A stretch of 64,000 nucleotides of DNA from a virus. The notes below the pieces were generated by a model. That model was not told the DNA's origin, searched no databases, and saw only the letters and a list, made by a program, of their open reading frames with translations. Of this stretch, positions 1 to 64,000 are shown piece after piece. A program made the position numbers and the translations under genes. The DNA lies in the IMG/VR virus record IMGVR_UViG_3300021957_000009, positions 37,047 to 101,046 of that record; one strand, 5' to 3'. Positions within the stretch are counted from its first letter, which is position 1. Each line of letters opens with the position of its first letter.

Positions 1-13
1 CTAGATTCGACCT

Positions 14-484
14 TTAAAGGGCCTCTAGTCTTCCCATAAGTCGTTCTGCTCTGTTCGTTACTTGCTTGTACCATCTTGAATCTCTCCCCTCAACAGCCGC
101 AACCGGCCAATCACCACACTGCAGCGCTGCATTGTGCTTTTTAAATTTACTTAAGCGCGTAAGTCCCATGTTGAACATCATGTTCGCAATGACTTGTTTC
201 ACTTCTTGTGGATATCCATCCCATGCATCGTGTAATTTTTTACAATCTTCGATTACTGTTTCTACATCCTTGGCAAAGCATGATATAACTCTATCCTCTG
301 AGACATCAGTACCGACCGGAAGCCCAAATTCTGGGTCTCCTTCGATAACCAGGTGTCCAATACCAAATGTAGCATAACCGAGGTGATCATGATAAATTTC
401 ATTAACTTGTCCCTCGTCTATAATTAATTGTTCTCTTAATTGATCTACATCAATCACCGTTTTTTCTTCTTTGTCCCAAAACAT
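14..484 (-). CDS. Phage lysozyme/endolysin (T4 lysozyme-like, GH24)
   Basis: IIDEG..Y.DHLGYATFGIGH catalytic E/D/T motif; NMMFNMG and DSRWYKQVTNRAERL C-terminal motifs. Confidence 0.9.
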   Translation of the reverse strand: MFWDKEEKTVIDVDQLREQLIIDEGQVNEIYHDHLGYATFGIGHLVIEGDPEFGLPVGTDVSEDRVISCFAKDVETVIEDCKKLHDAWDGYPQEVKQVIANMMFNMGLTRLSKFKKHNAALQCGDWPVAAVEGRDSRWYKQVTNRAERLMGRLEAL

Positions 485-582
485 TTTCTTTCCTCTTAAA
501 TTTATTATTTATCTCAAATAATAATTGTTCTTTTTTAACAACCTGCCAAAACTTCTTATCTACTTCTTTAAATAAATCAGTC

Positions 583-1446
583 TTATACTGTTGTTCTTGT
601 GTATGCTTTAACATGAGTAATTTCCTTAGATGTAGTATTATATACACAGCCCCAAATAAATAACATTGGCTCTATCGTATCATCATCAGTATCATACGGG
701 AAGGTATAAGAGTTTGCTGTACACCATTCTCGTACTATTGTTGCATCTGCTTGAAAATAAACATCAACATTTGCATCAACATTATTAGACTTATCATGTA
801 TTCTAGCAAAGAATGTGTAACTACATGCAGGTAATAAATCATGTATTTCTTGCCATGCATTAATGTCTGTATTTTTCATTTCTTCATCTGAAATTACAAA
901 CTTTGCCAAAACTGTTTCAGTTACTGTATCAAATTTAAGGCCGTACCAATCTTTATATTCGTTATAAGTTGCGTTGAATGTTGTTTTAATTGTGTCTGTT
1001 GGAACATCAAAGTTATAGAATGAGATACTAGGATTACTATCATAAGGTGGTCTTGCTGCCGTATATTCTGCAACTAGATTCTGATTATTATTATCATAAG
1101 AAGCTACTTCATCTGGCCATGTAGCTTCTAATTTAGTTACTATAGCTTGGCCTTGTGTTGTACCCACAGCATAATCTACTCTTACTGAACTTCCACCCAT
1201 GTAAGTAGTGTCCATAATTTGAGAAGTATCAATAGTCTCTATCCTTTCTAACTGAGAGTTTACCGAGCCTATCATTTCGTGATAAGCTTTTAATGCTTTT
1301 TTTTCAGACCATGTTTCATCTACTTCGATTCCAGTATTATTTAGCTCTGATGGAGTTTCTACTAATGCTCCATTACTATCGGTAATTTTAGTAGTAAATC
1401 CACTTGGGCTTTCTAAATTTTCTGTGTGTGTATATGTTATAGTCAT
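583..1446 (-). CDS. Hypothetical protein, possibly fibre-associated
   Basis: 287-aa ORF abutting the fibre-like gene; no recognised motif. Confidence 0.6.
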   Translation of the reverse strand: MTITYTHTENLESPSGFTTKITDSNGALVETPSELNNTGIEVDETWSEKKALKAYHEMIGSVNSQLERIETIDTSQIMDTTYMGGSSVRVDYAVGTTQGQAIVTKLEATWPDEVASYDNNNQNLVAEYTAARPPYDSNPSISFYNFDVPTDTIKTTFNATYNEYKDWYGLKFDTVTETVLAKFVISDEEMKNTDINAWQEIHDLLPACSYTFFARIHDKSNNVDANVDVYFQADATIVREWCTANSYTFPYDTDDDTIEPMLFIWGCVYNTTSKEITHVKAYTRTTV

Positions 1447-2736
1447 TTATTCTATCTCTACAAAGGTTGAAGTTGAAGATGTACCAAAATAAGTTGCCAG
1501 TGAAAAAGCGTTTGAGTAAGTCCACTGTGCTAAACTCGAGCCGGAGCTGGTATAAAAAGTAAAAGATGTCCTAGCTAAAGTAAGATCCGGACTTCCACTG
1601 TTATTTGTTTGATTTAGCCAAAATTTTATATTAGTCCAACCACTGTTATTAAATGTTCCAGTAGAGCTATCTGTTCGCGAAAAGGTGATGCCCATGGTTC
1701 CATTGAAATTACGCAAAATCGTAAGATCAACAGTATCACCGTCATATGTAAAACTACTTCCGCTCCAGGATCCTTGAGATAGACCATCAACGTACCCGCT
1801 ATACGCTGGCGAATATTGTGCAGGTGCACTGTAGTAGCTAGTCATTGTTCCGGAAGTTAGAGCTGTGACTATATCTACCTTTGTTTTACCTAAGAAGTCT
1901 GAAAACGCTATTTGTCCACTTGTTGGTATACCCGTTGTGTCATGTAAAGTACCTCCAGGTGTTCGATAGTAATCTGAAAGAGCAACATTAGAACTATCTG
2001 CTCCACCAAACTCTTCTGCAATTCCATTATTAACGGTTGTTGTAACATCAGGCCCCATAATTTCAAAACCTGATGTGCCAGAAGTATACATACTATCAAT
2101 CCCGTTATTACTAGTTGTGCTATTATATTCCCATGCCCAAGCGGTGCAACCATTACTACTAGAAGAATAGTGAGCGCTACTTCTAGTAAAAGTATAGGCA
2201 GTGCCACTACCAGTAAGTATAAGAGATTTAAATGTATTATCAGTATTAGGTACACTAGTTCCATTTAATACAAATATTACCCAGTGTCTAGTGTTATTGG
2301 GTGAAGGTGAAGACCCAGGATTTCCAAAAATAATTGCTCTAATAGTTCTTGTATTACTACTTGCGTCGGTATAGTACGTAGCGCCAATACTTCCAAATGT
2401 TGAGGTAGGTTCATAAATAAATGAAGGGATATTGCTCCTTACACCGTTGGCGCCGATTGGAAGTGAGTCTATCAATAGGCTGAGTATAGGAAGGGAAGTA
2501 CCACTCATCCACCGTGTACTGACACTGGTACCGCTCTGATAGCCTCCTACTTGGCCTTGCCATTCCACCTTATTACCAAAAGTATCGCCGCCGGGTAATT
2601 CGTATTGGCACGTAACATTAGTATAAGTGTCCTGTCCACGAGTTAAAGCATCGCTTTCTAATGAATTAGCCGCAGTAGTAGAACTATTAGTTCCAGCGTC
2701 TTGTAGTGCTAGAGCTCCGGATGCTAGTAGTGTCAT
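1447..2736 (-). CDS. Putative tail fibre tip/adhesin-like virion protein
   Basis: S/T/G-rich; carries EFGG..ALSDYY..IPTSGQIAFSDFLG motif typical of phage fibre-tip proteins; downstream of a late promoter. Confidence 0.6.
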   Translation of the reverse strand: MTLLASGALALQDAGTNSSTTAANSLESDALTRGQDTYTNVTCQYELPGGDTFGNKVEWQGQVGGYQSGTSVSTRWMSGTSLPILSLLIDSLPIGANGVRSNIPSFIYEPTSTFGSIGATYYTDASSNTRTIRAIIFGNPGSSPSPNNTRHWVIFVLNGTSVPNTDNTFKSLILTGSGTAYTFTRSSAHYSSSSNGCTAWAWEYNSTTSNNGIDSMYTSGTSGFEIMGPDVTTTVNNGIAEEFGGADSSNVALSDYYRTPGGTLHDTTGIPTSGQIAFSDFLGKTKVDIVTALTSGTMTSYYSAPAQYSPAYSGYVDGLSQGSWSGSSFTYDGDTVDLTILRNFNGTMGITFSRTDSSTGTFNNSGWTNIKFWLNQTNNSGSPDLTLARTSFTFYTSSGSSLAQWTYSNAFSLATYFGTSSTSTFVEIE

Positions 2737-2996
2737 TTAATAATCTCCGTAATTAAATCTTCAAACTGTTCTATTTTAGCCACTCTGTTTGGCCATAGAA
2801 TATATTCCTTTTCAGGATTCTTTTTTAAATTTGTTAAAAGGGGAAGTATAGAGTTATAAAGCTTGTTTAGCTTATCCTCTAATTCTTGCGCGGTTGCTGA
2901 AGCTGTTGATGCCTCAGTCTTTACTGATTGTACGGCTTCAAGCTCGTTTTCATCAACGGCTGTAAAACCAAAATCAAAATCTAATAAATCACTCAT
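2733..2996 (-). CDS. Conserved T4-like hypothetical protein
   Basis: FDFGFTAVDE and LKKNPEKEYILWPNR motifs; AGGAG RBS. Confidence 0.7.
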   Translation of the reverse strand: MSDLLDFDFGFTAVDENELEAVQSVKTEASTASATAQELEDKLNKLYNSILPLLTNLKKNPEKEYILWPNRVAKIEQFEDLITEIIK

Positions 2997-3014
2997 ATAA
3001 TTCTCCTGTACTGT

Positions 3015-3022
3015 TATTTATA
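3015..3022 (-). promoter_or_regulatory. T4-type late promoter TATAAATA
   Basis: Exact gp55 consensus upstream of 2996 start. Confidence 0.8.
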
Positions 3023-3050
3023 CAAGTTAGAATGCTAAACTACTGATTTA

Positions 3051-3161
3051 TCAGTCAGAACATTGACGTTGCAGTTCTTTCAGTGTTTCTATGAGTTCTT
3101 CTATTGTACTAACATCCTGAGGATTCTCAGTGTCAATTTCTACGTTTATTGTTATTTTCAT
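3051..3161 (-). CDS. Small hypothetical protein (36 aa, MKITINVEID...)
   Basis: ATGA overlap with upstream ORF stop. Confidence 0.5.
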   Translation of the reverse strand: MKITINVEIDTENPQDVSTIEELIETLKELQRQCSD

Positions 3162-3337
3162 AATCCAACTAAAGCCCAGCCATGATTGGCTATAGCGTTG
3201 AGTATAATAAACCAACATGTAGCCATATGAGTAAGCCACCAAACAGTCCTAATACAAGCAACAATATTAGCTTGCTTATCTGTTTCTCCGACTTTTTCAC
3301 CTAGACTCTTGGCCCATATTCTCCACCATTTATGCAT
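3158..3337 (-). CDS. Small membrane protein (59 aa, MHKWWRIWAKSLGEK...), not in ORF track
   Basis: Manual translation; WRIWAKSLGEK motif familiar from T4-like phages; fills the gap. Confidence 0.7.
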   Translation of the reverse strand: MHKWWRIWAKSLGEKVGETDKQANIVACIRTVWWLTHMATCWFIILNAIANHGWALVGL

Positions 3338-3500
3338 TGCCGCGTCTTACTAATTCGTTACGAATCTTTTGCTTCTTTTTATTTGGAGTATTATTGCTAT
3401 CCATTGCAGATAATAGCTCATCTGTAGGAGTTGACTTCATATAAAAGTTTTGAACAGATCCATTTCTGTTCTTAATTGTTTCTTTAAATTTTACAGGCAT
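3330..3500 (-). CDS. Small hypothetical protein (56 aa, MPVKFKETIK...), not in ORF track
   Basis: Manual translation; abuts neighbours; GGAG upstream. Confidence 0.7.
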   Translation of the reverse strand: MPVKFKETIKNRNGSVQNFYMKSTPTDELLSAMDSNNTPNKKKQKIRNELVRRGNA

Positions 3501-4094
3501 TTAACTTTCTCCAGTAATGTGATTATATATATGCTTCCATTTCCAGTATCTTGGAATATCACCATCATAATATGCGTTATGTTCATGAGCAACTAGTATT
3601 GAATTAAGTCCAAGCTTCTCACCAACTTCTGCATTTTCAGGTTTATCTTCTACCCAAAAACATTCCGTGCCTTTATACTTGGCAAGGGCTTCGTCTTTAT
3701 CAGCGCCACATGGTAGATACACAAACTCATCAAAAATCTCTTTACCGAATAGTAATTCAAGGTTTTGGGTTCTTAATCTTTGCGCATACTTATCTTTGCT
3801 TAAAGATGTAATGCAGTGGAATCTATATCCATGCAACATGTTAAGTCTTTTGATGTAATACACCGCATCTCTTAATGGAGGCAAAAACGCAATAGAAGCC
3901 GAATCATTAAATTCTGCTACTACATTTTTTCCAAAATCTCCAGCCAAATTAAATCTTTTTGCTACATTATACTGTGTTGAATCTGATGTAGGATAACCTT
4001 TATGGTTCATCCATTGTGTGAATGAATATTCCCAATCACATAAAACACCATCACAATCTACTAAAATTATGTTCTCTTTCATATTCTCTCTCAA
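3501..4094 (-). CDS. HAD-family 5'(3')-deoxyribonucleotidase-like protein
   Basis: DCDGVL motif I, TS motif II, K and EDK motifs. Confidence 0.8.
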   Translation of the reverse strand: MRENMKENIILVDCDGVLCDWEYSFTQWMNHKGYPTSDSTQYNVAKRFNLAGDFGKNVVAEFNDSASIAFLPPLRDAVYYIKRLNMLHGYRFHCITSLSKDKYAQRLRTQNLELLFGKEIFDEFVYLPCGADKDEALAKYKGTECFWVEDKPENAEVGEKLGLNSILVAHEHNAYYDGDIPRYWKWKHIYNHITGES

Positions 4095-4312
4095 TGAAAC
4101 ACTCTTTCCTTTCCGTCAATCACTAACTGGTCGACGTGAATATTACCTCTTAAGTCTATGAATCCTTGGCTAATAATCAACTCACAAAGTTGATCCCAAG
4201 CTCCATCGTCTTTAGAGACCGCTAAATCTACCATTTCTTTATTATATAATGGCACTTCGACTAGTACATCCTCATTGACAACCAGTCTTCCTTTTATTAC
4301 ATTTTTACTCAT
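4091..4312 (-). CDS. Hypothetical protein
   Basis: ORF after early-type promoter and AAGGA RBS. Confidence 0.7.
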   Translation of the reverse strand: MSKNVIKGRLVVNEDVLVEVPLYNKEMVDLAVSKDDGAWDQLCELIISQGFIDLRGNIHVDQLVIDGKERVFH

Positions 4313-4340
4313 TTATTTCCTTATCATTTAATATAGGTAT

Positions 4341-4369
4341 ATTATAACACACAATAAATGATTTGTACA
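4341..4369 (-). promoter_or_regulatory. Sigma70-like early promoter TGTACA-N17-TATAAT
   Basis: Recurrent motif with extended TG and upstream A-tract. Confidence 0.8.
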
Positions 4370-4383
4370 CACTTTTTTGCAAT

Positions 4384-4593
4384 TTATTTAAAATATTTTT
4401 CTAGCATGTTATACTTATCAACGTACTCAGCCATCATTCCAAGCTCTTTTTCAAGAGTTTCCATTTGATCTGAATGCTCTCCGACTGATACCTGATTACT
4501 CAAAATAATGTCAGCGTTCATTTGATGCTTTGCTGCTTGCGCTTGCATATATGCCATAGATGTTTTTACCATCTGATCTCTAAAATTTCTCAT
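4384..4593 (-). CDS. Hypothetical protein
   Basis: ORF; VGEHSD motif; start chosen by GGAG RBS. Confidence 0.7.
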   Translation of the reverse strand: MRNFRDQMVKTSMAYMQAQAAKHQMNADIILSNQVSVGEHSDQMETLEKELGMMAEYVDKYNMLEKYFK

Positions 4594-4594
4594 A

Positions 4595-5278
4595 TTATCT
4601 CCCAAATAATTTTCTACGTTTGTATTCTGCTATTGTATCCAATAGCTTTGTTGTCCAGTTATCGCGGTGCTCGATAAATACTTGAGCTCCTTGATCACCT
4701 GCGATTAAGGTTACCAGTTGTGTAATAGGCATACCTGTTCTTTCTTCCCACATAATCGCATATGCAGTTTCTTGAGTAAAGTAACCTTCACAATACTCTT
4801 TCTTCTTAGGTTTTGCTGAGGTTTTATAATCGATGATGGATGGTTTACCATTCCATACACCAACACAATCCACTCTTCCTGCTACACCTAAATGCTCAGA
4901 ATAAAGAGCAGCTTCTTGAGCGTAAACCGTTGTAAGGTTCTTATCAAGAATATCTTTTACTTCCATAAAGTTTGACTTAACAACAAGATTAGCATCTTGA
5001 AAATAGTCTTCTTCATTATCAACGTATCTTTCTAAGACTTCATGAACCGCTGTTCCACGTGTTGAAGCTCGATGAGAAACTCTATTGGCTTCTTCGTCTC
5101 CGACACGTGCTCTCCATCTTTGTATAGCTTCTTCGCTTAAGATTGAAAGTACTGTTGTAATAGAAGGATACTTAACACCATTAGGGGCGGCATATTTTCT
5201 GCCAGTATCAGTAGTGTTTGCCACCATGTCATCGTAGCCAAGATTAATTGATTCATGTTTAAAGTTTCCTATTTTCAT
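4595..5278 (-). CDS. PD-(D/E)xK exonuclease (RecB/Cas4-like)
   Basis: YPSITTVL, RGTAVH, AGRVDC, IIDYKTS, Q..AY motifs. Confidence 0.88.
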   Translation of the reverse strand: MKIGNFKHESINLGYDDMVANTTDTGRKYAAPNGVKYPSITTVLSILSEEAIQRWRARVGDEEANRVSHRASTRGTAVHEVLERYVDNEEDYFQDANLVVKSNFMEVKDILDKNLTTVYAQEAALYSEHLGVAGRVDCVGVWNGKPSIIDYKTSAKPKKKEYCEGYFTQETAYAIMWEERTGMPITQLVTLIAGDQGAQVFIEHRDNWTTKLLDTIAEYKRRKLFGR

Positions 5279-5942
5279 ATAATTCCTTTGTCATAATAAA
5301 GTCTCTTACAAATCCGCTTCGAACAATGTCTTCCCATTTAAATTCGATGTGATCAAAAGAGTTCATGTGTTGAATGATATTAATAAATTCTTTAATACCA
5401 TCTTGATCACCCTTTCGAGTGAAGTCTGATTGATAATAATCACCAGACATAATAAATCTACAGTCTTCTCCAAGACGTGTAATTACAGAGCATAGTTCAT
5501 GATAGTTACAGTTTTGTGACTCATCAACTATTACTATAGCATTTTTAATTGTAATTCCTCTTATAAAAGAAGTAGTTAAAAACTCTATGGTCTTTCCTGA
5601 AGTTAGCTTTGTCCACGCTTCTTGATCTAAAAATAAATCGTTTACAATTGCTTTATAAGGCGCAGTGTATGCATCTTCTTTTTCTTCCTGAGTTCCTGGT
5701 AAAAATCCCATGTCCCTTGTAGGAACAGCAGATCTTACAATGATTACTTTTTCATAATCTTTATTAAGTACTGCTTCTAACGCAAGATAAAGCGATATAA
5801 ACGTTTTACCAGTTCCGGCTGAACCATCTAAACATAAATGGTTACCTGAAGCAAAAGAATCAAAAGCTAATTTTTGATTTGCAGTCAATGGCTCTAGCTT
5901 TGTTAAATGCTCTAGCTTTAAACGTAAAGGTCTCTTATTCAT
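5259..5942 (-). CDS. phoH: PhoH-like ATPase
   Basis: GSAGTGKT, GFLPG, RG.T, DESQN, GD..QSD, IVRSG motifs. Confidence 0.95.
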   Translation of the reverse strand: MNKRPLRLKLEHLTKLEPLTANQKLAFDSFASGNHLCLDGSAGTGKTFISLYLALEAVLNKDYEKVIIVRSAVPTRDMGFLPGTQEEKEDAYTAPYKAIVNDLFLDQEAWTKLTSGKTIEFLTTSFIRGITIKNAIVIVDESQNCNYHELCSVITRLGEDCRFIMSGDYYQSDFTRKGDQDGIKEFINIIQHMNSFDHIEFKWEDIVRSGFVRDFIMTKELYENRKL

Positions 5943-6181
5943 TTTGTATCAATGTTTCCTCTTAATGAAGGTGGTAACCCACTCTTAATTCTTTGCTGAA
6001 CTTCTTTCCAACCATCGCCAGCCTTTCGGCCAACTGATCCAGACACTTCACCAATGATCTTTGGTGCACCAACAACTTGTTGAATGTTTGGATCTTTGAC
6101 ATACTCTTGCATGTCAGCAATAGACATCATCTTAGTTTCTATGTTACCTGTTTCTAAATTTTTAAAATCATACAATGGCAT
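5939..6181 (-). CDS. FmdB-like small protein lacking Cys ligands
   Basis: MPLYDF N-terminus; usual position before phoH. Confidence 0.55.
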   Translation of the reverse strand: MPLYDFKNLETGNIETKMMSIADMQEYVKDPNIQQVVGAPKIIGEVSGSVGRKAGDGWKEVQQRIKSGLPPSLRGNIDTK

Positions 6182-6737
6182 TAAACCACTCCGGTTGTTT
6201 ACGTTTAGTCCAAAGCATTTTGAACCTATCTTGTTTTGTTTGATAGAAATTTTGATAAGATTTTACTGCATCAGTACCACCTAATCCATGCACAATACAT
6301 TCAGGATTTGAACTCATAGCTAACTTAAACGGAGTTCTCCCGCTTGTACGTACAATATTATCTGGTAAATTTTTAAGTATCTTTCTTAGCTTAATATCTG
6401 TCGCATGTATCTTATCATATCTATAAGAATATTCGTCGCATAGTGCTATAAAATGATTATAGTGCCATGTGTAATTACAACAACTTTCACGTGACCATAC
6501 TGTAGATGGATGATTATAGTGACATGCCTTATATAAGATATCTTCTCTTTCATCATCCAGCTTAAAATATTGTAACATAGAACCAGACTTTGAAGGTCTA
6601 CGCTCCATAGTTCCATCAACCATACGATGCACCGTCGATAACATTTGTGCCGACTCTACAATCATTTTGACCACGTGTTTATCACATTGCTCTTGTGCTG
6701 CAATTATTGGGTCTTCATTTAATACAAATATATTCAT
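6168..6737 (-). CDS. Pyrimidine-dimer DNA glycosylase-like protein (DenV-related)
   Basis: MNIFVL..DP..AAQ..CDKHVVKMIVESAQMLST and HPSTVW motifs. Confidence 0.75.
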   Translation of the reverse strand: MNIFVLNEDPIIAAQEQCDKHVVKMIVESAQMLSTVHRMVDGTMERRPSKSGSMLQYFKLDDEREDILYKACHYNHPSTVWSRESCCNYTWHYNHFIALCDEYSYRYDKIHATDIKLRKILKNLPDNIVRTSGRTPFKLAMSSNPECIVHGLGGTDAVKSYQNFYQTKQDRFKMLWTKRKQPEWFNAIV

Positions 6738-6779
6738 AATGTAACTCGCTTGGTTTACTTTTTTCGCGTTTAGAGTATT

Positions 6780-6808
6780 ATTATACTACATATCTGACGA
6801 AAAGTAAA
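6780..6808 (-). promoter_or_regulatory. Early promoter variant TTTACT-N17-TATAAT
   Basis: GTTTAC -35 as in T4 early promoters, 17-nt spacer. Confidence 0.65.
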
Positions 6809-6845
6809 CCCCTTTTTGAAACTATTTTCGCCAAGGGGTCATTGC

Positions 6846-7016
6846 TTATTGTAACTTGTTTATTGCCTCCATATCATTTAGGAAATGATTTAAATGCGCG
6901 ATCTTTTTTTCCATCTTGTACGCTAGCACATCTTTTCCTTTTTTTATTAACTTCTTCTGATAGTATAGTGCCTCGTTTCTGTCTTTCTTTAGGCGTTCAA
7001 TTTGAATATAACTCAT
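6846..7016 (-). CDS. Small basic hypothetical protein
   Basis: ORF; start at MSYIQ by GGAG RBS. Confidence 0.6.
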   Translation of the reverse strand: MSYIQIERLKKDRNEALYYQKKLIKKGKDVLAYKMEKKIAHLNHFLNDMEAINKLQ

Positions 7017-7081
7017 AAGCAATCTCCGGGTTAAGTGAATTGAAAAAACTATCATGATATAGATTGTATCGTTAGGCTCTC

Positions 7082-7501
7082 CTATTTAGATATCAAGTTT
7101 GGAAATGCGGCTTTAACTAATGTCTTTGTAATGTACTTGTATTTTAAGTTTTTATCTTTGGCATTACAGAAAAGAACTGCATCTTCCGGGTGAACAGATT
7201 CGAGCAAGTCGATGAAGACTGTCTCGCGTTTAAATTGGTTTAGGTTCGGCGAAGCGGCCTTTACGAAGTTTCTAAACTTAGGATATTCAAACCTGAGTTC
7301 TAGTAGAGTTCCTTTTACATCGGCCTTTTTGAAAGGTGGTTCACCTTCTGGTAACGACAGTTCTATGGCATCATCTAAGCCAATACGTAGAATGTCTTTT
7401 AGAGCAGTACAATCGTGCTCCTGTAAATAAGCGATCCTTTTTTCTTTAGATCCTAGTTTGTTGGCAGCTGCCAATATTTCTGATATTAATGGTTTATCCA
7501 T
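7082..7501 (-). CDS. Conserved T4-like hypothetical protein downstream of RNase H
   Basis: LPEGEPP, KRETVFIDLLESVHP, AFPNL motifs. Confidence 0.75.
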   Translation of the reverse strand: MDKPLISEILAAANKLGSKEKRIAYLQEHDCTALKDILRIGLDDAIELSLPEGEPPFKKADVKGTLLELRFEYPKFRNFVKAASPNLNQFKRETVFIDLLESVHPEDAVLFCNAKDKNLKYKYITKTLVKAAFPNLISK

Positions 7502-8348
7502 TATAAAATTCCTCCACACTTTCAATCAATAGATTGCATCTTTTTTTAATTAAATAGTTTAACACTTTCATTTTCATTGGGACTTTTTGTCCGTTAAAAG
7601 TATTTATAACCTCGCTCTGAATAGATTCTGGTATTTCGTTTAGATCTATCAATGTTTTATTTCGTTGATAGTTTCTATACTCTTCCTCTGTCATAACTTC
7701 TTTTAAGTTATCTGAATTTTCAGCCCAATGTTGTATTTTCTTTTTAGTCATTGGTGACTGTCTAATCTCATCGATGATAGCGTTATCAGGAGATAAGATG
7801 TTAGGAATACCATCACCTTTATCACCTTTACATATATGCTCAAAGCAATACGTCCTAGGATTAGGATCAGATACCATTTTCTTTTGAATTGGTGAAAACT
7901 GTTTAACGTTAGTGTATTTGTGGAGTTGAATAAAGTCCTTATCCGAAGAGATAATCATAACTGGTTCGTGTTGACCAAATTCTTGAGTTTGCATTGCGAG
8001 TGTTCCAATAACATCATCGGCCTCACAACCTTCTAAATGAATAACCTTATATGGAAGGTTTTCTCTAATTTCTTCTCTAACCAAATTTAAAATCCTAAAT
8101 ATTTCAGGCCAATCTTGATCTGATTCAGATCTATTCTTTTTACGATGAGCTTTATACAAAGGAAAATAATCTTTTCTCCATGTATTCATTCCATCGGCAC
8201 AAATTACCATTTGTCCGTATTCATTACGATATTTTTTGTTGTACATACGAATACTATTAAGGATCATATGTCGTATCATATTCTCATCATTAAGTTTCTG
8301 TACTATAATATTTGATAGCGCTATCTGGCTATAGTCAAGTAAAATCAT
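7494..8348 (-). CDS. rnh: T4-like RNase H / 5'-3' exonuclease
   Basis: YKAHR, EADDVIG, SSDKDFIQL, GDKGDGIPN motifs. Confidence 0.93.
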   Translation of the reverse strand: MILLDYSQIALSNIIVQKLNDENMIRHMILNSIRMYNKKYRNEYGQMVICADGMNTWRKDYFPLYKAHRKKNRSESDQDWPEIFRILNLVREEIRENLPYKVIHLEGCEADDVIGTLAMQTQEFGQHEPVMIISSDKDFIQLHKYTNVKQFSPIQKKMVSDPNPRTYCFEHICKGDKGDGIPNILSPDNAIIDEIRQSPMTKKKIQHWAENSDNLKEVMTEEEYRNYQRNKTLIDLNEIPESIQSEVINTFNGQKVPMKMKVLNYLIKKRCNLLIESVEEFYNG

Positions 8349-8677
8349 TCTTTCGCTTCCATTATTTGTTCATATATTACGTCAAAGTTGTCATGTAAAA
8401 AATGACTTGCTCCGCCGTATCTCATTAACATCGAAGATATCATATTTATGATTACGAACATGTCCCTTGATTCAGGTAATGACGAATCTCTAAAATCGAT
8501 ATATTCGAATGAGCTACTATCGTTTAATAATAGCTCTTCAATCATTAACAGTATAACCTGAGAAGTATCTTTACATTCTTCAGTGAACGCTTCGTATTCT
8601 TCTCTTTCATACTCAAGCTCGTCTTCGATCTGTTGTATTCTTTCCTTAATAGGAAATTGAATTATATTGTCTTTCAT
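8345..8677 (-). CDS. Hypothetical protein
   Basis: ORF, NIIQFP N-terminus. Confidence 0.7.
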   Translation of the reverse strand: MKDNIIQFPIKERIQQIEDELEYEREEYEAFTEECKDTSQVILLMIEELLLNDSSSFEYIDFRDSSLPESRDMFVIINMISSMLMRYGGASHFLHDNFDVIYEQIMEAKE

Positions 8678-8685
8678 ATGTATAT

Positions 8686-8714
8686 ATTATAACACGCTTT
8701 TTAAGAAATGTACA
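8686..8714 (-). promoter_or_regulatory. Early promoter TGTACA-N17-TATAAT
   Basis: Exact motif. Confidence 0.8.
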
Positions 8715-8722
8715 CAGTTTTT

Positions 8723-9328
8723 TTAATAATTTCCTGAGGCTAATACGATCTTACATATATGATCTAACCTTTCAACGTGCTCAAATGCTCTCCATGGGGT
8801 TTCGTCAATTGCCACAACGCCGTGGCCCTTAATACCTATAACATCAAAAAAGCAGGTTCCATCTTCCTGTAAACCTAATCTTTTAAATGTTTCATCTGCC
8901 AATTCTTGGCTTATTGGTGGAACATCTGGAACATTCTCAGCAACTCTTGAGTATCTACCAAGTTCCGGGAATAATAGTACCAGATTATTTAATTGAATTC
9001 CAGCATGCATAGCCGCTACGATATACGTTGGATGTGTGTGTAACACTACTCGAGTATCTGTTGGAATGTTTTTTTGTAAGCCCCAGTGCAAAGGCAATTC
9101 ACCTGTAGCTTTTAGGCCGGATGCGATATCAGTGAAATACATCTCTTCACAATCATCGACTTTTAATTTTTTAAACATGTCGTATTGAATGACAGGTTTT
9201 CTAATGCCCGAAGGCGTAACATAGAAGTGATCTCTATCAGCATGTCGTATAGACACGTTACCATCTCTTGTACTTATCATACCTTTATCGTATGAATGCT
9301 TCATCACTTCACATATTGTTTCTAACAT
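8723..9328 (-). CDS. Class II aldolase/adducin family protein
   Basis: DGNVS, TPSG, GELPLH, HTHP, GHGV metal-binding motifs. Confidence 0.88.
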   Translation of the reverse strand: MLETICEVMKHSYDKGMISTRDGNVSIRHADRDHFYVTPSGIRKPVIQYDMFKKLKVDDCEEMYFTDIASGLKATGELPLHWGLQKNIPTDTRVVLHTHPTYIVAAMHAGIQLNNLVLLFPELGRYSRVAENVPDVPPISQELADETFKRLGLQEDGTCFFDVIGIKGHGVVAIDETPWRAFEHVERLDHICKIVLASGNY

Positions 9329-9337
9329 AATATATCC

Positions 9338-9760
9338 TTATTTAATTTTTTTAATTGCGTTACCACCAAGTCGTATTTGAATAATACCATTATAATAATC
9401 ATCCGTCAACAACACTTCTCTATCGAATTGCTCTTTAGCTTCCATGTATGAGCATTCGCCTTTTGTTTTGCAGAGGTGCAATATCTCTCTGTAAAACGTA
9501 TCTGGACCCATCTTTTCAACATCTTCGTTTAGATGTTTATTTGATCCATAATAACTTTTCCAATCAGACTCAACTAACGTTTTCTTTCGGCGTTTTCGAG
9601 TCTTCGTTATCGGCAATGTTTTTTGACTCCAAAAAAACTTCTTGCCTATGTATTTCCGACCCGTTGCTCGATTCGTTATCATGTATACAAAGCCATACAC
9701 GTCTTTGTGATTGAACTCTTCGGGTTCCTGCCATTCTGTGCCTTGATAATGCCACGTCAT
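9338..9760 (-). CDS. Stand-alone GIY-YIG endonuclease
   Basis: GFVY..TN..TGRKYIGKK, YYGS, E and YYN motifs. Confidence 0.85.
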   Translation of the reverse strand: MTWHYQGTEWQEPEEFNHKDVYGFVYMITNRATGRKYIGKKFFWSQKTLPITKTRKRRKKTLVESDWKSYYGSNKHLNEDVEKMGPDTFYREILHLCKTKGECSYMEAKEQFDREVLLTDDYYNGIIQIRLGGNAIKKIK

Positions 9761-9764
9761 ATCC

Positions 9765-9905
9765 TTATTCGTTAAAATCTAGCTCATCTAGATCTTCGTC
9801 CTGTTTCTCACCACACATTGGACAAAATAAAACTATTTCGTCGTCTTCGTGGCCTATTATACTTTTATTATAACAATAATCACAATTGACGACTGTTCGT
9901 TTCAT
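9765..9905 (-). CDS. Small zinc-ribbon protein (46 aa), not in ORF track
   Basis: Manual translation MKRTVVNCDYC...FCPMCGE with acidic tail. Confidence 0.75.
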   Translation of the reverse strand: MKRTVVNCDYCYNKSIIGHEDDEIVLFCPMCGEKQDEDLDELDFNE

Positions 9906-9908
9906 ATT

Positions 9909-10130
9909 TTATCCTAGTAGTTGTTTTAAGTTATCGTACCCACCAATCTTTTCTTCATTTACTATAATCTGCGGAAACGTTCTTGCATTTGGAAATGTAT
10001 CTAACATTTCGTTTCTACTAAAATCTATTCCGTAATGTTTATAGGTATATTCTAAACCTTTTAGTTCACATAAATTTTTAGCCATCACACAAAACGGGCA
10101 TGGCTCTTTACCCCAAATTTCTATATTCAA
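9909..10130 (-). CDS. nrdC: Glutaredoxin
   Basis: CPFC, TFPQI, IGGY motifs; downstream of nrdB. Confidence 0.9.
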   Translation of the reverse strand: MNIEIWGKEPCPFCVMAKNLCELKGLEYTYKHYGIDFSRNEMLDTFPNARTFPQIIVNEEKIGGYDNLKQLLG

Positions 10131-10321
10131 TTCACTACTCCATTAATTGTCCAAAATGATAATAACATAAAGCCAAATACAGCAACTTGAATTACTGCAG
10201 CCCAAAATATCTGTCTCATTGGATGTATTTCTGTTAATTTTTCTATCCACGATTCACTCGGTGATAGGTTTACTACTTGTAAAACTTTTTCCGGTTTTGT
10301 AAACCATGGTACATGTATCAT
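10127..10321 (-). CDS. Small membrane protein
   Basis: C-terminal hydrophobic segment; overlapping start/stop with neighbours. Confidence 0.65.
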   Translation of the reverse strand: MIHVPWFTKPEKVLQVVNLSPSESWIEKLTEIHPMRQIFWAAVIQVAVFGFMLLSFWTINGVVN

Positions 10322-11391
10322 AGACTTAAACCGGCTAATGCGTTACTATCTATATCCTGCTTTACGCCACCGATTACATATGAACTAATTTCAGTTTCTT
10401 GTGGAGCAACTTGTACGTTACCTCCGCCAATCCATTTTTCAGTCCATGGTAATGGATTTGCCTGTGGAGTTACATAAGGGCAAGGTAATCCAATTGCTCT
10501 CATTCTTTTACAACCAATCCACTCGATATAATCACTTAATATCTTCTCATTTAGTCCAATCATTGAACCGTTCTGAAATAGATATTTAGCCCATTCTTTT
10601 TCTTGATTAATTACCTCTTCATATAAAGCAATTGATTCTGCTTCTAATTCTTTTGCAATCTTTTCAAAATCTTTATCTTCTTTCTTAAGAAGTTTTAGCA
10701 TAGTAGTAGTTGATGCTAAGTGTACATTTTCGTCACGAGCAATCAATTTAATAATCTTCGCATTACCTTCCATCTTTTTAAGTTCAGCAAATGCCCATGA
10801 ACACGCAAATGATACATAGAATCTTACACCTTCTAATGCATTAGCACTCATCATAGCCATCCAAATTGCTCGCTTATGATCCATTTTATTTGTCGGACCA
10901 TGATTCGCATCAATCAAATCATCATAGTATTTACCAATAGACTTACCACAATCCATAATATTCTTTTGTGATAATAAATCATCAAATACAAAAGATGGAT
11001 CTGGATAGATATTACGAATAATATGTGTGTATGATCTACTGTGAATTGTTTCAGAGAATGACCAGGTTTCAATCCAGTTCTCTACTTCAGGTAGTGATAC
11101 TATAGGTAGAAATGCTAAGTTAGGCGCACGTCCTTGCACACTATCAAGTAGAATTTGTCTTTTTAAATTGCTCGTAAAAATGTGTTGTTCATTTTCTGTA
11201 AGAGCATTAAAATCCTTTTTGTCTTTTGATACATCAACTTCTTCAGGTCTCCAAAAGAAACCTAATTGTTTATCTGTGATTTTATCCATCTGTGGATATT
11301 TTACTTCATCATATCGCTGAATATCAACCGCTTCATCAAGAAACATATTTTTCAGTAAGTGCGATTTTTTATTCTTCTTCAATACAGCCAT
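10318..11391 (-). CDS. nrdB: Ribonucleotide reductase class Ia beta subunit
   Basis: FFWRPEE, ETIHSRSY, EGVRFYVSF, RDENVH, VAPQETEISSY. Confidence 0.97.
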   Translation of the reverse strand: MAVLKKNKKSHLLKNMFLDEAVDIQRYDEVKYPQMDKITDKQLGFFWRPEEVDVSKDKKDFNALTENEQHIFTSNLKRQILLDSVQGRAPNLAFLPIVSLPEVENWIETWSFSETIHSRSYTHIIRNIYPDPSFVFDDLLSQKNIMDCGKSIGKYYDDLIDANHGPTNKMDHKRAIWMAMMSANALEGVRFYVSFACSWAFAELKKMEGNAKIIKLIARDENVHLASTTTMLKLLKKEDKDFEKIAKELEAESIALYEEVINQEKEWAKYLFQNGSMIGLNEKILSDYIEWIGCKRMRAIGLPCPYVTPQANPLPWTEKWIGGGNVQVAPQETEISSYVIGGVKQDIDSNALAGLSL

Positions 11392-11542
11392 TCATTTTTC
11401 CTTGTTTTCTAAATCGTTTATTATAACCTTTCTTAATACTCTTTGTAACACCAGGGCTCGTCAAGTACTTATACCACTTTCTTGCCGGAGTAAGAGCATC
11501 AAACTCGTCACCGCCTTTTAAAGGTATTCTTTTTTTCTTCAT
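11369..11542 (-). CDS. Small basic protein (57 aa, MKKKRIPLKGGDEFDAL...), not in ORF track
   Basis: Manual translation; fills nrdA-nrdB gap with ATGA overlap. Confidence 0.65.
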   Translation of the reverse strand: MKKKRIPLKGGDEFDALTPARKWYKYLTSPGVTKSIKKGYNKRFRKQGKMNGCIEEE

Positions 11543-13854
11543 ATCTTACATGATTCACAATCATCTTCGTCCTCGTATTGTGAACTCTCTCCGTCATATG
11601 CGTGATGTGTTGTTTCGTCGACCATTTCTCCAGCACCATCAAAAGTGTTAAAGTAGTACAACTGCTTTAGACCGTATTTGTAAGACGTTACAAGATCAGT
11701 CAACATTACAGACATTGGTATCTTATTATCCTCATAGTGTTCTGGATTATAAGAAGTATTTACACTAATGCCTTGATCTATGTATTTTTGGAGAATAGCA
11801 CAGATCTTAAGATAACCATCAGGAGATTTTTGATCCCACAATAAGTCATACTTATTTTTTAAGTGATGATAGCCAGGAACAACCTGTGCCATCACACCAT
11901 CTTTCGACTGTTTGTAACTAACTAATGCTCGAGGTGGTTCAATACCATTCGTGCTATTAGAAATTTGAGCGCTTGTTTCCGCTGGCATAAGTGCCATGAG
12001 TGTGGAATTTCGAGTACCTGTTTCTTTGAGTTTCTCACGAAGCTCGTTCCACGGTAGTCTTTCCGTATGCTCTATTAAATTATCTAGCTCTCGTTTATAT
12101 GTATCAATTGGGAGAACTCCACCGGCATATTTTGTATCATTTTTTAAGTTTATTTCACCTTTTTCTACTGCTAATTTCTGTGAAGCTTCGATTAAGTAAT
12201 ATGACCATGCCTCTGCATATTCATCTACTGTTTCAAAGGCTCCTTCGTCATATTTAAGACCACGTTTGGCCAAAAAGTATGCTAGGTTAATAATACCAAT
12301 ACCCAGCGGTCTACGATTCATAGTCCCAACTTCAGCTGCGCGTACAGGGTAAGACTGATAATCAAGCAACTCATCCAAAGCACGAACAGAAAGATCGCAA
12401 TATTTTTTAAAGTCTTTGGGTTCATTGATTAATCCCCAATTGATTGCTGATAGTGTACATAGAGATATTTCACCTTCATCTGGATTGTCTGATAATGGAC
12501 TTGTTGGTAGATCAATTTCACAACATAGATTGCTCATACGTATTGGAGCTTTTTTTGCAATAAAAGAACCGTGATCATTTGCATGATCTACATTCATAGT
12601 ATATATTCGGCCTGTATCTTTTCGTTGTTGCATTAGAGTTGAGAATACTTCTGTTGCTGGTAAAGTCTTTTTACGAACAGAATATGCCCTTTCATATTTT
12701 TCATACAGTTCTCTAAATTTATCTTGATCGTCAAAGAACGACTCATATAACCCTGGAACATCATTAGGATCAAAGAAGGTTATATTACCACCAGTCAACA
12801 GTCTTTCATACATCAGCTTATTTAGCTGGAATGCATAGTCCATATGGCGAACACGATTTTCTTCAATGCCTTTATTGTTTTTAAGTACTACTAGATCTTC
12901 AAATTCATAATGCCATATAGGTAGATATACTGTTGCTGCACCACCGCGGACACCACCTTGTGAACAAGATTTTACCGCAGCTTGGAAATATTTTAAGAAT
13001 GGTATTAATCCAGTATGTACAACTGAACCATCACCAACTCTTGCGCCCTCGCCACGAATAGATCCAACTCCAATACCAATACCAGCTTTTTTACTAATAT
13101 ATTTTACGATGGAAGTTGCAGTAGCATTAATAGAATCGAGACTATCGCCAGATTCGATAAGCACACAACTTGAAAACTGACGGGTTGGAGTACGTACTCC
13201 TGCCATAATTGGTGTAGGTAACGAGATATAGAATAAAGAAATTGCATCATAATAGTCCTTCACGTATTTCATACGAGTTTCTGGTGGGTAATTAGAAAAC
13301 AGCGTTGCAGATATCATCATGTACAATATCTGAGGAGTTTCGTAATGTTGCTTTGTTTTACGATCTTGTACTAAGTACTTACCTCTAAACTGTTCCATGC
13401 CAGCATAAGTGAAGGTATCATCACGATCGTGTTTAATATATGCATCTAGCTCGTCAATTTCATCGCGGTTATATAACTTCATGATATTGCCGTCATAAAC
13501 TTCTCTATCGACATTATCGATAATAACACGAGCTAATGAATGCGGTTTAAAATCACCATATACTTCTTTACGAAGCTTATATGAAACTAATCGAGCTGCT
13601 ACAAATTGGTAATTAGGAGTGTGCTCAGAGATTAATTCTGCCGCTGATTTAATAAGAAGCTCATGTATATCATAAGCAGGTATTTTGTCGTACAGTTGTA
13701 TATTCGCTTTAAGCTCGATCTCAGAGATTGATACTCCGGATATATCGGCTGTGGCCCATTCTAAAACTTTGTGTACTTTCTCTAAGTCAAAGTCTTGTGA
13801 TGTTCCGTCGCGCTTGGTTACGTGCATCGTCATAAGTGGTTGTCCATCATTCAT
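11539..13854 (-). CDS. nrdA: Ribonucleotide reductase class Ia alpha subunit with ATP cone
   Basis: VTKRDG cone, QFSSC, SNLCCEI, LYYFNT, C-terminal CESC. Confidence 0.97.
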   Translation of the reverse strand: MNDGQPLMTMHVTKRDGTSQDFDLEKVHKVLEWATADISGVSISEIELKANIQLYDKIPAYDIHELLIKSAAELISEHTPNYQFVAARLVSYKLRKEVYGDFKPHSLARVIIDNVDREVYDGNIMKLYNRDEIDELDAYIKHDRDDTFTYAGMEQFRGKYLVQDRKTKQHYETPQILYMMISATLFSNYPPETRMKYVKDYYDAISLFYISLPTPIMAGVRTPTRQFSSCVLIESGDSLDSINATATSIVKYISKKAGIGIGVGSIRGEGARVGDGSVVHTGLIPFLKYFQAAVKSCSQGGVRGGAATVYLPIWHYEFEDLVVLKNNKGIEENRVRHMDYAFQLNKLMYERLLTGGNITFFDPNDVPGLYESFFDDQDKFRELYEKYERAYSVRKKTLPATEVFSTLMQQRKDTGRIYTMNVDHANDHGSFIAKKAPIRMSNLCCEIDLPTSPLSDNPDEGEISLCTLSAINWGLINEPKDFKKYCDLSVRALDELLDYQSYPVRAAEVGTMNRRPLGIGIINLAYFLAKRGLKYDEGAFETVDEYAEAWSYYLIEASQKLAVEKGEINLKNDTKYAGGVLPIDTYKRELDNLIEHTERLPWNELREKLKETGTRNSTLMALMPAETSAQISNSTNGIEPPRALVSYKQSKDGVMAQVVPGYHHLKNKYDLLWDQKSPDGYLKICAILQKYIDQGISVNTSYNPEHYEDNKIPMSVMLTDLVTSYKYGLKQLYYFNTFDGAGEMVDETTHHAYDGESSQYEDEDDCESCKI

Positions 13855-13882
13855 AGTCAGTTAATTAATTAATAATATATAT

Positions 13883-13911
13883 ATTATAACACAAAACCTA
13901 GGTTTTGTACA
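13883..13911 (-). promoter_or_regulatory. Early promoter TGTACA-N17-TATAAT (nrdA)
   Basis: Exact motif. Confidence 0.8.
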
Positions 13912-13914
13912 TGG

Positions 13915-14232
13915 TTATTTTTTCTTTTTTTCGAGTTTCTCGATTCGTGCGATGAGTTCTGGGTATACTTCGAACTCGTGTAGTTCCTTGCAAGGATGTG
14001 AACACTTTTCAACTTCATCTAATCTCTGCGCAGCAAGGGGATACTGCTTTCTAAACTTAGCGTCTTTCTTAGCAAGTTCAAGGTCGTACTTTTCTGCAAA
14101 GTGTTGCATAAATCTGTCTACTTGTTTTTGAAACCAAATGCCGCCAGTTGTGCCCTGAAACCAGTTATAGAATGATGATCCTATAACTGAACTAAGAATA
14201 GATTTTAATGATAGTATGAGTAGAAAGTACAT
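13915..14232 (-). CDS. Hypothetical protein with hydrophobic N-terminus
   Basis: ORF coupled to lipase stop. Confidence 0.65.
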   Translation of the reverse strand: MYFLLILSLKSILSSVIGSSFYNWFQGTTGGIWFQKQVDRFMQHFAEKYDLELAKKDAKFRKQYPLAAQRLDEVEKCSHPCKELHEFEVYPELIARIEKLEKKKK

Positions 14233-14984
14233 TACTTTTCCTTAGCAAGCTTTTTAATAGCTTTAACGTAGTTAGGCATTCCATGATCTACAACTCCATC
14301 AAAGAATTTCCATCTTTTCCAAGAGTTAAGAATACCATAGAATGTATCAGTCCAAGTTGGCTTAAGTTGCTTATCACCAAATCTATTAAAGTAAATCATT
14401 TGACCGTGATGTCTAAATCCTAACCATGCAGGTGGGATTCTACATACGATATCGTTATTATTCATAAATCTATAATGATCTGCATTTATGTTTTTGATGA
14501 AGTGTTTACCACCGACTCTTGGTGAACCGAATGTAAATAACTCTTCTGGAGTATAACGAGTTGTAGCAATAGTGGCCATAGCTGCACCTAAAGAATGTCC
14601 AGTAAAGTATACGTCTTTTCTTACTTTTAACTGGTCATTATGATCAAGTTCTTTTACAATGTCCATCCATACGTCATCGACTTCTTCTTGGAATCCACCG
14701 TGAACTTTACCACCGGCTTTTGCAGTGTTTTTAATCACCTTTAAATCTGCTAATACATCATTTAGCTTAGAAGGTTCTGTTCCTCTAAAAGCAAACCATA
14801 GATCATTTCTATCCTTTGCGATGAGTACTTCAGCACCATCTCTACTAATAATTTTACCTGACGCAAATCCTAATTTTTTACAGGCAGTGTCAGCCGGCTT
14901 AGGATTCATATAGGCAATTGCTGATAGCTTTGCTGCTACTTCTGCTCTTTCCCATACCGTCATATCATCTTTCATTCTACTCAT
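14232..14984 (-). CDS. Class 3 lipase (alpha/beta hydrolase)
   Basis: AFRGTE, VHGGF, GHSLG, FGSPRVG, DIV, DH motifs. Confidence 0.9.
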   Translation of the reverse strand: MSRMKDDMTVWERAEVAAKLSAIAYMNPKPADTACKKLGFASGKIISRDGAEVLIAKDRNDLWFAFRGTEPSKLNDVLADLKVIKNTAKAGGKVHGGFQEEVDDVWMDIVKELDHNDQLKVRKDVYFTGHSLGAAMATIATTRYTPEELFTFGSPRVGGKHFIKNINADHYRFMNNNDIVCRIPPAWLGFRHHGQMIYFNRFGDKQLKPTWTDTFYGILNSWKRWKFFDGVVDHGMPNYVKAIKKLAKEK

Positions 14985-15474
14985 TTTCTTTCTCCACTTT
15001 AATTTCCACTGCTCCGCCATCTTCATCATTTATTGTCACGTTCCTATAGTAAACTATCACCTCACCGAGCTGATTAATATATCTTTTTATTTCTTGCGTA
15101 TTATAAGACATTAGCTCATAATCAGCAACACTCATGGCAACAAAAACAATATCGCCTCCGTGTTTCTTTTTAATATCATCGATAAATCTATCGAGATATG
15201 TATACCCTTCAGGGTACAAATCTTCTCTACCTAATTTACAGTTTGATTTTTTAGTTTCAGGATCCTTAAGACAATTCTCAATTATTTTTGTATCTGAAAC
15301 TACATACCATTTAGGTTCTTTTAAATCAATTGCTCTTGGCATCACAGGCTGAACAATATCTATTTTTACTGGTTTTGTTATAATCTCAACTTCTCTTGGA
15401 GCCTGCTGTAATAGACTACAACCACTAATCGTTAAGAGAGCTAATACGCTGACTATCTGCTTCAATCGCATCAA
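14977..15474 (-). CDS. Putative outer-membrane spanin (Rz1-like lipoprotein)
   Basis: Signal peptide with ISGC lipobox, Pro-containing linker, C-terminal helix; overlaps i-spanin candidate. Confidence 0.65.
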   Translation of the reverse strand: MMRLKQIVSVLALLTISGCSLLQQAPREVEIITKPVKIDIVQPVMPRAIDLKEPKWYVVSDTKIIENCLKDPETKKSNCKLGREDLYPEGYTYLDRFIDDIKKKHGGDIVFVAMSVADYELMSYNTQEIKRYINQLGEVIVYYRNVTINDEDGGAVEIKVEKENE

Positions 15475-15817
15475 AGACCTCCTTCGTTTGAGCGTTTGCT
15501 CGGGTTTCTATCATACCAGGTTTTGCACTAGCAAGTTTAGCAATATTATGTCTTCTAAATATATCTAGATAATCTGCCATTTGTGTTTCGTATTGTTGAT
15601 TTTGTACTTGTAAACCACTCAAGGCTTGAGTGGTTTGTGCTAGGTTATTTTGAACTGCTTCAATAGTAGCTTTTTGTTCTTGATCTCTTAGATCTTGCGC
15701 TAAGATAACTTTAGTTTGTTCTTCGAGTTTGTTTTTCATAGGAACAACTGAGAACTGATAATACATCATTCCGGATAAACCCATAGCAACAATAATTCCA
15801 ATCAACAATTTACTCAT
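15425..15817 (-). CDS. Putative inner-membrane spanin (Rz-like)
   Basis: N-terminal TM, long coiled coil, AKPGMIE motif. Confidence 0.65.
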   Translation of the reverse strand: MSKLLIGIIVAMGLSGMMYYQFSVVPMKNKLEEQTKVILAQDLRDQEQKATIEAVQNNLAQTTQALSGLQVQNQQYETQMADYLDIFRRHNIAKLASAKPGMIETRANAQTKEVFDAIEADSQRISSLND

Positions 15818-15818
15818 A

Positions 15819-16127
15819 CTACAATCTTTCTATATCTACACCAAGAACTTTTAATACTACTTTACGTATTTTTTTATCATCTGTTCCCCAATGTTTACTG
15901 TATGAGTTAAACCTAATAGAATCTCTCCTAATATCTAAATCTTTACCATTAACATCATATCCGGCCTGTTTAAATGCCTTTTCAACGTCATATCCGTGTG
16001 CGCCATTTCTAAGCTTAAGTTCCATACCACCGGATCTCCAGTACCTAAAGTCATTTTTACTAAACTTATAAGCTTCGGTAATCTCTTCTTTAGACAGTTC
16101 TTCTTTTAATTGTTCAAACGTTTTCAT
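15819..16127 (-). CDS. Putative internal head protein (CTS-like start)
   Basis: MKTFEQLKE...ITE|A. Confidence 0.65.
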   Translation of the reverse strand: MKTFEQLKEELSKEEITEAYKFSKNDFRYWRSGGMELKLRNGAHGYDVEKAFKQAGYDVNGKDLDIRRDSIRFNSYSKHWGTDDKKIRKVVLKVLGVDIERL

Positions 16128-16129
16128 AG

Positions 16130-16540
16130 TTATTCCTTTATCTTATACTTTTTAATAAGTATTTCTTTAGCCTGATGCATCGCCATATTTGCAGCATCTG
16201 TATTCTTTATTGTATCAAAGATGATATCGCCGCCACCGTAATCAAAGAACCTTTCAACATCTCTTAGACTTTTAATTCTGTCTTTCTTAAAAGCTTTTTC
16301 AAGAGAAGGCATAACCTTTTTTACATCAGAGTTTACACTTTCTTTAACTTCTTTTTTAGCCTCAGCAGCTTTTCTTCTGTTTAAAATTCTTTCAACGAAT
16401 CGTCTTCCGGCTTTAGTTCTACCATCATAGACTGTTTTGCTTTTCTTTTTCTTATCGTGCACTGCATCAGATGGCATTGATACACCACCAGCTCCTACTG
16501 AATTAGCTGCGTCTTCCCATACATCTTTAAATGTTTTCAT
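16130..16540 (-). CDS. Putative internal head protein (CTS-like start)
   Basis: MKTFKDVWE|D; DGRTK motif. Confidence 0.65.
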   Translation of the reverse strand: MKTFKDVWEDAANSVGAGGVSMPSDAVHDKKKKSKTVYDGRTKAGRRFVERILNRRKAAEAKKEVKESVNSDVKKVMPSLEKAFKKDRIKSLRDVERFFDYGGGDIIFDTIKNTDAANMAMHQAKEILIKKYKIKE

Positions 16541-17133
16541 CTTTTTATATCCGCACTCGTTATGAGTATTTGTTGTTTAGTTAAAACATGTTCTACTTGA
16601 TACACGTTTAAACCAAAAATAGAACCGCTAGGTTCTGTAAAATCTAGTACGCTTACCATACTATTTATATGTGCAATCACTTCAGCCGTTTGTGGAGATG
16701 CAATATCTTGCACTAATTTATATTTCCCTGGAGCGAGTTTGTTATCTTTCTCAAACCATGCCGCGCTTTCAGACAAATCAATGTTTTCATCAAAGTCACC
16801 AAATATATCATTCAGCATTGTTTGTAGCTCAACGTCTTGTAATCCTGTTTCTTCTTTAACTAAAAATAAAGCAGAAGCGTATGTTGCTAGCTTAGTGCCT
16901 AATGTTCCAGGCACTTTATTCAACAATCTTTTAATGTTAAACACTAATCTATGGAAAATAGTAAAGGCCGATTTTTCCTGAGGTGTTTTACGGTCAACTT
17001 TTTTCTTAAGTATCTTTCCGTTTCCGTCAATGATACCAAGCCTATAAGCTTCCATATTTTCCCAAGGTGTTACTAATAGCTTTAGAAACCTAAAGGCATA
17101 GAATAAATCACCTGTTCTCGAGATTACTCCCAT
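16537..17133 (-). CDS. Conserved T4-like hypothetical protein
   Basis: YAFRFLKLLVTPW..AYRLGIID..GK and FHRLVFNIKRLL motifs. Confidence 0.75.
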   Translation of the reverse strand: MGVISRTGDLFYAFRFLKLLVTPWENMEAYRLGIIDGNGKILKKKVDRKTPQEKSAFTIFHRLVFNIKRLLNKVPGTLGTKLATYASALFLVKEETGLQDVELQTMLNDIFGDFDENIDLSESAAWFEKDNKLAPGKYKLVQDIASPQTAEVIAHINSMVSVLDFTEPSGSIFGLNVYQVEHVLTKQQILITSADIKR

Positions 17134-17504
17134 TAAATTTTCCTCAGTCTCTCTATTACGTTTGTGTCTAAAGGTATTTCAACCTTATAATCTTCTGGCA
17201 AATAATTTAAGAAAACTAAAAATGTCTTTAGTTGAGAATAATGCTCGGGTTCTATTTTAAACCACATCATTCTGTTAGCAGCTTTAATACCAAATACATT
17301 ATACAAAACTATAATGTGGTTTAATATAAGCCTTTCTTGCAAATCGCCGTGTTGTTCATAACGTCTAAGTAATCTTTTAAGATACTTAAACCTTGTTAAA
17401 TCTTCTTTGAACTCTTCGACCTCAATACATTCCGGGTTATTGTAATGTTGAGATGCGAAGAGTTCAAAGTTCCTACTAGTCAAAGTGTCAAATATTTTCA
17501 TCAT
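17133..17504 (-). CDS. Conserved T4-like hypothetical protein
   Basis: HYNNP..EEF.EDL.RFKYLKRL..LILNHIIVLYNVFG motif. Confidence 0.8.
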   Translation of the reverse strand: MMKIFDTLTSRNFELFASQHYNNPECIEVEEFKEDLTRFKYLKRLLRRYEQHGDLQERLILNHIIVLYNVFGIKAANRMMWFKIEPEHYSQLKTFLVFLNYLPEDYKVEIPLDTNVIERLRKI

Positions 17505-17525
17505 ATATTATCTATAAAAGATATT

Positions 17526-18698
17526 TTAGCTATATTCTTTCTGCAACTCTTTGAATGTTTTACCTTCAAATCCCATAAAGTCTTGGAAATATTTAACTAG
17601 AGCTTTTTCATCACCGGTAAATATACCAGCATCTGAACCCATCATTCCGTCACCTTTACCTTTTTTAAATGAAACTTTAATCTTCATCTTTTTAGCAGCT
17701 TTGTCACCACCAACGTTTTTCATTTCATCTGAGTCAAAAGATGTTCTGATTTGAGCTTCTGCAATAGTTTCTTCTTTAACTGATTCATCTTTATCACTTT
17801 CGTTATCAGCTTCATAGTTCTTATCAACGTAATCAAAGAATTCTTTCTTTTTATCGCCTTTAAGCTGAGCTGGAGAATCTACTCCAAATTTCTTAAGAGC
17901 AGACTTAAAGAATTTCTGATATCTTTCTTTATCTTCTTGCATCTTAGACTTAGCTTCGTTCATAGCGTGAGCTTCAGTTACTACTTCTTCAGTAACTTCT
18001 TCATTTGCCATTTGTAAAGCAGCTTTTACTTCTGGGTCGTCAGATAAACCTTTTTTCATCTTTTCGATTTTGTTAACAGCACCAGTCATATTACCACCCA
18101 TCTTTAATGCAGTGTCGGTAGCTTTTTTCAATAAAGCTTTTGAAAACTTAGACTTAGCTTCCATTAATTCTGGAAAAAAGTCTTCAATATCTTCTGGATC
18201 CATATCGTAATCTTTTGATTGCAGATACGCCAAAATGTCTTTCTTTTGACCAGAAATATCGTATCCATCTCTTGTTTGCTTAAACTTAATTTTGAATTTT
18301 TTTGATGCCGCAGGAATTCCATCACCTGTATGATCAACATCAATTTTAGCTTTACCTTTACCAGCTTTTAGTTTAGCTTCGTCAAGAGTAATGGTTACTT
18401 CTTCTTTAACCACAGAACCATCTTCTTTAGCGCCTGATTTTTTAACAGTATGCTTAGCTTTAAATTCTTTTTCGCCTTTTGCTTTTGGCTCAGCAACTTC
18501 GTCAACTTCAGGCTTTTCGTGTGTATAACCTTTATCAGCAAGTGCTTTATGTTCGGCTTCGTCTTTAGCTACTTCTTTTTTACCTGTTTCAGGATGGAAC
18601 ATATCGTGTGGATATTTTCCCTCTTCTTTTACTTTACCTTCAAGTACATCGCTAACGGTTTCAGCAATGCTTAAAGTTGTGTTATCTTTAAGTTTCAT
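17526..18698 (-). CDS. Lys/Glu-rich multi-module putative internal head protein
   Basis: Many [LIVM]xE|A junctions; internally repeated module. Confidence 0.65.
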   Translation of the reverse strand: MKLKDNTTLSIAETVSDVLEGKVKEEGKYPHDMFHPETGKKEVAKDEAEHKALADKGYTHEKPEVDEVAEPKAKGEKEFKAKHTVKKSGAKEDGSVVKEEVTITLDEAKLKAGKGKAKIDVDHTGDGIPAASKKFKIKFKQTRDGYDISGQKKDILAYLQSKDYDMDPEDIEDFFPELMEAKSKFSKALLKKATDTALKMGGNMTGAVNKIEKMKKGLSDDPEVKAALQMANEEVTEEVVTEAHAMNEAKSKMQEDKERYQKFFKSALKKFGVDSPAQLKGDKKKEFFDYVDKNYEADNESDKDESVKEETIAEAQIRTSFDSDEMKNVGGDKAAKKMKIKVSFKKGKGDGMMGSDAGIFTGDEKALVKYFQDFMGFEGKTFKELQKEYS

Positions 18699-18708
18699 AT
18701 TTTTTCTC

Positions 18709-19008
18709 CTAAGTTATGAAAAACATTCCTGTAATTGCTGTGGCTGCGCCTGCGATTACTATCCAGAATAATTTATTTATTACGTTTACAGTTTGTGCAT
18801 TCTCACGCACAAGTATTTCTAATCTATCAACTCTATTTATAAGAGTTAGTATCTGTTCTCCTTGTTGTTTACCGAATTCGGCCATTGTTGCAATTCTCTC
18901 TTCAGCTCTTGCTAATGAGATTATTACATCTGACATCCTATCGATTTTTTCTTCGATTCGATCAAGTCTTGCGGCTTGTTCTAATCTTTGCTCAGCTGCA
19001 CTAGCCAT
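18709..19008 (-). CDS. Coiled-coil protein with C-terminal TM helix
   Basis: RLDRIEEKID heptads, hydrophobic C-terminus; AGGA RBS. Confidence 0.7.
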   Translation of the reverse strand: MASAAEQRLEQAARLDRIEEKIDRMSDVIISLARAEERIATMAEFGKQQGEQILTLINRVDRLEILVRENAQTVNVINKLFWIVIAGAATAITGMFFIT

Positions 19009-19273
19009 AGTTACATATCCTACATTTAAGCGGGGTTGCACCCTTGATTAATCTATGATATTCTTCTTTCTTAATTCTGAACACCATACCTTTTTTGAGA
19101 AGCCACGGCAAACAATCCTGTAATTGAAACTGCCAGCCTTCGCCTTCTAAAATTTCTATTTCTCGGTCATCTTCATCACGATGCCATACGTATTCACGAT
19201 CTTCTTTCGAAAGATCGAATTCTCTTATCGCACCGTCTTCCCAGTACGGTTTACCAAAAGTAAGATCCACCAC
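19001..19273 (-). CDS. Small cupin-like protein (GTG start approximate)
   Basis: WHRD.DDR.IE and YHRLIKG motifs. Confidence 0.6.
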   Translation of the reverse strand: MVDLTFGKPYWEDGAIREFDLSKEDREYVWHRDEDDREIEILEGEGWQFQLQDCLPWLLKKGMVFRIKKEEYHRLIKGATPLKCRICNYG

Positions 19274-19622
19274 CTTTAAGCCCCAAGTCTTTGGCGTATT
19301 TAGGCAATCTACATGCCCAATACCCCGGTTTAGTTTTATCAGTCTTAGTATCACAATTATGACGTGATGCAAAATTCCTTGCTGCATCTCTATCATTAAT
19401 TTTAGATGTAAGGCCACCCTTTTCGTCACCAAATTCGATCTTTTTCACATTACCCGTTTTAGGATTTTTTACATAAACCACATACTTCTTTTTACCGCTA
19501 GATCGTTTCGGTTTATTTAACTCTTGATCTTCATCAATTTCAATCATAGGTTGTTCTAAAGGTACATGTTGACCTTCGTATAAACCAAATCTTTCTTCAA
19601 TGTGTTCTAAAAAACTATGCAT
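19251..19622 (-). CDS. Conserved phage protein with CTS-like start
   Basis: MHSFLEHIEE; KKYVVYVKNP..FGD..FASRHNC..GYWAC motif. Confidence 0.75.
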   Translation of the reverse strand: MHSFLEHIEERFGLYEGQHVPLEQPMIEIDEDQELNKPKRSSGKKKYVVYVKNPKTGNVKKIEFGDEKGGLTSKINDRDAARNFASRHNCDTKTDKTKPGYWACRLPKYAKDLGLKGGGSYFW

Positions 19623-20074
19623 TATTTACCCTTAATAGTCCTTACAACTTTACTTAATATCATTTTAACAGCAGTGTAGTATGCAAATCCATGACCCCAT
19701 ACTATATGAAATGTGTGGTTCTTTTCAATTGCTGATTTACCGCCAAACTTCTTAGTCCAGTTATCTACGTATTCGCCTTTATATCTCAATACCGCGTGTG
19801 ATACTTTCCACTTACTAGGACCTACTAAGCATATACCGGCTTGATGCGTCAATAACATCCACCACATTTTAAGATGGCTTTCACCGCATAATCTATAGAG
19901 AATAGAAAGAGAATAGTCTTCACAATCGCCTACAAGCTTTCCTTCAGCGTCTTCTGAGTAAATAATTTTCCATGCATCAGCCATACCGTATTGTTCTTTA
20001 TCGTATCGATATTTCCACTTACTGTTAAATGATGATACAATTTTATCCCTCGCTTTTACTTCTTCTCTATTCAT
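19622..20074 (-). CDS. Transglutaminase-like cysteine proteinase
   Basis: GDCEDYS, HAVL, DN (Cys-His-Asp). Confidence 0.75.
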   Translation of the reverse strand: MNREEVKARDKIVSSFNSKWKYRYDKEQYGMADAWKIIYSEDAEGKLVGDCEDYSLSILYRLCGESHLKMWWMLLTHQAGICLVGPSKWKVSHAVLRYKGEYVDNWTKKFGGKSAIEKNHTFHIVWGHGFAYYTAVKMILSKVVRTIKGK

Positions 20075-20562
20075 TTAACACCTCTTAATTTTTTTATACC
20101 TTTCTCTACCTCTTTATATGCTGAATCTAATTCTTTTTTTGCTTGAGCGATCTTGGCTTTGTTTAATGCTTTTTCATCAGCAGAAATTTCACCCAGTCTT
20201 TTACGTTCAGCTTCAATTCTTGATCTTGCGTCAAACAAATCTTCTTTAGACATTCTCAATTGAGTTAATCTATCTGCCTTTTTTATAGCTTTAGCTCTTT
20301 TACGATCTGCTACCGCTTGCTTAGAAAAATATTGTTGTAGTCCTTTACCACCTTTAACCGCACCTTTAGCACCAAGCTTAGCTACTATAGATCCATATTT
20401 AAATAGACCTTTTGTTGCTTTAATGCCTTGATCAACTACAAAATTAAGTGCTGAATCTGCGGCACCTTCATTCATATCTAATTGCATATTAGCTTCATGC
20501 AATGGCATGTCACATATTTCTTCTAGTGTCTTGGCTTCTACGTGTTCAGCAAATGTTCTCAT
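20071..20562 (-). CDS. Putative internal head protein (CTS-like start)
   Basis: MRTFAEHVE|A; basic helical C-terminus. Confidence 0.65.
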   Translation of the reverse strand: MRTFAEHVEAKTLEEICDMPLHEANMQLDMNEGAADSALNFVVDQGIKATKGLFKYGSIVAKLGAKGAVKGGKGLQQYFSKQAVADRKRAKAIKKADRLTQLRMSKEDLFDARSRIEAERKRLGEISADEKALNKAKIAQAKKELDSAYKEVEKGIKKLRGVK

Positions 20563-21233
20563 TTTTGTCCTTTTATCCATTTTACAGCAATGGAATTTTC
20601 TGGGGCTTTAGCAGCCCAGGTTTTTATATCTTTATACGCTTCTAATGTTGAGGCTTCTATATCAGAACCTTTAGAATTATCAATAACAATCATGCGGTTA
20701 CGAAAAAGGCCTTGAAACTTACCTATATTCTTTTGTACATCTTTCCACATTTTTGTTACTAAACTATCTTCTAGAGAACGTGGTCTCATTCTGTTTCTTT
20801 CCAATGCTGTATCCAAATCAGTGTTAACAAATAACATATGTACAGCATAACCAAGTGTTCTTAACAGATCAACTTGCTTTTTAATTTTAGCATAATCTTT
20901 ACCAGTACCATCAACAACAATGCCCATTCTACCTTCTAAAGCTCTAGTCATAATTTTACCAGTTAGAACTTTCGCTTTCGCTCTTACTGCTTGGCCCTGT
21001 GCAGATGCAATGTCATCAGCATCAGTAGTTAATCCAGCCCTTTTTAATCCTTTTTCAAAAGCATCATCAGAGTTAATTAATCTAAATCCTAATGCTTGTA
21101 AGGCAGTTTTACCTACAACAAATGATTTACCAGAACCTGGTCCACCTGCTAGGAATACTGCTTTAAAAATAGAAGGATCATTTACACCTTCCATAAGTTC
21201 TAAATGTTCTTTAAAATTATCCACCGAATTCAT
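20559..21233 (-). CDS. P-loop kinase (zeta/AAA_33/PNK-like) with CTS-like start
   Basis: GGPGSGKS, NSDD, VVDGT, ALERNRMRPR lid. Confidence 0.8.
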   Translation of the reverse strand: MNSVDNFKEHLELMEGVNDPSIFKAVFLAGGPGSGKSFVVGKTALQALGFRLINSDDAFEKGLKRAGLTTDADDIASAQGQAVRAKAKVLTGKIMTRALEGRMGIVVDGTGKDYAKIKKQVDLLRTLGYAVHMLFVNTDLDTALERNRMRPRSLEDSLVTKMWKDVQKNIGKFQGLFRNRMIVIDNSKGSDIEASTLEAYKDIKTWAAKAPENSIAVKWIKGQK

Positions 21234-21906
21234 GTCCTGCGACTCTCTTCATTTGCTTTTTAAATTCAGCAAAATCTGGTTTACTTTTGTAAAGTTTAAT
21301 AGATATCTCATCTCTATCTTTACCCTTAATTCTCCACTTATAACCTTTATCTAAATGTTCTGGCTTTGTGGTCTTTACTACTCTACGCTTAAATCCATCT
21401 TCCCAAGGCTCACTCTTACCTGTACCTTCTTCTAACTCTTCTTTCTTAGTTGTTAGTTTTTTACCTATAGACTTAATATCTAGAGATTTTAATTTTAATT
21501 TTTTACCACTACTCATTTTTAGTGCTTTAGCATAAATTTCTTTTGCTTTAGACTTATTCTTAACTGCTAAAACGCTTATCAATATAGTGCCTAGTGTTAC
21601 AGTTCCTACAGCAACCGCTTTACTAAATATTAAAGTTGCAGTCTTGGCCGATATCTCAACGCCTATCCATTTACCAACATCCATAATTAAACCAATACCG
21701 TATCTTTGTAGTTCAATTATTGCGTTTAAATCATATTTTTTTGCAATATTATAAATTACGGTTCCTTTTATAAAACCCTTCATACTCAAAGGAGGTCCAG
21801 CTAGCTTTGCTATTTCCTTACCAATCTTTAAAGCGACAGGTAAAATAAAGTTATAGGCCTCATCCAGATCCTGTTCATATAAAGAATGTTCCGCAAAAGT
21901 TTTCAT
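21217..21906 (-). CDS. Putative internal head protein (CTS-like start) with hydrophobic segment
   Basis: MKTFAEH..LDE|A; second module after LEE|G. Confidence 0.65.
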   Translation of the reverse strand: MKTFAEHSLYEQDLDEAYNFILPVALKIGKEIAKLAGPPLSMKGFIKGTVIYNIAKKYDLNAIIELQRYGIGLIMDVGKWIGVEISAKTATLIFSKAVAVGTVTLGTILISVLAVKNKSKAKEIYAKALKMSSGKKLKLKSLDIKSIGKKLTTKKEELEEGTGKSEPWEDGFKRRVVKTTKPEHLDKGYKWRIKGKDRDEISIKLYKSKPDFAEFKKQMKRVAGHEFGG

Positions 21907-22250
21907 TTCTTTAAGTCGTACCTAAATGATTTGCCTTTAGCTTGGCCGTCTTTAGTAACTTTAAACCTACCAATACGAGCTAGGTTATTTACGGTTTCAA
22001 GATTTCCCTTCTTCATTTGCTTTTCTAATTCAGGCTTTACTTTCTTCCATATAGTTTCTAATATATCTTTATCAGACATAACAAGCGGGGCTTCACTTAA
22101 GTTATCTTCATTCTGAAGCCTATAAGCTTTTTGCTTAACTCTAAAGGCCATCTTTTTCTTTAACTGATCTTGTGACAGTTTTTTCTTTTTGGCATTAGAA
22201 ACGGTCTGCTTAGCAGATTTTTTTGCTTCTTGAATGTCTGAAAATTTCAT
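21903..22250 (-). CDS. Putative internal head protein (CTS-like start)
   Basis: MKFSDIQE|A; LSE|A. Confidence 0.65.
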   Translation of the reverse strand: MKFSDIQEAKKSAKQTVSNAKKKKLSQDQLKKKMAFRVKQKAYRLQNEDNLSEAPLVMSDKDILETIWKKVKPELEKQMKKGNLETVNNLARIGRFKVTKDGQAKGKSFRYDLKK

Positions 22251-22251
22251 A

Positions 22252-22776
22252 TTAATCCCTTGGTGTAGGCTTAGCTAATATAGATCTAGCTTTTGATTTA
22301 TCGTTTTTAAGTAAAGTTGCTGCATCTTGTAAATATCCTTCGGTCTCTCCGTACTTAAGTTTTCTCCAAGATTTACCATCTTCATGTGCAAGGTATTTGG
22401 CTATTCTTAATCCGTCAAAGGCACCACCGTCATTAGCAGTATATCTTCCTTCCCTGAGTTTACCACTAGCAAGGTCATCAAGGTTTTTATCTAACCAATT
22501 AATAAATTCGTCTTCTTCTTTTCCACGAATCTCACCAGCATCTACTGCCCAACGCTCTAGTTCACGCGTTGCTTTATTAGATAATTCTAATTGACCTGTT
22601 TTTACTGCCTTTTGAAGTTCTTTTTTATACTTACGAGCTATGTCTTGAATTTTCTTAGCTTCTTCAACTGTTTCTTCAGGTACACAGTTTGGAACGTCTT
22701 TTCCGCCCTTCTTTTTCGTACCTACTTGCTTATACCCTTTCCAACAAGCCTCTCTAACATCTTTAAATGTTTTCAT
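22252..22776 (-). CDS. Putative internal head protein (CTS-like start)
   Basis: MKTFKDVRE|ACWKGY..G.K.K.GK.VPNCVP module. Confidence 0.7.
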   Translation of the reverse strand: MKTFKDVREACWKGYKQVGTKKKGGKDVPNCVPEETVEEAKKIQDIARKYKKELQKAVKTGQLELSNKATRELERWAVDAGEIRGKEEDEFINWLDKNLDDLASGKLREGRYTANDGGAFDGLRIAKYLAHEDGKSWRKLKYGETEGYLQDAATLLKNDKSKARSILAKPTPRD

Positions 22777-23027
22777 TTTACTCTTTTTCCCTTTTTCAAG
22801 ACAGCCATTGCATCTCTCTTATCCATTGCCATACTATTTTTATCTACTAGCCACGCTAAAAGATCTTTGACATTTCCTGACACTTTAATAGTAGCATTTT
22901 TTCTGTCCCATCGATCTAGGTAAACACCGACATCTTGGAAATCGCCTTGATATTCCCTAGGATCATCCATGTCCCAATTAACTTCTATCTGCTTATTTGC
23001 TTCTCTTATTTCTTGAAATGTTTTCAC
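22773..23027 (-). CDS. Putative internal head protein (CTS-like start)
   Basis: MKTFQEIRE|A, close to T4 IP MKTYQEFIAE. Confidence 0.7.
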   Translation of the reverse strand: MKTFQEIREANKQIEVNWDMDDPREYQGDFQDVGVYLDRWDRKNATIKVSGNVKDLLAWLVDKNSMAMDKRDAMAVLKKGKRVK

Positions 23028-23028
23028 T

Positions 23029-23442
23029 TTACTTTTTTTCCTTAGACATCATTGCTGCTATCTTCATCAAAGTTTCTTTATCCTTATCTGAAATTTTATC
23101 TAATTGTTTTTTCTTGGCAATAGCTTCTAACGACTTTGCCCATGAAGCTGAAGATTCTTCAACAGACTCTTTCTTAACCGCCTTTGAACTATTTTTGTTA
23201 ATGAAATCAGCTGATTTATTTTGAGCACCACGATCGCCACCTCTAGCATATCCATCTAAATATGCTTGAGCATGAGCTTCGGCGTGCTTAGGTGATTTCC
23301 AGCCAACTGATCCAAGGTACATCACTTTACCAGTTTTTTTGTTTTTAACTTCAGCTCGATAACCGCCGAATTTAGACTTTTCTGACCCTACAACATATTC
23401 TGCTGGATCAAATCTCTCTCTTAATTCTGTAAATTTTTTCAT
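23029..23442 (-). CDS. Putative internal head protein (CTS-like start)
   Basis: MKKFTELRE|R; VEE|S. Confidence 0.65.
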   Translation of the reverse strand: MKKFTELRERFDPAEYVVGSEKSKFGGYRAEVKNKKTGKVMYLGSVGWKSPKHAEAHAQAYLDGYARGGDRGAQNKSADFINKNSSKAVKKESVEESSASWAKSLEAIAKKKQLDKISDKDKETLMKIAAMMSKEKK

Positions 23443-23443
23443 T

Positions 23444-24625
23444 TTATCCCCTTACTTTAGCAGCTAGGTCTTTATCAGCCCCGCCCCATGTTCCTTTTGA
23501 TTTTGTTGCGAATGAATTAACTCGCGCTAATCCCCATTGAGTCGGATTTGTTCCTGGTCTATGGCTTGAACTCCAAGCCGCATATCCTCTATCAAATACC
23601 TTTTTTAATATACCATAAGGCATACCTGTTTTATCGGCCTTTTTCATAAGTGCCGCCTTTGCATCGGCTTCTTCTAATGATTGTGAGAAGCTTTTCATTT
23701 CACCAAACTTCTTTTTAAAATCTTTTGTGTGATCACTTTCTGGAGCATTTGGTCTTGGCTTATTGTGTGCTGCTTTTTCTTTTGCATTCATATCAGAATA
23801 TTTCTTCTCTTCTAAATGCTCAACATCATCAAGCCAAACTCTTTTCTTCCAATCTCCAAACTCGACTACTAAAAAGTTAGTGCCGCATCTTTGTATAACA
23901 CCAACTTGATTTGTTTCTTTAAGAACAACTTCGTCACCCTGTTTAAATAGATTGCCTTTAACAAACTTTTCTCTTTTCTCAGAGACCTTTTCTAATTCAA
24001 TATGCTTACGTACTGATTCTTTTTTAAGACCCATGCCTTTACGTAATGCATAATATAATTTTTGTATACCATCTCCTGGTATTTCTAAAGAGTTATCAGC
24101 AAATCCTTGTAAATCACCAGATGCAACAAAGGCTCTTAGTTTAGATGCTGACATACCTGAAACACCTTCTGCATCAGGATCACGTTCTCCGGCCGAAATA
24201 ACTTTGATTCCATCTTCGAAATTATAAAAACCATGACGAGCTTTTTGGCCATTATACTTATTTAACAATGTCTCAAATTCTTTAACTCGATCACTACCAG
24301 CAACCATAGAAACTTTAGTATATCCTTGATCATACAATTTTACTGCAATATCAATTACTGTTCTAACATCGGCATCTGCCATAATATTTCGAGCATGCTT
24401 AGGAAACATTTTACGCATAAACTTAATTTTTTCTTTAAACGTAAGAGGATTCTTTTTAGCATCTTGCGACTTAGACGCGTATATACGATATGAACCGCCT
24501 GAAACTTTTTTAAGTTTTTCAAAAAGCTTTTCATGGCCGGTAGTAGGAGGATTAAATCTACCAAAGACAAAGGTCATTTCACCCTTTGCTTCAGTCAGAT
24601 AATCACTGAAACTTTTAAACTGCAT
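23444..24625 (-). CDS. HxGH (cytidylyltransferase-like) nucleotidyltransferase with extra C-terminal modules
   Basis: FGRFNPPTTGH, AGSDR, SAGERDPD, MSASKLR; FKSFSDYLTE|A start. Confidence 0.85.
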   Translation of the reverse strand: MQFKSFSDYLTEAKGEMTFVFGRFNPPTTGHEKLFEKLKKVSGGSYRIYASKSQDAKKNPLTFKEKIKFMRKMFPKHARNIMADADVRTVIDIAVKLYDQGYTKVSMVAGSDRVKEFETLLNKYNGQKARHGFYNFEDGIKVISAGERDPDAEGVSGMSASKLRAFVASGDLQGFADNSLEIPGDGIQKLYYALRKGMGLKKESVRKHIELEKVSEKREKFVKGNLFKQGDEVVLKETNQVGVIQRCGTNFLVVEFGDWKKRVWLDDVEHLEEKKYSDMNAKEKAAHNKPRPNAPESDHTKDFKKKFGEMKSFSQSLEEADAKAALMKKADKTGMPYGILKKVFDRGYAAWSSSHRPGTNPTQWGLARVNSFATKSKGTWGGADKDLAAKVRG

Positions 24626-25008
24626 TATTCACCGCCCTTGCTTTTCAATTTTGCTCTATCTTTCTTTTTAATTCCAGGAAGAAGCTTCTTGGCTATTTTT
24701 GCAATCGCGCCTTTTTTGTTGGCTAGTTTCTTTTCTATACCGGCACGTGCGGAAAATGATAGGTCACTTTTCTTTTTATTTTTGAGGAGTTTTTTAATGA
24801 GTAATTCTCTAGCAGCCTTATTTGCTCTAGATTTTAACTTTTCCGGGGATGCTAACTTCTTGGCTGCTTTCTTTTTGCCAAGTGCGATTTTAGCTTTGTT
24901 TTTTCGAAATGCAGCTTTCATCTTCATACGATGTTGAAGTGACATGGCTTCTGAAAAGTCTACGCTTTCTTCAGATATGTCTGCATTGTGTTCTTTGAAC
25001 GATTTCAT
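24625..25008 (-). CDS. Highly basic putative internal/DNA-binding protein (CTS-like start)
   Basis: MKSFKEH...FSE|A; Lys-rich; GAGG RBS. Confidence 0.7.
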   Translation of the reverse strand: MKSFKEHNADISEESVDFSEAMSLQHRMKMKAAFRKNKAKIALGKKKAAKKLASPEKLKSRANKAARELLIKKLLKNKKKSDLSFSARAGIEKKLANKKGAIAKIAKKLLPGIKKKDRAKLKSKGGE

Positions 25009-25026
25009 CTTATCCTCGGTTCCCAT

Positions 25027-26268
25027 TTAGTTAGGATTATCCCAACCTTTAATTATATCTTTGCTAAAGTTGTTAGTAGAAAATTCTAATCTATCAACAA
25101 GCTTAACAGCTCCACCTTCCATACGATCTATAGCAACAAAACCTTCGGGGTTGGTTACTTTAAATCCGGACTTAGTCTTTACAAACGTACTAATTTTATT
25201 TAGTTTGTTTAGTTTATTTATAATAATTAATTTGCTATCTGTTACTAAATTATGTAAATCGAACACATTTTGTAGGTTTTTTATATTAGATTTGTCAAAA
25301 AATGCGAGTAATTGATCTCTTTTAGCTATCTGAACATCTTTACCCTTTTGACTGCTTCTCTTGTCAATTTCTTTTTGATACCGTGCATTTACCCACATTA
25401 CTAAACCTGTTGCATGTTTCTTAGTATCAGTAATGCGTTGTCCGTCCCTTACTTTACTATTGTTATAAACATTAATCATAAGATTTAGTTCTTTATTAGA
25501 TTCTATTTCTTTAAGAGTTGAAGCTGATATTTTTCGAAATAGTTTACCAGCATCAGAAAGCTTTTTATTTAGTGCATCTGTTTCTGACTTGGTTAGTGTT
25601 GCGGTTCCTGATAGATCATCTAATGTTGCATCTTGCATCCATACATCTTTAGAAGATCTAAGCTTGGTGACAATTTCTCTACCAAACTCAGCTCTCATCG
25701 TTTCGAACGTTGCTCCTGAGTAGGTTGTATGCCAAACAATTCCGATCTTAGCTGATCCAATCGTCTTAGCGAGAGCACTACCAGTAGGTACTGCGTAAGC
25801 GATAGTGTTAGGATGAAACACAATATGACTAACTCCATTTATATTCTCCTTTTTAAGGTCCGACTTATCAAACATAAAGTCGCCTTGTATAACACCTTTA
25901 ATTCCTAAAGGCTTAAGATAATCATATGCCATTTTTAATTTTTTAGATAGATCTCCACTTGTATCAGCATCTATATCTGCGTGTGATTTATATACTTTTG
26001 GGTCGGCATTAAATATGCCTTTTTTTGCTACGAAGAATTGACCATCACGTGGATCTTCTCCTGCAAATACGGCGGGGGCACCGTCCCACTTTACGGTTAC
26101 GTCTACTGCAGCTTTCGTATTACCGGATAACATATCTCGCAACGACCTGAGTGCGATGATAGCTTGGCGCGCCCCCTTAACTCCGCCGTCAATGATAAGA
26201 TCCTCGATATGAATCATATGAGTGTTCTTTCCTGCGGCTTCTGATAATTGATTTTTAAATGATTTCAT
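25027..26268 (-). CDS. Conserved T4-like protein with ligase-superfamily nucleotidyltransferase-like motifs
   Basis: TVKWDG, QGDFMF, PEGFVA, VKLV; MKSFKNQLSE|A start. Confidence 0.65.
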   Translation of the reverse strand: MKSFKNQLSEAAGKNTHMIHIEDLIIDGGVKGARQAIIALRSLRDMLSGNTKAAVDVTVKWDGAPAVFAGEDPRDGQFFVAKKGIFNADPKVYKSHADIDADTSGDLSKKLKMAYDYLKPLGIKGVIQGDFMFDKSDLKKENINGVSHIVFHPNTIAYAVPTGSALAKTIGSAKIGIVWHTTYSGATFETMRAEFGREIVTKLRSSKDVWMQDATLDDLSGTATLTKSETDALNKKLSDAGKLFRKISASTLKEIESNKELNLMINVYNNSKVRDGQRITDTKKHATGLVMWVNARYQKEIDKRSSQKGKDVQIAKRDQLLAFFDKSNIKNLQNVFDLHNLVTDSKLIIINKLNKLNKISTFVKTKSGFKVTNPEGFVAIDRMEGGAVKLVDRLEFSTNNFSKDIIKGWDNPN

Positions 26269-27542
26269 TTTAAGTACTCGTCGTAGTCTTCTGGATCGAT
26301 ACCAGCAAATGATACTGCACCACTTACTGCTCTTTTTTCACCTTCTTTTACACCGAAGGTTACAATAGTTTTTCCGGTGGGCCCTTTAATATTTAAAGTG
26401 ACTCTTCCTTTTGGATTTTCTAATGTAATATTATCCATATCCAAGTCCGGATGTTTAGCTATAATTTGGCTTTTCTTTTCTGTTGTAATTGCCATTAACA
26501 TTTTTGTTTCTTTATCGTTAAAACCCATAATGTTTAAAATGTTTGTAGAAAACTCTTTAGTTTTAGAATATGGTTTTAGTACTTCATACACAATAGCAGC
26601 AACTCTAGGATTTATCGGCTCTCGTGCAGCCTTTCTTTCTGTTTCAATTTGCTTTTGATCTAGTGCTTCTATTTGAGAGTCGGTCAAACCGCGCAAGCTT
26701 TTTAATCTGTTTGTGGCTTTTTCATCGCCTCGGAGGTGTTGCTTATGATCTTGTTTAATTTTATTAAGATCATTTGCTTTTTGGACTAGTTGGTTTAATT
26801 CAGAATCTCTTTTATAAACCGAATCAAATTCTTTAGCAGCTTTGTCACCAACCAGGTGATCGCACAATCCTCTCGCTGTTGTATTTGCTAAGCCAACTGA
26901 TTTAGATGAATAGAGTTTTAGTGAATAACCATCAAGAATTTGTTTACCTTCTTTCATAACAGCAACTCTAATATCTGCTTTGAAATCTATTCCGTCTTGA
27001 AATGCTAGGTTGTCTAGATAACAACCAATGATAGTTGCCTTTTCTAATACTGCATTTGAGATAAGATAGTTTGCCATATCGGCACTACCCTTTCTAATAA
27101 TTTTAATTGCAGAACTATAATTTTTTGGATTGAGCGCACGCTTTAATTGTGCATCCCAATCAGAAACTGTTTTATTAATACCACTTCTATATTTTTCGTA
27201 ATCTTTACTAATTGCAACCTGAGAACCACTATAATCGTATATGAATTTGCAGACTAAAGCTTCGTTGTAATTACCTTTAATTGCTGATAAAGCTCCGGTA
27301 TTTTCTGCTATAGTAAAACCATTCATAGTGATATCCTCTTTAATCTGTGACGGTATTGAAATCACAGTAGGTTCAAATAATTCAGCGGCTTTTAGTTTTT
27401 TCTTAAACTGTCCTCGAATCTTAGATTTTAACGATGTCCAAACGGCTTTTAATTTTCTAATTAAAGGTTTAGCAATTTTTAATTCGTTAATAAACCGGTC
27501 TTCACCGGCCTGAAGTTCTAGTTTTAATGGTAATAGTTGCAT
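26265..27542 (-). CDS. Hypothetical protein, possible PD-(D/E)xK-like nuclease
   Basis: GNYNE, KADI, GYSLK spacing. Confidence 0.5.
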   Translation of the reverse strand: MQLLPLKLELQAGEDRFINELKIAKPLIRKLKAVWTSLKSKIRGQFKKKLKAAELFEPTVISIPSQIKEDITMNGFTIAENTGALSAIKGNYNEALVCKFIYDYSGSQVAISKDYEKYRSGINKTVSDWDAQLKRALNPKNYSSAIKIIRKGSADMANYLISNAVLEKATIIGCYLDNLAFQDGIDFKADIRVAVMKEGKQILDGYSLKLYSSKSVGLANTTARGLCDHLVGDKAAKEFDSVYKRDSELNQLVQKANDLNKIKQDHKQHLRGDEKATNRLKSLRGLTDSQIEALDQKQIETERKAAREPINPRVAAIVYEVLKPYSKTKEFSTNILNIMGFNDKETKMLMAITTEKKSQIIAKHPDLDMDNITLENPKGRVTLNIKGPTGKTIVTFGVKEGEKRAVSGAVSFAGIDPEDYDEYLK

Positions 27543-27575
27543 AGTATTATAACCCTGTAAAATAAATTATAATAC

Positions 27576-27583
27576 TATTTATA
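27576..27583 (-). promoter_or_regulatory. Late promoter TATAAATA heading the internal-protein block
   Basis: Exact consensus upstream of 27542. Confidence 0.8.
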
Positions 27584-27769
27584 CTATTTTGTAACTCGGT
27601 GTTTAGGGTTATACGACTTATTTGGAAAGACTTCATCATTTTCATCAACATTAATAATGCCGATTACTTCTAACATGTCAATCATGTTCTCTCCGCCTTC
27701 TTTTAATCCGATCTTATAAGAAGTCCATCCGACTCCTAAGACACAAATAGTAAAAATAAGATATTCCAT
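27584..27769 (-). CDS. Small membrane-anchored hypothetical protein
   Basis: N-terminal hydrophobic helix. Confidence 0.65.
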   Translation of the reverse strand: MEYLIFTICVLGVGWTSYKIGLKEGGENMIDMLEVIGIINVDENDEVFPNKSYNPKHRVTK

Positions 27770-27927
27770 TACACGTCAACTTGAAAACATACGCATTCAT
27801 AACCTTTATCGATCATGTCTTCGTAAAACATTACTGCTTCATCTTTAATAGCAAATAAGTATTCTGCCACTAAATCGTTGTGTTCATCTACTGCAATAAC
27901 TTTCCAGCTATCCATCCAAACTTCCAT
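27769..27927 (-). CDS. Small acidic protein (52 aa, MEVWMDSWKV...), not in ORF track
   Basis: Manual translation; TAATG overlaps at both ends. Confidence 0.7.
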   Translation of the reverse strand: MEVWMDSWKVIAVDEHNDLVAEYLFAIKDEAVMFYEDMIDKGYECVCFQVDV

Positions 27928-28160
27928 TATCCATTCCTCATGTATTTCGACGCGGGTTTTAGCTCAATAAACTTCCTACGTGATTTAGAAAACTGCTTCA
28001 TTGGAGATTTAAATTGTGTGTACTTCTTAGTACCAGTCGATTTAAAACCTACGCAATGACCATGTTCGTTTAAGATATAGGTGTGATTCAGGACTTTATA
28101 TCCTGCATCATCCCATTGTGTAATTTCTTTTAAAGCCTTATACTGTGTAGACATAGACAT
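27927..28160 (-). CDS. Hypothetical protein
   Basis: KEIT.W..NHTY..FSKSRRKF motif. Confidence 0.7.
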   Translation of the reverse strand: MSMSTQYKALKEITQWDDAGYKVLNHTYILNEHGHCVGFKSTGTKKYTQFKSPMKQFSKSRRKFIELKPASKYMRNG

Positions 28161-28464
28161 CCAACCTTTCTGCGTGTCTTAGTGGAAGAGACTGATCGTA
28201 TTTTCTAGGATGTTTTCCATCAGCTATTGCAGCCGAGGTTCTTGGTCCTCTACCTTGACACTTAACTCTGTATCTAGTAGACTTAACAGGTTCTAAATCT
28301 GTCCAGCCACTTTGATATCTGTAATTATTCATTTTGTCTTTTTGAGCAGCCATTTTGTTTATAGCTTTTACAGTTGACCTAACAGTCTCGAGTTCCAGCA
28401 TATCACCTGCGCTTTTAGTGTGTGCAGTCATTACATAGCTATCGCTTATATTTCTTTTTTTCAT
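28138..28464 (-). CDS. Hypothetical early protein
   Basis: YRVKCQGRGPR..DVYVY; follows early promoter. Confidence 0.7.
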   Translation of the reverse strand: MKKRNISDSYVMTAHTKSAGDMLELETVRSTVKAINKMAAQKDKMNNYRYQSGWTDLEPVKSTRYRVKCQGRGPRTSAAIADGKHPRKYDQSLPLRHAERLDVYVYTV

Positions 28465-28499
28465 AATTTAATTCCTTATCAATTGTTTAATACAAAGTT

Positions 28500-28528
28500 A
28501 TTATACAGCAGTTTTACGCATTTGTACA
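28500..28528 (-). promoter_or_regulatory. Early promoter TGTACA-N17-TATAAT
   Basis: Exact motif with A-tract. Confidence 0.8.
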
Positions 28529-28568
28529 CACTTTTTTTAATAAATAGTATATAGATTCTATACGTATT

Positions 28569-28745
28569 TTATACGCCACTTGTCATGTGAACGTAAGAAT
28601 CTTTACATTCTTCTAGCTTGTCGCCACATGAACAAGTCTCAGACTCTTCGATTGAAGGAGCTCCAACGATAGATCTTACTTGATCTTCCGCGAGCGTCAC
28701 TCCAACCAGACTTGCGATTACTTGTTCTAAATTCATATTTTCCAT
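28569..28745 (-). CDS. Small Cys/His-containing hypothetical protein
   Basis: CSCG..C..YVHMTSG; GAGG RBS. Confidence 0.6.
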   Translation of the reverse strand: MENMNLEQVIASLVGVTLAEDQVRSIVGAPSIEESETCSCGDKLEECKDSYVHMTSGV

Positions 28746-28756
28746 AGTTTTTCCTC

Positions 28757-29089
28757 TTAAATTCCTGTCCATCTTACTGTAGCTTTGTTGTAACCTTCAA
28801 GGACATTTCCTCTTGCAAAGTTAGTAGCTGGAGCGTTATATCCAGCAGCCATTAGCATATCACCAATCTTAAACTTCTCATTAGTTTTGTTATCGATGGC
28901 TTTAGGTGATTTTTTGACGATGAAACCGACTACGCTTGAACGACCGTCCTCCTGTTGTCTAAGCAACTTAATATAGTTTCTTCCTTCTTCAAAGACATAC
29001 ATATCAGTTTTAGTGTGCTCATACTTAGCATGCAATTGGTCTTGCATGATAGTTAAAAGTTCTTGGGTTTTTTCAATTAGTTCGTTCAT
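28757..29089 (-). CDS. Hypothetical early protein
   Basis: GRNYIKL..GDMLMAAGYNAPA..ARGNV motif. Confidence 0.75.
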   Translation of the reverse strand: MNELIEKTQELLTIMQDQLHAKYEHTKTDMYVFEEGRNYIKLLRQQEDGRSSVVGFIVKKSPKAIDNKTNEKFKIGDMLMAAGYNAPATNFARGNVLEGYNKATVRWTGI

Positions 29090-29120
29090 ATTCGCTTTCC
29101 TCATCATTTAATATAGGTAT

Positions 29121-29149
29121 ATTATACACCACTTTTATGGCTTTGTACA
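29121..29149 (-). promoter_or_regulatory. Early promoter TGTACA-N17-TATAAT
   Basis: Exact motif with long A-tracts. Confidence 0.8.
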
Positions 29150-29217
29150 CCTTTTTTTGAAAAAAAATGTACTTTTTTTATATCTATTTGTTATATGTAA
29201 TATGGTAACTATAACTA

Positions 29218-29877
29218 CTATATTACATCATCTAAGGGAAATATTTGATATATCGCTTCTGCGCAAGCTTTAGCAATTTCTTGATGTTCTTTCTGAGTGC
29301 CATTTGCCGCTCTCAACTGAATGTAATGAATCCAAGATCTTAGTGTTCCGTTGACATACATACGAGACATTGTCAAACCTTCAGGTAGAATTGCTCTAGC
29401 CTGTTCCTTTGCGATGCCGGCATCAATAGCCCATTCATAAGCGTGTTTACAACGCTCGATAATAACTTCTTGATACGATTCCCATATATGATGGATAGGA
29501 TCATCTAGTGAAATATCTACTGAATTTTGACGATTCTTATCATCTTGCATTCTAGCTTCTCTAGTCACAAAGCTTAGATCTTTAGTAGGATCAGCATATC
29601 GCTGACTAAACTCTTGAAACGAAAAAGATCGATGTCTAAGAATTTGTCTAGCGATATCCCGAGTAGTATCGATTTCCATACAGACACTGGCCATCTCTAA
29701 AGGTGACCAGTGCTGGTGTTTAATCAGATACTTGACTAATTTTTCCGCGGTTTCTTCATTATTTTGATTATTTGGATTTGATACACGAGCGCAATATGCG
29801 ACCATCTGTAACAAATCATCTTTCAATTCAACGCCAATTGCTGGCTTACTATACGAAACAACACGTACTTTAAACAT
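29218..29877 (-). CDS. thyX: Flavin-dependent thymidylate synthase
   Basis: HWSPLE, RQILRHRSFSFQEFSQRY, AQ/TQ.EH motifs. Confidence 0.95.
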   Translation of the reverse strand: MFKVRVVSYSKPAIGVELKDDLLQMVAYCARVSNPNNQNNEETAEKLVKYLIKHQHWSPLEMASVCMEIDTTRDIARQILRHRSFSFQEFSQRYADPTKDLSFVTREARMQDDKNRQNSVDISLDDPIHHIWESYQEVIIERCKHAYEWAIDAGIAKEQARAILPEGLTMSRMYVNGTLRSWIHYIQLRAANGTQKEHQEIAKACAEAIYQIFPLDDVI

Positions 29878-29880
29878 TTA

Positions 29881-30045
29881 TTAGTCCTCTTTCTTCACCA
29901 ATGTGTAGATACCATATCCTAAACCGACCCAAGCTAACAACTTAGCTAAGCCTCCAAATAACACCACTGAACCGCAAACTGCGATCAATGCAATACCATC
30001 ATGTGAAGTTCTTTCAACCAATCTAGCTTTTATCCAATCTAACAT
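29881..30045 (-). CDS. Small membrane protein (54 aa, MLDWIKARLVERTSHDG...), not in ORF track
   Basis: Manual translation; AGGAG RBS; two hydrophobic segments. Confidence 0.7.
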   Translation of the reverse strand: MLDWIKARLVERTSHDGIALIAVCGSVVLFGGLAKLLAWVGLGYGIYTLVKKED

Positions 30046-30054
30046 ATATTTCTC

Positions 30055-31443
30055 CTATACTTTAAATTCCGCAAACGTGTCTTTATTTTCTCTATCCCCC
30101 CACGTTGCGATGGGTTTATCGGGGATACTCATATCTGACATAATATCAGATTGAGCGGATTCTTCTACATCGTACAATTTCATTCTTGCACGATCGATTC
30201 CGACTACAAATCTTTTAAATTTAGTCGGATCATTATATCTGTTTTTGAGTTGCTTTACCATTACCTGATTCAACTCGTCCAATTCTTCAGTCGCTATTAA
30301 TGCAAACATCAAATCGGCTGTTGCTGGTAAACCGAAAGATTCTGATGTATCTTCAAGACCTACATCCGTATTACTAAAGCCGGAACGTGTAGTTTGAGTT
30401 GCTGTCATTATTGGCAGATTAAACTCAATTGCTAGACCGCGTAACTCTTCAGCAATAGCTTTAATGTAAGTATAACTATTTATACTACCACCCATAGCTT
30501 TCATACGAGATGACGAACATATGTTTAGGTAGTCTATGTATATAATATCTGGAGCAAACTTCTTTTTAAGCTTTAATTCATTCAATAAAGCTCTAAAGTG
30601 ACCAGAATGTGCAGCACCAGTAGGATATTCTTTAATCAACAATTTACCAATTGTGCCCTTTGCAATTTTCTGAATCTTTTCAGAGAATACATCTTTGGGC
30701 AATGATTCTAGTTGTTGAATAGGTAGATCCATAAGATTAGCATCAATACGTTCGGCAATTCTTTCTTCAGCCATTTCCATAGTAATGTATAAAACGTTTT
30801 TACCTTGTTGTAAAACTGAAGCAGCATTATGACACATGAACAAAGATTTACCTACACCAGTACCAGCAAGACAAACGTTTAGCGTCTTGTTCGGAATACC
30901 GCCTTTAGTAATTTTGTTAAAGTAATCTAGATCCCACGGTATACGTTCTTCTGTTTTATTATAGAAATCAAAACGAGCCGACGAATCATCAATATAATCA
31001 TGGCCAATAGCTTGATCAAATGATACACCAAGAGCAGTTGAAAGTATTTCAGGTATAGCACCTTCAGATTTTTCAGGATCTTTGCCATCGATGATTCCAA
31101 TAGAATCCATAATAGCAAGATACACAGCTCTATCTTTGCACCACTTTTCTGTTTCATTGATGAGATAATCTGTATCTAAATCAGTTTTATTAGCAATCTC
31201 GTTGATTAACATAGATGACTGATTTAATATATCTTCTGGTGCTGACACTTTTTGTAGCTCAATATCTAAAACCCTACCTGTTGGCAGTTTGTTATGAGAT
31301 GCTACAAATCCTACAATAAGATCGAATACTACTTTATGCGTACCCTCAAAATATTCTTTTTGAAGATATGGTATTACGCGTCTGCAGTATTCTTCGTTAT
31401 TGAGTAGATGACTCAGTACGTGTGTCGGTATTTCGTTTTTCAA
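30055..31443 (-). CDS. 41: DnaB-like replicative helicase gp41 (probable TTG start)
   Basis: AGTGVGKS, ITMEMAEE, YIDYLNI, TATQTTR, SESFGLP, QLKNRY. Confidence 0.95.
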   Translation of the reverse strand: MKNEIPTHVLSHLLNNEEYCRRVIPYLQKEYFEGTHKVVFDLIVGFVASHNKLPTGRVLDIELQKVSAPEDILNQSSMLINEIANKTDLDTDYLINETEKWCKDRAVYLAIMDSIGIIDGKDPEKSEGAIPEILSTALGVSFDQAIGHDYIDDSSARFDFYNKTEERIPWDLDYFNKITKGGIPNKTLNVCLAGTGVGKSLFMCHNAASVLQQGKNVLYITMEMAEERIAERIDANLMDLPIQQLESLPKDVFSEKIQKIAKGTIGKLLIKEYPTGAAHSGHFRALLNELKLKKKFAPDIIYIDYLNICSSSRMKAMGGSINSYTYIKAIAEELRGLAIEFNLPIMTATQTTRSGFSNTDVGLEDTSESFGLPATADLMFALIATEELDELNQVMVKQLKNRYNDPTKFKRFVVGIDRARMKLYDVEESAQSDIMSDMSIPDKPIATWGDRENKDTFAEFKV

Positions 31444-31714
31444 GATTTGTCGTTCCTTGTTCAATAATATGTGTTAATAAATCTCCGAGATAATTGTTAA
31501 AGTTCTCGTCGTTTCTCAATGTGTCGTGATCAAAATCACCTGGATCATTTATGTTATACGTAAATGATAATGTTGCAATATCAATTTCCGCTGATTCTTT
31601 AATAGATACAGTGCCGTAAATAAATCTCACACCATCATACGGCGAATTGTCGTTTAGATGAATTGCATAGAAATCTGATTCCGGATGTTCTACTGTAATA
31701 TAGTGATTATCCAT
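31397..31714 (-). CDS. Hypothetical protein in the gp40 position between uvsX and 41
   Basis: Synteny only. Confidence 0.6.
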   Translation of the reverse strand: MDNHYITVEHPESDFYAIHLNDNSPYDGVRFIYGTVSIKESAEIDIATLSFTYNINDPGDFDHDTLRNDENFNNYLGDLLTHIIEQGTTNLEKRNTDTRTESSTQ

Positions 31715-32762
31715 GCTCTTGCTCGATATCTAATTCAATGTCTAACAGTGGCTTATGACCAATTTGATAATGGCCTTTTAAGAACTCTTTAAAGTTTGTG
31801 CCATCAAATATTGGCTTCCAGAACTCTTCTTGTAAAGTATCTTTTTCTCTTACTTTAGGCTGAACCAATTCTCCGGTTTCCATATCAACTCTGCAATACC
31901 AACCTACATTTGGTTTTTGAACATAACCACCGGCTAATGCCACATCTAGTAATCCTGAATATGGAGCAATACCACCTTCCCAAGTTACTGTAATAGGAAT
32001 TTTAGATTTCTCTTTTACAAACCTTGATTTCTCAACGTTGATTACAAAGTTATAGCCTTTGACTTCCATTCCTTGCTTCTGTTGCTGTCTTCCTAAAATC
32101 CAGATGTTATCCGCAGAGTAATAAATACCTGTTCCGCCAGATACAATCGCTTTAGGGAATAAACCAATTTCTTGATATGTGTGATTAACAGCAAGTAAAG
32201 GAATATTCTTCATAGCCAGATAAGGAGTGACCATTCTGAATAGACCTTTAAGTGCTTTGGCTCTTGACATATCAGCAACTGATTTTTCATTTAGTGCGTC
32301 TTCTAATTCTTTCTTAGAAGCTAGGTTACCGATAGAATCGATTACAACAATAACTTTGTCGTTACGTTCAATGTTTTCTAGTTGACCTACTAAATCAAAT
32401 TTTAGTTGCTCTACGTCTGTAATCGGCGTGTGCAATACTCTATCAGTATTAATACCAAACGACTCGAAATATGATTGCGGTGAACCAAACTCTGAATCAT
32501 AAAATAGTAACACTGCATCTTCGTGTTCCTTTAAATATGCACCTGCCATTAATAAGGCAAATGATGTTTTAAAGTGTTTAGAAGGACCGGCTAAAACGGT
32601 TAAACCAGGACTTAATCCACCATCTGGATCTCCCGATAAAGCTACGTTTATCATTGGTACTTCTGTTGGTGTCATTTCTTTATCGCTAAAGAACACCGAT
32701 TTCGAAAGAACTGCTGAAGATTTAATCTTAGAGTTCTTTTTTAGTTTGTCCATTACTGACAT
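31707..32762 (-). CDS. uvsX: RecA-like recombinase UvsX
   Basis: AGPSKHFKT, FYDSEFG, DSIGNLAS, SGGTG. Confidence 0.95.
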   Translation of the reverse strand: MSVMDKLKKNSKIKSSAVLSKSVFFSDKEMTPTEVPMINVALSGDPDGGLSPGLTVLAGPSKHFKTSFALLMAGAYLKEHEDAVLLFYDSEFGSPQSYFESFGINTDRVLHTPITDVEQLKFDLVGQLENIERNDKVIVVIDSIGNLASKKELEDALNEKSVADMSRAKALKGLFRMVTPYLAMKNIPLLAVNHTYQEIGLFPKAIVSGGTGIYYSADNIWILGRQQQKQGMEVKGYNFVINVEKSRFVKEKSKIPITVTWEGGIAPYSGLLDVALAGGYVQKPNVGWYCRVDMETGELVQPKVREKDTLQEEFWKPIFDGTNFKEFLKGHYQIGHKPLLDIELDIEQEHG

Positions 32763-33040
32763 TATCTCTTTCTCCTACCGAATTGTGTTTGCTCTTGAGA
32801 CCTTAGTTGTCTCTTATGGCGCGCGATTGCTTCGGCCTTTTTGCGCTTACGTTTTGCTGTAGGTTTCTCATAGAATTCTTTAGCACGAACATCTTGTAAG
32901 ATACCCGCAGCTTCTACAGCCTTTTTGAATTTTCTTAATGCTACGTCAAAAGGCATATCTTGAGGCGGACGATTATCTCGGTTACCTTTCCGATTTTTGT
33001 TGAACTTTCTCGGTTGAGCTTTTAAATTTATACTTGGCAT
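32762..33040 (-). CDS. rpsU: Ribosomal protein bS21 homolog
   Basis: [29 protein letters not shown] matches E. coli-type S21. Confidence 0.9.
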
Positions 33041-33068
33041 ATTTCCTCTTTTATTAATTAATGTGTAT

Positions 33069-33097
33069 ATTATAACATGAAATCAGTCAATTGTACA
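33069..33097 (-). promoter_or_regulatory. Early promoter TGTACA-N17-TATAAT (rpsU-uvsX-41)
   Basis: Exact motif inside the 3' end of the upstream gene. Confidence 0.75.
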
Positions 33098-34023
33098 CAG
33101 TTAATTCCCCAATTTTTGCGTCTATATGACTCAGGAGATAAGTGTACCGATGATGTGCTTTCCATATGGTCCTTTGCGTATGCTTCACTATTCATTGTGA
33201 GCCACTCTTCAGGATATTCAACCCTCTTCATACCAAGTTCATCCATGTTGGAAATCCATTGGTTTAAAGCGTTGATTCTTTCTTCGCGAGAACCCCAAAA
33301 TGGTTTATCTTTATAGTAACCAGTTTTTGGTAGTTTTCTCTCTTCGAATTCTATTGGCCATGGTGTTGAGTATTCTACTTTTATTCCTTTACGTTCTAAC
33401 TCGTCACCGTATTTTTTCCATTCTTTTAGCATAGGCATACTATCTGCATTCAATCTACAAATGTGATGTCTAATATCTATATTGCCAAATGACATTGTAA
33501 TTCCTTTCGGCATACATTCTAATATATGTTTAGTAACATATTCAAAGTCAGTTTTTATTTGCCCGTTAAGTGTTAGCCCATCAGTTTTTATCACCATTGA
33601 ACTGTCCTTAGAATATGCAGCAGTATGGGAATCGCCAATCGTCAACCAATGTAAATCTGCTATATCTGTAGATTTTAACGTTCTTGCAGTTGCGCACTTT
33701 TCCGATACTTTATCACACCAGTCTTTATCTAATACATCTTTACGTTTCTTGAGCATTGCGCCATAATCTGGCATATCGATATCTAGTGAATATACAAGCC
33801 TTGCTTCTAAGAAATTATTTATTCTTTTTTCGAGATCTTCAGTAAACCCACCAAATAAATTTAGTGATCCACCGAAATTGACACCGTGATCTAAATACAG
33901 AACGTCAACAACATCCGCTTCGTGATTAATACCTACATCTAGGTTTTCAGACCAAGTTCTGGCCCAACCGTATCCATGGCTATTTTTCTTTTTAGGTATT
34001 TTATTAAAAGTTCCTGTAATCAT
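33070..34023 (-). CDS. Putative DNA-modification protein: BGT-like N-domain plus SGNH-like C-domain
   Basis: DVLYL..SLNLFGG and VYSLDIDMP resemble T4 beta-glucosyltransferase N-domain; IGDSH, GNID, SSVHL resemble SGNH blocks. Confidence 0.5.
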
Positions 34024-34895
34024 AAATTCTTATCCCAATCTCTGTAACTATCAACTGTCTCGTATAGTGTTTCATCTGTTAATGTAGGCTCTGGTCCTAC
34101 ATTCCAGAATAATATATTTCTTCCCGTATTCTTCGGTATAAACTTCCATACTTTACCGTCATACGTGTCAATACAAGGAAATGGTGGAAGGTTTTCTGTT
34201 TTCTCAGAAGCAGTAAACGCCTTTGGCTCACTTATAACTTCTGCTCTACCCAGTTCTCCAGCTTTCATATTTCTCGATACTGCAACAGATGTAAACTTGG
34301 CATTAGGCCATGCTATTTGTAAAGCTCTCGTAAGAACTCCAGTTGATGTGGCCACATATACTTCGTCTGGCTCTCGAATTGCACTCGCAACTTTAACCAT
34401 ACCAGCAGTAACCATTTCATGTTTTAAACCTAGTGGTACAAAATAGTAACCAAGTTTTCTTGAATCTTCTAACGCTATTTTATTTAGGTTTGGCATTGCT
34501 GCTATTCTATGGAAGCTTACGTCAGCTCCTTGCTCTATACAACACGCTTGATGATGTGAAATCTTTTTACTAGATGGCATATACAATCTAACTTTTTTGT
34601 TATGTCTTTTAGCAGCATCTAAAATACTCACACCGGCTAAACCAGTTCGTGGTTGAACATACGCAATAGTATCTTCTTTAATTGTACTAATAAGACAATC
34701 GCCGCCTCTAGTTTTAGTACCGACAATCATATCATCTCGTATTACTCTAACACCTTCGTGCAATACTTCTACTGGAGATGGATTTGGATCTTCCCAATTC
34801 TTAGCCAAATCGAGGTAATATTCTTTTGCTTCATCAGGTTGCATTAACCCGATATCTTTATTAAATCCGTCTTCTATGTGTTTATTATGAGGCAT
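34020..34895 (-). CDS. Fold-type II PLP-dependent enzyme
   Basis: VIRDD..GTKTRG (PLP lysine), VATSTG, YDGKVW, LFWNVG. Confidence 0.8.
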   Translation of the reverse strand: MPHNKHIEDGFNKDIGLMQPDEAKEYYLDLAKNWEDPNPSPVEVLHEGVRVIRDDMIVGTKTRGGDCLISTIKEDTIAYVQPRTGLAGVSILDAAKRHNKKVRLYMPSSKKISHHQACCIEQGADVSFHRIAAMPNLNKIALEDSRKLGYYFVPLGLKHEMVTAGMVKVASAIREPDEVYVATSTGVLTRALQIAWPNAKFTSVAVSRNMKAGELGRAEVISEPKAFTASEKTENLPPFPCIDTYDGKVWKFIPKNTGRNILFWNVGPEPTLTDETLYETVDSYRDWDKNL

Positions 34896-36060
34896 TTCTT
34901 ATATTCTTATCCATAGCTGAGTGTAGTATCATTGCTTTGTAATCATCTACTGTTAAATTGTTACTGTCTAAAATTTTAAGATCAGACGGATGTGAAGTCA
35001 TTCCATTGAATGTTTCTACTAAACCAAGTTCTAGCATCGCTTTTTGTCTTCCACGTGGATGATCTTTAATATCGCTGCTAGACCATAAATTATCGTAATC
35101 TAAATGCGCATAATCATTACCAGGTCTTACGTAATTCTCAACCCATCTGATATAATCACAACATACATCTTCAGCATTATACGGAACACTACCCGTATCA
35201 TTATAAATTTCTAACATAACTTCATCTAGAAAATCTTGTTTTTTAAGTTTGTTGTCATTTTTTGCCAAGTAAGAAATACATTCTACAGCATTTGTACCAT
35301 AGTAAAACATGCTTTCTTTGTTGACATAGTGTGGAAACCAATCGGCAATGTCTGCAACAACTGCCGCATACTGAAACTTATATTGTCTTAATCCGTTCTT
35401 TACATTCCAACTTAACATAAATTCACCGACTTCTCTTAAGTCTTTTTTACCGGGAATTGCTAAGAAGTGTGATAGTTCTTTTGCTAAACGTGGAGCATAT
35501 TCACATAAGAAATAGTCTCCGCCTTTTTTGTAATCTGATGTAGGTTTTGGAAATGCTGGAAACTGGTATCCGATAGAAGTGTAAAATGGCTTTCCTAATT
35601 TACCTTCGGCCTTAATTATCTTCTTCATATCATCTATGCCTTCTGCTAGATGAAGTTTAAATAGTAATGTGTTGTGATATCCGGATGGTTTAGTTCCATA
35701 GTTAATAGCAGAACCTGTAACTCTATGCAGAATAAAAAGATATAACCAAGTTTCAAGTGAATGCGACTTACCAGTCCAGTTTTTAGCAACTAGTTCTCTT
35801 TGAGCAGTCGCTTCTCCAGCTTGCATTCTATCCCAATAAGGATGTTTATCAGTCCATCCGTAAAAGATGTCGTTAATAATCTGGGAAAACCCGGCGTACT
35901 TACGTTCAACTACATCGTATAGTTCTACGTTTTCCATTAGATCGTCATTCATATTGCTTTCAAGGTGCGGCATAAAGTTTGGCACATTGCATTTGATCTG
36001 CTGATCTTTTGCCAGTTTGAAGTACTTTAAAAAGTCATAATAATATTCAGTTTTTATCAT
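34885..36060 (-). CDS. Divergent aGPT-Pplase/amino-acid:DNA-transferase-like protein (HhH-glycosylase-like fold)
   Basis: YDVVERKYAGFSQ, FQYAAVVADI, YYGTNA, NAEDVCCDYIRW parallel the motifs of aGPT-Pplase1 proteins; adjacent to PLP enzyme. Confidence 0.55.
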   Translation of the reverse strand: MIKTEYYYDFLKYFKLAKDQQIKCNVPNFMPHLESNMNDDLMENVELYDVVERKYAGFSQIINDIFYGWTDKHPYWDRMQAGEATAQRELVAKNWTGKSHSLETWLYLFILHRVTGSAINYGTKPSGYHNTLLFKLHLAEGIDDMKKIIKAEGKLGKPFYTSIGYQFPAFPKPTSDYKKGGDYFLCEYAPRLAKELSHFLAIPGKKDLREVGEFMLSWNVKNGLRQYKFQYAAVVADIADWFPHYVNKESMFYYGTNAVECISYLAKNDNKLKKQDFLDEVMLEIYNDTGSVPYNAEDVCCDYIRWVENYVRPGNDYAHLDYDNLWSSSDIKDHPRGRQKAMLELGLVETFNGMTSHPSDLKILDSNNLTVDDYKAMILHSAMDKNIRNAS

Positions 36061-36344
36061 AGTATTGTAAACAAATTCCTCACTAAAAATAATAATCCTA
36101 CACCATTAAGAAGAATAAGTGCACGATCTTTCCATAAAATAGATACCACTAACCATAACAAAATACCCATAATTGATAGAATCACATCGTATGTTTGATA
36201 TCCCTCAATTCCCCTAATAGACATGGCGCATAACACAAACACAGAAGCAACCCACTTAATATACCAATCTATCGTATATTTAGGAGTTGCGCTCTTAAAA
36301 ATCCTTTTACTTTTCTCTAGCTCTTCTTTACTAAAGTCCGGCAT
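36057..36344 (-). CDS. Small three-TM membrane protein
   Basis: WYIKWVAS and WKDRALILLN motifs, hydrophobic. Confidence 0.7.
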   Translation of the reverse strand: MPDFSKEELEKSKRIFKSATPKYTIDWYIKWVASVFVLCAMSIRGIEGYQTYDVILSIMGILLWLVVSILWKDRALILLNGVGLLFLVRNLFTIL

Positions 36345-36345
36345 C

Positions 36346-36555
36346 TTATTCGTGTTCAATTGGATCAAGTGATTTACGGTCGTACTTAGACTCGTCTTTA
36401 TGAGGCTTTGTACTAGCATGATCTGGCGTAATCTTACGGGTTTTTATATCAAGTTTTTTGCCAAAGATTTTGTCATAATTATCGCCATATGATTTGTCAT
36501 CTTGGTTTGTTCTGCGGCCGGAACCTTTTCCTCCGTGCCAGTTACTTTTTTTCAT
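36346..36555 (-). CDS. Small basic hypothetical protein
   Basis: GGKGSGRR..Y.DNYDKIF and HKDESKYDRK motifs. Confidence 0.7.
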   Translation of the reverse strand: MKKSNWHGGKGSGRRTNQDDKSYGDNYDKIFGKKLDIKTRKITPDHASTKPHKDESKYDRKSLDPIEHE

Positions 36556-36564
36556 CGTTCTTTC

Positions 36565-36786
36565 CTAAAATAGTTCTAGTTGATCGGGTTCATTAAATAT
36601 CTTATTTTTCTGAGCCTTTCTAAAAAACAGATTTCCATTTTCAGTTTGTGTTAATACAAAAACATCGCCAACTTTGAATGGAGTCTTATCTATCTTTAAT
36701 AGACAGTCTGGCTCCAATAATGTGTCAGTGTCGACAAAAGTTAAACCCGCATCGGTCATTTCAAATTTGTAATCTATATAAAGCAT
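36565..36786 (-). CDS. Hypothetical protein
   Basis: ORF with AAGGA RBS; QLELF clamp-binding-like C-terminus. Confidence 0.65.
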   Translation of the reverse strand: MLYIDYKFEMTDAGLTFVDTDTLLEPDCLLKIDKTPFKVGDVFVLTQTENGNLFFRKAQKNKIFNEPDQLELF

Positions 36787-36803
36787 TTTAATGTTCCTTT
36801 TTT

Positions 36804-36880
36804 TGGCGCACCCTCCAGGATTCGAACCTGGGACCCACAGCTTAGAAGGCTGTTGCTCTATCCAGCTGAGCTAAGGGCGC
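36804..36880 (-). tRNA. tRNA-Arg(TCT) with encoded CCA
   Basis: GCGCCCTTAGCTCAGCTGGATAGAGCAACAGCCTTCTAAGCTGTGGGTCCCAGGTTCGAATCCTGGAGGGTGCGCCA cloverleaf. Confidence 0.97.
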
Positions 36881-36885
36881 AATTC

Positions 36886-37194
36886 TTATTGAGCTGGATC
36901 CTGTTGTTTCTTCCAGTCGTCAAAAGCTTTCCAGCTAGTATCAGCCGTAAGCGCATCGTGTTCTTTAAATTGTTCGGTTTTGATCATCTCTTCAAAGATG
37001 CTCCAAACTTTTTCCATTCGTAATTCAAATATATATTTTAATCCAAGCATTTGATTTTGTAATGTATCACAATCTTTAGGATTTAAAATTAAGTTATCTG
37101 TATTATGATATACGAGATCTAGATCTTCAGATGTTGCCCATGCATTCATGATCGCTTGCTCTAAGTCAAACCTGTCTTTTTTAAATGAAGTCAT
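36886..37194 (-). CDS. Hypothetical protein
   Basis: DRFDLEQAIM..W motif; GAGG RBS. Confidence 0.7.
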   Translation of the reverse strand: MTSFKKDRFDLEQAIMNAWATSEDLDLVYHNTDNLILNPKDCDTLQNQMLGLKYIFELRMEKVWSIFEEMIKTEQFKEHDALTADTSWKAFDDWKKQQDPAQ

Positions 37195-37642
37195 ATATTA
37201 CTTCAGCCTCTTCAAACATTTTTTTAGTTAATTGTGTAGATTCCACCCATCGTTCTGGCATAGAATCATCTATTTCTGTAGTTACTACTCTTTTGATACC
37301 GACTTGAATAATGCCCTTTGCGCATTCTGAACAAACTGGTAATCCGTGAATGTACATAGTAGCTCCGTCAAGTGATGTACCATTATACGTAGCATTATAT
37401 ATACAGTTCATTTCGGCATGAACTACATGTTGATACTTAACAACTTTGTTTTCATACATCGATTCTTGATCGTCGATTCCTCTAGGAAATCCGTTATAAC
37501 CTTGAGCTAGAACTTGTCCTTTTTCTCCAACAGCCACCGCACCAATCTTTCGTGACGGATCTTTTGACCATGTAGAAATATGTTCGGCTAAAGCTAAATA
37601 GCGTTTATCCCATTTATAAATTTTTGCAGTGTCCCAATTCAT
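37181..37642 (-). CDS. cd: dCMP deaminase
   Basis: GYNGFPRG, HAE, PVCSEC zinc motifs. Confidence 0.93.
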   Translation of the reverse strand: MNWDTAKIYKWDKRYLALAEHISTWSKDPSRKIGAVAVGEKGQVLAQGYNGFPRGIDDQESMYENKVVKYQHVVHAEMNCIYNATYNGTSLDGATMYIHGLPVCSECAKGIIQVGIKRVVTTEIDDSMPERWVESTQLTKKMFEEAEVIYDFI

Positions 37643-38307
37643 TACTTTACCAAATCAAAGTGACGTTCGTAAACGTGTAAATTTTGTACTTGCCAATAGA
37701 TCTCACCGTCGTTGACGCCTAAGTCATCTGCAAGTGAACATAATACATATTCTTGCCATGCGTAATCATTACGGTAACCAAAGATCACATCGTTAGATCG
37801 CATTTGAACTACACAATGCAATGCACCATCCCGAATATAGTATGTTACAGCATTTGTACAAATAAAATCATTTTTGCCTTGATCATTGTATTCTACCCAT
37901 ATCGAAGGACGTTGATAAATCATTGACGCTCTACGAGAATCTGGGTTACTAGTTAATTCAATTAGAACTTGGTCGTACTGAGCATGGTACTTTTCATTAA
38001 AAATAAGGTAACCATAATTAGAATTAATTTCACCATGATCATTGCCAGTCATTTTCCAGGCTGCAGGTGGACTTTTAGAATCAAAGTCGGTTCCATAAAT
38101 GTCATTAATGTTTGTAGACTGAGAATCATACCACGCAAGTTCAGCGTCAATATATTCTTGATTTGGAGTGCCAAATATAGCAGGCTCACTAGCATGAAAT
38201 GATGCACCAAGCAATTCAATAGTCTTACTACCGTTGCGGTCGATAACAAAGTTCTCTTCTGCAAGTTCCTGTTTGAAGTGCTCTCTAATTGCGTTTAAAT
38301 AAATCAT
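37642..38307 (-). CDS. 42: dCMP hydroxymethylase-like (gp42, thymidylate synthase fold)
   Basis: INSNYG, DFICTN, MRSNDVIFGYRNDYAWQ (Asp at cytosine-specificity position), LHVYERHF. Confidence 0.85.
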   Translation of the reverse strand: MIYLNAIREHFKQELAEENFVIDRNGSKTIELLGASFHASEPAIFGTPNQEYIDAELAWYDSQSTNINDIYGTDFDSKSPPAAWKMTGNDHGEINSNYGYLIFNEKYHAQYDQVLIELTSNPDSRRASMIYQRPSIWVEYNDQGKNDFICTNAVTYYIRDGALHCVVQMRSNDVIFGYRNDYAWQEYVLCSLADDLGVNDGEIYWQVQNLHVYERHFDLVK

Positions 38308-38609
38308 GATTTATACCTGTCGTCTAGTTCTGGATGTTCTTTACAATGCATCATTAAGATCATTAATTGTGTTGCAGCATGAGACAGATGAGTTTTACCA
38401 GATTCTGGATCTAGGTCTTCACCTGCATGCCATGCGTTAAGATGTCTTTGAATTGATGAATAAGTTCGTAGCTTACTGGTTGAATCGCCGTCATCACGCC
38501 AGTTGTTTACACCATACTTTTCAGCGCCGAAGCCAAAGACTTCTGCGATTTCTAATAATGCTTCTGGTGGTATTAAAGCTAATGGAGCTTTGCCTTCATC
38601 GAATTTCAT
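38304..38609 (-). CDS. dNTP diphosphohydrolase-like protein (DUF5664-type)
   Basis: KFDEGK..LIP..FGAEKY..NW..RHL..GEDLDPESG..HL.HA. Confidence 0.85.
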   Translation of the reverse strand: MKFDEGKAPLALIPPEALLEIAEVFGFGAEKYGVNNWRDDGDSTSKLRTYSSIQRHLNAWHAGEDLDPESGKTHLSHAATQLMILMMHCKEHPELDDRYKS

Positions 38610-38638
38610 AATAATGCCTTTTTGATTTTGATATGGTT

Positions 38639-38667
38639 ATTATAACACAAGTAACTTAGAATGTACA
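38639..38667 (-). promoter_or_regulatory. Early promoter TGTACA-N17-TATAAT heading the modification operon
   Basis: Exact motif. Confidence 0.8.
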
Positions 38668-38679
38668 CACTTTTTTTAA

Positions 38680-39144
38680 TTATTTTAATGGAAATTTAAA
38701 CCTTTGTTTACCATCTACATATTCTAGATTGTCTACAGCTTCTTTCGCGTCGACAACCCCTAAAATTTCGTATGATACTGGTGTATTTTCATTTAAATCT
38801 GGAGCAAAATTATTAGGCAACCATTTCCAGATGACTAGTTTTTGTGTGTGGCCTGACAAAATTGATCTTTTTATAAATGGAGAAATATGTACACCAGACT
38901 TAGCATATTGTTTATAATCTAATGTAACATTATCAACAAGATGCATTGTGTCATACCGCATCTCTCCGTCCTTAGATAAAACTTGGTTTGGATCCATACT
39001 AGCCTGATCATGTTCAGGAAATTCACAGTTTGCTCCACGAATTCCTGCATCTAAGTGTTCTACCATTTTATCCCTACGAGCTATAAACTCCGGAGTAACT
39101 ATAGCGCTATAACATCCTTTGAGATCTTCAAGCTTCATATACAA
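38680..39144 (-). CDS. Hypothetical protein (possible PD-(D/E)xK-like nuclease)
   Basis: CEF..YD..LDYK spacing, weak. Confidence 0.55.
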   Translation of the reverse strand: MYMKLEDLKGCYSAIVTPEFIARRDKMVEHLDAGIRGANCEFPEHDQASMDPNQVLSKDGEMRYDTMHLVDNVTLDYKQYAKSGVHISPFIKRSILSGHTQKLVIWKWLPNNFAPDLNENTPVSYEILGVVDAKEAVDNLEYVDGKQRFKFPLK

Positions 39145-39544
39145 TACCTTGCTCGTTTAATGCTTTTCTATTTTCCAAATGGTGCCTTTCAGTCTCGTCT
39201 TTGTTACCACCATAATATGGAACAGCATGATTGTTATTAATCATAGTTTGATTAACTGAAGTTTCTAATCCGTCTATAAAGAGTTCACCTAAAATTCTAC
39301 CGAACTTACCTTTGTCATGAGACACTAGTTGAATCTTTTGATCTTTTAATAAACTCTCTAAAAAGTACTTTGATTGCTTACCATAGAATTTCTCTTCTAA
39401 ATCCCTAGTTCTAGATTCAGGAGTATCGATTGCCATCATTCTCACTCTTTGCTTTTTTAGAACCGTACTAAACCCTAGGTCGACATCTACATCAACGGTA
39501 TCTCCGTCAACAACTCTTGTAATATAAACTCTGTACCTATACAC
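39128..39544 (-). CDS. Staphylococcal nuclease (SNase)-like protein
   Basis: RVVDGDT, IDTPE, GKFGRILG. Confidence 0.88.
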   Translation of the reverse strand: MYRYRVYITRVVDGDTVDVDVDLGFSTVLKKQRVRMMAIDTPESRTRDLEEKFYGKQSKYFLESLLKDQKIQLVSHDKGKFGRILGELFIDGLETSVNQTMINNNHAVPYYGGNKDETERHHLENRKALNEQGIVYEA

Positions 39545-39803
39545 TTATTACCGCCTTGATATGTTCAACATCAATAATTCCTGCTGCGGTTCCGTCATAG
39601 TCAATCGGCATTACTTTCGTCCAATCAAGAAATACTCTATCTCCTGACATAACCTTACCGAGTGCGCCTCCGCTTACTTCCAACACTAAAGCAGGTTTTG
39701 AACCCTTCGTAGTATCTCCAGTAAGAATAATACCACCTGCTGTAGTTTCTTCTTTTTCAGTTGCTGTTACTAAGACTTCATTGTGTAACATTTTAATCGC
39801 CAT
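39537..39803 (-). CDS. groES: GroES-like co-chaperonin
   Basis: EETTAGGIIL mobile loop, GDRV. Confidence 0.85.
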   Translation of the reverse strand: MAIKMLHNEVLVTATEKEETTAGGIILTGDTTKGSKPALVLEVSGGALGKVMSGDRVFLDWTKVMPIDYDGTAAGIIDVEHIKAVISV

Positions 39804-39812
39804 TTTTTTCTC

Positions 39813-40730
39813 CTATATATTATTTCGAAAGACAAAATCAATTGCTCTTTCTGCTTCTTTTACCATATCCCGTTTACCATACCATCCACCGGTGTCATTG
39901 TCCAAGTCTGAACAAATCCAGGCAATTTCTTTTGCTGAGATGGGATAACCTCTCTGCATTGCGTTGCCTGCGGTAGAAACCATAATTTTGTACATTTGTA
40001 AATACCAGCCAGAGCCAGTAATTTTTTTGTAATCTTCGATTTGCTTTTTGTTTACAAAAGGGCAGTCTTTATATCCTGTCCATGAAAAGTCAGTGTTGTT
40101 GAGTTTTTCCTGTCGATGTTGTATAAGACTCCTTTTAATAGAGTCTGGTAGCTTATCGAAAAACGATTCATTTGATACGACGTATCTGTGTCGTTCCATG
40201 AGTTCATTCGGATCCATGGTAATTCCATCGTGTGTGAATATGAAGTTGTACGACCCTTTGTATCTTGAAGGGACGTAGTACATTCTGCTAAGATCTTTTG
40301 TTTGAGCATCTGCGATGTCTCCTATTTCTTTATTAAGTGCGAACCAGAAATGTTTGATTTTATCGGCATCAACATATTGTGTCAATGGAAATACTAATCT
40401 AAACTTTGGATGCGCTTTAGTTGAGCTTGCTGTCGAATAGCAAACGTATTTGTATTTAGAATACTTCTCATGAATATCATCAATAGATCCTTCATAATCA
40501 TCGACATCGACAATGCCGAAACCACCCCAACTAATAACATTTGCATTAGCTCGAGTGGTTTCGGTCTTATATGTGGCCGGTGATATTAAAGGAGCATCAG
40601 CTTTTTTCTGATACTTATCACTATTGGCCAATTTGTATAATACTTTTTCAAAGTCATCAAACGAATTATAATCAACGCGCTTGACAGTTTTGTTATCGTA
40701 TATACTATCGAATATCGTTAAAGATACCAT
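39813..40730 (-). CDS. Archaeo-eukaryotic-type primase (AEP) with helical C-terminal domain
   Basis: hhDVD, YSTAS..PKFRLVFPL, D...KD.SRMYYVP motifs. Confidence 0.75.
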   Translation of the reverse strand: MVSLTIFDSIYDNKTVKRVDYNSFDDFEKVLYKLANSDKYQKKADAPLISPATYKTETTRANANVISWGGFGIVDVDDYEGSIDDIHEKYSKYKYVCYSTASSTKAHPKFRLVFPLTQYVDADKIKHFWFALNKEIGDIADAQTKDLSRMYYVPSRYKGSYNFIFTHDGITMDPNELMERHRYVVSNESFFDKLPDSIKRSLIQHRQEKLNNTDFSWTGYKDCPFVNKKQIEDYKKITGSGWYLQMYKIMVSTAGNAMQRGYPISAKEIAWICSDLDNDTGGWYGKRDMVKEAERAIDFVFRNNI

Positions 40731-41118
40731 GGTTACCTTCATGAGATGGAGCTTTCCAACCTTCAGGTTTCATGAGGTCTGGAAGTCCCAGTGGATTTGG
40801 TCGACCTTCTTTTACGCCAACATTTTTTGTCATATTAGCTTTAAGAACTTCATCCCAAGCTTTATACGCATCAACACCAAAAGCATCAAGCGTTCCGATT
40901 GCTACAACACATAGATCGATTAAACCATCAACGATTTCTTCACCATCCATTGTTTCGTACGCAGTTTTGGTTTCGTCTAGTTCTTCTTGTAAGAAGTCAA
41001 TACGAAACTTTAAAAACTTTTTAAGCTTTTCGGTATCTGTTTTATTATCGAATACCCAATCAAGAGTTCCGAATTTATCTTGCATCTTTTCGATGTCTTC
41101 TACCCAGTTTTGGCTCAT
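40705..41118 (-). CDS. MazG-like NTP pyrophosphohydrolase
   Basis: EELDE..EIVDGLID, ANMTK, KPEGW. Confidence 0.85.
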   Translation of the reverse strand: MSQNWVEDIEKMQDKFGTLDWVFDNKTDTEKLKKFLKFRIDFLQEELDETKTAYETMDGEEIVDGLIDLCVVAIGTLDAFGVDAYKAWDEVLKANMTKNVGVKEGRPNPLGLPDLMKPEGWKAPSHEGNHGIFNDIR

Positions 41119-41390
41119 ACTATAATTCCTTGTTTTGGTGGAGTTACGATACCGCTAGTCATAGATCTAACTTGATCTACTATTTCATCAACCGGATCTA
41201 CAATCATGACTACGAATTCTTTACTAATTTGGAATTCTTTATCTTTTGCATAAGCCATAAAAGGAATAAATCCGATTTTACCAGGCTCGGTAGCTATCAT
41301 TGAAAAACCATCAGTTATAGTAACTGAGTTTTCTGTTTCTTTGACCTTACAAATGACTTCATCACCCGTTGTCAGTCTTACTATTTTCAT
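41115..41390 (-). CDS. Conserved T4-like hypothetical (Sm-like fold)
   Basis: IVRLTTGDEVI..SGIVTP. Confidence 0.7.
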   Translation of the reverse strand: MKIVRLTTGDEVICKVKETENSVTITDGFSMIATEPGKIGFIPFMAYAKDKEFQISKEFVVMIVDPVDEIVDQVRSMTSGIVTPPKQGIIV

Positions 41391-41413
41391 ATTTTTTCTC
41401 CTGTATGTGGTAT

Positions 41414-41442
41414 ATTATAACACGACTTTAATGGTTTGTACA
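41414..41442 (-). promoter_or_regulatory. Early promoter TGTACA-N17-TATAAT
   Basis: Exact motif. Confidence 0.8.
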
Positions 41443-41450
41443 CAGTTATT

Positions 41451-43967
41451 TTAAAAGAATTCATCGAGTGTCGCGATCTCTTTGGAATTCCATCCAACAG
41501 CCGATAAAATCGGGTCAATAACATCCAAGAATGTTTTGTTGAATTGTGTATCGTAATCAATATAGCGATGTAGACCAAACTCCTCTGGAAGGTAATCTAA
41601 GAAAGAAATTACATTTTCCTTGATGTGATTTGGAGTTCGCAAGTATATAAACTTGATCTTCTCGCCATTTTGAATTTTGTTGTATTGCTTATCTAGGGAA
41701 AGATCCTTTAGCATCTTATTGTATAAGATACCGCCACGTGCGTGGATAGGAGTTCCTTTTCGATAGATTGTTTGTTTGTCTTTAAATTGAGTTAGATTTG
41801 TAATACCACGTGGGAATGCAATCTGATCTGGTGACAAAGTTTTAAAATATGTTCGGAACGATTCGATGTTGTTTTGTACATCACGTTCGGTTCCACCAAT
41901 AATAGTCTTAAACATTTCCTTTAGAGCTTCGCGGCATGGTGCAGGAGTTGAAGACTTAATAGCTTCGATACCCATAATTTTTAGCTTAGGTTCTGCGTAA
42001 CGAACACCTTCGTTGTCAAGTACATTTAGGATATAACGTTTCTTGGCAGTCCAAATACCACGGTCAGCAATAGCTTCACGTTTCATCACCATACGATTTT
42101 CAATACCACCCATGATATCAAACAAATCACCATAAGATTTTTCTAGAACATCTTCAAGCTTTTCTTTGCAAACAGTATCGACAAACTCTAATGGATTTTT
42201 TGGGTTAACAGCAGATACAAGATCATCTAAGCAAACATACACTGAATCGGTGTCGATCGCAAGAACATAGTCTTTCTTAGTTTTAAGCACTGAGTTAAGG
42301 TAAGTGTTAATTGCCTTTTCGGCCCATCGAATTGTGAGCTGTCCAGTAAGTGTAATTCCTTCTGCGATTCGCTGATCGAAGAATCTGAAGTACTTGTTGC
42401 CGAGAGCACCATAAAGAGAATTAAGGAGAATCTTAATAGACATTTGCTGATTCTCTGCGATCGCAATATCACGCTGAACTCGATATAATTCCTGTTTGTC
42501 ATTTTTGTCAATCCTTTCAAGTTCTTTTTGAGACGCGATCATTTGTCGTTTAATGACAACACGCTCGCTATACATTTCATCGATAATCTTTGGCAGAATA
42601 CCTTGCTCATCAGTTTTAAAATACTGACCTGATGCGGAAGCACATTCATTAGCATCGAGTCTAGGTTTAATTTCTCCAGAAAGAAGATTATCAACGTTAA
42701 CATTAGCAACTTTGCCTGGAATAATAGTTTCCGGTGACATGTTATTTTGCATAATGATGGATGGATATAGTGAGTTTAAATCAAAAGAAACTACCCATTT
42801 GTGCATTCCAACATGTGGATCTTTAACATAACCACCAGGATATGGAGTTTTAAACTTCTCTTCGGCAAATGGAATTATAACTTGATTCGCATATAGATTA
42901 CGAAATATGATAGCATCCCATATTGCAGTAGTACCCATGACATCGCTGTAGTTTACACCACCACGATACGCCATTGTGAGTGCCAATGTAATAAGGCCCA
43001 TCTTATCTTCGAAACGATCTACTAGATCTACGTCTTTAATGTTATAATCAATAAACTTTTGATGATCATGCTTATATAAAGTATGCAAATTGCCGTGCTC
43101 TTCATAACTTAGTTTCTTCTCACCAAGAACTACTGATGCAATATGATCTAGTTTGTATGTTTCTTGTGGACCATAAGAGTAACCGAACTTTTTAAACAAG
43201 TCTAGATAATCCATTTGAGCAATGCCCTGAATTTCATATGCCATTTGTTTACGTTGCATTGTTGTAATATCGCGACGGTCAATTAATCCCCATGGAGATA
43301 ATCTGCGAACAAACTCTTCACCGTGGATTTTTATGATTCGATTTACAATGTAAGGTATATCAAAGAAGCGTGAATTCCAACCGGTAATTACGTCTGGACA
43401 TTGCGATGGTAAAGACCAATGTGCAATAAATTCAAGTAAAAGTTCTGATTCGGTTTTGCAGTGTTTATAGACCACACGATTTTCTTGCATGATACTATTT
43501 TCTACATCATAGTCTTTAAGACCCCACACATAAAATGTGTTGTCAATATTGTTTTTCATACAGATAGCTGTAATTTCGTGAGCTGCTTGTTCTGGCTCTG
43601 GAAAACCTGCATCTGATTGCACCTCGATATCGATCGTAGATACATTAATTTGGTTTCTATCAAAAGCGATTTCACCTGGAAATTCGTCGTTGATAAAAGC
43701 AGGAATATGTTTGTTATTGCCGTAGATGTGTCTACCGACAACTTGAGAATTTACCTGTAACCATTCTTTCGCGTCGCGCATAGAATCAAAATTGATTGGA
43801 GATACATTAGCTCCATCGAGTGATTTCCAGTTAGAAGGTTTTGCCGTACTTACAAAATAAGTAGGTTGGTATTTAATTTTTGTTTGTATTTTTTTACCGT
43901 TTTTATAACCACGATATAGCAATGAATTGCCATAACGAGAAACGTTAGTGTAAAATTTTGTGTTCAT
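41451..43967 (-). CDS. 43: Family B DNA polymerase gp43
   Basis: DIE exo I, FDIPY, SFDLNSLYP, KILLNSLYG, DTDS, C-terminal LDEFF clamp-binding tail. Confidence 0.97.
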   Translation of the reverse strand: MNTKFYTNVSRYGNSLLYRGYKNGKKIQTKIKYQPTYFVSTAKPSNWKSLDGANVSPINFDSMRDAKEWLQVNSQVVGRHIYGNNKHIPAFINDEFPGEIAFDRNQINVSTIDIEVQSDAGFPEPEQAAHEITAICMKNNIDNTFYVWGLKDYDVENSIMQENRVVYKHCKTESELLLEFIAHWSLPSQCPDVITGWNSRFFDIPYIVNRIIKIHGEEFVRRLSPWGLIDRRDITTMQRKQMAYEIQGIAQMDYLDLFKKFGYSYGPQETYKLDHIASVVLGEKKLSYEEHGNLHTLYKHDHQKFIDYNIKDVDLVDRFEDKMGLITLALTMAYRGGVNYSDVMGTTAIWDAIIFRNLYANQVIIPFAEEKFKTPYPGGYVKDPHVGMHKWVVSFDLNSLYPSIIMQNNMSPETIIPGKVANVNVDNLLSGEIKPRLDANECASASGQYFKTDEQGILPKIIDEMYSERVVIKRQMIASQKELERIDKNDKQELYRVQRDIAIAENQQMSIKILLNSLYGALGNKYFRFFDQRIAEGITLTGQLTIRWAEKAINTYLNSVLKTKKDYVLAIDTDSVYVCLDDLVSAVNPKNPLEFVDTVCKEKLEDVLEKSYGDLFDIMGGIENRMVMKREAIADRGIWTAKKRYILNVLDNEGVRYAEPKLKIMGIEAIKSSTPAPCREALKEMFKTIIGGTERDVQNNIESFRTYFKTLSPDQIAFPRGITNLTQFKDKQTIYRKGTPIHARGGILYNKMLKDLSLDKQYNKIQNGEKIKFIYLRTPNHIKENVISFLDYLPEEFGLHRYIDYDTQFNKTFLDVIDPILSAVGWNSKEIATLDEFF

Positions 43968-43997
43968 AGTATAACCATATCAATTTTATATGTACAT

Positions 43998-44026
43998 ATT
44001 ATATCATATTTTAAACATGTTGTACA
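43998..44026 (-). promoter_or_regulatory. Early promoter TGTACA-N17-TATAAT (gp43)
   Basis: Exact motif. Confidence 0.8.
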
Positions 44027-44109
44027 CTTTTATGTACGAAAAAATGTAAAAATGTTGCACTTTTATGTACGAAAAAGTGCCGAGGTACTACACTTTTATG
44101 TAGGAAAAT
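44025..44109. repeat. Three direct repeats CACTTTTATGTA(C/G)GAAAA at 33-bp period
   Basis: Copies start at 44025, 44058, 44091. Confidence 0.9.
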
Positions 44110-44130
44110 TGGGAGAGATCACTCTCTCCC
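44105..44130 (-). terminator. Probable intrinsic terminator
   Basis: GGGAGAGA-GTGA-TCTCTCCC stem followed by AATTTT. Confidence 0.65.
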
Positions 44131-44142
44131 GCTCCGATTCCT

Positions 44143-44262
44143 TTAGAATGAATTCAGCTGCAAATAAATTATAACGGGTGAAATTGCTAAAATTCCACAC
44201 ATTAAAAATATAAGTTCGAATCCAGTCCTAATGCCATCTTTGTGTTTACGTATGTAACCCAT
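44143..44262 (-). CDS. Small membrane peptide (39 aa, MGYIRKHKDG...), not in ORF track
   Basis: Manual translation; GGAG RBS; single TM. Confidence 0.65.
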   Translation of the reverse strand: MGYIRKHKDGIRTGFELIFLMCGILAISPVIIYLQLNSF

Positions 44263-44321
44263 GATTTGACTCCAGTAAATTGATTATTACAATCCACTGA
44301 GTTTTCGCTGCTCACCGGAAT

Positions 44322-44777
44322 CTATTCTTGAATAAATTCCTTCTTCTTTGATGCCCCAGCAGACCCGATTTCGATCTTTCTAGGACGCCTCTCTTCTGGA
44401 ACTTCAACCCTGGCATTCACCACAAGTATCCCATTCACAAGTTCGGCCCCGTCTATTACGACAAATTCAGAGAGTCGAAAGGACTTCTCAAATTTGCGGG
44501 ATGAAATCCCTTTGTGTGCGTATTCACGATCATCATCATCAGAATTTTGACCTTTAATTAATAGAATACCATCCTTTACTTCTACAGAAATGTCTTCTTC
44601 CGAAAATCCTGCAACAGCAAGTTCGATATTGAAGTTATCGTTATCGACCTTTACAACGTTATGTGGGGGATAGTTGTCTTGAGATCTTCCAGCTGAGTGG
44701 ATTCTTTCAAGTTCATTTAATATTGGATCAAATCCAATGAATAGTGAACGCGGTACGTTCATAGTATTTCTTACCAT
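44322..44777 (-). CDS. hsp20: Small heat-shock protein Hsp20
   Basis: YPPHN, IELAVAGF, HKGIS.R.F, NGIL, PRKIEI; AGGAG RBS. Confidence 0.93.
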   Translation of the reverse strand: MVRNTMNVPRSLFIGFDPILNELERIHSAGRSQDNYPPHNVVKVDNDNFNIELAVAGFSEEDISVEVKDGILLIKGQNSDDDDREYAHKGISSRKFEKSFRLSEFVVIDGAELVNGILVVNARVEVPEERRPRKIEIGSAGASKKKEFIQE

Positions 44778-44838
44778 TTTGTTTCTCCTATTTAAAGCAA
44801 GATTAATATGTGGACCCGACCAATTCGGCATCCACATT

Positions 44839-44846
44839 TATTTATA
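44839..44846 (-). promoter_or_regulatory. Late promoter TATAAATA (hsp20)
   Basis: Exact consensus. Confidence 0.75.
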
Positions 44847-44934
44847 CAACTCTCGTTGCTAGTTTAAACATTTTTTGCAAACTTTATTTAGTCTGCCGGA
44901 CTTCATAAACTTATGAAATGTAGTCCATGCTTTT

Positions 44935-45369
44935 TTAAGTTTTTTCTCCATTATTACTATTTCCTATATTGTATTTAGGACATAGTTGCCATTCTGTTTT
45001 TTCCTTAAATGGAATTACTTTAATCTGTCTTAACGGTGCAATATCTTTAGCTTGATCGGCGGTAACAAAAGTTACGAGTCCCCAATCTGCCAGCAATGTA
45101 GCAATTGTATTCCTACGCTGGATATCGTTCAACATTAGATTAGAAGGTTTCCCATCTAATAAGAATAACTCTTTAAAGTGCACAATAAAGTATCTTCCTT
45201 GTTTGTGCAATATATGACATGATTGGTATAGCTTTTGATCTTTTCTAGACGCCACACCAATTCTGGTTAATGTTTCTCTTATTTTGAGAAAGTCATCTGG
45301 TTCGTTGAGAGTAATCTCCAACATAGAAGCTGGAGTCCACTGGACTTCAATATTATTTTCGTTTTCCAC
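44935..45369 (-). CDS. regA: Translational repressor RegA
   Basis: DDFLKIRETLTRIG, LYQSCHILHKQG.YFIVHFKE. Confidence 0.95.
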   Translation of the reverse strand: MENENNIEVQWTPASMLEITLNEPDDFLKIRETLTRIGVASRKDQKLYQSCHILHKQGRYFIVHFKELFLLDGKPSNLMLNDIQRRNTIATLLADWGLVTFVTADQAKDIAPLRQIKVIPFKEKTEWQLCPKYNIGNSNNGEKT

Positions 45370-45733
45370 CTTTATACATCCTTAATTTCAATTCGTTAAT
45401 TTGTTCGCCATTTAACAATGACAATACAGATTTAGCTTTTTCATTACTATATCCATAATATTCTTTTATAAGTTCCAAGTTCTCTATGTTGATAGGCTTT
45501 GCCCATTTAGAGAATCTTTTCTTCTTCTTAATTATATTTATAAAAAAATCAAATTGAAGACGATGATCTATATGGTGGTTCACATTCATTTCATTTGCGA
45601 AAAGAATTGTGTCGGGAAAATATGAAAGTCCTCGATTAACCATAAACGATGCGTATGCTTTTTCAGCCACATCATCAACCATTATATCCTTTTTAGTCGT
45701 GTTAATTGCGTTTAGATAATCGAAGGGGCTCAT
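45353..45733 (-). CDS. 62: Clamp loader small subunit gp62
   Basis: FMVNRGLS, KRFSKWAK, YYGYSNEKA; synteny. Confidence 0.9.
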   Translation of the reverse strand: MSPFDYLNAINTTKKDIMVDDVAEKAYASFMVNRGLSYFPDTILFANEMNVNHHIDHRLQFDFFINIIKKKKRFSKWAKPINIENLELIKEYYGYSNEKAKSVLSLLNGEQINELKLRMYKGGKRK

Positions 45734-46665
45734 TTGAATGAAACCCCAGCCATTACCTCAGTAAGACAAGCAACTGTATTAAGTTCGTGATCTGCAACAA
45801 ACGAATTCTTATATTGATAGTCCGCTAGAATAAGTACCAGTTGTGGTATACTCTGAGGATCAATATAGTCATTCATGTTATCGTATATTTTACGATAAAT
45901 TGCTGCAGGTTCAGAATCAATATTGTTACTTACCCACTGACGCATACCTTTAAAGTTCTTCTGCTTCAAGTGGATCATAAGATCATTGAGAGATACCTCC
46001 GATAAAGATACTAAAATGCCTGTGTCAATAGTACCACTACTTCCATAACGCTGAAGCTCATTAAGAACTTTACGCCAATCAGGCATGTGTTTCATTATTA
46101 ATTCAGCAACAACTTTCTCATCATAATCAATACCTTCATCTTTTAGGATGTTAGTACATCTTTTGAGAAATTGCCCACAAAGTGGAGCTGCTTGTTTTTT
46201 AGAAACATTAAACTCAATTGTAGTACAACGAGAATGCAATGGTTCAATGATTCGATTCTTGAAATTGCATGTCAATATAAATCGACAATTATTCGAGAAC
46301 TCTTCAATAAAACCACGCAATGCGGGTTGTGTCGATTGAGCGTTGAGATAATCTGCTTCATCAAGGATAACTACCTTGTAACCACCTTGTAGTGAAACAG
46401 TAGATGCAAACTGCTTAATTTTGTTTCTAAGCGTATCGATGCCAGACTCTTCGGATCCATTGATCAAAAGATAATCCAAGTCAAGTTCATTGCACAAAGC
46501 TTTCGCAACTGTTGTTTTACCTAAGCCGGCTGTCCCGGTAAGAAGCATATTGTGTAGGTCACCTCCTCTAACAATATCTTCAAAAGTTTTCTTGATTGAT
46601 TTCGGTAAAATACAATCTTGAATTTTTTGTGGTCGATATTTTTCAACCCAAAGAAATTCTGACAT
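45730..46665 (-). CDS. 44: Clamp loader large subunit gp44
   Basis: LWVEKYRP, GLGKTT, DEAD, SRC; GGAGG RBS. Confidence 0.95.
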   Translation of the reverse strand: MSEFLWVEKYRPQKIQDCILPKSIKKTFEDIVRGGDLHNMLLTGTAGLGKTTVAKALCNELDLDYLLINGSEESGIDTLRNKIKQFASTVSLQGGYKVVILDEADYLNAQSTQPALRGFIEEFSNNCRFILTCNFKNRIIEPLHSRCTTIEFNVSKKQAAPLCGQFLKRCTNILKDEGIDYDEKVVAELIMKHMPDWRKVLNELQRYGSSGTIDTGILVSLSEVSLNDLMIHLKQKNFKGMRQWVSNNIDSEPAAIYRKIYDNMNDYIDPQSIPQLVLILADYQYKNSFVADHELNTVACLTEVMAGVSFK

Positions 46666-46922
46666 TATAGTACCTCCCAACCAAGAACTGTGTTTACACG
46701 AAACGATCTCCATGCGTCTTTATCCAGAGACCAAACAGCTAAGTGCTCAGTTTCTGAACTAACGTTTTCGATAACAGCTTGTACGCCATTAGCTTTGAGA
46801 ACAGTAGGGTTGAGAGAACAAGGCATGACTCGAACTTCTTCTGAGTCAATCTTTTGAAAGGTCACCGTGACAGTACCTTTCTTTAGCGCTTCGATTAAGC
46901 GTGTTAATTCATTGCGATCCAT
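46665..46922 (-). CDS. Small SH3/WYL-like protein
   Basis: VTF.K..R.M.C.L and AWRSFRV motifs. Confidence 0.7.
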   Translation of the reverse strand: MDRNELTRLIEALKKGTVTVTFQKIDSEEVRVMPCSLNPTVLKANGVQAVIENVSSETEHLAVWSLDKDAWRSFRVNTVLGWEVL

Positions 46923-46945
46923 AATATATCCTTCATAATAAAATT

Positions 46946-46973
46946 AATAAAATGCGAGGGAGCTACCCCCGCA
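46946..46973 (-). terminator. Probable intrinsic terminator
   Basis: TGCGGGGG/CCCTCGCA stem then TTTTATT. Confidence 0.6.
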
Positions 46974-46989
46974 ATAAGCTAGTTCGAAA

Positions 46990-47262
46990 TTAAGCTTCTT
47001 CAGCTTCAACTTCTTCCGGAAGATCGGAACCTGCTGGTACCATACCTTCTGGAGTTTCTTGCCCTTGAGCTTCAGACGCAGCATTTAGAAACGCTACTGT
47101 CTTATTTCTTAGACCACCAACAGCTTCCAACTCAGCGCCTTCAAAACCACCTCTTTTAGAACAGATATCGATAATCTGTACGAAAGTTGAGATGTCTTGT
47201 AGAGACAATTGTGGAGCTTGTTGCTCTTCTGCACCTTCAGGTGCCATTACTTCTTCAGTCAT
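46990..47262 (-). CDS. Acidic hypothetical protein
   Basis: IIDICSKRGGF..EL..VG.LR motif; AAGGAG RBS. Confidence 0.75.
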   Translation of the reverse strand: MTEEVMAPEGAEEQQAPQLSLQDISTFVQIIDICSKRGGFEGAELEAVGGLRNKTVAFLNAASEAQGQETPEGMVPAGSDLPEEVEAEEA

Positions 47263-47365
47263 TTTCTTCTCCTTTGCAAAGTAGACTAATTATGAGAGAC
47301 CCGACCAATTCGGCATCTTCTCTTATTATCCTCATAATATTATGAGAATTTTTTCTGTGCATAGT

Positions 47366-47373
47366 TATTTATA
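47366..47373 (-). promoter_or_regulatory. Late promoter TATAAATA
   Basis: Exact consensus overlapping the gp45 stop. Confidence 0.7.
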
Positions 47374-48034
47374 CACCGAAACTTGACGATTTCTCTAAAG
47401 CAATAAAATAATCCAAAGGATTATCCGCATTTCTCCAGTTGGAGATTAGCCTAGATGAAATCGATACCTTATAATCACCTTGTAGCATTTTCAGATTTGA
47501 AATACTAAATACGTAATTAAAGGTTTCAGTAGATGATGTGCCTAGATTAATGTCAAATGTATTCGCAGTAGAATCTTTCTCATTGAATACAGAAGCAATA
47601 ACTTCACCACCTTCACTACTGAAAGCTAATTCTGAATGTCCAAGAACTGCAGCAGCTTTCCTAATCTTATCTAGGTTCGTGGCCGAAAGATCTAGGATAA
47701 CTTCGCACTCTGGCATATTGATATCTTTACTAGGTTGTGTAAGAATCTCAATCTCAGAATAGTAGTACTTAATCCTTTGAGAACCATCAGACATTGTTAA
47801 GAACTTATCGCTAAATTCTAAGTCAGGTTCATCCATAAGATTGTACAGAGACAAAAATTCATTAAGATCGTATACGCCAAACGTTTGAGGAAAGTCCTCG
47901 AGGATTGATGCATTCGCCATAATGGTTTTTGCTTCGGAAATAGTCTTAAGTTCCTTTCCAGGCTTAAAGACTAGGTTCGAATTTATTCCCGAAAAGTTTT
48001 TCAGGATGTTAATAGTTTCACTTGATATTTTCAT
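47369..48034 (-). CDS. 45: Sliding clamp gp45
   Basis: ILKNFSGIN, FGVYDLNEFL, YFIALE. Confidence 0.93.
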   Translation of the reverse strand: MKISSETINILKNFSGINSNLVFKPGKELKTISEAKTIMANASILEDFPQTFGVYDLNEFLSLYNLMDEPDLEFSDKFLTMSDGSQRIKYYYSEIEILTQPSKDINMPECEVILDLSATNLDKIRKAAAVLGHSELAFSSEGGEVIASVFNEKDSTANTFDINLGTSSTETFNYVFSISNLKMLQGDYKVSISSRLISNWRNADNPLDYFIALEKSSSFGV

Positions 48035-48062
48035 AATTTACCTTTTTTAATTTGTTACCAGT

Positions 48063-48091
48063 ATTATAACACAGTTTCACGTGTTTGTACA
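48063..48091 (-). promoter_or_regulatory. Early promoter TGTACA-N17-TATAAT (gp45)
   Basis: Exact motif. Confidence 0.8.
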
Positions 48092-48095
48092 CCTT

Positions 48096-48380
48096 TTATT
48101 TTGAGTTAGACCTATCGTGCTCATAAAGCGCAAGTAATCCATAATGTAGTACCTTCATAAGATCTTTTCTATGATCATCTGAAGTTCCTTTCTTACCATA
48201 CCTAGCATTATATTTGTCAACATTTCCAAGGAAAAATCCAAGGCCATGGCCACGATCAATTATTACTTCGGAAGATTGTAATCCCCCTTGGCCATAATGC
48301 TGTCCGTACGTAGAATCGATATACGATTGGAACTCTTTAATAAGAGCTCCTTCGTTAAATTTGTAATTAGGCTGTTTCAT
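48096..48380 (-). CDS. Conserved T4-like protein (DUF3310-like)
   Basis: YIDSTY.QHY, GNVDKY..RYGKK, DLMKVLHY. Confidence 0.75.
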   Translation of the reverse strand: MKQPNYKFNEGALIKEFQSYIDSTYGQHYGQGGLQSSEVIIDRGHGLGFFLGNVDKYNARYGKKGTSDDHRKDLMKVLHYGLLALYEHDRSNSK

Positions 48381-49491
48381 TAATTTCCTCTTCAATGTTT
48401 AATACGCCATCATCGACCTTTGTGTAAAGATCTAAGAAAGCTGACTTAGTGTCGTCATCAAACCTAGCAATACATAAGTCAATCGCCTTAGCTCTATTCT
48501 TAAAGATAGAGAAAGTTTGTGCGATGTGACAAAGCCTTCTAGTTGAAATAACTTCATCTACTCCGTCATCATAGAATGTTTTTCTAATAATGTCTGCCCA
48601 TGTAACTAGCTTTTCAACAAAGTCAGTATCTTCTGTACCGAACTTAGTCATATGATTGTTAAGTATTTTAGTTTCGATAGATGGTGATGGAAACTTCTGA
48701 TCAATCGCAACAGTAAACCTTTCTAAGAAAGCTTCGTCAATGATTGAAGCAGCAGTAAACCTACCATCTTCTGATCCTTTACCTTTAGTATTCGCAGTTG
48801 CTATAACATTGAAGCCAGGCGCAGGAGTAATTGTTTCACCCGTTTTTTTAACGAGAACAGGTTTACCTTCAAGAATACCTTGAAGACACATAATTTTATT
48901 TGTAGCTCTATCAATTTCGTCGAGAAGAAGGATCGCGCCATTCTCCATCGCTTTAAGAACCGGTCCTTTAGAGAATACAGTCTCTCCGTTAATAAGTCTA
49001 AATCCACCAAGTAAATCATCCTCGTCAGTTTCAGGGTTAATTTGAACCCTTATAAATTCTCTGTTTAGTTTTGAACAAGCTTGCTCTACCATAAAAGTTT
49101 TACCATTTCCAGATAAACCAGAAACGTATACAGGATAGAACATCTGCGATTTAATCATTTTTACAACATCGTGAAATGCTCCCCATGGAACAAACGTTGG
49201 ATCCGCTTTTGCGAATGATTTTTCTTCGTTAACGATCGATTGCATTTTTGCTGCAGACGAAATGTCTATCACCTTATTGTCAACCTCTACAGTTTGTAGT
49301 AAAGCGCTTAAATCATAAGTGCCTATTTTGACTCTTGTTTCTGCGGTAAGCATAGGATAAAAGTCTTTTCCTGTGTAACCCATGGACTTTGCCGTGGATT
49401 CAATCACGTTCTTTCTGAACGCAGTTTGATCTGGATAATTTGTAGCCAGTTCTTTTAAAATATTTTGTGTTGAGATTTTCATATCTTTCAT
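48367..49491 (-). CDS. MoxR/CobS-like AAA+ ATPase
   Basis: GLSGNGKT, LLDEID, ATANTKGKG, AFLERF, ISTRRL. Confidence 0.9.
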   Translation of the reverse strand: MKDMKISTQNILKELATNYPDQTAFRKNVIESTAKSMGYTGKDFYPMLTAETRVKIGTYDLSALLQTVEVDNKVIDISSAAKMQSIVNEEKSFAKADPTFVPWGAFHDVVKMIKSQMFYPVYVSGLSGNGKTFMVEQACSKLNREFIRVQINPETDEDDLLGGFRLINGETVFSKGPVLKAMENGAILLLDEIDRATNKIMCLQGILEGKPVLVKKTGETITPAPGFNVIATANTKGKGSEDGRFTAASIIDEAFLERFTVAIDQKFPSPSIETKILNNHMTKFGTEDTDFVEKLVTWADIIRKTFYDDGVDEVISTRRLCHIAQTFSIFKNRAKAIDLCIARFDDDTKSAFLDLYTKVDDGVLNIEEEINETA

Positions 49492-49523
49492 AATGTAGTT
49501 CCTTATCAATTGTGTATGTGTAT

Positions 49524-49552
49524 ATTATACCATGGTTCTAGGGGTTTGTACA
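49524..49552 (-). promoter_or_regulatory. Early promoter TGTACA-N17-TATAAT
   Basis: Exact motif with A-tracts. Confidence 0.8.
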
Positions 49553-49589
49553 CCTTTTTTTGAAAAAAAGTATACATTTTTTAGCAGTA

Positions 49590-51728
49590 TTATGCGACAC
49601 ATCTTCCGAATGTGGTCATAAGAACCTTGTTCTGCTTTTTGCTCTTAGAGTACTTTTTAAACGCAGTAGCCATTTGGCCTCTAGTGTGATCTGAAGTGAC
49701 TTCGAAATCGTCATCCGCAGTTTCAAGATTGTTACCGCCTTTAATTAAGTAAAATTCATTGTATCCAAGAGCGTTAGTTCTAACAACACATTTGTTTTTT
49801 CTGTACTCTTTTTGAGCTTCCTTTCTTTCATCTTCAGCCCAAGCATTACCGCAAATATCGTCGACTTTAAAGTTAAAATCTCTGTTGTTATCAGCCATAA
49901 AGAATCCGATGCAGTTTGTGGCAAGTCTTTTGTTTATATTTTCTAATATTGCCGCTGTCGCTGCCTCTCTAGCTTCGGATTTTACTAACTTTCCGTCAAT
50001 CATCATGTTAATACCTTTCCACATTCCGTGAGAAGCTACTTTGTTATCTTCAAGAGATTGATCCTGGTAAGCTTGCATTCTGTTCGCATCTCCGTCAGAG
50101 AAAACGACTAGATTCATTTTTTCGATTGCGTGCTTAACTTTGAATTCTTTAATTAGATGATGTGACATAATCAAAGCTTGATTTAACGGAGTTGAACCAA
50201 AGTCTTCTGATTTTCCAATTATCTGTCTTGACACGTAAGAACCAGCCGTTGCTCTAATATGAAGAGCTTTAAGCGAAGCTTCGAAATCAGATTTTTTAAG
50301 ACTCGAAGAAGTCAAAAGCGGCATGCTTATTCCATCTAAATCCATATCTCCATCAAACAGTAAACCTTGAGTTTTAAGATCGTAATAATCAATATTGCTG
50401 TTTTGTGTTGTAAACGCATAGACGTCAAAAGGAATATTAACTTGCTTACAAAACAATACTAAGTGAATTAGCTGATCTAAAACATTAGGTAATGACTCAT
50501 ACATAGATCCTGAGTAGTCAATCAACATTATCATTCCATGGCTTTTAGCATCATGAAGTCTAGTTGTTTGTTTGAATATGTCCTCATTAGTCTTGTATGA
50601 AAACAGTTTGTTTACGTCAATAACTCCAGTTTTTGCGGTTGTCGCTTTAGCCCACTGAGTAGCGGCCTTTCTCATTTCGAATTCTTTAACTGCGACAGCA
50701 ACACTTCTTTTAGTTGTCTTGATATACGTAGGATATTCCATAGTTGCCTTAGCAATATCTTCTAAGATATACTCACCGGCATGTTCTGTTGAAATAGCTC
50801 TCTCTGCTTGAAGATCTTTAAAGTCAACAACTATCTTTTTTCTGATCTCTTTGTGAATATCAGAAACGACAAGTGTTTGTTGACCATCTTCGTCAGTGTC
50901 AAGTAGTGATTTTTCTGCTTTTCTAAAAGCTTCATCTGTTACTGAAACACCATTATGTCCGTCCGCTCCGTCACCAAGAGAAACAGAACCTTCGTCAGAT
51001 TGTCCGTTATCTTCTTCGTCTTCTTCATCTCCTGAAGAATTAGGAGTATTTTGTTCTTGTTGATCGTCAGGTTGATCATCTCCACCTTGCTGTGAAGGAT
51101 CACTTTCTTCTTCTGATTCAGTTTCATCAGTCTCGTCAAATTTGTTTTCGTCTGGAGTTTCTTCTTCCTCTTTATCTTCTTCTTGTGTTTTATCGTAAGC
51201 TACGATGTCTTTAACAAGTTCTAAGACTTCTTGAAAGTCCTCAGTTCTCATAGCTCTATCCATAAAGACTTGCTCTTCGTCAGTAAACTCTATATCAATA
51301 TGAGATCCGACTTTAGCTTGAAGATTAATTTTATCAATAATTCTTAGTTCTGAAACATCTATATCTTCAGTTCCAAAAAAGTTGTCTTCGAATAAGTTAG
51401 CGTATGCTCTAGAGAATGGACCGACTAAACCAGGATATCTAGTTTTTACTTTTCTCTCAATCCTAGCATCTTCTATTACGTTAATATAGGACCTAGGACA
51501 ACCCTGAAGTTTTTCAGGACTGTCGTGCCATCCTTCATATGGAGTTTCTAATGCATGGCCAACTTCATGACCTACAAATAAGTCATATACGTCTTTACCC
51601 ATGTCCTTCCACAGAGGAAGGCCGAGAACACGGTTTTTGATGTCAAACCATGGGGTTTGATAATTACCATGACGAATCGTAAGATTCTCTTTCGCTAGTA
51701 ATTTTGGTAGACTTGAATTGTGATACAT
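49590..51728 (-). CDS. Metallopeptidase-like plus VWA (CobT-like) protein
   Basis: HEVGH..EDARIE, acidic linker, DYSGS MIDAS, STPL, SDG. Confidence 0.85.
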   Translation of the reverse strand: MYHNSSLPKLLAKENLTIRHGNYQTPWFDIKNRVLGLPLWKDMGKDVYDLFVGHEVGHALETPYEGWHDSPEKLQGCPRSYINVIEDARIERKVKTRYPGLVGPFSRAYANLFEDNFFGTEDIDVSELRIIDKINLQAKVGSHIDIEFTDEEQVFMDRAMRTEDFQEVLELVKDIVAYDKTQEEDKEEEETPDENKFDETDETESEEESDPSQQGGDDQPDDQQEQNTPNSSGDEEDEEDNGQSDEGSVSLGDGADGHNGVSVTDEAFRKAEKSLLDTDEDGQQTLVVSDIHKEIRKKIVVDFKDLQAERAISTEHAGEYILEDIAKATMEYPTYIKTTKRSVAVAVKEFEMRKAATQWAKATTAKTGVIDVNKLFSYKTNEDIFKQTTRLHDAKSHGMIMLIDYSGSMYESLPNVLDQLIHLVLFCKQVNIPFDVYAFTTQNSNIDYYDLKTQGLLFDGDMDLDGISMPLLTSSSLKKSDFEASLKALHIRATAGSYVSRQIIGKSEDFGSTPLNQALIMSHHLIKEFKVKHAIEKMNLVVFSDGDANRMQAYQDQSLEDNKVASHGMWKGINMMIDGKLVKSEAREAATAAILENINKRLATNCIGFFMADNNRDFNFKVDDICGNAWAEDERKEAQKEYRKNKCVVRTNALGYNEFYLIKGGNNLETADDDFEVTSDHTRGQMATAFKKYSKSKKQNKVLMTTFGRCVA

Positions 51729-51756
51729 ATTAACTCCTTATCTTTAATATGGTACC

Positions 51757-51785
51757 ATTATACCACGATATGAGGTGCTTGTACA
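51757..51785 (-). promoter_or_regulatory. Early promoter TGTACA-N17-TATAAT
   Basis: Exact motif. Confidence 0.8.
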
Positions 51786-51850
51786 CACTTTTTGCGAAAA
51801 TAGTATATAGTTTTTATACGTATTTTTTATATAGAACGCGGTTATTATAA

Positions 51851-53566
51851 CTATTTGATCTTAGAGAAGTTGCGTTCTTTGATAAATTCGATCTTAGATC
51901 TAAACTTGTTCTCTAGGATATCGCCCTTATGGGATATAATGAATACATTCGTACCATCTTCTAGAGTGTTTAGAATTTTAGTTAGATTGTCGATTCCATC
52001 ATGATCAAGAGAAGAATCAAAGGTTTCGTCTAATACGAGCAGATTCGTAGATGCTGAATTTTTCATCTTGGCAATCTGTCTCCAAGTGAATAACAATGAT
52101 AAATCGATTCTTTGTTTTTCGCCTTCACTAAAAGAAGCGTAGTTAAATGCATCACGATGACGCGATCTAATAGTCTCATTAAAGCTTTCGTCTAAATGAA
52201 ATGCAACAAAAAAGTCAAGTACTTGCAAATACTGATTAATAAGTCTATTCATGACAGGCAAGTATTGTTTAATCACTTTAGTTTTTATGCCTGTATCTTT
52301 CAACATCTCGCCTATAACTTCATTGTACGTGCGCTCTTCTACATACTCTAGCTTTTTTTCTGTTATTGAGTCTTTGCTATCACGTAATGTATTTAGTTCG
52401 TCTTTAGCAACTTTTATATCACCAGATGACTGTAACAAAGTACTGATTTCTTTCTGAATCTTTTCGATCTCTCTTTGCATGATATTTATTTTATCATTAT
52501 TAGAGTTAATCTGACGTTGCTTTGCTAAAAGCTCTTTCATATTATTTTGACATTCTAGTAACTGAGATGCGCATTTATCATTATCTAGTGATAACTCCTT
52601 CATACCTTGTTGTATATTTGCGGCTGTCGCTTTAATATGGTTTAGCTTATCATCTTTAATATTAGCATCGATGTCTTGGTCGCACGTCGGACATATTTCG
52701 TTTTCTTCAAAGAATTTTGCTTGGCTAACCAAGTCTTTAATCTTAGATTTAAACAATTTATCTTCCGACTTAATATCAGATACTTTCCTAGACAGTTCAT
52801 CTGATTTTTTATTTTCAAGCTCCGTTAACGCGTCAAGGTTTTTACCTAGATCTGCAGATTGATTGACCAATGCCTTTACATCATCTTCGTATGCTTCAAT
52901 TGAATTTTCTTTTGATGCAATCATATCCTTATTGATTGCTTGTAGATCTTTAATGTATTTAGATTGAGTGTCCATCTTAGCTTTATATAAATCTAAAGAA
53001 TGATTGATCTCACCGAGCTCTTCTTTTATCTTAGAATTACGCTCTTTCAACAATGTATTCATCTTACTAAATATATTAATGTCTAATAGATCTTCAATAA
53101 CAGATCTACGAGACCACGCAGGTAATTGCATAAAGGGAATAAAGGAACTACTACCTAATACAACAACCTGATGGAATGATTTATGATTTAACTTAAGAAT
53201 GTTCTGTTCTAAGAATTTCTGATAATCTCTAGCATTGGAAGACTGATTGATCATATTACCATTTTGCCAGATTTCAAACTTGTTAGGTTTAATACCTCTT
53301 AATATTCTAAAGTCTGAACTACCAATAGTAAACTCAACCTCGACAATTGTGCCTTTCTTATTAATACTATTGATCATTTGATCTTTCTTAATATCACGAT
53401 GTGGTTTACCAAACAATCCAAAAGATAATGCATCCAGCATCGTTGACTTACCTGCACCATTCGAACCGACAATAAGGGTTGATGGGGTTCTATCTAATTG
53501 TACTTTAATTGTGTCATTACCTGTTGAAAGAAAATTCTTCCAACTAACACTTTTAAAATTTATCAT
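51851..53566 (-). CDS. 46: Rad50/SbcC-like recombination ATPase gp46
   Basis: GSNGAGKS, CPTC zinc hook, FSEGE, LDETFD, ISH. Confidence 0.95.
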   Translation of the reverse strand: MINFKSVSWKNFLSTGNDTIKVQLDRTPSTLIVGSNGAGKSTMLDALSFGLFGKPHRDIKKDQMINSINKKGTIVEVEFTIGSSDFRILRGIKPNKFEIWQNGNMINQSSNARDYQKFLEQNILKLNHKSFHQVVVLGSSSFIPFMQLPAWSRRSVIEDLLDINIFSKMNTLLKERNSKIKEELGEINHSLDLYKAKMDTQSKYIKDLQAINKDMIASKENSIEAYEDDVKALVNQSADLGKNLDALTELENKKSDELSRKVSDIKSEDKLFKSKIKDLVSQAKFFEENEICPTCDQDIDANIKDDKLNHIKATAANIQQGMKELSLDNDKCASQLLECQNNMKELLAKQRQINSNNDKINIMQREIEKIQKEISTLLQSSGDIKVAKDELNTLRDSKDSITEKKLEYVEERTYNEVIGEMLKDTGIKTKVIKQYLPVMNRLINQYLQVLDFFVAFHLDESFNETIRSRHRDAFNYASFSEGEKQRIDLSLLFTWRQIAKMKNSASTNLLVLDETFDSSLDHDGIDNLTKILNTLEDGTNVFIISHKGDILENKFRSKIEFIKERNFSKIK

Positions 53567-54624
53567 ACGACCTCTAAGTTCTGAGCTTCTGTATAAAGCT
53601 TTCTCAATTCAATTTTCAAATGATCTTTATCTAGTTCAGTATCAACTGCTTCTACATAAGAATCCAATAGTTCAGTTGTATCCTCTAAAGATACTTTTTC
53701 ATCTTCAACGCTTTCACCTAAATATTCTTCAAAGCTTTCAGCGATTTTTAATTCATATGTTTCTATGTTTTGAAGCTTATCAACAAACTTGTCGAACATA
53801 TATAGATCGTTCTTGGTTAATACTATCAGCTTAATAAACTTGTGCTCACAATCAGTAAAGTCAAAGTTGCTATAATCGTTATTAGTATCATCATATACAA
53901 TCTTTTTAAACATAGTAATAGGATTACGCACAGCCGTAACTTCTCGTGTTTCTGTGTCAAGTATATGAAAATACTTTGGATCATCAACATCAGCCCATGT
54001 AAATTCAAACTGAGAACCTAAATAGTCGACATTATATCTGGACGATCTTGTATGAAAATGTCCAGATAATACTTTTTCAAACCGTGAAAATATTTCAGCG
54101 TTCATTCCGTGTGGATTAGTAATACCTGCCATCATTTCAAAGCCAGCAAGTTCTAAATGAGCACCTAGTATTGGCGCTTTACACTTCATAGCAAAATCAA
54201 CGTACTCTTTATAGTTAGCGTTATTAATCCATGGAATCACTGCTACACCTAAACCATCATAATCTAGTACAGTAGGTTTCATAATAATGTTTACATTACT
54301 GGTAAAATAACCAAGCAACTCTTTGAGGCTGCACAACTCGTTAGTGTTTTTGAAATAGACATCATGATTTCCGGGTATAATATCCATGGTAATGCTGGCA
54401 TCACGCATAGGCTCAAGAAAATGCTTACGATTAGCATTGAGCGCTTTAAAGTTAACGAATTTTCTGTGCTCATAATAGTCTCCCAAATGCAAGATATTCT
54501 TAATATTATGTTCTTTCAAATAAGGAAAGAATATCTCCTCGTAAAATCTCTCTTGATACTTTAGAAAAATATCTGATGAATTTCTTACACCACAATGTGT
54601 GTCATTTAATATAGCTACTTTCAT
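53563..54624 (-). CDS. 47: Mre11/SbcD-like nuclease gp47
   Basis: DTH, GD, GNHD, GHFH phosphoesterase motifs. Confidence 0.95.
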   Translation of the reverse strand: MKVAILNDTHCGVRNSSDIFLKYQERFYEEIFFPYLKEHNIKNILHLGDYYEHRKFVNFKALNANRKHFLEPMRDASITMDIIPGNHDVYFKNTNELCSLKELLGYFTSNVNIIMKPTVLDYDGLGVAVIPWINNANYKEYVDFAMKCKAPILGAHLELAGFEMMAGITNPHGMNAEIFSRFEKVLSGHFHTRSSRYNVDYLGSQFEFTWADVDDPKYFHILDTETREVTAVRNPITMFKKIVYDDTNNDYSNFDFTDCEHKFIKLIVLTKNDLYMFDKFVDKLQNIETYELKIAESFEEYLGESVEDEKVSLEDTTELLDSYVEAVDTELDKDHLKIELRKLYTEAQNLEVV

Positions 54625-54625
54625 A

Positions 54626-55201
54626 TTATACCATAAACAATTCTAGTTTTTCTTTTTCTTTTTCTGCTTTCGCAAATTCTTTGATCTTATCATCTTTTAC
54701 TCTTATCTTATCGATTCTTTGTCTAAGAGTATCTACATATTCCATTGTTTGTTGTGCACCAGCATCATCCATTCCCATAGCAGCAAAGTCTTCAATTCCC
54801 ATTTTTTCGATAAATCTGAATTTAATTTCTTGTTGCTTTTTCTCTTTAGTGATCCTACGAATAAATGCAAAGAAACATATTTGTGTAAAATAAGAGAACG
54901 CATTAGGATTACCAGTCCTTGTTGCCGTTTCTATTTTATAGTTATTAATAGCTCTTAGACAGTTTTCGACACCATCCATAACCATCTCTTCACGATAAGT
55001 GTACCGAACGAAGTTCGGTCTGTGAGACAGGCCTTCTGATATTTTCATGAAGCAGGTTGCAATATAATTAGTTACTGTAGGAGTGACTTCGCCTGCATCC
55101 TTTGAGGCTCTTGCTGAAATCGCGTAATCCATAACAGCTTGAGAAAATTCCTTATTGTTTACGTAGTGTGGTTTATCTTTTGGTTTGATTTTTTTAGTCA
55201 T
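54626..55201 (-). CDS. 55: Late sigma factor gp55
   Basis: HYVNNKEF, NF..YTYREEM, NAFSYFTQI..AF.RRI..EKKQ. Confidence 0.95.
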   Translation of the reverse strand: MTKKIKPKDKPHYVNNKEFSQAVMDYAISARASKDAGEVTPTVTNYIATCFMKISEGLSHRPNFVRYTYREEMVMDGVENCLRAINNYKIETATRTGNPNAFSYFTQICFFAFIRRITKEKKQQEIKFRFIEKMGIEDFAAMGMDDAGAQQTMEYVDTLRQRIDKIRVKDDKIKEFAKAEKEKEKLELFMV

Positions 55202-55223
55202 GTGTTTCTCCCGATAATAGTAT

Positions 55224-55252
55224 ATTATAACATAGTATGCAACAAATGTACA
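55224..55252 (-). promoter_or_regulatory. Early promoter TGTACA-N17-TATAAT (gp55)
   Basis: Exact motif. Confidence 0.8.
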
Positions 55253-55296
55253 CAGTTATTTTCATTAAATTAATTTAGTTTTTTTGCATAAAAAGG

Positions 55297-55325
55297 TGTA
55301 CAAATCGTCAAAAGCGTGATATAAT
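55297..55325 (+). promoter_or_regulatory. Orphan plus-strand promoter TGTACA-N17-TATAAT
   Basis: Exact motif with TG extension and upstream A-tract, opposite orientation. Confidence 0.7.
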
Positions 55326-55354
55326 ATAAGAGTCCACTTGAGGCCAGGGGTATA

Positions 55355-55726
55355 CTAATGTATTGTTTTAGGCTCTGTTTCATCAGATTCGTACTGTTCT
55401 TGGATATCATCTTCAAAGGTATCATAATCATAAGTCTCTATAGTATCTCTAATCTCATCTTGACAAGAATACTTTATATACGACTCTTTCGTCTCAGATA
55501 CAACCTCGGTATGGTTGATCACAAAGCGTTTCATAATTTTAAACACTTTCTTGTCGGAAAATGGAAACCAATCTGCAAAAGTCCACATACCAGCAGGTGA
55601 AGCCTGCACGGCCGCAGGCCGTTCTACAATGAACGCATGCTCGCTCGCCGACTGAACATAACAAATAATGTTTTCACCGTTTGTTAGTTTAAAATGCCTT
55701 ACATCTACTTCTTCGATTGATTCCAT
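55355..55726 (-). CDS. Conserved T4-like hypothetical (Sm-like fold)
   Basis: FKLTNGENII, WFPFS; position between uvsW and 55. Confidence 0.7.
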   Translation of the reverse strand: MESIEEVDVRHFKLTNGENIICYVQSASEHAFIVERPAAVQASPAGMWTFADWFPFSDKKVFKIMKRFVINHTEVVSETKESYIKYSCQDEIRDTIETYDYDTFEDDIQEQYESDETEPKTIH

Positions 55727-57235
55727 TTATATATTTATACCATGTATTTTATAGTCAAATTTTTCTCTACTGTATATTCTGATACGCTCTCCAGCATGAT
55801 TTAACGTATAATTCTTTCGGGCCTTCCAATGTAAATCATCAGCAATATCATATACCTTAGTATCTATACCATCTGCAGACTTCCTTAATCCACGTCCGAT
55901 ACTTTGAAGAACCCTAATTTGAGACTTACTCGGTGAAGCAAAAATAATGTTGTGTAAACGCTTAATATTAATACCTGTAGAAAAAGTGCCCATACTAGCG
56001 ACAATAATCGCGTCGTCCTGCTTCTCTGTAATCGCTCGAATCTCTTCCCTCGTATCCACGTCGGTCTCACCTGAGACATAAAACAACCTCCTCGTATTTC
56101 TTGGTAATTCATCAAACTTTTTCTTTAATAAATCGTGCAATGGTTTTCCGTGCTTATCGACAAACTGGAATAATATCAGCGAGTTCCCTTCTTGATCCAT
56201 CGCTAAATTTGCTATAAAATTATTCCGCGCTTCGTATTTTACAATAAAGTCAATCTCTTCTTGGTACTTCATCTTCGATACTAATCTGCAATGTTCATCG
56301 CTATATTTCAATAACAAGACAAATATGTCGAGTTGTGACAATGAGTTTTCTTCAATCAGCTTTTTAGTAGTAGTGACTTTATGCACAGGGCCAAATAGAC
56401 CTTCTAAAACTAACTGATGTGTCTGTGTGCCATCTAATGTTCCTGTTGTTCCTAAACGATATTGTGCATTCACGCACTTTTCCAATATAGCAGTTAAAGA
56501 CTTAGCTTTAAAATTATGCGCTTCATCACCAATCACCATGCCGTAATTTTCAAACCATGGGGTCTGCATTTTATATATTGATTGCCATGTAGTAATAATT
56601 ACACGGTGCTTTAAGTTATACTTTTCTTTGCCTGAATATATTTTATGGCAATTAGATTCTACCGACCATTCGTCGTTTGTGGAATAATCGCCAAAGTCTG
56701 AATACATTTGTTCAACTAGCGATGTTGTAGGCACAATAAGCAATACGTTTCTGTCATACATCTCTAAAAAATATCTAACAGCTAAATATATAATTAAACT
56801 TTTACCAGAAGCTGTAGGACTTAATAACAAAGAACTTTTATTAGTCAGCGCATGTGAGAGCGCACTTAGTTGATAATCTCTAGGTGTTATACTATCTCCG
56901 TTAGCCGTGAGCGTCACCTGTTTCAGCAAACTTTCAATATCATGAAGCTCTTCAATGTCGGGCCGTCCATACATAGAATTATCTTCTACTATAAACTCAT
57001 AATTACGAGCATTCGCAAATTCAATAAGGTACTTATAAAGTCCCGCGTAAATTTGTTTTTTTCTTAAATCGTACAATCGTATCTTACCATCCCACATACG
57101 ATTTTTGTATGACGGCATAAACTTATAACCTGGTACATAAAAACAGAAGTGTTCTGACAACTCCATTTCTATTCCTGGTTCAGTTATAACACTTAGAAAT
57201 ACCTCGTTCTTTTTCTTAACGACTATTTTTTCCAT
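55727..57235 (-). CDS. uvsW: SF2 helicase UvsW
   Basis: PRDYQ, SPTASGKS, DEAH, QSIGRGLR. Confidence 0.95.
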   Translation of the reverse strand: MEKIVVKKKNEVFLSVITEPGIEMELSEHFCFYVPGYKFMPSYKNRMWDGKIRLYDLRKKQIYAGLYKYLIEFANARNYEFIVEDNSMYGRPDIEELHDIESLLKQVTLTANGDSITPRDYQLSALSHALTNKSSLLLSPTASGKSLIIYLAVRYFLEMYDRNVLLIVPTTSLVEQMYSDFGDYSTNDEWSVESNCHKIYSGKEKYNLKHRVIITTWQSIYKMQTPWFENYGMVIGDEAHNFKAKSLTAILEKCVNAQYRLGTTGTLDGTQTHQLVLEGLFGPVHKVTTTKKLIEENSLSQLDIFVLLLKYSDEHCRLVSKMKYQEEIDFIVKYEARNNFIANLAMDQEGNSLILFQFVDKHGKPLHDLLKKKFDELPRNTRRLFYVSGETDVDTREEIRAITEKQDDAIIVASMGTFSTGINIKRLHNIIFASPSKSQIRVLQSIGRGLRKSADGIDTKVYDIADDLHWKARKNYTLNHAGERIRIYSREKFDYKIHGINI

Positions 57236-57681
57236 TACATCCCGCTAGTAAATTTGTTCCATTCAATAATATTTTTAATGTTCTGATGTCTCCACTTAAT
57301 GTTGTCAAGTATTTCTTTTAAAGTGTCAACTAGTTCTTGCGTGTAGTGCATTTTAGCTTGATGTTCTTGAATGAGTGGGTCCGCATCGTACCACTTATCC
57401 ATATCCCCTTTCAGCACTGTAAGTCCGTTCAAAGGATCGTAACCCCATCCTTTAGAATCCATTTCTTCTTGCGTGAGTTTACCGTTATAGTGCATGAATT
57501 TATCTTTCAATAAGACTTTAAATTCTAAGTCAAGCTTTTTAAATCTAAGTTTATTTATTGAGTATAACTCTAGGTACTTCGAATGAAGCTTTGCCGAATC
57601 TCTTGCCGATTGGTCTAATTGAAGCTCGTCTATAATCGAGTCTTTCTTCCACATCTCAAGTATTGTTTCTAAATTATTCAT
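57235..57681 (-). CDS. uvsY: Recombination mediator UvsY
   Basis: W.KDS.ID, LHSKYL, IKNIIEW.KF; synteny. Confidence 0.88.
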   Translation of the reverse strand: MNNLETILEMWKKDSIIDELQLDQSARDSAKLHSKYLELYSINKLRFKKLDLEFKVLLKDKFMHYNGKLTQEEMDSKGWGYDPLNGLTVLKGDMDKWYDADPLIQEHQAKMHYTQELVDTLKEILDNIKWRHQNIKNIIEWNKFTSGM

Positions 57682-57740
57682 AATATCTCCATAGTATATC
57701 TATATGTGTACAAACACCGCCAAAAAGTAAACCGATATGT

Positions 57741-58199
57741 TTACTTGATTTCGTAGTATGTATACTTTAATGTCACGTCAGCTTGCAGGTATTCTATATC
57801 TGTTTGCTGAGTAGAAAATTCAACAGCAGATAGATTAGTAGGGAAACAGTCTCTAAAAGTAATCTCTTTCGTGACGTTATTGTGACTACTTAAAATAGAT
57901 AAAGTTGCATCAGACTTAAACGCTTCGCCTTTTTCAATAATCTTGTGCATCCAATTAAACATTTCAATATAGTTCTCCATATCTTCTGTTACGTTAAATC
58001 GTATTGCAAGATCACCGAAAGTAATCCTATCACCTGTAAAAGCCAAGTTAGATCCTTTGTAAGGATTCGGTGCTTCACCCAATGATAAGTCGGGAAGAGT
58101 TACAGCTGTACAAAAATACTCAACATTAGCATATTGAGTAGAATCTATTTTAAATTGAAATCCAGTAGGACTCAAAAAGTTTTTATTTTGTGTAGTCAT
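57741..58199 (-). CDS. 3: Tail tube terminator/completion protein gp3
   Basis: NFLSPTGF.F, EDMENY, FPTNLS; synteny. Confidence 0.8.
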   Translation of the reverse strand: MTTQNKNFLSPTGFQFKIDSTQYANVEYFCTAVTLPDLSLGEAPNPYKGSNLAFTGDRITFGDLAIRFNVTEDMENYIEMFNWMHKIIEKGEAFKSDATLSILSSHNNVTKEITFRDCFPTNLSAVEFSTQQTDIEYLQADVTLKYTYYEIK

Positions 58200-58204
58200 A
58201 TATC

Positions 58205-58212
58205 TATTTATA
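58205..58212 (-). promoter_or_regulatory. Late promoter TATAAATA (gp3)
   Basis: Exact consensus 5 nt before ATG. Confidence 0.75.
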
Positions 58213-58266
58213 CTCTTTAAATGTTAGAATGTGCCATCCTTGGCCGGTTAACTCCTAAAACTTTAC

Positions 58267-58470
58267 TTATTTAGCTTTGGTCTCTTCAACACCAGTCTTA
58301 TCGGCAACACTTTTAATTGTTCCAGATACTACATCTAAAGTGCCAGTAGTAACTCCAGCAACGTCAGACGCAACACCACCAACAATATTCTTAGTGCCAT
58401 CAATTACTGAGTCAACTGTATTACAACCAGCTAACAAAACTACTGTCATTAATGCAAAAATCTTATGCAT
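58267..58470 (-). CDS. Small lipoprotein (entericidin-like architecture)
   Basis: LAGC lipobox then NTV and amphipathic G/V/T-rich helix; AGGAG RBS. Confidence 0.8.
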   Translation of the reverse strand: MHKIFALMTVVLLAGCNTVDSVIDGTKNIVGGVASDVAGVTTGTLDVVSGTIKSVADKTGVEETKAK

Positions 58471-58562
58471 GATAATCTCCTATCCTGTAATTCCGGGGGT
58501 GGTTTCCTATCCACTCATGTGCAGTACGTACCACTTGATACGCAGAACGTCTTCCTTACATC

Positions 58563-58570
58563 TATTTATA
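58563..58570 (-). promoter_or_regulatory. Late promoter TATAAATA (lipoprotein)
   Basis: Exact consensus just after the gp23 terminator. Confidence 0.75.
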
Positions 58571-58575
58571 CACAT

Positions 58576-58600
58576 AAAAAAAGGGACCCGAAGGTCCCTT
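58576..58600 (-). terminator. Intrinsic terminator after gp23
   Basis: GGGACC-TTCG-GGTCCC plus T7. Confidence 0.92.
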
Positions 58601-58621
58601 AATCGCATATCTAATTAAAGA

Positions 58622-59977
58622 TTAGCTGTTCTGCATGATTCCGTCTACTCTAAAGATTCTAAAGTATGGGTTTTCTCTTGCAGTACCAGTACCGTTAGAG
58701 GCTACATATGGGTTAGCGACCATGCCGTATCTAGTTTTGAAACCGATTCTTGGCTGGAAGTCTTCTTCACCAATTGCTTTAACCATAGTTAAAGGAACGT
58801 ATGGGCAATAGAAGATACCTGCGTCATATGGAGTATTACCTCTGTAACCTACAGTTACGTAGTCAGGGTTAGTACCAGTTGCATATGGATCAACATATAC
58901 TTTGAACTTACCGTTAAGAACACCAGCAAAAGTATTACCAGTATCATCAACATTCAGTGAAGTATTCAAAGCTGGGCTGTAGTCAAGCATTCCAGAAGCT
59001 GCTAGGATTGAAGCAACGTCAGAAGAACAGATAATATAGTTACCTTTTCCTCTTCTTGTTTCTTTAGCAATAACATTAGCTTCTCTTTCGATCTGTACAA
59101 TAAGACCTTTTGCTTTTTCAGCCAACCATCTGCCGTCTGAATCAGTGTGCAAGTTAAAGATACCTTTAACAGCAACGCTTGATTGTCCAGCACCTAGCTT
59201 AGCTTTTTGGTTTACAGTTCTAACAACTTCTCTGTTGATTTCCGCAAGGATTTCAGAAGAAAGGATGTTAGCAAGTTCACCTTCAGCGTCTAGACCGTGC
59301 ACAGCTTTAAGATCTTGTGCAAGTTCCATTGTGTACTCAGCTTTAAGAGCTCTTGACTTAGCAGTAACAGTAGACTTATCGATTGAGAAAGCCATCTCAC
59401 CGAAAGTAGTACCGCCGCCATCACCTAGTGCTTCAGATTGAGCAGTAGTTAGACCACCACCAACTGTTGAGAAAATCTCACCAGCAGTTTCACCAGTATT
59501 CAAATCACCGTCACCACTATCAACAGCAGCTTCTAGACCAGAAGGACCTGCTTCTTGAGTACCGCCACCTGAGAAAGCTGTATTAGCTTCATCAAACAAT
59601 GCTTCAGTACCGTCTTGAGTGCTATAGTTTGACTTCATAGCAAAGATAAGACCAGTAGGACCTGACATAGGTTGTACACCAGCGATATCATAAGCGATAA
59701 GGTTAGGCATAGCTCTTCTTACTAAAGAGATAAGAACAGGATCAAATCCTGCAATCTCACCTGCAGTAGCACCCATACCAGCGCCTACGGCATTAGCATG
59801 TACTTCTGAGATCATGTTACCTTTTACAGCATGAGCTTCTTCTCTTGCTGCGATTTCTTGGTTCTCTAACAATCGAGCAGTTACTGCTGCTTTATGACTG
59901 TCTTGAATTGATGGAACATCTGCGTGCCCGAGAACTGGAGCCCACTTTTCCATTAAGTTTTTGTCTGCGTTAAACAT
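58622..59977 (-). CDS. 23: Major capsid protein gp23
   Basis: LVRRAMPNLIAYD..GVQPM.GPTGLIFA, ELAQDLKAVHG, FYCPYVPL, GFKTRYG. Confidence 0.98.
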   Translation of the reverse strand: MFNADKNLMEKWAPVLGHADVPSIQDSHKAAVTARLLENQEIAAREEAHAVKGNMISEVHANAVGAGMGATAGEIAGFDPVLISLVRRAMPNLIAYDIAGVQPMSGPTGLIFAMKSNYSTQDGTEALFDEANTAFSGGGTQEAGPSGLEAAVDSGDGDLNTGETAGEIFSTVGGGLTTAQSEALGDGGGTTFGEMAFSIDKSTVTAKSRALKAEYTMELAQDLKAVHGLDAEGELANILSSEILAEINREVVRTVNQKAKLGAGQSSVAVKGIFNLHTDSDGRWLAEKAKGLIVQIEREANVIAKETRRGKGNYIICSSDVASILAASGMLDYSPALNTSLNVDDTGNTFAGVLNGKFKVYVDPYATGTNPDYVTVGYRGNTPYDAGIFYCPYVPLTMVKAIGEEDFQPRIGFKTRYGMVANPYVASNGTGTARENPYFRIFRVDGIMQNS

Positions 59978-59997
59978 TTTTAGTTTCCCCTATTAGA

Positions 59998-61131
59998 CTA
60001 TTTGTTAAATTTTGAAATAGCTGAAGTGTATCTAGCCATAACATCACTGATATCAGCCGGAGCCTCGTCAGTACCAACTAAGTTTTGAGCTTCATCTACT
60101 GATTCTTGAGCTTCAGATCTGAAGTATGATTCTTTAACAACATTCACTTTCATTTCGAAAGATTCTGCGTCGTCAAAATCAATATCTTCTACCAAAGATG
60201 CAAGCTTTTCAGCTTCAGTCAATGCTAGCCCAGAAGATGCATTTCTTACAACTTCGGCTCTTTCCAATGAGGAAACAGACTCAGTCAGTGCGATATTATC
60301 TTCCGTTGATTTATTTAATGATTCTTCCAGTTCAGCAACTTGGTCGGCTAATTCGTCGACTAGGTCTACCTTACCTTCAGGAACCTCGATATAGTGCTCT
60401 TTAAACACTGATTGTAAAGAAGACATAAAGTCCTCAGCAATCTCAGTCCTAAGACCAGTACTTACTGCAACTTCGTTCTCTGTCATCCAGTTAGTAACAA
60501 CATAGTTAAGATAAGAATCTACCTTTTCTACGAGCTCTGACTTGATTTCAGTTACTTCTTCTTCAAGATTTGCGACATACTCAGATTCCAGTCTATCAAT
60601 CTCTGCACCTACTTTAGATTTTAAAGCAGCTTCAAAGATGATTCCAGCCTTTGCCTGAAAACCGTCGGATAGTGTAGCTTCTTCAGCCACCAATGAATCC
60701 AAATCTTCAGAGTAGTCAATATGGTCGACATTTACGTCTTCCTTAACTGGCTTCTCTTCTTCTTCGTCATCACCTTCATCACTTTCCATAGTTTTACAAA
60801 CACTTGCATAAATCTTTTGTGCGTCTAGTTTTTTTGATTTCTTCAACATATCATTTACTGATGCCATAATAGCAGCCTTAGTTTTAGGCATTTCGACTAC
60901 AGGTTTTTCGTCTTCGTCGTCATCCTCATCGGAATCTTCCTTAACTTCTTCTTCGTCTTCGTCGTCTTCATCAGACTCCTTGACTTCCTCTTCGTCATCA
61001 TCCTTCTCTTCAGCTTCTTTTCTAGCTTTAGCTTCTATGATTTCTTCGTCTTGAACTTGTTCGTCTTCAACGAGCTCCTCACTTTCTGATACGTCTTCGA
61101 CTAAACCATATTTATTTTCGTCATTAGACAT
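59998..61131 (-). CDS. 22: Prohead core scaffold gp22
   Basis: Acidic coiled coil, IFEAA, VDSYLNYV..WM.EN; synteny. Confidence 0.9.
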   Translation of the reverse strand: MSNDENKYGLVEDVSESEELVEDEQVQDEEIIEAKARKEAEEKDDDEEEVKESDEDDEDEEEVKEDSDEDDDEDEKPVVEMPKTKAAIMASVNDMLKKSKKLDAQKIYASVCKTMESDEGDDEEEEKPVKEDVNVDHIDYSEDLDSLVAEEATLSDGFQAKAGIIFEAALKSKVGAEIDRLESEYVANLEEEVTEIKSELVEKVDSYLNYVVTNWMTENEVAVSTGLRTEIAEDFMSSLQSVFKEHYIEVPEGKVDLVDELADQVAELEESLNKSTEDNIALTESVSSLERAEVVRNASSGLALTEAEKLASLVEDIDFDDAESFEMKVNVVKESYFRSEAQESVDEAQNLVGTDEAPADISDVMARYTSAISKFNK

Positions 61132-61145
61132 AATTTATTCTCCTA

Positions 61146-61799
61146 TTAAGAATTTACAAGTTTAGAGAGGAAATTTTTAAAAGCTTTAATCTCTACATCA
61201 GATGATCTCATGTTTCGAGCTTCCTTGATTTCAGTCTCAATTTTCTCAACTTCTTGTGGGCAAAGTACACCATTATTCCATACCCAATCAACACCTTCCA
61301 TAATTCCATTGACAAATGCCTCTGGAGCTGAAGGATCCTGAACGATATCTACGGTAGACAACATAAAGTCATCTTTCACATACATAGTGCCATTTTTTTG
61401 CACAAGACTTCCCATACCACGACTTGATACACCAAGCTTAACGCCACCTTCGAGAAGACCTTTTACGATCTGTCCCATAGGGGTTTCTAAGATTGATGCC
61501 TTTCCAATAACATTACTTCCGTCAAATTTGAGTTCAGTAATCTTATGTGAAACTTTATCTAAGTTAATAGTAGGACCTTCAGGGTGGTTTAATTCCCCAA
61601 CGGCTCTACCTTGACTTACTTGTTCTTTTACATATTTGTTAACTGCATTTTCTAAAATGCTCTTTTCATATATCCGGCCATTTCTATTCTTGGCATCGGC
61701 TTGCATGAAAACACCCTCTATGCAAAGGGTCTTTTTACCGTTAACTTTCTCTTCAATAACCTCTAGGTTATTGTCGTTATATTCTGCTATAAGTTTCAT
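61146..61799 (-). CDS. 21: Prohead protease gp21
   Basis: NRNGRIY, GELNHP, GVSSRGMGS, DPSAP. Confidence 0.95.
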   Translation of the reverse strand: MKLIAEYNDNNLEVIEEKVNGKKTLCIEGVFMQADAKNRNGRIYEKSILENAVNKYVKEQVSQGRAVGELNHPEGPTINLDKVSHKITELKFDGSNVIGKASILETPMGQIVKGLLEGGVKLGVSSRGMGSLVQKNGTMYVKDDFMLSTVDIVQDPSAPEAFVNGIMEGVDWVWNNGVLCPQEVEKIETEIKEARNMRSSDVEIKAFKNFLSKLVNS

Positions 61800-61815
61800 T
61801 TACTTATTTCCGTTG

Positions 61816-61983
61816 TTATTCCTCTTCTTTAGAGGCCTGCCTGTCTTGTAATGAAGAAGCAATTTCAATCTTCTTTGCATCAAGAGCAGCAGTTAATTTA
61901 TCGGCCATAACGGAATTAAACTGCTTACTAGCAGCAACGTTATCGCCATTTTTTACATCATTAATTAAATTTTCAATACTCAT
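61816..61983 (-). CDS. Small prohead core protein (gp67-like, 55 aa), not in ORF track
   Basis: Manual translation MSIENLINDVKNGD...; AAGGA RBS; synteny. Confidence 0.7.
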   Translation of the reverse strand: MSIENLINDVKNGDNVAASKQFNSVMADKLTAALDAKKIEIASSLQDRQASKEEE

Positions 61984-62004
61984 TTATTTTTGTCCTTCGT
62001 TATA

Positions 62005-62012
62005 TATTTATA
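62005..62012 (-). promoter_or_regulatory. Late promoter TATAAATA
   Basis: Exact consensus. Confidence 0.8.
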
Positions 62013-62017
62013 ATATT

Positions 62018-63508
62018 TTAAATGTCAAGGTCGTCATCATCTTCAATATCGCCTGATGCTTTTTCAGCAGCGATTTGTTTTTGAATTTCAGCGATCTCAT
62101 CATCAGTTTGTCGTAAGATATTCTTACGAATCCATTCATTTGATACGTATTTTCCAACATACTCATCCATTTGAGCTAACATTTCGAAACGTTCTCTTGT
62201 TATCTCAGATTCTTTTAATTCACTAAAGTAATTATCTTCAATAAAGTCAAAGTATATATCTTCCTTCCATTTCAACCAATCTTCTTTAGTAATAATGCCT
62301 TTCAGCATTAACTGCGTTTTTAGCAATTGTAAGAATAGATCACTAAACCTCTTTCTCAATCTATCTAAAAACTTCTTAAACTTAACCTCATCTCTAGTGA
62401 TCTCAGTAGATCTACCTAGATTAAATCCAGACTCTTGCTCTAAACGATTAGCTGGAACGTTGAGCGACTTGTACAGCTTCTTTTGGAAGTAGATGATGTC
62501 GTCGATTTGTCCGAGGTTTTCCCCGCCGGGTAACGTTGAAATTTCTGTACCTCTACCACCTTCTCTACGCGGTAGGAAGAAGTCTTCCAACATCGACATG
62601 TGCTTACGATCATCTTTAATATCTCCAGTCTTAGCATCGTATACTAATTTATTTCTATACTGACCCATGATATTTTTTAAGTATTCTTCAGCTTTACCTT
62701 TAGGAAGGTTACCTACATCAATATAAAAAATTCTTCTTTCCGGAGCTCTACTTATTCTGTATATAACCAATGAGTCTTCCATCATTCTTAATTGATTAAC
62801 TGGTTTAATCGCTTTATGTAAGAATGATAATATTCTTTTACGACTTGGATCTAACATTCCTGAAGTACAATATGCTATTGAGTCAGGGTGTATCTTTAAT
62901 CCTTTGTCGTCACCCTGCATCTTAGTATCTTGGAACAAAAAGTACTCTTCAGACTTTTTAATAATTCTTGCACCAGTTCTAGGATCGGTTTCTTCTTCTA
63001 TTTCTTTGATCTTTCTTAGTTTAGTTGGATCAATATATCTTAATTCTTGAATACCCTTCTTAGGGTTTTTGTTGTCGATAATGATATGATACGGCAATCT
63101 ACCGTCTACATACCATTTTCTAAAAATATCGTGTGAGTAACTATTAAATTTGAGTAATGAGATAATATTCTCAAACTCTTCTTTCATAAGTTTCTTTATT
63201 TTATCAGATGCTTCCATTTCATCCATAACAATTTCAATAGGTGCTGACTTATTGTCACCTACAATTGCTTCATTTATAATATCCTCTACGGCTGCATCGC
63301 ATTCTGGATGTGAAGCAACATCTCTATATTTGTATATAAGATCTACTTCGTTTTTTGCAGTATCACCGTCAATATCAACATACTGGCCAAAGTGACCACC
63401 ACTGTTAATAACGCCAACACCGTCTTCGTCTGTGTCCGGAACAAAGGAAGGAAGCTCTGGAAGCTTTTGCCCCTTTCTATTGATCTCAAAACCAAAAAGT
63501 TCTGCCAT
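62018..63508 (-). CDS. 20: Portal protein gp20
   Basis: WYVDGR, NQLRMMED..VIYR..RAPERRIFYIDVGN, LPRREG. Confidence 0.97.
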   Translation of the reverse strand: MAELFGFEINRKGQKLPELPSFVPDTDEDGVGVINSGGHFGQYVDIDGDTAKNEVDLIYKYRDVASHPECDAAVEDIINEAIVGDNKSAPIEIVMDEMEASDKIKKLMKEEFENIISLLKFNSYSHDIFRKWYVDGRLPYHIIIDNKNPKKGIQELRYIDPTKLRKIKEIEEETDPRTGARIIKKSEEYFLFQDTKMQGDDKGLKIHPDSIAYCTSGMLDPSRKRILSFLHKAIKPVNQLRMMEDSLVIYRISRAPERRIFYIDVGNLPKGKAEEYLKNIMGQYRNKLVYDAKTGDIKDDRKHMSMLEDFFLPRREGGRGTEISTLPGGENLGQIDDIIYFQKKLYKSLNVPANRLEQESGFNLGRSTEITRDEVKFKKFLDRLRKRFSDLFLQLLKTQLMLKGIITKEDWLKWKEDIYFDFIEDNYFSELKESEITRERFEMLAQMDEYVGKYVSNEWIRKNILRQTDDEIAEIQKQIAAEKASGDIEDDDDLDI

Positions 63509-63562
63509 TTTCTATTTACCTCAATATTATCGGAGGGGAGATTAACTCCCCTCGTTTAATAT

Positions 63563-63570
63563 TATTTATA
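63563..63570 (-). promoter_or_regulatory. Late promoter TATAAATA followed by GC-rich leader hairpin (63533-63553)
   Basis: Exact consensus; GAGGGGAG/CTCCCCTC stem without T-tract. Confidence 0.75.
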
Positions 63571-63576
63571 CAGCTT

Positions 63577-63999
63577 TTAAGAAGTAGTATTTGACTCCCA
63601 ATATTGTACCTGTAACTCAACTGTAAATTCTTCAATCTGATTTTCATTATCGTATGAAAGTTCGATTGTAGAAAGATTAGTTGGGAAACAACCACGCATA
63701 TCGTAAGTCTTAGTTACTTCGCCTTGCTTGTTTAACTGCTCAACAATAATGTCAGCCATATAATCAGTAGGATTACTTTGACCAGTGTTATTGTTGTGTT
63801 CGCTAATACCATTCATCCATCTTTCGAATGAGTTTCTTACTTCAAAACCAGTATCATTAATCACTGTTAAAGATACAGGTTCAAAAGTTCTGTCACCAGC
63901 TAGTTGTAGTTGTCTGCCTCTGAATAATACAGGGACAGGAGCTACGACTGATGAAGGAAACTGAGCACCCTTAATCATGAAGGAAGATAGTTCAACGTC
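63577..63999 (-). CDS. 19: Tail tube protein gp19 (5'-truncated by window edge)
   Basis: FRGR..AGDRTF, IEEFTV; frame open to window end. Confidence 0.9.
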   Translation of the reverse strand, partial: DVELSSFMIKGAQFPSSVVAPVPVLFRGRQLQLAGDRTFEPVSLTVINDTGFEVRNSFERWMNGISEHNNNTGQSNPTDYMADIIVEQLNKQGEVTKTYDMRGCFPTNLSTIELSYDNENQIEEFTVELQVQYWESNTTS

Positions 64000-64000
64000 A

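Follow-up and report, generated by a model that had tools for sequence, protein, structure and literature searches.

A Late Gene Block of a Marine T4-like Myovirus Encodes Leader-bearing Ligase-like, HIGH-type Transferase, and Pnk-like Kinase Proteins: A Possible Pre-packaged Set for Polynucleotide Ends

Introduction

The internal proteins of phage T4 (IPI, IPII, IPIII, and Alt), whose cargo consists of small inhibitors or an ADP-ribosyltransferase, begin with a leader of about 10 residues, and the role of this capsid-targeting sequence (CTS) has been described (PMC3012670). T4 also makes, early in infection, the polynucleotide kinase Pnk and the RNA ligases Rnl1 and Rnl2, and the fungal and plant enzyme Trl1 is a fusion of ligase, kinase, and CPD modules. 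Among enzymes of cofactor synthesis, NadR combines NMN adenylyltransferase with ribosylnicotinamide kinase, and CoA synthase combines PPAT with dephospho-CoA kinase. The polyvalent proteins (Iyer et al. 2017, PMC5512222) are multidomain enzymes for which packaging, cleavage into modules, and delivery together with the DNA have been predicted; that survey does not mention zeta-type kinases, cyanophages, or the transferase considered here, and it touches on ligases only briefly, where it names T4-type RNA ligases that are unrelated. Finally, the "cytidylyltransferase" core gene of cyanophages (T4-GC190), usually listed as auxiliary metabolic, has a published reading as a gene of TagD-like cell-wall metabolism.

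The window analyzed here, a stretch of 64,000 nucleotides (IMGVR_UViG_3300021957_000009:37047-101046), is part of the genome of a marine T4-like myovirus. A first-pass annotation had proposed that three enzyme-like genes in it form a virion-delivered kit that repairs nucleic acid ends or rebuilds a cofactor such as NAD.

The Late Gene Block and Its Leaders

The three ORFs were confirmed, all on the minus strand, within a block that follows a T4-type late-promoter-like motif (Table 1). This motif, TATAAATA, occurs 15 times in the window, each time on the coding (minus) strand, and the ATG at 27542 begins 34 nt downstream of the copy at the block. The real start of the first gene is probably at 27326, which would give it the leader MNGFTIAE, because AAGAGGA is located 8 nt before the ATG at that position; searches of Pfam, PHROG, and NCBIfam with this gene gave zero matches. 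The small lysine-rich protein has a homologue at the same place in 55 of the 80 related loci, and a 229-residue protein from the group of five small leader genes has a C-terminal module that is fused to a transferase-kinase polyprotein in loci L031 and L046.

Table 1. Features of the late gene block and associated elements, in window coordinates
Feature	Coordinates	Strand	Remarks
11-kb block, including the three enzyme genes			Downstream of late-promoter-like TATAAATA; at least 13 leader-bearing genes
TATAAATA, T4-type late-promoter-like motif	27576..27583	-	Immediately precedes the block
First gene of the block	26265..27542	-	Its stop and the ligase-like start overlap
DUF6267 (ligase-like) protein, 413 aa	25027..26268	-	Leader MKSFKNQLSE, residues 1-10
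Small lysine-rich protein	24625..25008	-	Leader MKSFKEHNADISE; between the ligase-like gene and the transferase
(T/H)xGH nucleotidyltransferase, 393 aa	23444..24625	-	Leader MQFKSFSDYLTE
Internal leader-like MKSFSQSLEE of the transferase	23669..23698	-	Residues 310-319, linker before DUF5824
Five small leader genes	21217..23442	-	MKKFTELRE, MKTFQEIRE, MKTFKDVRE, MKFSDIQE, MKTFAEHSLYE
P-loop kinase, 224 aa	20559..21233	-	Leader MNSVDNFKEHLELME
Remaining block	15819..20562	-	A few leaderless genes interspersed
Leader genes of the remaining block	20071-20562, 19251-19622, 17526-18698, 16130-16540, 15819-16127	-	
gp21-type prohead protease	61146..61799	-	Expected to cut after (L/I/V)xE

The CTS-like starts that the first-pass annotation had noted on the three enzymes are present: MKSFKNQLSE in DUF6267, MQFKSFSDYLTE in the transferase, and MNSVDNFKEHLELME in the kinase. 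T4 ipII and ipIII were checked and both open with MKTYQEFIAE, which the leaders found here resemble in ending with (L/I/V)xE; that of the kinase ends in LME, directly before a conserved G-x-N-D-P-x-I-F. A loose form of the leader pattern fits 13 of the 20 ORFs at 15.8-26.3 kb as against 5 of the 67 elsewhere (Fisher p = 4e-7), where the matches are mostly at internal alternative starts. In the 80 related loci, a strict form was found in 150 of 1486 coding-strand ORFs and in none of the 1147 ORFs on the opposite strand. The same phage encodes a gp21-type prohead protease (PF03420, E 3.5e-43, at G000:C1:98351-98785, window 61305-61739), so that both marks of a CTS-bearing internal head protein, the N-terminal leader and the protease, occur together. 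The block, with all three enzymes, is best explained as a set of genes for head-internal (ejected) proteins, an explanation that is tentative as regards the whole chain from packaging to function.

Packaging and Delivery

In the proposed pathway, the leader, being of the T4 internal protein type, would let each protein dock in the prohead's scaffolding core, and the gp21-type protease would then cut it off after (L/I/V)xE; in relatives with fused polyproteins, the same protease would also cleave between modules. The mature enzymes would be retained inside the head and reach the cell together with the DNA. Orthologues of the transferase have been found by mass spectrometry in the virions of three cyanophages, S-SM1 (25 peptide counts versus 18 for the portal; PMC3037559), S-SZBM1 (PMC9146016), and S-CREM2 (PMC10665884). 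DUF6267 was sought in five published cyanophage virion proteomes and is not listed there, and it has no leader in the three cyanophages examined, S-SZBM1 included. The cyanophages provide a natural control, in that their leader-bearing transferase is in virion lists and the adjoining leaderless DUF6267 is not. Because cyanophage DUF6267 is both leaderless and missing from these lists, its action appears to be independent of virion delivery, and in cyanophages it evidently works unpackaged. The earlier claim of virion delivery is supported by the leaders on all three proteins and by the transferase orthologues, but not by DUF6267 of cyanophages. In the present lineage it is likely that the enzymes are packaged and injected, the virion data being those of orthologues.

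The case of DUF6267, which is unlisted in these proteomes and conserved in cyanophages though leaderless, could also be accommodated if the leaders were unrelated to delivery, the proteins being passengers of the scaffold core that maturation removes by degradation or expulsion, or the N terminus serving translation or another role, with the enzymes acting late in the cytoplasm. To our knowledge, the function of the leader has been tested in T4 only. It is nevertheless very unlikely that the leaders have no part in delivery, given the leader-bearing transferase in three virion proteomes, with counts above those of the portal in S-SM1, and the lack of the pattern in opposite-strand ORFs. Moreover, (L/I/V)xE is found again inside polyproteins, at the boundaries between domains, and a role in translation initiation cannot account for it there.

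DUF6267 as a Ligase-like Protein

The first of the three enzymes matches Pfam DUF6267 (E 1.7e-102). The ligase motifs I, III, IV, and V read in it by the first-pass annotation are present in this order, as VKWDG (K60), QGDFMF (D130), PEGFVA (E375-G376), and AVKLVDR (K389). Residues K60, D62, G63, D130, E375, G376, and K389 are invariant among 108 homologues that have a mean column identity of 36%, and the motifs are therefore not due to chance. Motif I has the form KxDG (K60-W-D62-G63) with Lys60 as the predicted nucleophile, and motifs III, IIIa, IV, and V are ordered on β-strands, D130 on residues 126-134, F151/N154/Y158 on 146-161, E375-G376 at 376-381, and K389 on 386-390. Motif III has an Asp where ligases usually carry Glu, and about 130 residues, forming a helical insert, lie between motifs IIIa and IV.

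Structure prediction, proposed earlier as a check, yielded a ligase-like fold with RNA ligases as its nearest relatives. With the AlphaFold2 model (pLDDT 94.1, residues 1-12 disordered), the best VIA-align matches are RNA ligases, namely 5cot (Z 8.5, 186 residues, rmsd 3.8), followed by 2hvq and 1s68 (Z 7.9), Trl1 (Z 7.9 and 7.8), and T4 Rnl1 (Z 7.0), and many DNA ligases have Z values of 6-7. In BFVD, the named matches outside the family itself are led by, and are mainly, phage RNA ligases; Foldseek matches to the PDB are weak (E 0.1), with ligases ranked first. It should be noted that two independent structure libraries are both led by RNA ligases. Because the Z values are middling, the kinship is supported at the level of the fold only. 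Comparison with known ligase families (Pfam, NCBIfam, PDB profiles) gave no significant match, and an hhalign comparison with T4 Rnl2 gave a probability of 0.1% and paired only PEGFVA with AEGYVL. An OB domain with motif VI is absent, motif V being followed by about 20 residues that form one helix; in this respect DUF6267 is like RNA ligases and unlike DNA ligases and capping enzymes. The model points to a stand-alone ligase-type lysine nucleotidyltransferase domain with a fold closest to those of the ATP-dependent RNA ligases.

The HIGH-type Transferase

The HxGH nucleotidyltransferase of the first-pass annotation proved to be real, as a TxGH variant (GRFNPPTTGH). It contains a HIGH-superfamily domain (residues 15-200), a small β-barrel (225-270), and a helical DUF5824 domain (313-393), and it matches PF01467 (CTP_transf_like, 23.5 bits, cut-off 21) and PF19141 (DUF5824). 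Gly22, Arg23, Asn25, Pro26, Pro27, Thr28, Gly30, His31, Ser159, Lys162, and Arg164 are invariant, and the protein shows the features of the HIGH superfamily: strand 1 is followed by (H/T)xGH, the fold is Rossmann-like, and a C-terminal S-x-x-x-x-R motif is present. The best Foldseek match of the AlphaFold2 model (pLDDT 83.5) is PPAT (1od6, E 2e-5, probability 1.0), followed by NaMN/NMN adenylyltransferases. As modeled, the protein is HIGH-type and adenylyltransferase-like, with a fold closest to phosphopantetheine/NMN adenylyltransferases. The internal sequence MKSFSQSLEE, which falls in a linker modeled with low confidence (pLDDT <50 for residues 307-316), is probably either cleaved by a protease or a trace of the place where two genes were fused long ago; in related polyproteins this junction reads MIAE or VYE.

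The Pnk-like Kinase

The P-loop kinase, also real, is more specifically similar to the 5'-kinase of T4 Pnk. It has the P-loop GGPGSGKS, matches Pfam AAA_33 and Zeta_toxin, and weakly matches PSTK and Pnkp in NCBIfam; the Pfam scores of zeta-toxin-like small molecule kinases are similar. In an hhalign comparison with the T4 Pnk 5'-kinase domain (94.7%, E 5.9e-8, 140 columns), GGPGSGKS pairs with GCPGSGKS, INSDD with INRDD (NSD56 with T4 Asp35), and ERNRMRPRS with KRNSKRGTK (the RNxxR lid), so that the profile similarity extends over the whole domain, including P-loop, catalytic Asp, and Arg lid. The 3'-phosphatase domain is absent, the protein stopping after the kinase domain and leaving T4 residues 148-301 unmatched. 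Judged by sequence, the protein is a putative kinase of the T4 Pnk 5'-kinase type.

Co-occurrence and Gene Fusions

In 62 of 62 loci the transferase gene lies on the downstream side of DUF6267; the two are an obligate pair, often fused, and are conserved among the core genes of cyanophages, pelagiphages, and Methylophilales phages. The kinase is sporadic, being present in 8 of 80 loci and missing from most relatives. Co-occurrence, which the first-pass annotation had expected of a three-gene kit, thus holds for the ligase-like protein and the transferase but not for the kinase. All three enzymes are connected by gene fusions: DUF6267-transferase-DUF5824, kinase-DUF6267, and transferase-DUF6267 proteins are seen, as are transferase-kinase-DUF5824 polyproteins whose domains meet at VEE|G and IAE|N. 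There are many further kinase fusions, and some kinase homologues are joined to ART-PolyVal and DUF3990.

Possible Function

Our best guess, which we put forward with some reserve, is that the enzymes act on nucleic acid ends. They would heal and seal the ends of broken polynucleotides as soon as infection begins, in the manner of T4 Pnk plus Rnl but pre-loaded: where present, the kinase would phosphorylate 5'-OH ends, DUF6267 would seal them, and the transferase might supply or regenerate a nucleotide cofactor or activate a terminal phosphate. We know of no case of a HIGH-type transferase in polynucleotide repair. No 3'-phosphatase or cyclic phosphodiesterase was recognized in the block, and the healing step would therefore be incomplete. 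The whole chain, in which the enzymes are packaged, injected, and active in end healing and sealing, is a possible reading.

The fold of the transferase, nearest to PPAT and NaMN/NMN adenylyltransferases, suggests cofactor supply instead, with the transferase making NAD+ (or dephospho-CoA or a related dinucleotide) and the kinase phosphorylating a precursor in the manner of NadR or CoA synthase; the product would be used by the ligase-like or other injected enzymes and would restore a cofactor depleted by host defenses. The transferase has weak local matches to the NadR NMNAT model (E 5.7e-5) and a plant NMNAT, the fusions in L031 and L041 have the transferase-then-kinase order of NadR and CoA synthase, the automatic JGI names are [quoted passage not shown] and there are known cases of NAD+ salvage by phages and of NAD/ADPr enzymes packaged in heads (PMC9503650). 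However, the NadR model (TIGR01526) gives the transferase 22.5 bits where its cut-off is 341, and hhalign of the transferase against NadR gives 3%; the kinase, whose alignment with T4 Pnk spans 140 columns, aligns with NadR through its P-loop alone (34%). Most phages with the transferase have no kinase, the invariable partner of the transferase being the ligase-like protein, and rebuilding a cofactor pool with a few dozen injected molecules would be inefficient. Cofactor supply is unlikely; what remains of the NAD proposal in the first-pass annotation is the weak support of a PPAT/NMNAT-like fold, neither transferase nor kinase having proved NadR-like.

T4 Pnk-type kinases and some RNA-ligase-type enzymes act on DNA as well. 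The packaged enzymes might act on the phage's own DNA inside the head or close to it, for example by sealing or processing nicks and ends of the packaged or entering genome, instead of repairing RNA damage inflicted by the host. T4 internal proteins are embedded in packaged DNA (PMC3012670), a lysine-rich protein gene is conserved between those of DUF6267 and the transferase, and the wide distribution of the core pair fits housekeeping better than one specific counter-defense. Against this, the structural neighbors are RNA rather than DNA ligases, no OB or DNA-binding domain is present, cyanophage DUF6267 is not packaged, and nicked genomes are not known from these phages, which makes action on the phage's own DNA quite unlikely.

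Returning to end healing and sealing, its boldest form would be that heads of abundant ocean myoviruses are pre-loaded with a protease-matured polynucleotide repair set whose core, DUF6267, is a new ligase family that needs a HIGH-type adenylyltransferase. We regard this as a long shot. If DUF6267 does work only with such a partner, a new two-enzyme ligation chemistry would be implied, in which the transferase, for example, activates a terminal phosphate or recycles NMN to NAD+ for the ligase.

Comparison with Known Systems

The locus is most readily compared with the T4 internal proteins, with which it shares the leader pattern (MKSFKNQLSE, MKTFQEIRE, and others, compared with MKTYQEFIAE), an encoded gp21-type protease and scaffold, late-promoter-like signals, and a gene set that varies among relatives. 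It differs in having at least 13 leader genes rather than 3 or 4, in cargo that includes a ligase-like enzyme, a HIGH-type transferase, and a Pnk-like kinase, and in relatives whose modules are linked into polyproteins that carry the cleavage motif where one module meets the next. In common with T4 Pnk plus Rnl1/Rnl2 and with Trl1, it has a Pnk-type 5'-kinase and an RNA-ligase-like lysine nucleotidyltransferase, and the kinase-ligase fusion of Trl1 has a parallel among the relatives (P0123). However, DUF6267 has no detectable sequence homology to the Rnl families and contains the helical insert, no 3'-phosphatase or CPD module accompanies the kinase, a HIGH-type transferase is an obligate partner, and the proteins are predicted to be pre-packaged, whereas T4 Pnk and Rnl are made early. 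NadR and CoA synthase share the HIGH-type fold and, with some relatives, a transferase fused upstream of a P-loop kinase, but the score against the NadR model is far below the cut-off, the kinase is like that of T4 Pnk, and the transferase has an additional β-barrel and DUF5824 and always accompanies DUF6267. The polyvalent proteins are similar in their predicted packaging, processing, and delivery and through the ART-PolyVal and DUF3990 fusions, but in the present block most modules are encoded by individual genes that have their own leaders. The cyanophage T4-GC190 gene, the product of which is found in S-SM1, S-SZBM1, and S-CREM2 virions, belongs to the same family as the transferase, the fold of which is nearer to adenylyltransferases (PPAT, NMNAT) than its TagD-like reading would suggest, and the leader and the ligase-like partner point to a head-internal enzyme instead.

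The Leader-bearing Block

The IMG/VR virus record is 101 kb long, and the window covers its right-hand 64 kb. Nearly all genes of the window lie on the minus strand, and they include T4-type replication and head genes, among them a gp21-type prohead protease and NrdA. At the protein level, the closest cultured relatives are Phage C48C1, Methylophilales phage Melnitz, Stenotrophomonas phage DLP_6, and Pelagibacter phage HTVC008M, after which rank several hundred cyanomyoviruses; at the DNA level, megablast with this region matched no GenBank phage, and relatives are recognized at the protein level only.

In T4, internal proteins enter the scaffolding core by means of the capsid targeting sequence (CTS; PMC3012670), and T4 ipII and ipIII begin, as checked on the T4 record, with MKTYQEFIAE. 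At least 13 ORFs in the interval 15.8-26.3 kb start in this pattern, with a leader that ends in (L/I/V)xE (for example MKSFKNQLSE, MKTFQEIRE, and MKTFAEHSLYE). A loose form of the pattern matches 13 of the 20 block ORFs versus 5 of 67 ORFs elsewhere in the window (Fisher p = 4e-7), and the matches elsewhere are mostly at internal alternative starts; a strict form matches 150 of 1486 coding-strand ORFs versus 0 of 1147 opposite-strand ORFs in 80 related viral loci. The three enzyme-like ORFs to which a first-pass annotation had ascribed CTS-like starts are present as described, and the resemblance to the T4 starts holds. Among homologues, the leader precedes the conserved core in nearly all transferases, in all five stand-alone kinases, and in 59 of 77 DUF6267 proteins from the 80 loci.

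The first ORF of the block is preceded, at a distance of 34 nt, by the late-promoter-like sequence TATAAATA, which occurs 15 times in the window, always on the minus (coding) strand. Several copies stand directly upstream of head and tail genes, a placement that fits T4-type late promoters. For the ORF that directly precedes DUF6267, the probable start is 27326 rather than 27542, as AAGAGGA sits 8 nt before the ATG of the former; read from there, the protein begins MNGFTIAE, a leader with the IAE ending of T4. This ORF has no family match, and BLASTP gives no link to its positional counterpart in HTVC008M, Melnitz, or the cyanophages. The lysine-rich protein encoded between DUF6267 and the transferase carries a leader, occupies the same position in 55 of the 80 loci, and may be a DNA-binding internal protein. 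Genes of the block without a leader include one with a weak match to a transglutaminase-like cysteine protease family and the DUF7207 gene with its neighbor, a pair found again in 23 related loci, downstream of the enzymes. Between the block and NrdA, a class 3 lipase gene adjoins genes for a predicted lipoprotein and a membrane protein.

Features of the window discussed in the text
Feature	Position	Strand	Length (aa)	Match or remark
Class 3 lipase	14232-15029	-		Pfam E 1.1e-21
DUF7207 gene and adjoining gene	16537-17504	-	198 (adjoining protein)	DUF7207, E 5.9e-45
Leaderless gene	19622-20074	-		Peptidase_C93, E 1.9e-4, under cut-off
Kinase	20559-21233	-	224	AAA_33 and Zeta_toxin
Transferase	23444-24625	-	393	CTP_transf_like and DUF5824
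Internal leader-like MKSFSQSLEE	23669-23698	-		Within the transferase ORF
Lysine-rich protein	24625-25008	-	127	
Ligase-like protein	25027-26268	-	413	DUF6267, E 1.7e-102
ORF upstream of DUF6267	26265-27542	-	425	
gp21-type prohead protease	~61.3-61.7 kb			PF03420, E 3.5e-43
TATAAATA copy before portal gene	63563-63570	-		

The Ligase-like Protein

The ligase motifs read from the sequence in the first-pass annotation are borne out, since seven motif residues (Lys60, Asp62, Gly63, Asp130, Glu375, Gly376, and Lys389) are invariant in 108 diverse DUF6267 homologues with a mean column identity of 36%, and the predicted fold is RNA-ligase-like. In the AlphaFold2 model built from the 108-sequence alignment (pLDDT 94.1, pTM 0.91), the leader (residues 1-12) is disordered and the motif residues lie on β-strands in a ligase-like placement. 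Motifs IIIa and IV are set apart by some 130 residues of helical insert, and the chain has no OB-like domain after motif V. Foldseek returned weak matches to the PDB, DNA ligases first. In a search with VIA-align, which is independent of Foldseek, RNA ligases are at the top, led by Naegleria RNA ligase 5cot (Z 8.5, 186 residues, rmsd 3.8) and including T4 Rnl2 (Z 7.9), fungal Trl1 ligase (Z 7.9 and 7.8), T4 Rnl1 (Z 7.0), and REL1 (Z 6.7), with many DNA ligases below them at Z 6-7. In BFVD, a library of viral structures, members of the DUF6267 family come first and most later named matches are RNA ligases of phages or giant viruses, one of the family members being the 591-aa protein of S-PM2 (A0A0M6VVW4), a fusion of DUF6267 to the transferase with a TM-score of 0.91 to the model. 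An older 390-aa “cytitidyltransferase” annotation in S-PM2 overlaps part of this fusion.

Single-sequence and profile searches against PDB sequences gave no meaningful match and no ligase, the hhalign comparison of the DUF6267 profile with T4 Rnl2 was not significant, and a search of the ESM Atlas returned unnamed viral clusters only; nothing was found in the literature on DUF6267, DUF5824, or the misspelt gene name. Because structures match ligases while sequence and profile methods match none, DUF6267 is classed by its predicted fold, and we file it as a putative RNA-ligase-like protein outside every named Rnl family.

The Transferase and the Kinase

The reading of the second enzyme as a nucleotidyltransferase of the HxGH type is confirmed by its GRFNPPTTGH motif, its passing score in the CTP_transf_like family, and its fold. 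Its AlphaFold2 model (pLDDT 83.5) has three domains, of which the first matches, by Foldseek, phosphopantetheine adenylyltransferases (PPAT; E 2e-5) and NaMN/NMN adenylyltransferases (NMNAT), all with probability 1.0; single-sequence and profile searches against PDB sequences gave no meaningful match. A TagD-like cytidylyltransferase was also considered; no cytidylyltransferase is among the top Foldseek matches listed, and the fold cannot tell nucleotide specificity. The internal leader-like sequence lies in a disordered linker ahead of DUF5824. Forms that lack DUF5824 and measure about 327 aa occur elsewhere, so DUF5824 looks like a formerly separate leader-bearing module.

The kinase has a P-loop, as had been proposed, with the sequence GGPGSGKS. 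The kinase domain of T4 polynucleotide kinase (Pnk) is matched by a profile built from nine homologues (probability 94.7%, E 5.9e-8, 140 columns), with P-loop, catalytic Asp, and arginine lid all paired. Hundreds of longer homologues also contain the transferase and DUF5824, and a few contain ART-PolyVal, DUF3990, or Cu/Zn superoxide dismutase domains. Three individual long homologues (P0394, P0430, and P0395) carry ART-PolyVal and DUF3990, a Cu/Zn superoxide dismutase domain, or a sigma-70 region 4 domain, and this domain company suggests a wider pool of head-delivered modules.

Linkage of the Three Enzymes

The expected co-occurrence of the three genes is firm for two of them: the transferase is directly downstream of DUF6267 in 62 of 62 loci with at least 1.5 kb of downstream sequence (of 80 viral DUF6267 loci), but the kinase is found in only 8 of the 80. 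In HTVC008M all three genes adjoin each other, as gp127, gp129, and gp130; Melnitz and C48C1 likewise have all three. Fusions of DUF6267 with the transferase and DUF5824 (protein P0124), of the kinase with DUF6267 (P0123), and of the transferase with DUF6267 (P0223) tie all three enzymes together, and polyproteins of about 700 aa join the transferase, kinase, and DUF5824 through the joints SVEE|G and MIAE|N, which match the leader cleavage motif. DUF6267 and the transferase are very common and form a core pair in cyanophages, pelagiphages, and Methylophilales phages; the scoring took in over 8000 clusters made at 90% identity, and E ≤0.001 was reached by 2624 representatives at the 50% level.

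These arrangements also keep alive the alternative that the set synthesizes a cofactor such as NAD, as the obligate partner has a PPAT/NMNAT-like fold and the fusion order is NadR-like. However, neither enzyme passes as NadR: hhalign gave 3% for the transferase, with a match around the HxGH motif only and a score far under the NadR model cut-off, and the kinase aligns with Escherichia coli NadR through the P-loop alone. The Pnk-like kinase and the RNA-ligase-like fold of DUF6267 point instead to a putative function in healing and sealing polynucleotide ends; no end-healing phosphatase was recognized in the block.

Virion Evidence and Comparison with Known Systems

The proposal that the enzymes are carried in the virion stands for the transferase, whose orthologue was detected in purified S-SM1 virions (25 peptide counts versus 18 for the portal; PMC3037559), in S-SZBM1 (PMC9146016), and in S-CREM2, where the authors suggest encapsidation (PMC10665884), but DUF6267 is absent from these three protein lists. 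In S-SZBM1, S-CAM9, and P-TIM40, DUF6267 starts with MAKNTHLEHLEDD, without a leader, whereas the neighboring transferase begins MRFRQFIIEA or MRFLDFIKEA. Leader presence therefore tracks virion detection, which supports the role of the leader. It also shows that DUF6267 need not be packaged in order to be of use. For the present lineage, packaging and injection of all three enzymes is a well supported prediction.

The transferase has been called a “cytidylyltransferase” metabolic gene in the literature for 15 years, yet it is repeatedly seen in virions. The present analysis offers a testable reading of a long-unexplained core pair, in which the partner is head-targeted, has a fold nearest to adenylyltransferases, and is linked with a ligase-fold protein and in some cases with a Pnk-like kinase. 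Among concepts already described, the T4 internal proteins and the polyvalent proteins come closest; the survey of the latter by Iyer et al. does not include this enzyme set. Should the enzymes be injected, the T4 internal-protein idea would grow from small inhibitors to catalytic first-response enzymes in some of the most numerous viruses of the sea, and the ligase superfamily would gain a structurally distinct new branch.

What the first reader, a model, noticed from the sequence alone, without database searches (positions are those of the whole stretch)
33070..34023. Apparent chimera: glucosyltransferase-like DNA-engaging domain fused to an SGNH domain
Seen: the N-terminal ~120 aa contain [20 protein letters not shown] and VYSLDIDMP, recalling T4 beta-glucosyltransferase DRLIVVNSSINFFGG and YYLFTDIRLP. 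The remainder has GDSH, GNID and SSVHL, like SGNH blocks I, III and V. Known: some SGNH proteins are O-acyltransferases. Inference: the sugar-donor domain has been replaced by an acyltransferase/esterase acting on a flipped base. It could acylate the final modification, or activate the hydroxymethyl group in place of the kinase missing from the operon.
Basis: inference. Interest (0 to 1): 0.82.

Follow-up and report, generated by a model that had tools for sequence, protein, structure and literature searches.

The report
Glucosyltransferase-like SGNH enzyme modifying phage DNA
This phage gene joins the DNA-gripping half of T4's glucose-adding enzyme to an esterase/acyltransferase-type catalytic half, and it always travels with the other genes of a kinase-free pathway that probably turns hydroxymethylcytosine in phage DNA into a modification not yet described chemically.

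Summary
ORF 33070-34023 (-) encodes a 317-aa, two-domain protein. Residues 1-~120 are homologous to the N-terminal (acceptor/DNA) domain of T4 beta-glucosyltransferase: profile-profile probability 94%, E 1e-7, and BGT is the top structural hit of 48,161 chains. Residues ~120-307 have an SGNH fold (Z 11.6) with invariant Ser132 and His294.

It is not a one-off chimera. It is an old, widespread viral family: 374 clusters at 50% identity and over 590 IMG/VR loci. The gene sits in T4's beta-gt slot between gene 42 and uvsX.

In 29 of 29 related loci with enough flank it lies next to a protein of the HMUDK_hel superfamily. In Aeromonas phages 44RR2.8t, 31 and 25 it is fused to that partner. A PLP enzyme homologous to M6 gp52 usually accompanies it. 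No P-loop kinase was found in the clusters.

Best reading: it binds flipped 5-hmC and esterifies (acylates) the hydroxymethyl group, doing the job of the missing 5-hm-base DNA kinase. The chemistry is inferred, not shown. The block-III Asn is Ile and three Arg are invariant, so the donor is uncertain.

This scan noted the same cassette earlier on other genomes. The BGT homology and the Aeromonas fusion are shown here.

The parts
33070..34023 (-). Target gene: 317-aa two-domain protein (BGT-N-like domain plus SGNH-fold domain). Member of PHROG 13881.
   Evidence: ORF. No Pfam family. phrog_13881 matched over the full length, E 3e-57. AF2 model pLDDT 94.9, pTM 0.90.
33664..34023 (-). N-terminal domain (aa 1-~120), homologous to the N-terminal acceptor/DNA domain of T4 beta-glucosyltransferase.
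   Evidence: hhalign A1 vs BGT family A3: probability 94.3%, E 1e-7, 98 columns. VIA-align top hit 1c3j_A, Z 5.7 over 99 residues. PF09198 weak in 2 of 71 members.
33847..33861 (-). N-L-F-G-G motif (aa 55-59), aligned with BGT N70-F-F-G73-G74.
   Evidence: N55 in 70 of 71 and G59 in 68 of 71 sequences. N70, G73 and G74 are invariant in the BGT family. Alignment.
33103..33663 (-). C-terminal SGNH-fold domain (aa ~121-307), with a basic, conserved insertion loop at aa 220-249 (E.E.RKxPKTG.YK..PF.GS...R).
   Evidence: Foldseek 4s1p E 1.5e-4. VIA-align Z 11.6 over 163 residues, top 50 hits nearly all SGNH. Conservation.
33625..33636 (-). G130-D-S132-H133: SGNH block I with the putative nucleophile Ser132. 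All four positions are invariant or nearly so.
   Evidence: G130, S132 and H133 in 71 of 71 sequences; D131 in 68 of 71. The motif follows strand 126-130 in the model.
33142..33144 (-). His294 (S-V-H-L/I), the putative block-V catalytic His.
   Evidence: 71 of 71 sequences. It lies near the end of the structurally aligned SGNH core.
34020..34895 (-). PLP-dependent fold-type-II enzyme (291 aa). Its stop overlaps the target's start (ATGA).
   Evidence: PALP E 7.5e-5. phrog_7093 E 1.9e-34. Family profile vs M6 gp52 PLP decarboxylase: hhalign 96.8%, E 3e-10. Overlap seen.
34885..36060 (-). Partner gene (391 aa) of the HMUDK_hel / aGPT-Pplase-like superfamily, with conserved E297-D298-x-x-C301.
   Evidence: Atlas neighbours carry PF18723. 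Divergent orthologous neighbours pass the PF18723 cut-off. hhalign 99.9% to the C-terminal half of Aeromonas phage ORF233c. Conservation.
37642..38307 (-). gp42-type dCMP hydroxymethylase (221 aa).
   Evidence: PF00303. 55% identical to T4 gp42, with the same MRSNDV.FG.RNDYAWQ motif.
37181..37642 (-). dCMP deaminase.
   Evidence: PF00383 E 3.5e-20.
38304..38609 (-). Small all-alpha dNTP pyrophosphohydrolase (PF18909). First gene of the unit and a candidate dCTPase.
   Evidence: PF18909 E 1.6e-30. The dCTPase role is an inference.
38639..38667 (-). Promoter-like site (TGTACA-17-TATAAT with TG) heading the unit. An identical site at 33069-33097 follows the target gene.
   Evidence: The two best matches, 10 of 12. 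These are consensus matches only.
31707..32762 (-). uvsX: synteny anchor. The T4 order is 42, b-gt, segA, uvsX, 40, 41.
   Evidence: ORF. T4 map. Conserved next to the target in 58 of 80 loci.

Best explanation
The gene encodes a DNA-base-modifying enzyme of a kinase-free 5-hydroxymethylcytosine (5-hmC) hypermodification pathway.

Shown here:
- The N-domain is homologous to the acceptor/DNA domain of T4 beta-glucosyltransferase.
- The C-domain has an SGNH fold with invariant Ser132 and His294.
- The gene occupies the beta-gt slot downstream of a T4-type dCMP hydroxymethylase.
- It is always next to, or fused with, an HMUDK_hel-superfamily protein, usually together with an M6-gp52-like PLP enzyme.

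Inferred mechanism:
- The N-domain binds phage DNA and presents a flipped-out 5-hmC in the interdomain cleft.
- The SGNH domain takes an acyl (or comparable) group onto Ser132 and passes it to the 5-CH2OH. The resulting ester serves as a leaving group.
- The enzyme thereby plays the part that the P-loop 5-hmdU DNA kinase plays in thymidine hypermodification.
- The HMUDK_hel-like partner (conserved Cys301) then replaces the ester with an amino acid or another nucleophile.
- The PLP enzyme tailors the appended group, probably by decarboxylation.
For: Domains and catalytic residues:
- BGT homology of the N-domain.
- SGNH fold of the C-domain.
- S132, H133, D183, R185, R229, R249 and H294 are each present in 71 of 71 diverse sequences. 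This indicates an active enzyme, not a degenerate binding module.

Link to 5-hmC:
- Same genomic slot as T4 b-gt.
- The window's gene 42 homologue is 55% identical to T4 gp42 and has the same specificity motif.
- All 39 full-length gp42-like genes in related loci carry RSND...G...D.

Link to the partner:
- A partner gene lies within 3.5 kb in 29 of 29 loci with enough flank. Gene order is shuffled between loci, so the linkage is not inherited synteny alone.
- Minimal clusters are gp42-(cd)-target-partner-uvsX.
- Rosetta-stone fusion: Aeromonas phage 44RR2.8t ORF233c (795 aa) is target plus partner. hhalign gives 99.9%, E 1e-34; BLAST gives E 1e-18. Another fusion form is FkbM MTase + HMUDK_hel + target.

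No kinase in the pathway:
- No Walker-A gene was found in the clusters.
- The window's only candidate P-loop kinase (20559-21233) also occurs in Melnitz and HTVC008M phages, which lack both the target and the partner.

Parallel with thymidine hypermodification:
- The PLP family is homologous to M6 gp52, the PLP decarboxylase of that pathway (function from PMC8989533).
- Thymidine hypermodification clusters consist of a kinase, aGPT-Pplase genes (often a paralogous pair) and a PLP enzyme (PMC8989533). Here 25 loci also carry a second, weakly related paralogue of the partner.
Against: - No biochemical data exist and the acyl donor is unknown.
- The SGNH active site is atypical. Ile182 replaces the oxyanion Asn, the DxxH Asp is absent, and three invariant Arg plus H133/H187 point to an anionic, possibly phosphate-bearing, ligand. 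Such a site could fit chemistry other than acyl transfer.
- D81, the counterpart of the BGT catalytic base D100, is present in only 53 of 71 sequences.
- The partner family could not be aligned with the proven amino-acid:DNA transferase M6 gp51. Its transferase role is therefore itself inferred.
- PLP-less clusters carry NDP-sugar enzymes, which leaves room for a sugar-related reaction.
- The virus record is only about 56% complete by CheckV's estimate, so a DNA kinase could lie outside it.
Confidence: 0.45

Rival explanations
1. Late tailoring enzyme. The protein recognises the already modified base through its BGT-like domain. It then acylates the appended group, or removes an ester-linked protecting or carrier group. 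Activation of hmC is done by something else: a kinase encoded elsewhere, or the HMUDK_hel-like protein together with a host factor.
For: - SGNH enzymes are typically esterases or O-acyltransferases (fold hits).
- The gene is often last in the operon.
- A P-loop AAA_33/Zeta-type kinase exists at 20559-21233.
- The virus record is incomplete.
- An acetyltransferase tailoring step is known in PaMx11 (PMC8989533).
Against: - Minimal clusters hold only the target plus the partner, so there is no earlier activating step.
- The target is as constant as the partner, whereas tailoring genes (PLP, NDP-sugar enzymes, the 320-aa paralogue) vary.
- The P-loop kinase is also present in phages that lack the cassette.
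- Fusion to the partner fits consecutive core steps better than a late tailoring role.
Confidence: 0.2
2. Direct group transferase in the manner of BGT. The SGNH-fold domain has been recruited to bind a nucleotide-activated or phosphate-bearing donor (NDP-sugar, ATP or similar). The enzyme puts that group (a sugar, phosphate or nucleotidyl group) directly on the hmC hydroxyl, and that group is either the final modification or a phosphate-type leaving group.
For: - Invariant R185, R229 and R249 with H133/H187, and loss of the oxyanion Asn.
- PLP-less clusters carry a UDP-glucose/GDP-mannose dehydrogenase, NAD-dependent epimerases/dehydratases and an inositol-1-phosphate-synthase-like gene beside the target.
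- A sodium:solute symporter lies next to the fused gene in 44RR2.8t.
- The gene is descended from, and positioned like, a glucosyltransferase.
Against: - To my knowledge, no SGNH-fold enzyme is known to catalyse glycosyl or phosphoryl transfer.
- No GT-B C-domain or P-loop signal was found.
- The Ser-His pair is invariant, as in acyl-enzyme chemistry.
- Most clusters carry a PLP enzyme of the M6 gp52 type, which points to an amino-acid-derived adduct.
Confidence: 0.2
3. Ordinary esterase/lipase or auxiliary metabolic enzyme unrelated to DNA. The BGT resemblance would be a generic Rossmann-like similarity.
For: - The structural Z of the N-domain is modest (5.7) and Foldseek found no significant match for it.
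- There is no Pfam family for the protein.
Against: - Profile-profile E of 1e-7, with the BGT-invariant N..GG motif conserved. The same profile scored at most 3% probability against the M6 proteins and TesA.
- Fixed position in the b-gt slot.
- Strict linkage and fusion with an HMUDK_hel-superfamily protein.
- The family is exclusively viral in the Atlas rows.
Confidence: 0.04

Closest known systems
T4 beta-glucosyltransferase (BGT; Pfam PF09198; PDB 1c3j and related entries)
   Same: The N-terminal alpha/beta domain is homologous: hhalign 94%, E 1e-7, and BGT is the top structural hit. It includes the BGT-invariant N70..G73-G74 motif and the D100 position. The gene sits in the same place, between gene 42 and uvsX. 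The presumed substrate is the same, 5-hmC in duplex phage DNA.
   Different: The UDP-glucose-binding GT-B C-domain is absent and an SGNH-fold domain stands in its place. The counterpart of the catalytic base D100 is only 75% conserved. The protein always works beside an HMUDK_hel-like partner, which BGT does not have.
SGNH/GDSL hydrolases and O-acyltransferases (e.g. E. coli TesA 1ivn, PatB 7tjb, OatA-C 6vjp, putative SGNH hydrolase 4s1p)
   Same: The fold matches (Z 8-11.6 over 135-170 residues). A GDS motif with the Ser follows strand 1. A Gly-x-Thr follows strand 2. A G-x-x-D follows strand 3. A His lies near the C-terminus, followed by an 'HLSPxxY'-type stretch.
   Different: The block-III oxyanion Asn is Ile. 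The DxxH Asp is missing. Extra invariant residues are H133, R185, H187, R229 and R249. There is a 25-residue basic loop insertion. The protein is cytoplasmic, fused to a DNA-enzyme domain, and in a nucleic-acid context. Sequence similarity to Pfam SGNH models is below threshold.
5-hmdU DNA kinase (5-HMUDK) of the thymidine hypermodification pathways of phages M6, ViI, PaMx11, PhiW-14 and SP10
   Same: It holds the proposed role in the pathway, activating the 5-hydroxymethyl group in DNA for substitution. It partners with a domain or protein of the HMUDK_hel superfamily. It co-occurs with an M6-gp52-type PLP enzyme and, in many loci, with a paralogous pair of helical proteins.
   Different: It has no P-loop, no Walker A motif and no kinase fold. 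The base is cytosine (T4 gp42-type hydroxymethylase), not uracil. Activation would be by esterification, not phosphorylation. It is a functional analogue only, not a family member.
Aeromonas phage 44RR2.8t ORF233c and phage 31 PHG31ORF233c (uncharacterised, 795 aa)
   Same: Residues 1-333 are a full-length homologue of the target (31% identity, E 6e-23 for 44RR2.8t). Residues ~410-750 are homologous to the window's 391-aa partner. These phages also encode gene 42.
   Different: The two proteins are fused into one chain. The gene lies between motA and asiA beside a sodium:solute symporter, not in the gene 42-uvsX slot. No PLP gene is adjacent.

Membership tests
T4 beta-glucosyltransferase family (PF09198) / GT-B DNA glucosyltransferases | N-terminal Rossmann-like acceptor domain with the family-invariant N70, G73-G74, T99-D100 | tested here: met
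   hhalign A1 vs A3: 94.3%, E 1e-7, target 1-96 to BGT 1-118. VIA top hit 1c3j_A, Z 5.7. N55 in 70 of 71, G59 in 68 of 71 and D81 in 53 of 71 sequences. BGT invariants.
T4 beta-glucosyltransferase family (PF09198) / GT-B DNA glucosyltransferases | C-terminal Rossmann-like UDP-glucose-binding domain (second half of the GT-B fold) | tested here: not met
   The profile alignment stops at residue 96. The region 120-307 matches SGNH structures at Z up to 11.6. PF09198 is not reached by the window protein.
T4 beta-glucosyltransferase family (PF09198) / GT-B DNA glucosyltransferases | Glucosyl transfer from UDP-glucose to 5-hmC in DNA with base flipping | not testable with these tools
   Needs an enzyme assay or a co-crystal structure.
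SGNH/GDSL hydrolase superfamily | Three-layer alpha/beta/alpha SGNH fold | tested here: met
   Foldseek 4s1p E 1.5e-4, prob 1.0. VIA Z 11.6, rmsd 3.5, 163 residues; 52 chains with Z>=8, and the rows shown are nearly all SGNH.
SGNH/GDSL hydrolase superfamily | Block I GDS with nucleophilic Ser | tested here: met
   G130-D131-S132 directly after strand 126-130. S132 in 71 of 71 sequences. Aligned with the TesA GDSL motif.
SGNH/GDSL hydrolase superfamily | Block II Gly (oxyanion hole) | tested here: inconclusive
   G149 (63 of 71) followed by T151 (67 of 71) after strand 142-146 fits the GxSGxT pattern. No residue-level structural superposition was available.
SGNH/GDSL hydrolase superfamily | Block III Asn (GxND, oxyanion hole) | tested here: not met
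   G180-x-I182-D183. The Asn position is Ile in 65 of 71 and Val in 6 of 71 sequences. hhalign places I182 on the TesA block-III Asn, although that alignment is not significant overall.
SGNH/GDSL hydrolase superfamily | Block V DxxH (catalytic His with Asp) | tested here: inconclusive
   H294 is in 71 of 71 sequences and lies in S-V-H-[IL] near the end of the aligned core. The Asp three residues upstream is absent. Near-invariant E288 could substitute for it. The geometry was not inspected.
5-hmdU DNA kinase (5-HMUDK) | P-loop kinase domain with Walker A | tested here: not met
   No Walker A motif in the target (one search lists every Walker-A ORF in the window). No kinase Pfam hit. hhalign vs M6 gp54 gives 0.4%.
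5-hmdU DNA kinase (5-HMUDK) | Association with an HMUDK_hel domain and with aGPT-Pplase/PLP genes | tested here: met
   Partner present in 29 of 29 loci. PF18723 above cut-off in the L035 and L052 partners. Fusions. PLP family homologous to M6 gp52.

The most novel reading that the evidence does not exclude
This would be the first SGNH-fold enzyme that acts on a nucleobase in DNA. It O-acylates flipped-out 5-hmC to make 5-acyloxymethylcytosine. That product is a kinase-free, ATP-independent activated intermediate, which an HMUDK_hel-type partner converts into amino-acid- or amine-bearing cytosines. The system would be a widespread, chemically undescribed class of cytosine hypermodification in marine T4-like phages. 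It would also be the long-sought hm-dC modification of Aeromonas phages 44RR2.8t, 31 and 25.
Probability: 0.35. Interest if true: 0.9.

Novelty: new variant of a known kind. Interest (0 to 1): 0.78.

Why it matters
Known hypermodifications at hydroxymethyl-pyrimidines follow one of two routes. One is direct glycosylation of hmC, as in T4. The other is phosphorylation of hmU by a P-loop DNA kinase followed by substitution, as in M6, ViI and PhiW-14.

This family suggests a third route. A glucosyltransferase-derived DNA module is coupled to an esterase/acyltransferase-type catalytic domain. It acts on cytosine, needs no kinase, and is very common in marine T4-like phages (over 590 IMG/VR loci).

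The finding also gives a concrete candidate, in cultivable phages, for a question left open in 2010 (PMC2993671): what modifies the hm-dC of Aeromonas phages 44RR, 31 and 25, which have genes 42 and 56 but no glucosyltransferase?

A new DNA modification would matter for three things. It bears on phage-host defence (type IV restriction, CRISPR). It affects sequencing of environmental viral DNA. It could also supply enzymes for site-specific labelling of 5-hmC.

Tried and rejected
Searches that found nothing useful:
- Pfam and NCBIfam on the target gave no family.
- phmmer and the family profile against PDB sequences gave nothing relevant.
- Foldseek of the N-domain against the PDB gave no significant match, only flavodoxin-like rows at E of about 0.1.
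- BFVD returned only family members.
- hhalign of the family against a TesA alignment was not significant (3%, E 0.015). It served only to place blocks I and III.

Partner protein:
- BLASTP of the 391-aa partner against the fused proteins was uninformative until profiles were used.
- The partner family did not align with M6 gp51 (AADT), gp54 (kinase) or gp55. I therefore describe it as HMUDK_hel-superfamily, not as a proven amino-acid:DNA transferase.
- PF18723 was not found in the window's own record at E<=1.

Complex prediction of the target with the partner returned 'no answer' (score 0.00). It is not used as evidence either way.

Tools and papers not available:
Neighbourhoods were taken from the search for related loci instead.
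- Iyer et al. 2013 (PMC3763556), which defined HMUDK and aGPT-Pplase, is not held. I could not check whether it mentions this family.
- Literature searches for SGNH plus hypermodification, for Aeromonas phage hm-dC modification, and for AADT plus hmC found no description of this family.

Considered and rejected:
- The P-loop AAA_33/Zeta-type kinase at 20559-21233 as the pathway's DNA kinase. Its homologues occur in Melnitz and HTVC008M phages, which lack the cassette.
- The TS homologue as a 5-hydroxy-dCMP synthase of the RB69 type. It keeps Asp at the ThyA-169 position, whereas those enzymes have Asn (PMC13326640).

I could not inspect model coordinates. The claim that the Ser-His site faces the interdomain cleft is therefore untested.
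Full report
**1. What is there**

The window comes from a 101-kb IMG/VR virus record that CheckV estimates to be about 56% complete. It is a T4-like phage with about 36% GC.

ORF 33070-34023 on the minus strand encodes 317 aa. Its ATG overlaps the stop codon of the upstream gene in an ATGA. Its 3' end carries one of the two best sigma-70-like sites of the region. The other such site lies upstream of 38609, so 38609-33070 looks like one transcription unit (consensus matches only).

**2. The family**

The window protein has no Pfam or NCBIfam family and no sequence relative in the PDB. It matches PHROG 13881 (function unknown) over its full length, and the first 334 positions of the 795-position phrog_17781.

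An exhaustive HMMER search finds 374 clusters (50% identity) at E<=1e-3, and most of them cover residues 2-309. A pattern scan of IMG/VR finds more than 590 loci. In the Atlas the neighbouring clusters are essentially all viral.

The two-domain protein is therefore an old, widespread viral family. It is not a recent chimera or an assembly artefact.

In a 71-sequence alignment (A1) the invariant residues are G130, S132, H133, D183, R185, R229, R249 and H294. Near-invariant residues include S15, H16, G47, N55, G59, R94, D131, T151, L152, G180, I182, H187, E225, E288 and Y300.

**3. N-terminal domain**

The full-length AlphaFold model is confident (pLDDT 94.9, pTM 0.90), and so is the N-domain folded alone (pLDDT 94.7).

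- Foldseek finds nothing significant for the N-domain.
- An all-against-all structural search of 48,161 PDB representatives puts T4 beta-glucosyltransferase 1c3j_A first (Z 5.7, rmsd 3.4 A, 99 residues). It is the only chain with Z>=5. T4 alpha-glucosyltransferase is at rank 9.
- On its own a Z of 5.7 would be weak. Sequence profiles agree independently. A1 against a 27-member BGT family alignment gives hhalign probability 94.3%, E 1e-7 over 98 columns, from the first strand (MITGTFN / MKIAIIN) to residue 96.
- As a rough control, the same A1 profile scores at most 3% against TesA and four M6 proteins.
- The only invariant residues of the BGT N-domain are N70, G73, G74, T99 and D100. They align with N55 (70 of 71), G58/G59 (57 and 68 of 71) and D81 (53 of 71).
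- Two family members also touch Pfam PF09198 weakly.

From established knowledge of BGT (recalled, not tested here): the N-domain carries most of the DNA contacts, and D100 is the proposed general base for the hmC hydroxyl.

**4. C-terminal domain**

Residues ~120-307 match SGNH hydrolases and acyltransferases. Foldseek gives 4s1p at E 1.5e-4. VIA-align gives Z 11.6 over 163 residues. There are 52 chains with Z>=8, and the rows shown are almost all SGNH, including the O-acetyltransferases PatB, OatA and OafB. A few family members reach weak Pfam SGNH/GDSL hits.

| SGNH block | In this family | Conservation |
|---|---|---|
| I (GDS, Ser nucleophile) | G130-D-S132, directly after the first strand | S132 invariant |
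| II (Gly) | Plausibly G149-x-T151 | 63 and 67 of 71 |
| III (GxND, oxyanion Asn) | G180-x-I182-D183; the Asn position is Ile/Val | Ile 65, Val 6 of 71 |
| V (DxxH) | S-V-H294, without the DxxH Asp | H294 invariant |

Beyond the canonical set, H133, R185, H187, R229 and R249 are invariant or nearly so. A basic 25-residue loop (aa 220-249) is inserted. This is an SGNH-fold enzyme with a preserved Ser-His pair but a remodelled, cationic active site.

**5. Genomic context**

The T4 gene order is 42, b-gt, segA, uvsX, 40, 41. The window's order, as sources, is:
- dNTPase
- gp42-like hydroxymethylase
- dCMP deaminase
- tRNA-Arg
- small ORFs
- the 391-aa protein
- the PLP enzyme
- the target
- S21
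- uvsX
- a 105-aa ORF
- gp41

The target therefore sits in the beta-gt slot.

The gp42-like protein is 55% identical to T4 gp42 and shares the MRSNDV.FG.RNDYAWQ motif. It has Asp at the ThyA-177 position (cytosine specificity). It also has Asp at ThyA-169, where RB69-type 5-hydroxy-dCMP synthases have Asn (PMC13326640). All 39 full-length gp42-like genes in related loci have the same signature. The inferred substrate is 5-hmC DNA.

**6. The constant partner**

In 80 related IMG/VR loci the target co-occurs with homologues of several genes:

| Gene | Loci (of 80) |
|---|---|
| 391-aa protein (partner) | 58 |
| PLP enzyme | 55 |
| uvsX | 58 |
| gp42 | 41 |

Many of these loci are short. Among the 29 loci with at least 3.5 kb on both sides, 29 have the 391-aa family within 3.5 kb. 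The one apparent exception among shorter loci, L052, has a divergent partner that passes the Pfam HMUDK_hel cut-off (42.7 bits), as does the L035 partner (36 bits).

Gene order varies between loci: partner-PLP-target, target-PLP-partner, target-partner, and partner-320aa-PLP-target. This argues for functional linkage. Minimal clusters are gp42-(cd)-target-partner-uvsX.

The Atlas places the 391-aa protein among clusters that carry HMUDK_hel and ADDT. Its family conserves E297-D298-x-x-C301. It does not align with the proven glycine:DNA transferase M6 gp51, so its transferase role is an inference.

In 25 loci an extra ~320-aa gene is a weak paralogue of the partner (hhalign 57%, with an EDKTC motif). 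This recalls the 'paralogous pair' of aGPT-Pplase genes in thymidine clusters (PMC8989533).

The PLP family is homologous to M6 gp52 (hhalign 96.8%, E 3e-10). M6 gp52 is the PLP-dependent decarboxylase of thymidine hypermodification (PMC8989533).

**7. Fusions**

Aeromonas phage 44RR2.8t ORF233c (795 aa, identical to P0261) consists of the target family (residues 1-333) followed by the partner family. hhalign gives 99.9%, E 1e-34, and plain BLAST with the L052 partner gives E 1e-18. The same protein occurs in phages 31 and 25 and their relatives, and in Stenotrophomonas phage IME13.

Another metagenomic protein is FkbM methyltransferase + HMUDK_hel + target.

44RR2.8t encodes a gp42 homologue that is 52% identical to the window's. 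Petrov et al. 2010 (PMC2993671) noted that 44RR, 31 and 25 have genes 42 and 56 but no glucosyltransferase, and that their hm-dC modification is unknown.

**8. No kinase**

No ORF in the clusters carries a Walker A motif apart from gp41. The window has one AAA_33/Zeta-type P-loop kinase 12 kb away, at 20559-21233. Its homologues are in Methylophilales phage Melnitz and Pelagibacter phage HTVC008M. Those phages have neither the target nor the partner. The kinase is therefore not specific to this pathway.

**9. Interpretation**

Shown:
- the domain homologies;
- conservation of a Ser-His site;
- the position of the gene in the beta-gt slot;
- strict linkage and fusion with an HMUDK_hel-superfamily protein;
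- the link to a T4-type dCMP hydroxymethylase and to an M6-gp52-type PLP enzyme;
- the absence of a kinase in the clusters.

Inferred: in canonical systems the core is a P-loop kinase (often fused to HMUDK_hel) plus aGPT-Pplase, and the tailoring enzymes vary. Here the core is the target plus the helical partner, and the tailoring genes vary. Those variable genes are the PLP enzyme, the 320-aa paralogue, NDP-sugar epimerase/dehydratase or dehydrogenase genes, and permeases.

The simplest reading is that the target replaces the kinase. Its BGT-like domain would present flipped 5-hmC, and the SGNH domain would esterify the hydroxymethyl group through an acyl-Ser132 intermediate. That makes a leaving group for the partner.

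The cationic, Asn-less active site and the sugar-nucleotide genes in some clusters keep other readings alive: another donor (phosphate- or nucleotide-bearing), or a late tailoring role. I put about 0.45 on activation by esterification, 0.2 on late tailoring, 0.2 on direct transfer from an anionic donor, and little on a role unrelated to DNA.

**10. Novelty**

I found no description of this family in the literature I could search. The 2013 paper that defined HMUDK and aGPT-Pplase was not readable.

Earlier notes of this scan had already flagged the same kinase-free hmC cassette on other genomes, and had left the N-terminal domain of the SGNH-like protein unassigned.
- the N-terminal domain is homologous to the BGT acceptor domain;
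- the protein is fused to its partner in cultivable Aeromonas phages;
- the PLP enzyme belongs to the M6 gp52 family.

The pathway logic (hydroxymethyl-pyrimidine, activation, substitution, tailoring) is a known kind. The activating enzyme and the target base would be new.

Noticed in passing
window 32762-33040 (-): Phage-encoded ribosomal protein bS21 (PF01165, E 2e-17) directly downstream of the target, heading the uvsX-gp41 block. It is present in only 16 of the 80 related loci.
   Followed up: partly
window 36804-36880 (-): tRNA-Arg (anticodon TCT) inside the modification operon, between dCMP deaminase and the small ORFs. It shows about 91% nucleotide identity to a tRNA-Arg of Proteus phage Stubb.
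   Followed up: no
window 20559-21233 (-): AAA_33/Zeta-toxin-type P-loop kinase (224 aa) with homologues in Methylophilales phage Melnitz, Pelagibacter phage HTVC008M, Agrobacterium phage Atu_ph07 and 8 of the related loci. Its role is unknown; a dNMP or polynucleotide kinase is possible. It is not linked to the cassette.
   Followed up: partly
L046:1819-3210 and the same gene in L069: A phage-encoded NCS1 permease for cytosine/purines/uracil/thiamine/allantoin (PF02133, E 3e-82) sits between gene 42 and dCMP deaminase, next to the target. In 44RR2.8t a sodium:solute symporter (ORF234c) is immediately upstream of the fused gene. These transporters may import the group that is attached to the DNA.
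   Followed up: no
L043:5299-6210, L044:9343-10233, L035:4748-5506, L052:38-1090: Clusters that lack the PLP gene carry instead an NAD-dependent epimerase/dehydratase, a UDP-glucose/GDP-mannose dehydrogenase or an inositol-1-phosphate-synthase-like gene next to the target and partner. This suggests different payloads in different phages.
   Followed up: partly
L013:330-1295 and 24 other loci: A ~320-aa protein family with no Pfam match lies between the partner and PLP genes. It is weakly related to the partner family (hhalign 57%, E 1e-4) and has an EDKTCFFYKH motif. It is probably a second, paralogous helical transferase-like protein.
   Followed up: partly
L086 (Erythrobacter phage vB_EliS_R6L gp1; also phage ZS04 and Microcystis phage Mae-JY30): Homologues of the window's PLP enzyme (31% identity, E 6e-32) lie inside large proteins annotated as DNA modification methylases. 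The PLP family is thus fused to a DNA methyltransferase-type protein in unrelated phages.
   Followed up: no
window 38304-38609 (-): A 101-aa PF18909 'dATP/dGTP diphosphohydrolase N-terminal' protein overlaps the start of the gp42-like gene. In this context it may act as the dCTPase (the T4 gp56 role). This was not tested.
   Followed up: no
window 39813-40742 (-): A 309-aa protein is conserved upstream of gene 42 in 26 of the 80 related loci. I did not examine it.
   Followed up: no
L037:10001-10952: In one related contig the target gene is split into 193-aa and 120-aa ORFs. This is either a frameshift or a sequencing error in that record.
   Followed up: no
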